From contig JAAPAO010000239.1 in the NCBI GenBank assembly GCA_013115145.1, forward strand, positions 1 to 48,746: 48,746 nucleotides of DNA. The letters are read 5' to 3'. Source of the DNA: Perkinsus chesapeaki ATCC PRA-425 (taxonomy: Eukaryota; Protista; Perkinsozoa). Under the pieces are notes generated by a model, which worked only from the letters and a program-made list of their open reading frames with translations, was not told the origin of the DNA and made no database searches. The translations under genes and the position numbers were made by a program. This document shows positions 1 through 48,746 of this stretch, piece by piece (position 1 is the first letter of the stretch; each line of letters begins with the position of its first letter).

Positions 1-12300: not shown

Positions 12301-12360
12301 TGGACTTTGTCTAACTCGAGAAGTTACATCTTATTGAGTGTCGAGAGCGCACCATGAAGC
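9321..12360 (-). CDS. cls: Bacterial-type (PLD superfamily) cardiolipin synthase, multi-exon; one expected exon absent in place
   Basis: Two HKD motifs: RDHRKILIADN-TGFCGSMNI and HMHAKYSSFDGVYSFLGSNNFDRYSTRRNLE; also ILILDACGGSDF, GVPVVVFNP, SVIVASAYFTPPG; exons join in phase from 12025 to the stop at 9321. The 12190-12360 part is a tentative N-terminus. Confidence 0.85.
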
Positions 12361-12582
12361 CTTCAACATCAAAGAGCATCATTCTGGGGCGTATATGTGA
12401 CGGAGAATGGAGTCCGCATTGCCCACATGCTACAAGACTGTATTGGATTCGTCCGTTAGTGAGTCACCTAGTGAACACCATGGTGCTCCTATCAGTAAAC
12501 AATCCGTGGAGGCTATGTCGCGGCCAATAACATAAAGAAGAAGGAGACTACAACGGCGACGTAAAGTTTACCGCCCGGAAGA

Positions 12583-12651
12583 GGCGAGCGATATTTCCAG
12601 TGAATTGCCGTCTCCATAATACATGTAATCAACGTCTCTTATTTGGTTATA
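12583..12651 (+). promoter_or_regulatory. Conserved 69-nt upstream leader of family copy 3
   Basis: Same sequence as 7542-7610. Confidence 0.6.
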
Positions 12652-13849
12652 ATGTTGTTATCATTCCTATTATGGTTATCTATTGGTGGACTGTATGATC
12701 TATCTTTAATGGCTTATGCTCTATCAAGTACTAATGATCATACCTATGCTAAACCCCGACTTGGACAGCATCAGCCACGCAGCCAGTTGGGCAATAGCCT
12801 ACCGATTGGACAGTATGAGGACCTCAACGGCGCTCTGAAGCTGCAAGTTACAAGGGGTAGTAGATGCCACCTCACGGCGCCTTCACTAGACCAATCGTAC
12901 GACTGGTCATTCACAGCCCAAGAAAGCTACGACGGCGGCCGATTCAAGTGCTACAGTGACCCTTCAACAGAGCAACGCCGCATACCATCCTCCAGTGAGC
13001 CCTAAAATTCCATTCCATCCGTGGCTGGTTCAAATATGTCACTCGACCGACGGGACAGTTTGGGTGCGTGGGGTTAACAAGGGAAGGATTGAACTAAGGC
13101 GGGTTGAGCAGGTAACTCGAACTGTCTCGAGCTTTCGTCCCGCACCTACCCGAACGAGGGCATTTTCTCCGAACCCCGATGGACCAGGCACGACATCGAT
13201 GCTTGCCCGTCTATTGGAGGGAAGTTCGAGTGGTTCGGAGAAAAGAGTTCAGCCACATACAGCTAAATCAAGGAAGAAGAAAGTAAAATCTGGTACGAAG
13301 AAACGATCCGATTTGGCTGGCAAAAGGCTTGGAGACGGAGAGGATCTGTTAGCCCGTGCCATGAGTGAAGCGGGTGTGAGTGAAGGGAGCTCCCCGAAAC
13401 ACGAGGAATCACCTGCACCGCCAGAACTCCGCCGTCTATCAGGAGGGTCTATTAGTGAAGCGAAAAGTGTGATCGATGGTGGTAAATCCCCCCAGCCCGG
13501 GAATGATATGACGGCTAACAGTGAGGGTGCCTCTGGTGACTCATCTCATGTGGGCAAGTTGGCTCATGCGAAACCTTCCAGCAGTCGCATCGATACAAAG
13601 AAAGATGAAGGGAGAGGCGATGGGGAGAGTAAAGTAGGCAGCCCTTCTGATAAGCTCGAGATACCGGAACTCGATAAAAAAGCGATAGAAGACTTAATAA
13701 GAGAATTGGAGGAGGAAGGTATCCTGGATGGCTCAGCTTCCCCTCCCAAGGTATCGAATGAGGGGATTAGTCCTCCTTCCGATGGTCCTCTATCACCAAT
13801 GCCTAGCTCGTACACTTTTGATGATATACTAAAAAGTTGGAATGACTAA
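12652..13849 (+). pseudogene. Secreted protein family, copy 3, frameshifted
   Basis: Two overlapping ORFs (to 13005; 12956-13849). Spacer between DPS and conserved F is 46 nt versus 63 nt in the other four copies, i.e. a 17-nt deletion. Could also be an assembly error. Confidence 0.75.
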
Positions 13850-14082
13850 TAATTGACGAACTGCTCATCTAGCTACCAATTAGTTGCATTGTTACTTTGC
13901 TGCTGCTGATGCTGCTATCGCATTATTGCATTCCATGTATTAATATGATGTTAATGTATTAAACACTATGTGTTGTTGTATATAGTTGCATAAATGCTCA
14001 ACAGCTGTACTATCGCGGAATTGGGGGATCAGAAATTCGGAATGAAATTGGAGTAATGGTTACTTTACGGACCACGGCTCAC

Positions 14083-14241
14083 CACATCCACTCCACGCTC
14101 CTTCGCTCTTATCAAGGATTCATAGAATCTCTTAGCCACATCCGAACCATCAAATATGTAGCTTTCCATCCATACTCGATCCTTGGCGGAATCGATAGCC
14201 TTCAGCATGACAGGAAAACACGTATCTCCTCCTTCTAGAAT
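14083..14241 (-). other. cls: Isolated intact cardiolipin synthase exon (53 codons)
   Basis: tttcag|ILEGGDTCFPVMLKAIDSAKDRVWMESYIFDGSDVAKRFYESLIRAKERGVDV|gtgagc: canonical pre-HKD segment of cls, phase 0 at both ends. Confidence 0.85.
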
Positions 14242-14581
14242 CTGAAAGATTCAAAAGCGTTGGAGCATGGCACCCACTTTCTAAGCTTTACAATTCTCTC
14301 GGAGGAGAGTAACATCCGAAAATATTCAGCGGAATTTCATGGAATTTCCCCAAAAAAATATTTTAACGTTTGGCGGTGAAACAGTAATACAAGTTGGGCG
14401 CCATTTTGATGCGGAAATAGATTTGATATCTTTCGGGAACGAAAGACTTTTGAGGTGAAACTTCTCGCACATCAAGATCGCATCAATAGCAATGTGAATA
14501 CTAATATAGGCTTTTACAAGTAATAGCCTATATTAAACGATATCACCATTCACAGATGATTATACCCTTATACTTGGGAAT

Positions 14582-15638
14582 TTATACCAACTTCCAGGGA
14601 GTGGTCCCTTGGGGGGCACTGTGCAGTATGTATTTATTATATGCCCAAACATTCACGGTCATTCCCGAACCCATGGCTCCTACCTGAACATCATTCCCGC
14701 TGGAGAACTTTCCATGCTTATGCATCGTATGAAGTATATCAGCCCATTTCTGCCGAGCACCATATATCTCATCATCAGTGTACGTCGGGCATGTCTGCCT
14801 ATTATATGCCTTACAGACGGCCTCAACTACTTCTCTTGCTGCCTCCGTCCCACAAGTCTTACTACCTGATGAATCCACCCGCATCTATGAACAGTTCCGG
14901 TTCGGAAAACTCCTCGCCGGAGAGTCAAAAATAAGACGACAAAGTAATTGATGATTTCGATCACTGCCTCTAACCGAAATGATACGCAAAGGGCGCCCAA
15001 AAGTTCGAAAGATCACACAAGAATCATTCTGCCGAAATATGGAGAGATTTCTTGCCTTTCAACCATCTACCATTCAAACTGTATGTAAAACAAGAAGTCT
15101 GCGAGCATCCTATATTTCCTTAAATGAATGCTCTGCTTCGGTGAGGATAAGGTGAGTAGATTTCTTAGAAAAAAGTAACCAAACTGGCCGATCAAGAAAA
15201 TTACGGAGACCAGGAGTAAATATGTTATACCGTGTTGAATATTCTCGTTGTTTGTTAAACGTCTATTCGTGATTGAAGAGGTACAACCCTCCGCCTCCAC
15301 TATGAAACCTGCATTATTACACTCCTTCGTTATGGTATCGAACTCAGCTTCCTTTTGCTTTATTCGTTTCTGCCCCAACGCCCATCGTTTATATTCTCCA
15401 ATCCTTTCGCGCAGTCTTGTAAAAACCATCAAGATAGGAGTGGGTTGGGAATAAAACACATTTCAACTGGTAAGAAAGAATGATAGCCTATCATTGATAG
15501 GAGAAATGAATAGAGTCTGTTCAACAGACTCAACAGATCTTCCGCTTCATTAAAATGTCTGTGAAGGCTAAAGAAATGCGTAAAAGTCTGTTCGAATGCA
15601 TGAAGATGACGAGGGAAATACAGCACATAACAATCCAA
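14582..15638 (-). CDS. Possible hypothetical gene or gene remnants
   Basis: Three minus-strand ORFs of 69-130 aa in series; no recognised motif, splicing unresolved. Confidence 0.3.
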
Positions 15639-15994
15639 TAATTAAATGAATTAGTTGAATCATTAACATACAGTATTATATAATCAATTGAATCAATAAT
15701 GTAATTCTATATAGGAATGAAAAGTCAATACCACTTTCACAACAAAAACCATTGGACGTATACGTATGCAGTCCAGACAATTTGATATCAAATGCCTCCA
15801 AGGTTGAATACTCGAAATATTAACCGAAAATTAACAAGACAGAATCCAAGACTAGTGTATGTTCCAAATTACGGATGGGATGTCGGCCGGTGGATTCCAA
15901 ACAGTTCATCTAACATTAACCCTTTGACGCATTTATCCCGATCCTCTACAACACAATAGGCGTAACAGAGAGAACAATTCAAAGTGTACATGCG

Positions 15995-16340
15995 TCAACG
16001 TAATGACCATTTCTCTTTGAGCCATTGAGAATATGAATCCACGATCGCATCAGTCCATCCTTTCCCACTCGTGCCGGTCTCCTCTCCTGGACAATCACTG
16101 AACTTATGGATCAGCTACCACTACAGTGCGGAAGGACACCATTACCTTCGATGAAATCTATTGACAATTCGTGAGTTTTATTTTTAACCTCAGCCTCTCC
16201 AAGAGGTGCGCCCAACTTCTCGTAAACGCCTTTCCGGAGGATCTTTGATGAAATTTCTTCAGATCCATCACTAATTTGGAATACACAGGATAACCATTTA
16301 CGACAGGTCGAACGAGGACTCGAGATAGTCGAATACGGTC
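15995..16340 (-). pseudogene. Partial duplicate of the 3' end of the 19025-22749 gene
   Basis: GWTDAIVDSYSQWLKEKWSLR* and VFQISDGSEEISSKILRKGVYEKLGAPLGEAE match 19025-19120 and 19500-19650, largely by synonymous changes; about 300 bp of intervening exons missing. Confidence 0.7.
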
Positions 16341-17189
16341 TAACATCATATTAATAGCTTGGTTAGCATTTGTGTTGGTCCGCATGGCGACTCGGGTTCA
16401 CATCTCAAACGTCGACTGTGGCGTTTTATAAACGTCACATCCAACCTGGCCAAATCTGGCGAGAGTTTCTAATGAGATGTTTCATTTGCATCTACCGACA
16501 TAGCGCGAAGATGTTCAAGTCACCCCTTGCGAAAGTTATGCCACCATAGTTATCCAATGTCAGTATTCTGAGCTAACTAACTCAGAACAACAAGGTAATG
16601 CACCTTGAAAAAGTTCCAGCTTCAGACATCTCACGCAGACTAGCTCGGAAAAGCTCTTACGAGCCCCAATGTGGCTTGCTGCCGCGAAGCCTTTTGCCAG
16701 CCAGCTTCAACGTCCCCAGGAGCTTTCAGAAGTTCCACATTGCACAGAGTCGCCAGTTTACGCTACGACCCCAGCCAGTAGGTTGGGAAGTCCCTCGTCC
16801 TCTTGCGCAGAATAGAAACCGCGTTTCCAACAACTTGTAACCTACTAGTTCAACAACTTGTGAACACTTTAGGACATCAATTTCGGACTAAACTTCGACA
16901 AACTAAGTTTGTCATCTGTAGGATTCGTGAGTCGCCCAAGGGGACCATACAAAAAAATACCAATTCTGCCAATTGTGCAATTGCGGAGCGAGCGGAGCTT
17001 ATTATCTGGAACTGGATCATTTCGCCGTGCGTGCGTGCGAATTATTTCTCGTTAACCAGAGCCAACTAGCTGATAGTCTATAGACGAAAAAGATTCCCCT
17101 TTATCTGGGGTTGCCTAGAGAATTAATAATTTTTTGAGAGCTACCCCGTGTGTCGAGTAAAAGCGCAAAAACACTTTTTGACGGAAAAA

Positions 17190-17260
17190 TGCAGCCTGTG
17201 GGATTCGAACCCACGACTTCTTCTCTTAATCGTTTCCGCGCGATTTGATCACTCGCTCGC
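17190..17260 (-). tRNA. tRNA-like 3' fragment (Leu-type T arm); pseudogene, not a complete tRNA
   Basis: GTCGTGGGTTCGAATCCCACAGGCTGCA: perfect T stem-loop, acceptor 3' strand, then TTTTT; no complementary 5' acceptor strand found. Confidence 0.4.
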
Positions 17261-17515
17261 ACCTCCAAAGCACTAGACGAGTGATGACGAACTAACAATG
17301 AGCAAACTAACAGCTGAGCGAGGTCCGCCACTTCGTCACGAAGGCCTAGTTTTAGCAGTACCAGGATTCTTTCGCGTAGTTGAAAGCTCGAAATTGTTGC
17401 CCTTATCCGCGGAATTGATGTCCCTATTCGCGAAGGTGATTTCCATATTCGTTAAGTTGGTGGCCTCAAGCGCGAAAAAGATTTCTGAAAGTTACAGAGC
17501 ATTCCGCCTTGAAGG

Positions 17516-17584
17516 GGCGAGCGATATTTCAAGTCAATTGCCGTCTCCATAATACATGTAATCAACGTCTCTTATTTGGTTATA
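17516..17584 (+). promoter_or_regulatory. Conserved 69-nt upstream leader of family copy 4
   Basis: Same sequence as 7542-7610 (tttcaag instead of tttccag). Confidence 0.6.
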
Positions 17585-18781
17585 ATGTTGTTATCATTCC
17601 TATTATGGTTATCTATTGGTGGACTGTATGATCTACCTTTAATATCTTATGCCCTATCAAGTACTAATGATAATACCCGCGCTAATCATTTCCTTGTTAA
17701 GCGAAAGGGAGGTACTCATTTAGGTGATACCTTGCCTGTTGGAACCTACGAATCTCGTGAACATCGCATGAAGTTAGTAATTGAGGAGAATAACATTTGT
17801 GTCGTGCATGTACGTATCCCACAAGGATGGTGTCTGGCTTACTTTGACGCGCGAGTGCGAGAGGAGTACGGCGGGTACAACTGTTACAAAGATCCATCAG
17901 AGATGCGGACAGTGGCACCAGCAGAACTTCGTATATTACTGGGCCTTCCCCACAATGAGGCCTTCACACCATCACTCGTAGCAATATATCATTCCACAAA
18001 TGGTGAGGTGTGGATAAGACGGCTAGACAGTAAAGTTATTCCCCTGACTTTACAGGAGCAGGTGCAAGAAGAACCCAAGCAACAGGCTAAAGGTGATAAC
18101 CCGACACCGTCGAAAGTACAGGAGAGGGCTGGGGAAAGAGGCCGTAGAAATCGACGCGGTATCACTCCGGGACGCACTACGGCTGTTAATAAGCAACAGG
18201 GGGTAAAGTCGACAGAGAGGACAAATGTAGAACAACCAAGTAGTAGCCTAGGAGATGGGGAGGACCTGTTAGCCCGTGCCATGCGTGAAGCGGGCTTGAA
18301 TGAGGAAGCCTCCTTGGAATACGGGGAATCACCTACACCACCCAAACACCGCCGCCTATGGGGAGGGAGTGAAGCGAAAAGCATGATCGATGGTGCTGCA
18401 TCACCGCAGCCCGGGGAAGATCCATCAAGGAATGATATGACGGCTAACAGTAAAGGTGCCTCTGGTGATTCATCTAATGTGAAGGAGTTAGATTATACAA
18501 AACCTTCCAGCAGCCGCACTACTATGGAGAAGGATGAAGATATCAAAGCTGAAGGAAGAGGAGATGTGAAAAGTAAAGCAAGCAGCCTTACTGATTGGCC
18601 GCAGTTCGATGGGACGGAGCTAGAAGACTTAATAAGAGAATTGGAGGAGGAAGCTGTGCCTGGTGATTCAACTGCTCCCGGCGGCAACACTGATGCGGAC
18701 AGCCCTTCGTACGATCATGACCTATTAATGCTAGATGAACCAACTTTGAATGAGTTATTCAACGCTTGGAAGGAGCATTAA
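17585..18781 (+). CDS. Secreted protein family, copy 4 (398 aa)
   Basis: Shared signal peptide, CYKDPS...F.PS...YHSTNGEVWI domain, RGRRNRR basic patch, LGDGEDLLARAM, tail EPTLNELFNAW. Confidence 0.85.
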   Translation: MLLSFLLWLSIGGLYDLPLISYALSSTNDNTRANHFLVKRKGGTHLGDTLPVGTYESREHRMKLVIEENNICVVHVRIPQGWCLAYFDARVREEYGGYNCYKDPSEMRTVAPAELRILLGLPHNEAFTPSLVAIYHSTNGEVWIRRLDSKVIPLTLQEQVQEEPKQQAKGDNPTPSKVQERAGERGRRNRRGITPGRTTAVNKQQGVKSTERTNVEQPSSSLGDGEDLLARAMREAGLNEEASLEYGESPTPPKHRRLWGGSEAKSMIDGAASPQPGEDPSRNDMTANSKGASGDSSNVKELDYTKPSSSRTTMEKDEDIKAEGRGDVKSKASSLTDWPQFDGTELEDLIRELEEEAVPGDSTAPGGNTDADSPSYDHDLLMLDEPTLNELFNAWKEH

Positions 18782-18845
18782 TTGTCGAGCTTAGCTGCTG
18801 ATGAGCCGATGATAGTTGTATGGTCCTTCAAGGATGATAATTGTA

Positions 18846-18940
18846 TAGCCACATCCGAACCATCAAATATGTAACTTTCCATCCATACTCGATTCTTGGC
18901 GGAATCGATACCCTTCAACATGACAGGGAAACACGTATCT
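18846..18940 (-). pseudogene. Truncated second copy of the cardiolipin synthase exon
   Basis: DTCFPVMLKGIDSAKNRVWMESYIFDGSDVA, homologous to 14133-14227, cut off on both sides. Confidence 0.8.
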
Positions 18941-19024
18941 AACATTAACCTCTTTACCAAATTTATTCCGATCTCGTATAACACAAGATATGAAACAGAG
19001 AAATCAATTCAAAGTGTACATGCG

Positions 19025-22000
19025 TCATCGTAATGACCATTTCTCTTTGAGCCGAGAATATGAATCCACGATCGCATCAGTCCATCCTTTCCGGCTCGTT
19101 TTGGTCTCCTCTAGTTCTTCAGTTGTGTCGTTTTTCACTAAAATGTAATCTCCTGCTACTTCGCCAGAGAATCTCTCAATCCACCAGGACAGGGCAGATA
19201 AGGACACCTGTCAACATTGCCGTATACCGGACGCGGCTTAGAGTGCGGTACAACTGCAGCGGGGATTCCACCAAGTTGAGGTTGAACCTCAAGCAAGCTT
19301 CCTCGAACGACAAAAAATGTTGCAGAGGTATAATAGGAGAAGTGTCAGGCAATCTTTCTTAGGGACAAGAGAAACGTATGGAAACGTTATTCACGGTGAA
19401 CTTTATGCTACCTTAGCCTCCTTCTGGACACTCTCCGAATTAGAAGGATCCGCTCGCACTACAGCGTGGAAAAATTCCATCACCTTCAATGGAATATATT
19501 GATTATTCGTGGGTTTTATTTTTAACCTCAGCCTCTCCAAGAGGTGCGCCTAACTTCTCATAAACGCCCTTCCGGAAGACCTTCGAGGTAATCTCTTCAC
19601 ATCCGTCACTTATTTGGAATACGCGCGATAACCATTTACGACAGGCAGGGGCATCGAAAGAGGACTCGAGATAGTCCAATACTGCCTAACAGTATACAAA
19701 CAGCTTTTCTTCAAACTCATATCAATAATAGCGGCTATACTCGTACAACGCTGAGCGCACAAGGGCTAGCATGTAATACTAAAATGATACGAGCTAAAAG
19801 AACATACAGTACGCGAATTTGATGCGCAGTGTCTACCAACAAGTTTAAAACCCTGAGTGTATAGAATTGATCAAGAAGAATGGTAATAGAGATCAGAGAC
19901 CTCCCGGTGGCGATTCCTGGAAACGTAGGGAACATGAAGGTCACTCGCGCTCCCTACGTGGGCTACGATTTATTATATTTTTTTGTGAGCTGCACGGGGG
20001 GGGCATGCGTCCTAACTCCGGTGGAGCTAGCTCGCATGCAACAGAGCAGAGAAGCGCACTATCTCTCTCTGTCAACCAACCCAATCCGCCGTGCTTCTTG
20101 AGTTGAATCAACTCAGTTGATGGCTAAGGCGTTGACTGATGAGGAAGTCCGAACTCTGTATCCCCCCCACGCGTGTCCGAGAAAATTGGTCGTGGAGCAA
20201 TTAACGAGATGCGCTGGTGGATTGATGAATGGGCGCTGGCGCATACCATAAGATTTTTGAACTCTCTCAGATCAAGACAGCCATCGCCGTCCACATCGAA
20301 AATGTCCACCCAATCGCTTAGGACCACCTAAATGACTGGGGCCGTGTGGTAGGCATGATGAACACACCACTCACTTCCGCATCTTCACGGTCGATGCCTT
20401 GGGCAATGATGGCTCGTCTGAGTTCGTCCTTCTGCAGACGTCCATTACGATCGATATCATACAACTTAAACACCAACTCAGTTACGCCAGGGACGTGCTA
20501 AATATATAAGGCTGTGATATCAATCCTGACGAGCCACTGTGCGATTGCACGATGAGCTGTCTCTGTACGGTCTTAGACAACACAGGGACAGCTCATTGTG
20601 CAATCGGTAGTGTGCTCATGTAGGTTCAAGAAGTAGCTTAGATAGATCCTATGCTGGTGTGTATCCATTCGTCCCAGTCAATTGGGCCCAATGAACATGT
20701 GCATTGCCTAACTATGTTATCGGATACCGTAGCTCTTAATCTATAGTATGCAGCAGACTGAAGCGGTATTTCACCTATCTCCGGAAAGCTGTCGCCAGAG
20801 TACATAGGAAGGAGTTGCCACAATAGCGAAGGATATAAAATGGAGATCAGAACTTAGTCGTGAAGCCCAGACGGGACAATCGTCACAATAAATATGCACG
20901 CACGATCTCACCAAGCGCCTCGACATCCTAGTAGATCTTCGCATTCTACTGGCCATCCTATCCACCGCCGATCGATGCTTTATAACGCTATCGAAGCTAA
21001 ACAGTAGAAAAATAAACTACAATTAACTCAGTTAGCCTGGCGAGGAGTGGCTCCCATTACAACAATATATCACAGTTGTCTAATAAGAACAAAACCTTGA
21101 AGGAGCAATGACCCCGATTTCTTTGCTATTTGTGATTCCCGCAGCTTTATAATGCCGGATAATAGAGAATAAACCTGCGGACTGTGGCCAAGTGAGGCTG
21201 GCCAAACTATCTTTTTATACAAAGATAGTCTGGCCCTCCGTGCAGTTCATTGTTATATTATTTAGTTGCTAATATAGTTGATATTATTAGATAATAGTAA
21301 ACATCTACTATATTAGACTAATAAATGCATCAACTATAAGAAATCAAAATCTTGCGTGATGCCGTTGTTTCAACTAACGCTAAATTTCTTCCCTGTGACA
21401 CTCTTCCTCATACCCTTACTCATCATCTGTCTTCGGTGAGGATTGCCCAGCCAGCTCAAAAAGACTATCTCGAGCCTTGTTTCTTTCTGGACTCGGTCTC
21501 CCTTCCAGCCGACTTGCAAGTATCGCATCTCGAGCTTCATCCAGCACAACCTTGTTCCTTAACGCCCGCAAGAGATGCAAAAACCGCAATCTGACTTGCA
21601 TCGCTCCGCTTGAAAGTGACGGTTGTTTCACCTTTTCACTCTCCATTCTTTCTCAACCGTTTCCGATATAATGTTCGCTCTCTTCATCAATTCTGTCGAT
21701 GTTGCTGGTGTAAAATAATACAAGAATCCAGGGACCTCGGAGAAAACACTCGGCAACAAGGCGTGTTCCGGGAGTTTCCTTGCAACTAGTTTACGCATAT
21801 CGATGAGATATCATGGGACGCGATGACGTGAATGCAGGATTGATTCCGGATTGCACAATTTTGTGCAATCTTCGGAGGCTACTCAACTCCAACAGAGTTC
21901 TGGAATCCCCAATACTAGCTATCGAGCACACTGCTTGAAAACGCCTCGCGCCGCAAGTCGCGGCCCGGCGGTAATTTAGCGAGAAAGAGTTAAACTGCAC

Positions 22001-22749
22001 TCGGCCTGCAGCTTTTCCGCTCTGAACAACTTGTAGAACGATCTGTCTTACCATCTTCCATATTTGGTGGCAAATGAGGACAATGGTGACAGCAGCGAAC
22101 ACATCCACCATGGCAAGTTCAGCACTATGATCCACGACTTCCCCGTCCGATTCTTCTCTGAGCGGAAAATGTGTCCCCGTGTAAACGTCTGGAAGAGCAT
22201 GCGAGCTTGATCACTCACTTCCACTGAATACCTCTTAACAGCCAAAGATTTTCTTTATTTTTCTTCGACATTTTCAATTCTTGCTCTCCAAAACAAATTA
22301 TAGCATTGAGATTCTTATCTAACTGCTCCTACCTCAGAGGGGTAGAAATCGTATCAGGATATTAGTCGCACCCCAGCCTTCCGTCGCAGAAAATGTGAAC
22401 TTTGTGGCCATTCCCAACTGCCATGAAAAGCAGCAGCCTGTTAACTTTCACGGAATCACAATCATATAGACAATTAAACGAACGGCGCTCTCCGCGCTCT
22501 CGGCATCTCCAAAACCCGAAACCCGGTAGACGAGAGCACTTACTCCAGGTAAAGCTGGCCGTTGAATCCGAGGAATAAAACTCGAATGATAAGCGACAGG
22601 ATCACGGCATCAAGTAGAAGGATTAGCTGCAGAACCCCGAAAACAAAACTCTGAAATGGGCAGAGATAGATTACGCTCGCCAAGAATGGAATATCAAGAA
22701 TGTGTTTAAAGTCCGCCAGTGGCGGTAAAGTCGATGGTCGCAAGTTCAA
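19025..22749 (-). CDS. Multi-exon EF-hand-containing protein with hydrophobic N-terminus (may be two genes)
   Basis: EF-hand loops KLYDIDRNGRLQKDELRRAI (~20390-20470) and DIFDVDGDGCLDLREFKNLM (~20250-20320); exon-like ORFs with gtaag donors at 22540, 22048 and 21416; last exon ends KEKWSLR*. Confidence 0.5.
20531..20617. repeat. Inverted repeat / long hairpin, 25-bp arms, 15-nt loop
   Basis: 20542-20566 cgattgcacgatgagctgtctctgt pairs with 20582-20606 acagggacagctcattgtgcaatcg (23 Watson-Crick + 2 G-T pairs on +). Confidence 0.85.
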
Positions 22750-22855
22750 ACGTACGTTCTTGCAAGCGCTGTTCCGACCAATCTATTTCAAGGCGTAATA
22801 CCTTTGCAGATTACCGAGTGTTATACGTTGGTCAAACGAGAATTCGTATGGCCCA

Positions 22856-23013
22856 TACTAATGACCATACTGTAGGTAACACAGTATGTATACTCCGAAC
22901 TGTACTAATGACCATACTGTAGGTAACACGGTATGTATACTCCGAACTGTACTAATGACCATACTGTAGGTAACACGGTATGTATACTCCGAACTGTACT
23001 AATGACCATACTG
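22856..23013. repeat. 47-bp tandem repeat, about 3.3 copies
   Basis: tactaatgaccatactgtaggtaacac(a/g)gtatgtatactccgaactg at 22856, 22903, 22950 and partial at 22997. Confidence 0.95.
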
Positions 23014-23285
23014 CACGGGAAAGCCGCGAGTGAGCGACGCCATGATGGCGTATTCTCTGCTGGACGGCCTACGGAATTTCATCCCAGCCTTGAGTAAATC
23101 CGGTTTCCTTTTTACTTAGCGAGAAACAGCCCGGTTACGCCAAGCATGAATTACGAACTCCTCTCAGCCTCGGTGCTGTCACTGGATGGACACCATAAAG
23201 GCGAGGTACGATTATACGCACTGTGCGTAACGCACAAGCGTGGGGAGAATTCTACATCGCGATGTAACATTTTCCGCCTTGACGA

Positions 23286-23354
23286 GGCGAGCGATATTTC
23301 CAGTCAATTGCCGTCTCCATAATACATGTAATCAACGTCTCTTATTTGGTTATA
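23286..23354 (+). promoter_or_regulatory. Conserved 69-nt upstream leader of family copy 5
   Basis: Same sequence as 7542-7610. Confidence 0.6.
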
Positions 23355-34935: not shown

Positions 34936-35350
34936 CATTACTTACTGTATCCTGGTTCTAAGTTGTATAGTCCTGACTCAGGACTCCCGAGTCCTCAGGA
35001 CTCAGTCCTGTCGTAATGACAATGTGCAGACTGTTTAGCTTTGCGTTCTTGTTAGTACGTGCGACTAGTTGTCGCCGACAACGCGTGTGCTACTACTATT
35101 ACTAGTAGCACTAGTATTAGTTATATTGCATCTCTGGCCCTGCCCATCCGATACTGTTTGTTTGAGTGTGGCAATCTCATGCAGTTTGGATGCAACTTGT
35201 GAATCGTTCACAAAACTTGTGTCCTGCAACTTGTAGAACACAAGCTTTAATACTAGCTCGCCTTCGGGTGGCTAGTAATATTAGCCTAGTATCTAAATTT
35301 ACTTCTCATTTGTTGGCACAAGTACGCCCACTACTCGTTGTTGATTAATC

Positions 35351-38300
35351 ATGGAGTATTCTCATATTATCATTGATGATTCTGCCGTACCCCAAGCCTG
35401 TCAGTTTTGTCGTTCCGAGGCCGTCCCAGACTCGCAAGGCGAGTGGGTGCAGTGTGATAGATGCTTCGGTTGGTACCATATTCCATGTGCCGCTGGTTAT
35501 GATAATCGCGCTGGTCATGACCCTAATGATATTTGGCTATGCCAATCTTGCACGGTCATCCGAGAGAGAGAGGGCTCTCTAGATGCTAAAGCTATCGTGA
35601 TACCCATGCTGAAGCTAATCAAAGACCACGGCCTAATGTTTGCGGATGCGGGACATGTTCTAGCTAAAGCGGTGGCCAAAGGTGTTAAAGCTGTGATTCG
35701 TGGTTCAGTCAGTAATGGCATCTGTAAATCGGTCTGGAAGCTCAGTGGTGAGCAAAACTCCGCTGTGAATGTCTTGCTGGCTTGTAACGTGAAATGCCGA
35801 CTACAAGCAAATGGTAAACGTGTTGGATTCGTTGACTACTCCAAGTTTCTAAGCCTATCTGTGAGTCCTATAGCCGAGGACGCGAAGAAGCAGTATGACT
35901 CATACCTTGATAGGAACCTTGGCGCCCTCATATGTCGTGGTCTTGCAATCGAAGATCTGAAGTTTGTTTATGAGTCTCGTCCTTATGACATTTGTGAGAC
36001 AGCATTTCTCGAGGAAGCCCGCGAAGCTGCCGCCAACCGCTTGAGGAACTTCCTCCGTGAGCAAGGTGATAAACATGGCGGCCAGCAGTGGGATACTCAT
36101 GAGCTTTGGAAGCTTGTTAGACGACCTCTGCAAGCTATTATTATAGGCGGCTGTCACGCTGCTTTGCTGAGCAAAGCTCAAGCTGATATGTCGGGCAGGC
36201 CAGGTTCCATCGACTTGCTTAAGCGTTTGGGCGACTTCATGCCTGATGCCTTCATTGCGCTAGCTCAAAGGCCGACTTCGACTGCTGAGCATATCCTTGA
36301 GCTCGGGGGAGTTACCTACGAAGCACGTTGTGGTATTTGTGCAGATGGCGTTGCGGCTGATACATGTGTTGATATTGCTGCCCCTGAGAGCCATACTAAA
36401 GGAGCTAAGGCTATCTTTTACCGTTATCGTCTTCCTGTAGAAGCTGTATGCGATGTGTGCTACGAAACAAGACCGCTGAGCTATTTCGAGTTTAAGTTCT
36501 GTACTTGCTCGGCTAGAATCTGTCGATGTTGTGCTTTTCGTACTACAATTGCAGCTCACGTCGAAGGAGCTGACCTCAGATGCACCTCTTGCCGACAACC
36601 ACTCGATACTGACGATCGTAACGTCATCAAATTAGTTGCTGATACTACAGCTTTCGTGGAAGTGCTCAGGTCTCTGAACCCAAGTGTACCTACTGGGCCT
36701 GCCAATGTGGTAATACCAGACAACGACTTCGCCTTCACCAACGACGTTGCCTACGATATATTGGAGCGCATCTACGATCATGGGCCAACTCCCGCCGATG
36801 ACGACATTGCCCAGCGTGAAATAGCTGCTGATTATCGCCGACAGTTGCAACTTGGAGATGACGTCGATGATGAAGAAGTCATGCGCCGTGCTAGGCAAGC
36901 TGCCGTGGAAGGCAATCCACCAAACTCCCCTCCTGATGACAATATGTCATTAGCGAGTGAGAATCTGGATAGGGCATGGCCGAATGACGATGAGCTAGAA
37001 GTTGCTAATGGGGGAAATGATTCTCCCATTCGAAGCGGCCCTGTCTCTGTTGCTGGCGATGATCTGGATGGTCCTCTTTTCGTTGTGCCAGACGGTGATG
37101 GACATGACATACTAATGGATATTGGTACCCCCGATCTTGTGCAGGACGGTGACCTTATCAGTGGTAACGATAGAGAACCTTTTGTCGCTGCTGATGCTTC
37201 TCCCAGTACACATACTGTCAATTCTACCAGTCTTACCCGCGCTATCCGTGGTTCTGGAGCCCTCTCAGCTTCTCCGCAAGGAACAGCCGGTGCGGGTGAT
37301 TCTACTTCGGTTCCCTTGGCATCATCAGGATCCTCTTCAGGTGTTGGTCTGATCAGCAATGCTCGTATTGGATCTGGTATTGCTTCTCGGGATCCAGGAG
37401 GATCGGAGAATCAGCCTTCTCAAATGGGTTCCAATCCGTATGGTCGTACACTGCCGGGTATGATATTTACTGCGACGAACCGTCGGAATGAAGCTTTTTG
37501 GTGGGAGTATCGTCTTTATGCCCGAGAGGGGCAAGTTACGCGCGAGGGTGTCCGCTATAGGTGCCGTGGTGCTGGTCACTGCACGTCAACTTGTACTCTA
37601 CGACACGACAGAAGCGATTTTGTACGCTATCCTTCTGCTCATGGTCCAGCATGTGCTCCTGATCCACACCGACAAGAAGTCTCTTTAGCTGCAAGGCATC
37701 TTCAAGCTGCTGCACGAGCTGATCGGAATGTTGATGTCATTAGTGCCCTGACTTTGACCGGTGGTAACTCGTATGCTAACACTAGGGATGTTCGCAATCT
37801 GCGCGAACGCCAGGCCTATACTATGCGCAGCAGCCTCCAGCTGCCCGGTTTGCCTACGGGCCCTGTGGGGTCTGAAAGTCATCGACGTCAGACTCATGAG
37901 AATATTGCTCGGTACGGCCAGACAACTTTCACTAATGACCTGTTCCTTCGTTTCAATGAGGCAGCCGAAGGTATAGCCATCTTCGCGGCCGACGAGTGCC
38001 TCCGCCGATGGGACGAGGTTGAGATGTTCTTCATTGACTGTACCTTTTTCGTGACCCCACCTGGGTTTGCACAAACCCTAACGGTTACTGGTGCTGTTGG
38101 TACTCAGTTCGTTCAACTGGCTTATGCACTTCTTCCCGACAAGTCGGAAGCTACATATCGTCTTGCCTTACGCGAGTTGAAAAGAGCCGTTGAGCAGCTC
38201 AACGGTGAATGCACTATGACGGCGTGCATGGTTGACTTCGAGTCCGGTCTCCGCAATGCGATTGGTGCCGTGTTTCGTCTCCAGCCACAAGATCTCCGAG

Positions 38301-38914
38301 GCTGTCTGTTCCATGCTAGCAAAGCTTGGTTCAACAAGATACGGTCATTGGGTCTAGGTCCAGTTTATCGCGAAGAAGCCCGGGAGGGCCAAGCCCACTC
38401 GTATTTGAATAGGTGGTTACATGCTGTATTTGGTTTGCCCTGTCTACAGCCTGCTCAAGTTGGTAATGCATGGATTCATCTGAAAAGTTGCCAGCCAGCT
38501 GATGAGCGAATATCTGCTTTTGTTCTATATATGGACCGCCGCTTCATGACCGCGACGTCTACTTGGCCTCCTTCTCACTGGGCCGCTCCTGCTGGGGAAC
38601 GACACCGAACCAACAACGCCGCCGAGTCTCTTCATTCTGCTCTCAAGCTACTCATAGGGAGGCGACGTCCTAACATACGGATCTTCCTCAACAAGCTGAA
38701 AACTCACCATGAAGGCGTACGTGTGAAGCTTCGTTCTATCCACATCCCTAATTCCCGGCGAAGCCCCAAAGAGGTTGTTCGAGTTTCTATCGCTAATAGG
38801 TACGCTGATGGACAGATGACGTTTTTCGAGTACTTAGAGGGCGTTGGTCGTGTTAACACTTTTCCTAAATTGAGCCGTGATGGTGACGTCGATATCAGTG
38901 ATGTCCCAGCGTAA
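35351..38914 (+). CDS. PHD - RING-like - FLYWCH-like - MULE DDE transposase (1187 aa, intact)
   Basis: PHD C4HC3 (CQFC...WVQCDRCFGWYHIPC...WLCQSC); Cys8 RING-like (CDVC..CTC..CRCC..CTSC); YRC..HC...H zinc finger; MULE core FIDCTF...ALLPDKSEATY...VDFE...GCLFH...RTNNAAESLH. Confidence 0.92.
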   Translation: MEYSHIIIDDSAVPQACQFCRSEAVPDSQGEWVQCDRCFGWYHIPCAAGYDNRAGHDPNDIWLCQSCTVIREREGSLDAKAIVIPMLKLIKDHGLMFADAGHVLAKAVAKGVKAVIRGSVSNGICKSVWKLSGEQNSAVNVLLACNVKCRLQANGKRVGFVDYSKFLSLSVSPIAEDAKKQYDSYLDRNLGALICRGLAIEDLKFVYESRPYDICETAFLEEAREAAANRLRNFLREQGDKHGGQQWDTHELWKLVRRPLQAIIIGGCHAALLSKAQADMSGRPGSIDLLKRLGDFMPDAFIALAQRPTSTAEHILELGGVTYEARCGICADGVAADTCVDIAAPESHTKGAKAIFYRYRLPVEAVCDVCYETRPLSYFEFKFCTCSARICRCCAFRTTIAAHVEGADLRCTSCRQPLDTDDRNVIKLVADTTAFVEVLRSLNPSVPTGPANVVIPDNDFAFTNDVAYDILERIYDHGPTPADDDIAQREIAADYRRQLQLGDDVDDEEVMRRARQAAVEGNPPNSPPDDNMSLASENLDRAWPNDDELEVANGGNDSPIRSGPVSVAGDDLDGPLFVVPDGDGHDILMDIGTPDLVQDGDLISGNDREPFVAADASPSTHTVNSTSLTRAIRGSGALSASPQGTAGAGDSTSVPLASSGSSSGVGLISNARIGSGIASRDPGGSENQPSQMGSNPYGRTLPGMIFTATNRRNEAFWWEYRLYAREGQVTREGVRYRCRGAGHCTSTCTLRHDRSDFVRYPSAHGPACAPDPHRQEVSLAARHLQAAARADRNVDVISALTLTGGNSYANTRDVRNLRERQAYTMRSSLQLPGLPTGPVGSESHRRQTHENIARYGQTTFTNDLFLRFNEAAEGIAIFAADECLRRWDEVEMFFIDCTFFVTPPGFAQTLTVTGAVGTQFVQLAYALLPDKSEATYRLALRELKRAVEQLNGECTMTACMVDFESGLRNAIGAVFRLQPQDLRGCLFHASKAWFNKIRSLGLGPVYREEAREGQAHSYLNRWLHAVFGLPCLQPAQVGNAWIHLKSCQPADERISAFVLYMDRRFMTATSTWPPSHWAAPAGERHRTNNAAESLHSALKLLIGRRRPNIRIFLNKLKTHHEGVRVKLRSIHIPNSRRSPKEVVRVSIANRYADGQMTFFEYLEGVGRVNTFPKLSRDGDVDISDVPA

Positions 38915-39058
38915 GATACGCCGAGTAACCTTGTGCTCGGCACATGCTTCGGTGACTGACACATTGCGGCTGCTTGATCTATTTGTGCTGCATCGAACTC
39001 TCCCATGCCATTAATTTTATGTAGGGCCCGTGCGGGCGTCATGTCTTATGTATTTTTG

Positions 39059-39915
39059 GTGCTGCACTGAAGGCTCTTATGTGGAGCCTGTGCGCGATAT
39101 CCTTTATCTGCTTTATGTGCTGCACTGAAGGCTCTTATGTGAAGCCCGTGCGCAATATCCTTTATCTGCTCTATGTGCTGCACTGAAGGCTCTTATGTGG
39201 AGCCCGTACGCGGNNNNNNNNNNNNNNNNNNNNNNNNNNNNNNNNNNNNNNNNNNNNNNNNNNNNNNNNNNNNNNNNNNNNNNNNNNNNNNNNNNNNNNN
39301 NNNNNNNNNNTGTGAAGCCCGTGCGCAATATCCTTTATCTGCTCTATGTGCTGCACTGAAGGCTCTTATGTGGAGCCCGTACGCGCACACTTTATCTGCT
39401 TTATGTGCTGCACTGAAGGCTCTNNNNNNNNNNNNNNNNNNNNNNNNNNNNNNNNNNNNNNNNNNNNNNNNNNNNNNNNNNNNNNNNNNNNNNNNNNNNN
39501 NNNNNNNNNNNNNNNNNNNNNCTTATGTGGAGCCCGTGCGCGATATCCTTTATCTGCTCTATGTGCTGCACTGAAGGCTCTTATGTGGAGCCCGTGCGCG
39601 ATATCCTTTATCTGCTCTATGTGCTGCACTGAAGGCTCTTATGTGGAGCCCGTACGCGGCACACTTTATCTGCTTTATGTGCTGCACTGAAGGCTCTTAT
39701 GTGAAGCCCGTGCGCAATATCCTTTATCTGCTTTATGTGCTGCACTGGAGGCTCTTATGTGAAGCCCGTGCGCGATATCCTTTATCTGCTTTATGTGCTG
39801 CACTGAAGGCTCTTATGTGGAGCCCGTGCGCGATATCCTTTATCTGCTTTATGTGCTGCACTGAAGGCTCTTATGTGGAGCCCGTACGCGGCACACTTTA
39901 TCTGCTCTATGTGCT
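39059..39915. repeat. ~55-58-bp tandem array (two N gaps)
   Basis: tatcctttatctgct(t/c)tatgtgctgcactgaaggctcttatgtg(g/a)agcccgtgcgc(g/a)a, period 58 (39061, 39119) with shorter cacactttatc variants; gaps at 39214-39310 and 39424-39520. Confidence 0.95.
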
Positions 39916-41836
39916 CTTTTCGACGGATTCTCTGATGGATGTTCTGTGAAACGTTATGCCTTCCCAATCTGCGGAGTCGGGATTCCTGATTTGCTCTCCT
40001 GTTCTGCCATTTTCCACTTAGAGCAACAGTACAAGCGGCAAGTAGTGTTTAAAGTTTCCACTAAAGAGGTAGTTTATGTAGCAGTGTTAGTCCGTATCTG
40101 TAGCTTCTATGGTCGTTTCAAACGCCTGAAAGTGTGATACGGGCTGCTGGTGCACCGGCGTCTTCTAAGATCCCCAATCTTTATTTCAGGTTCAACAATC
40201 CGTGTATCCGCAATGGCTGGCAGTGGCTGTTACTCTAGGGTTCACATTAATCATTCTGGTAATGCTTTGGTGACTAATACGACCTCGGGTTTCACAGTTT
40301 TCAGGCCTGCACACCCAAGCAAATATCTGACGGATCTGAGCAGTGCTTTGTAGGTTACTTATTCTGCGTTCTTCACACTGCTACTTTAATTACCGTCTCA
40401 AATCCACACTTGTCTTGTGTTAATCGGAACATTACATTTGGCACCCCGCTGCGGAGTCTCCGCATGAGCACCATACCGGATCTTATTATATTATGTTGAA
40501 AGTCTTGAGTATCTCGATTTCTTGGCCTTGAATGCTATGCTACGAGTAAGCACTGTGGTAGTACTAATTAGGGATCTCCCTCGGTTATCATCCTACATAA
40601 CACAACAGGGCCGTGAGACTGAAGTCACTCAGAAGATTGCATTCGAACGGCTGCTTGGACAGAATGATAAACTTAACTTGTGTTTGTTGTGTTAATTTTA
40701 TAGTTCAATTCAAAGTTGCTGTGACAACAACGTGGTTATGAGTTCCAACTACGCGCTCGTATCGTAACGTATCACGGATAAACTATACAGCAAACGACAT
40801 CGTGAACACAACATAATGGAGAAACATGGAAACTACAATTGCTTGATACGTGCTGGAAACTCAACCCTCAAAATCCTAGAATGAGATCAAGTGTACTTAC
40901 ACAAACTTTTGCAAACATTCAACTATCTTCATATGTAGAGACTACAACCCGCGCATCAAACTGTGCAACTCAAACTAAGCAACGACTCGTCCGGGTTCCA
41001 AAACGTTTCTTCTTGTAGAGTCCAAAAGTGTTCTTTATGTTGGGGCATATTACATCTCGTTTCCCGTGAAACTAAAAGCATTTCCAATATTCACACTCCA
41101 CACGTTCAGGTCGCTAATTGCAAGAGTTTTTACAACTCAACGCATCCGAGGGTACAGAAAATCAGCAATCAGAAAGTAACCGAAATTAGTCAAACTAGGC
41201 TGAGCAAACAATTTGTTTGTCTGTTTGTTTGAAACTAACTTAGTTGCAAGTCACGCCGGCTCTATGCCACGTATGTCACAATACAAAAATCCCTAAGGAT
41301 CTCCAGTCTCCGAGGTTGCGGAATTCACGTTCATTCGCTGGATACCACCGTGCATAAGACGCCTCGCTCAAATGGCGAAATACAGCTGGTAACACGTATA
41401 ATCTAGGAATTAGGCAAAAGCTGCATAGAGAACCGATTACAAAAGAAAAAACGCTCAGTACACACCCATTTGGCATGTTCTGATAGGAAACATGTACAGC
41501 GGAAAAAATGATGATATCCGTGTCTGATTGAGGAAATACGAGGATAACACCTACTCTCGCCAAAAAATCCGGAATTACCCGTTCTAGAGAAGAAATCAGC
41601 AGCCACTGCTAGGCAAAACCACGTTTACAAAACCGCTGTCAGCGTACGGGCGAGCGATTTTGGCCAGGTAGAAAAGCGACCGGACCAAAAATTACGGTAG
41701 ACTCGGAGCGGTAGCAGCCTGTAAGAGGTGAAATCCAGTGAGAATGGGTTGGAACAAAGGTTTTACCGTACATTTTATTGAGCACTAGATTAGGGAAATC
41801 AGCAACCTTGGCGAGTCGGCGAAACCTGGTGCCCCG

Positions 41837-42205
41837 TTACTACTAGACACTGGGACGAATTCTATATATGTCCCAGTGAAGCCAGGTCTCCTTTCCAGTA
41901 TACTTGCCAAGATTTCGCAGCTAGCTAAGCTTACTTTCAAATGGAATGCCATTGCTAAAGCTTGGCAGTTATCATGCAAGCTTCGTTCTGCTTTACCTGT
42001 ATTGTCATTTGAGCTCGGCGTAGGCAATATCCCTCTGAAGATGAGCCATCTCAACTATGTTCGTCAAGCTCTCGGTGATATATGCTTCCTCATTTTCCGA
42101 GAGACTAAGGCTAATTACTGGATCCTGCCTGGTGAAGCTTTCATCGGCAACTATGTAGAATTTCATCGTAAAGAAGGTCGGGTAGGAATTGCCGAACTCG
42201 GTTAG
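41837..42205 (+). pseudogene. Pepsin-like aspartyl protease, C-terminal part
   Basis: LLLDTGTNSIYVP (second catalytic DTG)...LPVLSFELG...CFLIF...YWILPGEAFIGNYVEFHRKEGRVGIAELG*. Confidence 0.9.
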
Positions 42206-43535
42206 TTTCGAAATTATTTAAGCAGTCCATCGGCTTAATAGAAACCTTCGTCGTCTGTTGCGATTGATGATGATTACCAGTTCTCGCCTCTTCATGCAAA
42301 ATGATCCACATAAATTGTCTGGGAATTTCAAATACAACTATAACATATATCTTTTCACTATGTAGGGCACATATTCATTTACCTCCAGTATCGTGGACAT
42401 GCTTCCCTACGTTCACCCTCGTCGTTACCTCATCACCTCGGATGATCCGATCTGATGGAGATTGATTAATTATGACACGATCGACGTGCTTCATTGACCA
42501 TGGACAGGACAGGTTCTACTGGGGAGTCTGCCCAGTCAATGGAGCAGTGCCGTAGACATTTAGCTTGTAGTCGCATGTCTTTTGGGCGACTCGGAAGGAT
42601 AAGGCCACATTTTGGCTTCATCCCCGTTGCCTCGGCTACGCTACTTTTCATTTTCAGTACGAACGATCAGATAAAGAGTTGCTCAATTAAAGGGTTGGTG
42701 AAGTGAGAAAGCGGTTTCGGATTTTCATAGTTGTGAGAATTCAACTTCATCAGTGAGTTATAACCGCACACAGTTGTATTTTGCATGCCTCTTCCAACAC
42801 GTCCATTAACATCAGATGGAGTCAGACTTCATCGTGGTAAAATATTTGATATTTCCAAAGGACGATCGTTAAGTGCTGTACCTCGAGGACAGTTGAGAAG
42901 CAGGACGCAGCTTGCAAGGGATATGTAGTAAATGGGACCGGCTAAATCACCGATCGGACTGTCCATGACTCATACAATAGCCTCATTTCTTACTCGTGTT
43001 ACATGAGTAACAAATGAGTATCGCGCAGCCCTGCAGTAAGCATGGGAATCTTTTGTTGCATAAAACAGTCACAGGTTGATTCCTCGTCGGCTCCGTTCGA
43101 TAATAGGGACACAGATTCGGAAGCTCATTTGCGTTCTCCCACGTAGTTGTCTATCTTTCAATGTCAATTTATAGAGAGCAATTAATCGACTCACTCGGGA
43201 GGGGAGTAGATGATCCGCCGGTCTAGGAACTTGAGCTAATTCACCTGATTAACTGAGATTCATTCCCGTTGCTGTTCAAAGTTTATGTTACCTTTTTACT
43301 GCTCCGTTAGTCCGCTTCTGTTCCATGCATAGTATGTTTCATACACTTGGTGGTGTTCGTACACCTTTATTCGTACATGTTTGTTTAGTACGGCGATATG
43401 GTAACGAGCAGTTGAGAGGGCGACTAGTGGTAGTTCTATGCGTCGCGTAGCCAATGTCGCGCGGTTCGTAGCTTTGGCGAGGCGATTGTCAAAGAATAAT
43501 CGCCTGCCTTCTCCGTCCTGTCTTCGTCGGTCTAT

Positions 43536-44252
43536 GTGTATGGATCCGGTTATACCATTCCAGGAATGGTTGACCATAATGGACCTCCTTCTAGGTACTT
43601 ATGTTACACTAAGACTGCTCGGCAAGCTACATCAAAGGCTTCAACCAACAACGCTGCTGCATTAATGATGACGCAAGTTTGCCTTCCTAAACTTCTACGG
43701 GATGGGAAATTCAACTTTTGGACGCACCTCAGACCTCCATTTATAATACAGGAAATGCTTCAGACCGATCACGGTCATTGGGGTGAAATTTACGAAGTCA
43801 CTTTCGTCTGTGCGCTCGACTATCACTCTGAAAGAAGTTGGGGGTGGCCACAGAGGGCCTCATCGACATTTGATAACCGAATAAGATCCAAAGCGACCAT
43901 CAAAATTCCCAAGGCGTATCCGGCGAGCGGCAATGAAAATATCAAAGTACTTCACTGGGGGAATCCCTGCTTGGTTGGCTACAACGATCACGAAGTTGAA
44001 GTTCTGGAGGAAAAAGGTGTGGTTAATGACGACTTGGCAAAGGCGTTGAAAACTGAAATCGTTTTGGAGAGGAAAAAGAGTGTTGAAGCGCTCCAGAAGG
44101 CATTCGGTGGAGCGCGGCGGAGTATGGCAAGTTTCGCGTTACCAAGGGCGGCAAGAGTGCCTGGCAAGACATTTGGGAAAAGTCTGAAGGGACAAGTTAG
44201 ACCAACAAGGGTGCTGCGCGTTGGACGAGGGAATAGTATTCTGGAAGAGTAA
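43536..44252 (+). CDS. Hypothetical protein (238-aa ORF)
   Basis: Length only; overlaps a 93-aa minus ORF; no motif recognised. Confidence 0.35.
   Translation: MYGSGYTIPGMVDHNGPPSRYLCYTKTARQATSKASTNNAAALMMTQVCLPKLLRDGKFNFWTHLRPPFIIQEMLQTDHGHWGEIYEVTFVCALDYHSERSWGWPQRASSTFDNRIRSKATIKIPKAYPASGNENIKVLHWGNPCLVGYNDHEVEVLEEKGVVNDDLAKALKTEIVLERKKSVEALQKAFGGARRSMASFALPRAARVPGKTFGKSLKGQVRPTRVLRVGRGNSILEE

Positions 44253-48746: not shown

What the first reader, a model, noticed from the sequence alone, without database searches (positions are those of the whole stretch)
35351..38914. Transposase fused to PHD and RING-like fingers: chromatin reader plus possible E3 ligase
Seen: one ORF with a PHD (~35399-35551), an unknown ~280-aa region, a Cys8 RING-like finger (~36449-36595), an acidic low-complexity linker, a FLYWCH-like finger (~37500-37670) and a complete MULE core with D, D, CxxH and E (~38030-38630). 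Established: FLYWCH-MULE pairs are known; PHDs often read H3K4 methylation; RINGs are E3 ligases. The RAG1/RAG2 recombinase combines RING, PHD and a DDE core but derives from Transib, so this is analogy only. Inference: chromatin-guided targeting, consistent with insertion into a gene, or built-in anti-silencing.
Basis: partly seen in the sequence, partly recalled or inferred. Interest (0 to 1): 0.75.

Follow-up and report, generated by a model that had tools for sequence, protein, structure and literature searches.

The report
Active Perkinsus transposon with PHD-USP-RING transposase
The 1187-residue ORF is the transposase of an 11.2-kb Mutator-like transposon that moved recently in the clam parasite Perkinsus chesapeaki, and besides its DNA-cutting core it carries a histone-reader-type finger, a probably inactive deubiquitinase-like domain and a RING-type finger, a combination found only in Perkinsus here.

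Summary
Window 35351-38914 (+) is one intact 1187-aa ORF. It has a PHD finger (Pfam above cut-off), eight invariant cysteines with CNOT4-like C4C4 RING spacing, a FLYWCH-like C2HC finger and a complete MULE DDE/CxxH core.

- The "unknown ~280 aa" (aa 76-361) folds like a USP deubiquitinase. All 31 best of 48,161 PDB chains are USP-fold proteins, Z 8.0-10.1. No Cys or His is conserved at the expected catalytic positions.
- The ORF lies in a delimited 11,212-bp element (30625-41836). It has 8-bp target-site duplications and ~19-nt imperfect inverted ends, and it splits a pepsin-like aspartyl protease gene.
- A second insertion exists. Contigs C2836 and C17 carry the two element ends at 100% and 99% identity, both next to a different 8-bp duplication. 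So the element moved recently and is not a domesticated gene.

The element fits the published Phantom-type MULE description: 8-bp TSD, short TIR, two ORFs, FLYWCH-type finger, minisatellite after the transposase. PHD, RING, Ulp1, OTU and C19 domains are each known in transposons. The PHD-USP-like-RING-FLYWCH-MULE fusion appeared only in Perkinsus.

Chromatin targeting and E3 activity remain inference. Two notes of this scan on the same stretch gave leads, which I tested.

The parts
29822..30624 (+). 5' part of the interrupted host gene (pepsin-like aspartyl protease), up to and including the first copy of the target-site duplication
   Evidence: Pfam Asp PF00026, E 7.9e-15, profile positions 15-193 of 315
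30617..30624 (.). Target-site duplication, copy 1 (TTACTACT)
   Evidence: Read directly; identical 8-mer at 41837-41844
30625..30643 (+). 5' terminal inverted repeat (about 19 nt, 15 of 19 matching the 3' end ungapped); holds the 11-mer CAGGTTTCGCC
   Evidence: the 11-mer occurs only twice in the 48.7-kb window, 8 nt from each element end, in inverted orientation. The same terminus is 100% identical on contig C2836
30638..30695 (+). Three direct subterminal repeats of the type CGCCAAA(C/T)AG; candidate transposase-binding sites
   Evidence: Motif positions 30640, 30655, 30684. The binding role is inferred by analogy with the subterminal repeats of Muta1 (PMC5499845)
32266..34188 (+). ORF2, 640 aa, function unknown; a second gene carried inside the element
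   Evidence: No Pfam family. Paralogues lie directly downstream of MULE transposase ORFs on contigs C269 and C230. Only Perkinsus-type relatives found
34132..34943 (.). 134-bp tandem array between ORF2 and the transposase gene (holds an N run at 34671-34766)
   Evidence: unique to this locus in the assembly
35351..38914 (+). Transposase ORF, 1187 aa (stop codon included)
   Evidence: identical over aa 1-520 to NCBI FOL47_004172 of Perkinsus chesapeaki
35399..35551 (+). PHD finger, C4HC3 (aa 17-67)
   Evidence: Pfam PHD 27.8 bits against cut-off 24. Family profile against solved PHD fingers, E 7e-7. Structural matches to PHD fingers of BPTF, TAF3 and others
35576..36433 (+). USP-fold domain (aa 76-361), probably a catalytically dead deubiquitinase-like domain
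   Evidence: AlphaFold2 model with block-mean pLDDT mostly 81-94 over this stretch, falling to about 42-46 in aa 332-346. VIA-align against 48,161 PDB chains: ranks 1-31 are all USP-fold proteins, Z 8.0-10.1, 148-162 aligned residues, rmsd 3.2-4.2. Same result within Foldseek's top 1000. ESM Atlas UCH clusters, TM 0.48-0.49. No conserved Cys or His at the expected catalytic positions
36449..36592 (+). C4C4 RING-like finger (aa 367-414), spacing C-x2-C-x13-C-x-C-x4-C-x2-C-x16-C-x2-C
   Evidence: Eight invariant Cys in 8 homologues. Family profile against solved RINGs: RAD5 1.4e-4, RING2 2.3e-4, NOT4 2.6e-4, TRIM32 3.1e-4. Pfam zf-RING_4 only E 0.67 for this copy; the best family member reaches 0.004-0.013
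36611..36910 (+). Conserved helical region after the RING (aa 421-520; invariant N443, L471, R496)
36911..37450 (+). Low-complexity linker rich in S, G, D and P (aa 521-700); length varies among paralogues
37466..37660 (+). FLYWCH-like (WRKY-GCM1 type) finger, C2HC variant (C738, C744, H764, C768)
   Evidence: No Pfam hit on this copy. It aligns with homologues whose N-termini are Pfam FLYWCH at E 1.8e-10 and 1.9e-12. hhalign of the Perkinsus group against the FLYWCH-positive group: probability 96.9%, E 1.5e-10. The model shows a run of beta strands here
38036..38626 (+). MULE DDE catalytic core: D896, D962, CxxH 985-988, E1092
   Evidence: Pfam MULE 30.4 bits against cut-off 27.6. D896, D962, C985 and H988 are invariant and E1092 nearly invariant in 29 homologues. 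Model pLDDT 87; best solved match is the IS256-family ISCth4 transposase, E 1.9e-5, followed by Hermes and RAG1
38960..39985 (.). 58-bp minisatellite immediately after the transposase stop codon (holds N runs at 39214-39310 and 39424-39521)
   Evidence: unique to this locus. A minisatellite after the transposase ORF is listed for Phantom (aphids) and, before the 3' TIR, for Rehavkus (PMC6446971)
41818..41836 (-). 3' terminal inverted repeat
   Evidence: the same terminus is 99% identical on contig C17
41837..41844 (.). Target-site duplication, copy 2 (TTACTACT)
41837..42205 (+). 3' part of the interrupted aspartyl protease gene, in the same codon phase relative to the duplication as the 5' part
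   Evidence: Pfam Asp, E 2.9e-11, profile positions 202-314 of 315, starting at residue 2 of the piece

Best explanation
The ORF encodes the transposase of an autonomous, recently mobile, 11.2-kb Phantom-type Mutator-like element of Perkinsus chesapeaki.

Shown:
- The element is bounded by imperfect ~19-nt inverted ends and makes 8-bp target-site duplications.
- It has inserted at two or more places. One insertion splits an aspartyl protease exon. The other lies about 410 bp upstream of a PTR2 transporter gene.
- Its transposase has a FLYWCH-type finger and an intact DDE/CxxH core.

Inferred from the characterised relative Muta1: the FLYWCH-like finger binds the terminal and subterminal repeats, and the DDE core performs cut-and-paste through a hairpin on the flanking DNA.

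The N-terminal 520 residues are a conserved three-part module: a PHD finger, a USP-fold domain without conserved catalytic Cys or His, and a C4C4 RING-like finger. The module is kept under selection in at least five diverged lineages in two Perkinsus species.

My preferred mechanism, which is inferred and not shown: the module couples transposition to nucleosomes and the ubiquitin system. The PHD would dock on a histone H3 tail. The dead USP domain would act as a ubiquitin or ubiquitin-like binding surface. The RING would recruit an E2 to modify chromatin, repair factors or the transposase itself. This would bias where, or how safely, the element integrates.

Confidence by layer:
- transposase of a real, recently active MULE: about 0.9
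- N-terminal module functional and part of the same protein: about 0.8
- USP fold: about 0.8
- chromatin/ubiquitin coupling as the role: about 0.45
For: ORF and domains.

Element ends, duplication and split host gene.

Second insertion:
- C2836:1-72 is 100% identical to the 5' end and C17:1-208 is 99% identical to the 3' end.
- Both junctions carry AGGATGAT next to the exact termini.
- Only two exact 5' ends exist in the assembly.

USP fold.

Transposase fold.

Selection:
- Window and C1114 copies have synonymous differences at saturation (pS about 0.8) with pN 0.21-0.46, and both frames stay open over more than 1100 codons.
- All 8 RING ligands are invariant across 8 sequences. All 8 PHD ligands are invariant in the three P. 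chesapeaki copies.

Same architecture in P. olseni loci L023, L024 and L025.

Sequence features compatible with an E2-binding RING: a hydrophobic residue between ligands 1 and 2 in 7 of 8 sequences, and Arg after the last ligand in 6 of 8. The interpretation rests on general RING knowledge.

Literature:
- Phantom features: 8-10 bp TSD, 18-613 bp TIR, 1-2 ORFs, FLYWCH, minisatellite after the ORF (PMC6446971).
- Muta1 mechanism (PMC5499845).
- Recurrent Ulp1, OTU and C19 domains in transposases (PMC2836005).
Against: - No RNA evidence: no listed run holds the stretch. The public gene model splits the ORF.
- The internal part of the second copy is not assembled, so it is unknown whether both copies are intact.
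- No empty site was found.
- RING and FLYWCH do not reach Pfam thresholds on this copy.
- The USP assignment rests on a predicted structure from an 8-sequence alignment, with Z about 10 and only about half of a USP domain aligned. No sequence profile links it to USPs.
- The catalytic-residue statement is inferred from alignment ranges, not from a residue-level superposition.
- The PHD's nearest solved relatives include fingers that do not read H3K4me3 (MTF2 and PHF1 PHD1).
- Cross-brace fingers of transposases can bind DNA rather than chromatin (piggyBac CRD, PMC5861402).
- Two insertion sites say nothing about target preference.
Confidence: 0.7

Rival explanations
1. The zinc fingers serve the transposition machinery directly. 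The PHD and/or RING-like cross-brace fingers would bind transposon-end DNA or mediate transposase oligomerisation, as the cysteine-rich cross-brace domain of piggyBac binds its ends. There would be no histone reading and no E3 activity.
For: The piggyBac CRD is a cross-brace finger with sequence-specific DNA binding (PMC5861402, title and abstract seen). The RING stays below Pfam thresholds. The element has terminal and subterminal repeats that need binders.
Against: The protein already has a FLYWCH-type DNA-binding finger in the usual position. About 450-aa FLYWCH-MULE relatives lack the module altogether. The PHD profile matches histone-binding PHDs and the RING profile matches E3 RINGs at E about 1e-4. 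The fingers flank a USP-fold domain, which points to ubiquitin rather than DNA.
Confidence: 0.15
2. The module acts on the element's own regulation or on host defence rather than on targeting. It would drive auto-ubiquitination and turnover of the transposase (self-limitation), or interfere with host silencing or repair factors (anti-silencing). ORF2 could be a partner, as VANC is in VANDAL MULEs.
For: ORF2 sits next to MULE transposase genes at three loci. Ubiquitin and SUMO protease domains recur in transposases, and a role in repair after transposition has been proposed (PMC2836005). VANC-type anti-silencing in MULEs is cited in PMC6446971.
Against: Nothing distinguishes this reading from the targeting reading with the present data. 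ORF2 has no recognisable domain. The USP-like domain lacks the residues needed to remove ubiquitin.
Confidence: 0.2
3. The N-terminal 520 residues are a captured host gene fragment (Pack-MULE-like transduplication) fused in frame by chance, with no function in transposition.
For: MULEs often take up host DNA (PMC6446971). The closest non-Perkinsus relatives lack the module.
Against: The module is retained with all zinc ligands in at least five lineages that are saturated at synonymous sites, in two species. No separate host gene with this module was found among the best hits of the exhaustive search. pN is well below pS in every part.
Confidence: 0.07
4. The ORF is a domesticated, immobile transposase-derived host gene, like FHY3/FAR1, MUSTANG or the Oxytricha MULE proteins.
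For: Only one internal copy is assembled, and all paralogues are old at 68% identity or less. The ORF is under purifying selection.
Against: The ORF lies inside a unit with inverted ends and 8-bp duplications that interrupts a host gene. A second insertion has 99-100% identical ends and its own duplication. There is no synteny with the P. olseni loci.
Confidence: 0.04

Closest known systems
Phantom family of Mutator-like elements, including Muta1 of Aedes aegypti (Marquez and Pritham 2010, as summarised in PMC6446971; Muta1 biochemistry in PMC5499845)
   Same: N-terminal FLYWCH-type finger plus a MULE DDE/CxxH core. 8-bp duplication (Phantom: 8-10 bp). Short inverted ends (18-613 bp). One or two ORFs. 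Minisatellite after the transposase ORF. Subterminal repeats. The best non-Perkinsus hits are FLYWCH-MULE proteins of about 450-465 aa.
   Different: A 700-residue N-terminal extension (PHD, USP-like domain, RING, linker) that those proteins lack. The finger is C2HC instead of C2H2. The element is very long at 11.2 kb. The host is an alveolate. Placement in a tree with reference Phantom sequences was not done.
Rehavkus elements (Repbase; described in PMC6446971)
   Same: A MULE-related transposase with a PHD finger and a minisatellite before the 3' inverted repeat.
   Different: Rehavkus is reported only from arthropods and annelids, with a 9-bp duplication and one ORF, and no RING or USP-like domain is reported. 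No Rehavkus sequence was available here for comparison.
MULEs and other DNA transposons with ubiquitin or SUMO system domains: Ulp1 in plant, hydra and lancelet MULEs (KI-MULEs), OTU in Ginger1 and Helitrons, a Peptidase C19 plus IS5-like transposase protein in Trichomonas vaginalis, a separate RING ORF in Ghost, a C3HC4 RING in MuDR-37_Pi (PMC2836005, PMC6446971)
   Same: A transposase physically joined to a ubiquitin-pathway domain. An OTU-MULE protein of Panagrellus is among the hits here (P0116).
   Different: Those are single, apparently active protease domains or a lone RING. Here a USP fold without catalytic residues is flanked by a PHD and a RING in one polypeptide, N-terminal to the DNA-binding finger.
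RAG1/RAG2 V(D)J recombinase
   Same: A DDE recombinase working through a flank-side hairpin (shared with MULEs according to PMC5499845), combined with a RING (RAG1) and a PHD (RAG2).
   Different: RAG derives from Transib, and its RING and PHD lie on two proteins. It has no USP-like domain or FLYWCH finger. The resemblance is convergent architecture, not membership. RAG1 appears only as a weak structural match of the core.
Pseudo-USP domains (PAN2, Sad1/USP39)
   Same: A USP fold kept without the catalytic residues and used as a structural or binding module. PAN2 and Sad1/USP39 are among the structural matches (4q8g, 4czw, 4msx, 6ah0_W). PAN2 also pairs it with an RNase H-like nuclease.
   Different: No detectable sequence relationship. 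Here the partners are zinc fingers and a transposase. Ubiquitin binding is untested.

Membership tests
Mutator-like (MULE) transposase / Mutator superfamily | DDE triad with a CxxH motif between the second D and the E, and a Pfam MULE match above threshold | tested here: met
   D896, D962, C985-x2-H988, E1092. D896, D962, C985 and H988 are invariant and E1092 nearly invariant in 29 homologues. PF10551 scores 30.4 bits against 27.6.
Mutator-like (MULE) transposase / Mutator superfamily | Element with terminal inverted repeats and target-site duplications of about 8-11 bp | tested here: met
   8-bp duplications at two independent insertions, TTACTACT and AGGATGAT. About 19-nt ends with 15 of 19 matching.
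Mutator-like (MULE) transposase / Mutator superfamily | RNase H-like transposase fold related to IS256 | tested here: met
   Model pLDDT 87. The best solved match is the ISCth4 (IS256 family) transposase, E 1.9e-5, probability 1.00.
Phantom family | FLYWCH (WRKY-GCM1 fold) finger at the N-terminus of the transposase core | tested here: inconclusive
   Pfam FLYWCH gives no hit on this copy. hhalign links the Perkinsus finger to FLYWCH-positive homologues at 96.9% probability, E 1.5e-10. The ligands are C2HC, not C2H2.
Phantom family | Placement inside the Phantom clade in a transposase tree with reference sequences | not tested
   No reference Phantom or Muta1 sequences were fetched. The argument rests on best hits and on the element features tabulated in PMC6446971.
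PHD finger | C4HC3 ligand pattern and a Pfam match above threshold | tested here: met
   C17, C20, C35, C38, H43, C46, C64, C67. PF00628 scores 27.8 bits against 24. The family profile hits solved PHDs at E 7e-7.
PHD finger | Binding of a histone H3 tail in a defined methylation state | not testable with these tools
   W41 in the WYH motif and W32 lie where BPTF-type cage residues lie. That comparison is from my own knowledge. The nearest solved sequences are mixed.
RING finger (E3 ligase type) | Eight zinc ligands with cross-brace spacing | tested here: met
   C-x2-C-x13-C-x-C-x4-C-x2-C-x16-C-x2-C, invariant in 8 sequences. This is the C4C4 spacing of CNOT4. NOT4 (1e4u) is hit at E 2.6e-4.
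RING finger (E3 ligase type) | A curated family model above threshold | tested here: not met
   zf-RING_4 gives E 0.67 on this copy. The best family member (P0015) reaches E 0.004-0.013, below the gathering scores. UniProt labels P0152 and P0015 'RING-type domain-containing'.
RING finger (E3 ligase type) | E2 binding and ubiquitin transfer | not testable with these tools
   Only compatible residues are seen: a hydrophobic residue between ligands 1 and 2, and Arg after ligand 8.
USP deubiquitinase (peptidase C19) | USP thumb-palm-fingers fold | tested here: met
   The top 31 of 48,161 chains are all USP-fold proteins, Z 8.0-10.1, about 155 aligned residues, rmsd about 3.5, for aa 76-361. Atlas UCH clusters give TM 0.48-0.49. 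This is based on a predicted model.
USP deubiquitinase (peptidase C19) | Catalytic Cys at the start of the first thumb helix and catalytic His in the palm | tested here: not met
   The expected Cys position (aa 79-81) reads A-K-A. Only the C1114 paralogue has a Cys nearby. The position two residues after the invariant G351, where I expect the catalytic His by comparison with the USP 'GHY' strand (my own knowledge), reads K, Y, F, T, F, L or V across the seven different homologues, never His. No invariant Cys or His lies in aa 76-361. Positions were inferred from alignment ranges, not from a residue-level superposition.
USP deubiquitinase (peptidase C19) | Sequence-profile match (Pfam UCH or UCH_1) | tested here: not met
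   No UCH hit in any of the 8 family members at E up to 10. No USP appears in the listed best 60 of the 219 PDB sequences matched at E up to 10.
Domesticated transposase gene | Loss of element ends and mobility, and a fixed syntenic position | tested here: not met
   Ends and duplications are present and a second recent insertion exists. There is no synteny with the P. olseni loci.

The most novel reading that the evidence does not exclude
The transposase is a nucleosome-directed integrase that both reads and writes chromatin marks. The PHD would bind a histone H3 tail. The dead USP domain would bind ubiquitin on a histone, such as H2A or H2B ubiquitin. The RING would ubiquitinate local chromatin or repair factors. 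Integration and repair would then be steered by chromatin state. This would be a convergent, single-polypeptide counterpart of the RAG1 RING and RAG2 PHD arrangement, arising in the Mutator superfamily and still in an active transposon.
Probability: 0.25. Interest if true: 0.85.

Novelty: new variant of a known kind. Interest (0 to 1): 0.62.

Why it matters
DNA transposons that choose targets through chromatin are poorly documented. RAG1/2 is the textbook case of a transposase-derived enzyme with a RING and a PHD, but its mobile ancestors lack that full combination.

This element appears to have moved recently. Its transposase carries a PHD, a USP-fold ubiquitin-type module and a RING on one chain. 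That makes it possible to test whether accessory chromatin or ubiquitin domains shape integration in a mobile ancestor-like state.

It adds a USP fold, probably inactive, to the Ulp1, OTU and C19 domains already seen in transposases. This strengthens the idea that the ubiquitin system is a recurrent partner of transposition.

For Perkinsus, an under-annotated parasite of bivalves, it documents a recently active 11-kb transposon that disrupts genes. It also shows that the public gene models truncate these proteins. An active cut-and-paste element could be explored as a genetic tool for alveolates.

Tried and rejected
- Generic inverted-repeat searches around the ORF found no convincing ends. 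The ends emerged only from the split host gene and the second copy.
- Aligning the 134-bp repeat unit to the downstream flank gave nothing.
- DNA comparison with paralogues shows similarity only in the transposase coding part, at 65%, so paralogues could not define the ends.
- No empty site for either insertion was found in the assembly.
- No synteny was found between the window and P. olseni loci L023-L026.
- RNA evidence: the look-up of sequencing runs listed only two small runs of the same species label holding next to none of the words. None was listed that holds the stretch.
- The word search with aa 700-1187 found nothing, because of its length window. The exhaustive search then found 3081 relatives.
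- The phage collection gave no match.
- ORF2 has no Pfam family, only Perkinsus-type relatives and no usable Atlas hit. A Logan contig with a 65% (nucleotide) related ORF2 shows no transposase within 1.9 kb downstream, which is uninformative.
- Foldseek alone gave no match at E 0.001 or better for the N-terminal model. The USP fold became clear only with VIA-align.
- Complex prediction of aa 70-425 with Perkinsus ubiquitin returned no answer (score 0.00, controls not run). This is neither support for nor evidence against ubiquitin binding.
- A profile-profile test of the USP-like domain against genuine USP sequences could not be run, because no USP sequences could be fetched within the remaining caps.
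Each half was scanned by reference.

Full report
**What the window is**

The first 520 residues of the ORF are identical to NCBI protein FOL47_004172 of Perkinsus chesapeaki, an alveolate parasite of clams. The assembly has 41.7 Mb in 3544 contigs, and the window is contig C1511.

**Check of the observation**

Window 35351-38914 (+) is a single 1187-codon frame from an ATG.

- **PHD and MULE:** Pfam finds a PHD finger at aa 17-67 (27.8 bits, cut-off 24) and a MULE domain at aa 912-991 (30.4 bits, cut-off 27.6).
- **PHD ligands:** C17, C20, C35, C38, H43, C46, C64, C67.
- **Cys8 ligands:** C367, C370, C384, C386, C391, C394, C411, C414.
- **Catalytic residues:** D896, D962, C985-x2-H988, E1092.

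**One protein or several?**

The public gene model (727 aa) removes a short in-frame piece, then jumps to another frame and ends at 37688. That tail lies in a different frame from the ORF that homologues conserve across this stretch.

Against the split model, contig C1114 carries a paralogue of 1367 aa in one continuous frame with the same order of parts. It is 68% identical in the transposase and 38% in the N-terminal part. The two copies are saturated at synonymous sites (pS about 0.8), while pN is 0.21-0.46 in every segment. Two frames of more than 1100 codons would not stay open at that divergence without selection on the whole protein.

P. olseni loci L023, L024 and L025 have the same order of parts, and their gene models are truncated too. 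No RNA run holding the stretch was listed, so the single transcript remains unproven.

**The Cys8 finger**

The spacing C-x2-C-x13-C-x-C-x4-C-x2-C-x16-C-x2-C is that of the C4C4 RING of CNOT4. On this copy alone Pfam gives only zf-RING_4 at E 0.67, and one P. olseni member reaches E 0.004-0.013 for several RING models.

A profile of eight family members hits solved RING domains at RAD5 1.4e-4, RING2 2.3e-4, NOT4 2.6e-4 and TRIM32 3.1e-4. I call it a RING-like finger. Membership by curated threshold is not met, and profile-level similarity is.

**The FLYWCH-like finger**

Pfam is silent on this copy. However, phmmer alignments to about 460-aa relatives run through their N-terminal Pfam-positive FLYWCH domains (E 1.8e-10 and 1.9e-12).

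hhalign of the Perkinsus-type finger against the FLYWCH-positive group gives 96.9% probability and E 1.5e-10. The ligands are C738, C744, H764 and C768, a C2HC variant.

**The 'unknown' 280 residues**

An AlphaFold2 model of aa 1-520 has mean pLDDT 81. Block means across aa 70-330 are mostly 81-94.

| Search | Result for aa 76-361 |
|---|---|
| VIA-align against 48,161 PDB representatives, without Foldseek preselection | Ranks 1-31 are all USP-fold proteins: USP12, USP35, USP2, USP36, CYLD, Sad1/USP39, USP14, USP18, USP30, USP7 and others, including the pseudo-enzyme PAN2. Z 8.0-10.1, 148-162 aligned residues, rmsd 3.2-4.2. Viral papain-like proteases follow lower down, along with two weaker USP25 entries. 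|
| Second look at Foldseek's top 1000 | Same families |
| ESM Atlas | Compact UCH-family clusters from giant viruses, TM 0.48-0.49 |

No sequence profile reaches USPs.

Where USPs carry the catalytic Cys, at the start of the first thumb helix, this protein reads A79-K80-A81. Only the C1114 copy has a Cys there. Two residues after the invariant G351, where I expect the catalytic His by comparison with the USP 'GHY' strand (my own knowledge), the family has K, Y, F, T, F, L or V. No Cys or His is invariant in aa 76-361.

I therefore read it as a USP-fold domain that has lost protease chemistry. The caveat is that these positions come from alignment ranges, not from a superposition.

**The transposase core**

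The model of aa 690-1187 has pLDDT 87 and pTM 0.82. Its best match is the IS256-family ISCth4 transposase (E 1.9e-5), followed by Hermes, RAG1, Mos1 and integrases. That is as expected for a MULE.

**The element and its mobility**

A note of this scan on the same stretch proposed limits of 30617-41844, and I tested them.

- **Duplication:** the 8-mer TTACTACT occurs at 30617-30624 and at 41837-41844.
- **Ends:** between the duplicates, the ends are GGGCGTAACAGGTTTCGCC and, on the other strand, CGGGGCACCAGGTTTCGCC, with 15 of 19 positions matching.
- **Rarity:** the 11-mer CAGGTTTCGCC occurs nowhere else in the window.
- **Split host gene:** the upstream flank is an ORF matching Pfam Asp positions 15-193 of 315. 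The downstream flank, read from the duplication in the same codon phase, matches positions 202-314.

So an 11,212-bp unit interrupts a pepsin-like aspartyl protease exon. I scanned the two halves separately and did not join them.

The first 72 nt of the element recur at 100% identity at the end of contig C2836. The last 208 nt recur at 99% at the start of contig C17. In both, the exact element terminus abuts the 8-mer AGGATGAT, and neither flank resembles the window's flanks.

This is a second insertion with its own 8-bp duplication, so transposition was recent. The interior of that copy was evidently collapsed in the assembly. Only two exact 5' ends exist. The second site lies about 410 bp upstream of the start codon of a PTR2/POT transporter gene.

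**Other contents of the element**

- **ORF2:** 32266-34188, 640 aa, with no known domain. Its paralogues lie just downstream of MULE transposase ORFs on contigs C269 and C230, so it is a recurrent companion gene.
- **Tandem arrays:** a 134-bp array (34132-34943) precedes the transposase gene. A 58-bp minisatellite (38960-39985) follows its stop codon. Both are unique to this locus.

**Comparison with what is known**

The Phantom group of MULEs is tabulated with 8-10 bp duplications, inverted ends of 18-613 bp or none, one or two ORFs, FLYWCH or no finger, and a minisatellite after the transposase ORF (PMC6446971). This element fits on every count. A tree with reference sequences was not made.

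Muta1, grouped with Phantom, cuts through a hairpin on the flanking DNA and depends on the DDE motif and on terminal and subterminal repeats (PMC5499845).

Accessory domains have precedents:

- a PHD in Rehavkus, which also has a minisatellite before the 3' end
- a separate RING ORF in Ghost
- a C3HC4 RING in MuDR-37_Pi (all three in PMC6446971)
- Ulp1 in MULEs
- OTU in Ginger1 and Helitrons
- a Peptidase C19 domain on an IS5-like transposase of Trichomonas (PMC2836005)

An OTU-MULE protein of Panagrellus is among the hits here. Perkinsus marinus was known to have 21 MULE-domain proteins (PMC3558436).

I did not find, in the literature searched or in the databases, the fusion of PHD, USP-like domain and RING with FLYWCH-MULE. 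Among the best 150 of 3081 relatives in 1.84 billion representatives, the N-terminal module occurs only in Perkinsus proteins.

**Mechanism**

Shown: this is a mobile MULE with an intact catalytic core and a conserved, selected N-terminal module.

Inferred:
- The FLYWCH-like finger recognises the ends.
- The DDE core does cut-and-paste.
- The PHD, dead-USP and RING trio links the transposase to nucleosomes and the ubiquitin system.

I prefer a role in chromatin-dependent targeting or in managing the break (about 0.45) over self-regulation or anti-silencing (about 0.2), DNA binding by the fingers (about 0.15) and a functionless captured fragment (below 0.1). The domesticated-gene reading is contradicted by the second insertion.

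The RAG1/RAG2 parallel is convergence only.

**Verdict**

It is enlarged by the USP-fold domain and by proof of recent mobility. This is a new variant of a known kind, of moderate to high interest.

Noticed in passing
window 35351-37688 (NCBI model FOL47_004172, P0001): The public gene model is 727 aa. It removes a short in-frame piece and then splices into another frame, ending in a 41-residue tail in a different frame from the conserved ORF. The FLYWCH and MULE parts are thereby lost. P. olseni models of the same family (P0153, P0152, P0015) are likewise truncated or patched.
   Followed up: partly
window 32266-34188; L021 (C269) 2580-4514; L022 (C230) 10-1068: A 640-aa ORF without any known domain lies next to MULE transposase genes at three loci. 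In the window it is upstream of the transposase, and on C269 and C230 it is downstream. Its function is unknown.
   Followed up: partly
G000 contigs C3074, C815, C3041; P. olseni L023 and L025: Other family copies break at the same two protein positions, about aa 806 and about aa 1066. These look like conserved intron positions. The window and C1114 copies are continuous there, so they look intronless.
   Followed up: no
window 34671-34766, 39214-39310, 39424-39521: Three N runs of 96-98 bases lie inside the two tandem arrays that flank the transposase gene. The array lengths are therefore uncertain.
   Followed up: no
L033 (C2836) 1-2037 and L032 (C17) 1-216: The second insertion of the element lies about 410 bp upstream of a 518-aa PTR2/POT transporter ORF (Pfam PTR2, E 2e-63). 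The two contigs end or begin inside the element, which shows an assembly break at a collapsed repeat.
   Followed up: yes
L023 (P. olseni JABANP010000002.1) 10001-14700: The P. olseni family member sits between two ammonium transporter genes. It has a 69-bp minisatellite (12699-13415) inside the gap at the aa 806 position and a 27-bp array just after the coding region.
   Followed up: no
L022 (C230), protein P0021: A shorter architecture exists in the same genome: PHD plus MULE in 644 aa, without the USP-like domain or the RING, followed by an ORF2 homologue.
   Followed up: partly
window 16980-17350: This stretch is 87-98% identical to two pieces of contig C652 near another MULE transposase copy (L009). 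It may be a fragment of a different repeat or of a non-autonomous element.
   Followed up: no
L026 (P. olseni JABANP010000479.1) 5360-9338, protein P0156: A family member has PHD and RING but lacks part of the USP-like domain, and no transposase part lies within 8 kb downstream. It is either a decayed copy or a free-standing module.
   Followed up: no
L040 and L041 (Logan run SRR12548988): An unnamed public sequencing run holds closer relatives of both element genes. ORF2 is 65% identical at nucleotide level and the transposase C-terminus is 88% identical at protein level. This suggests a related element in another Perkinsus-like organism.
   Followed up: partly
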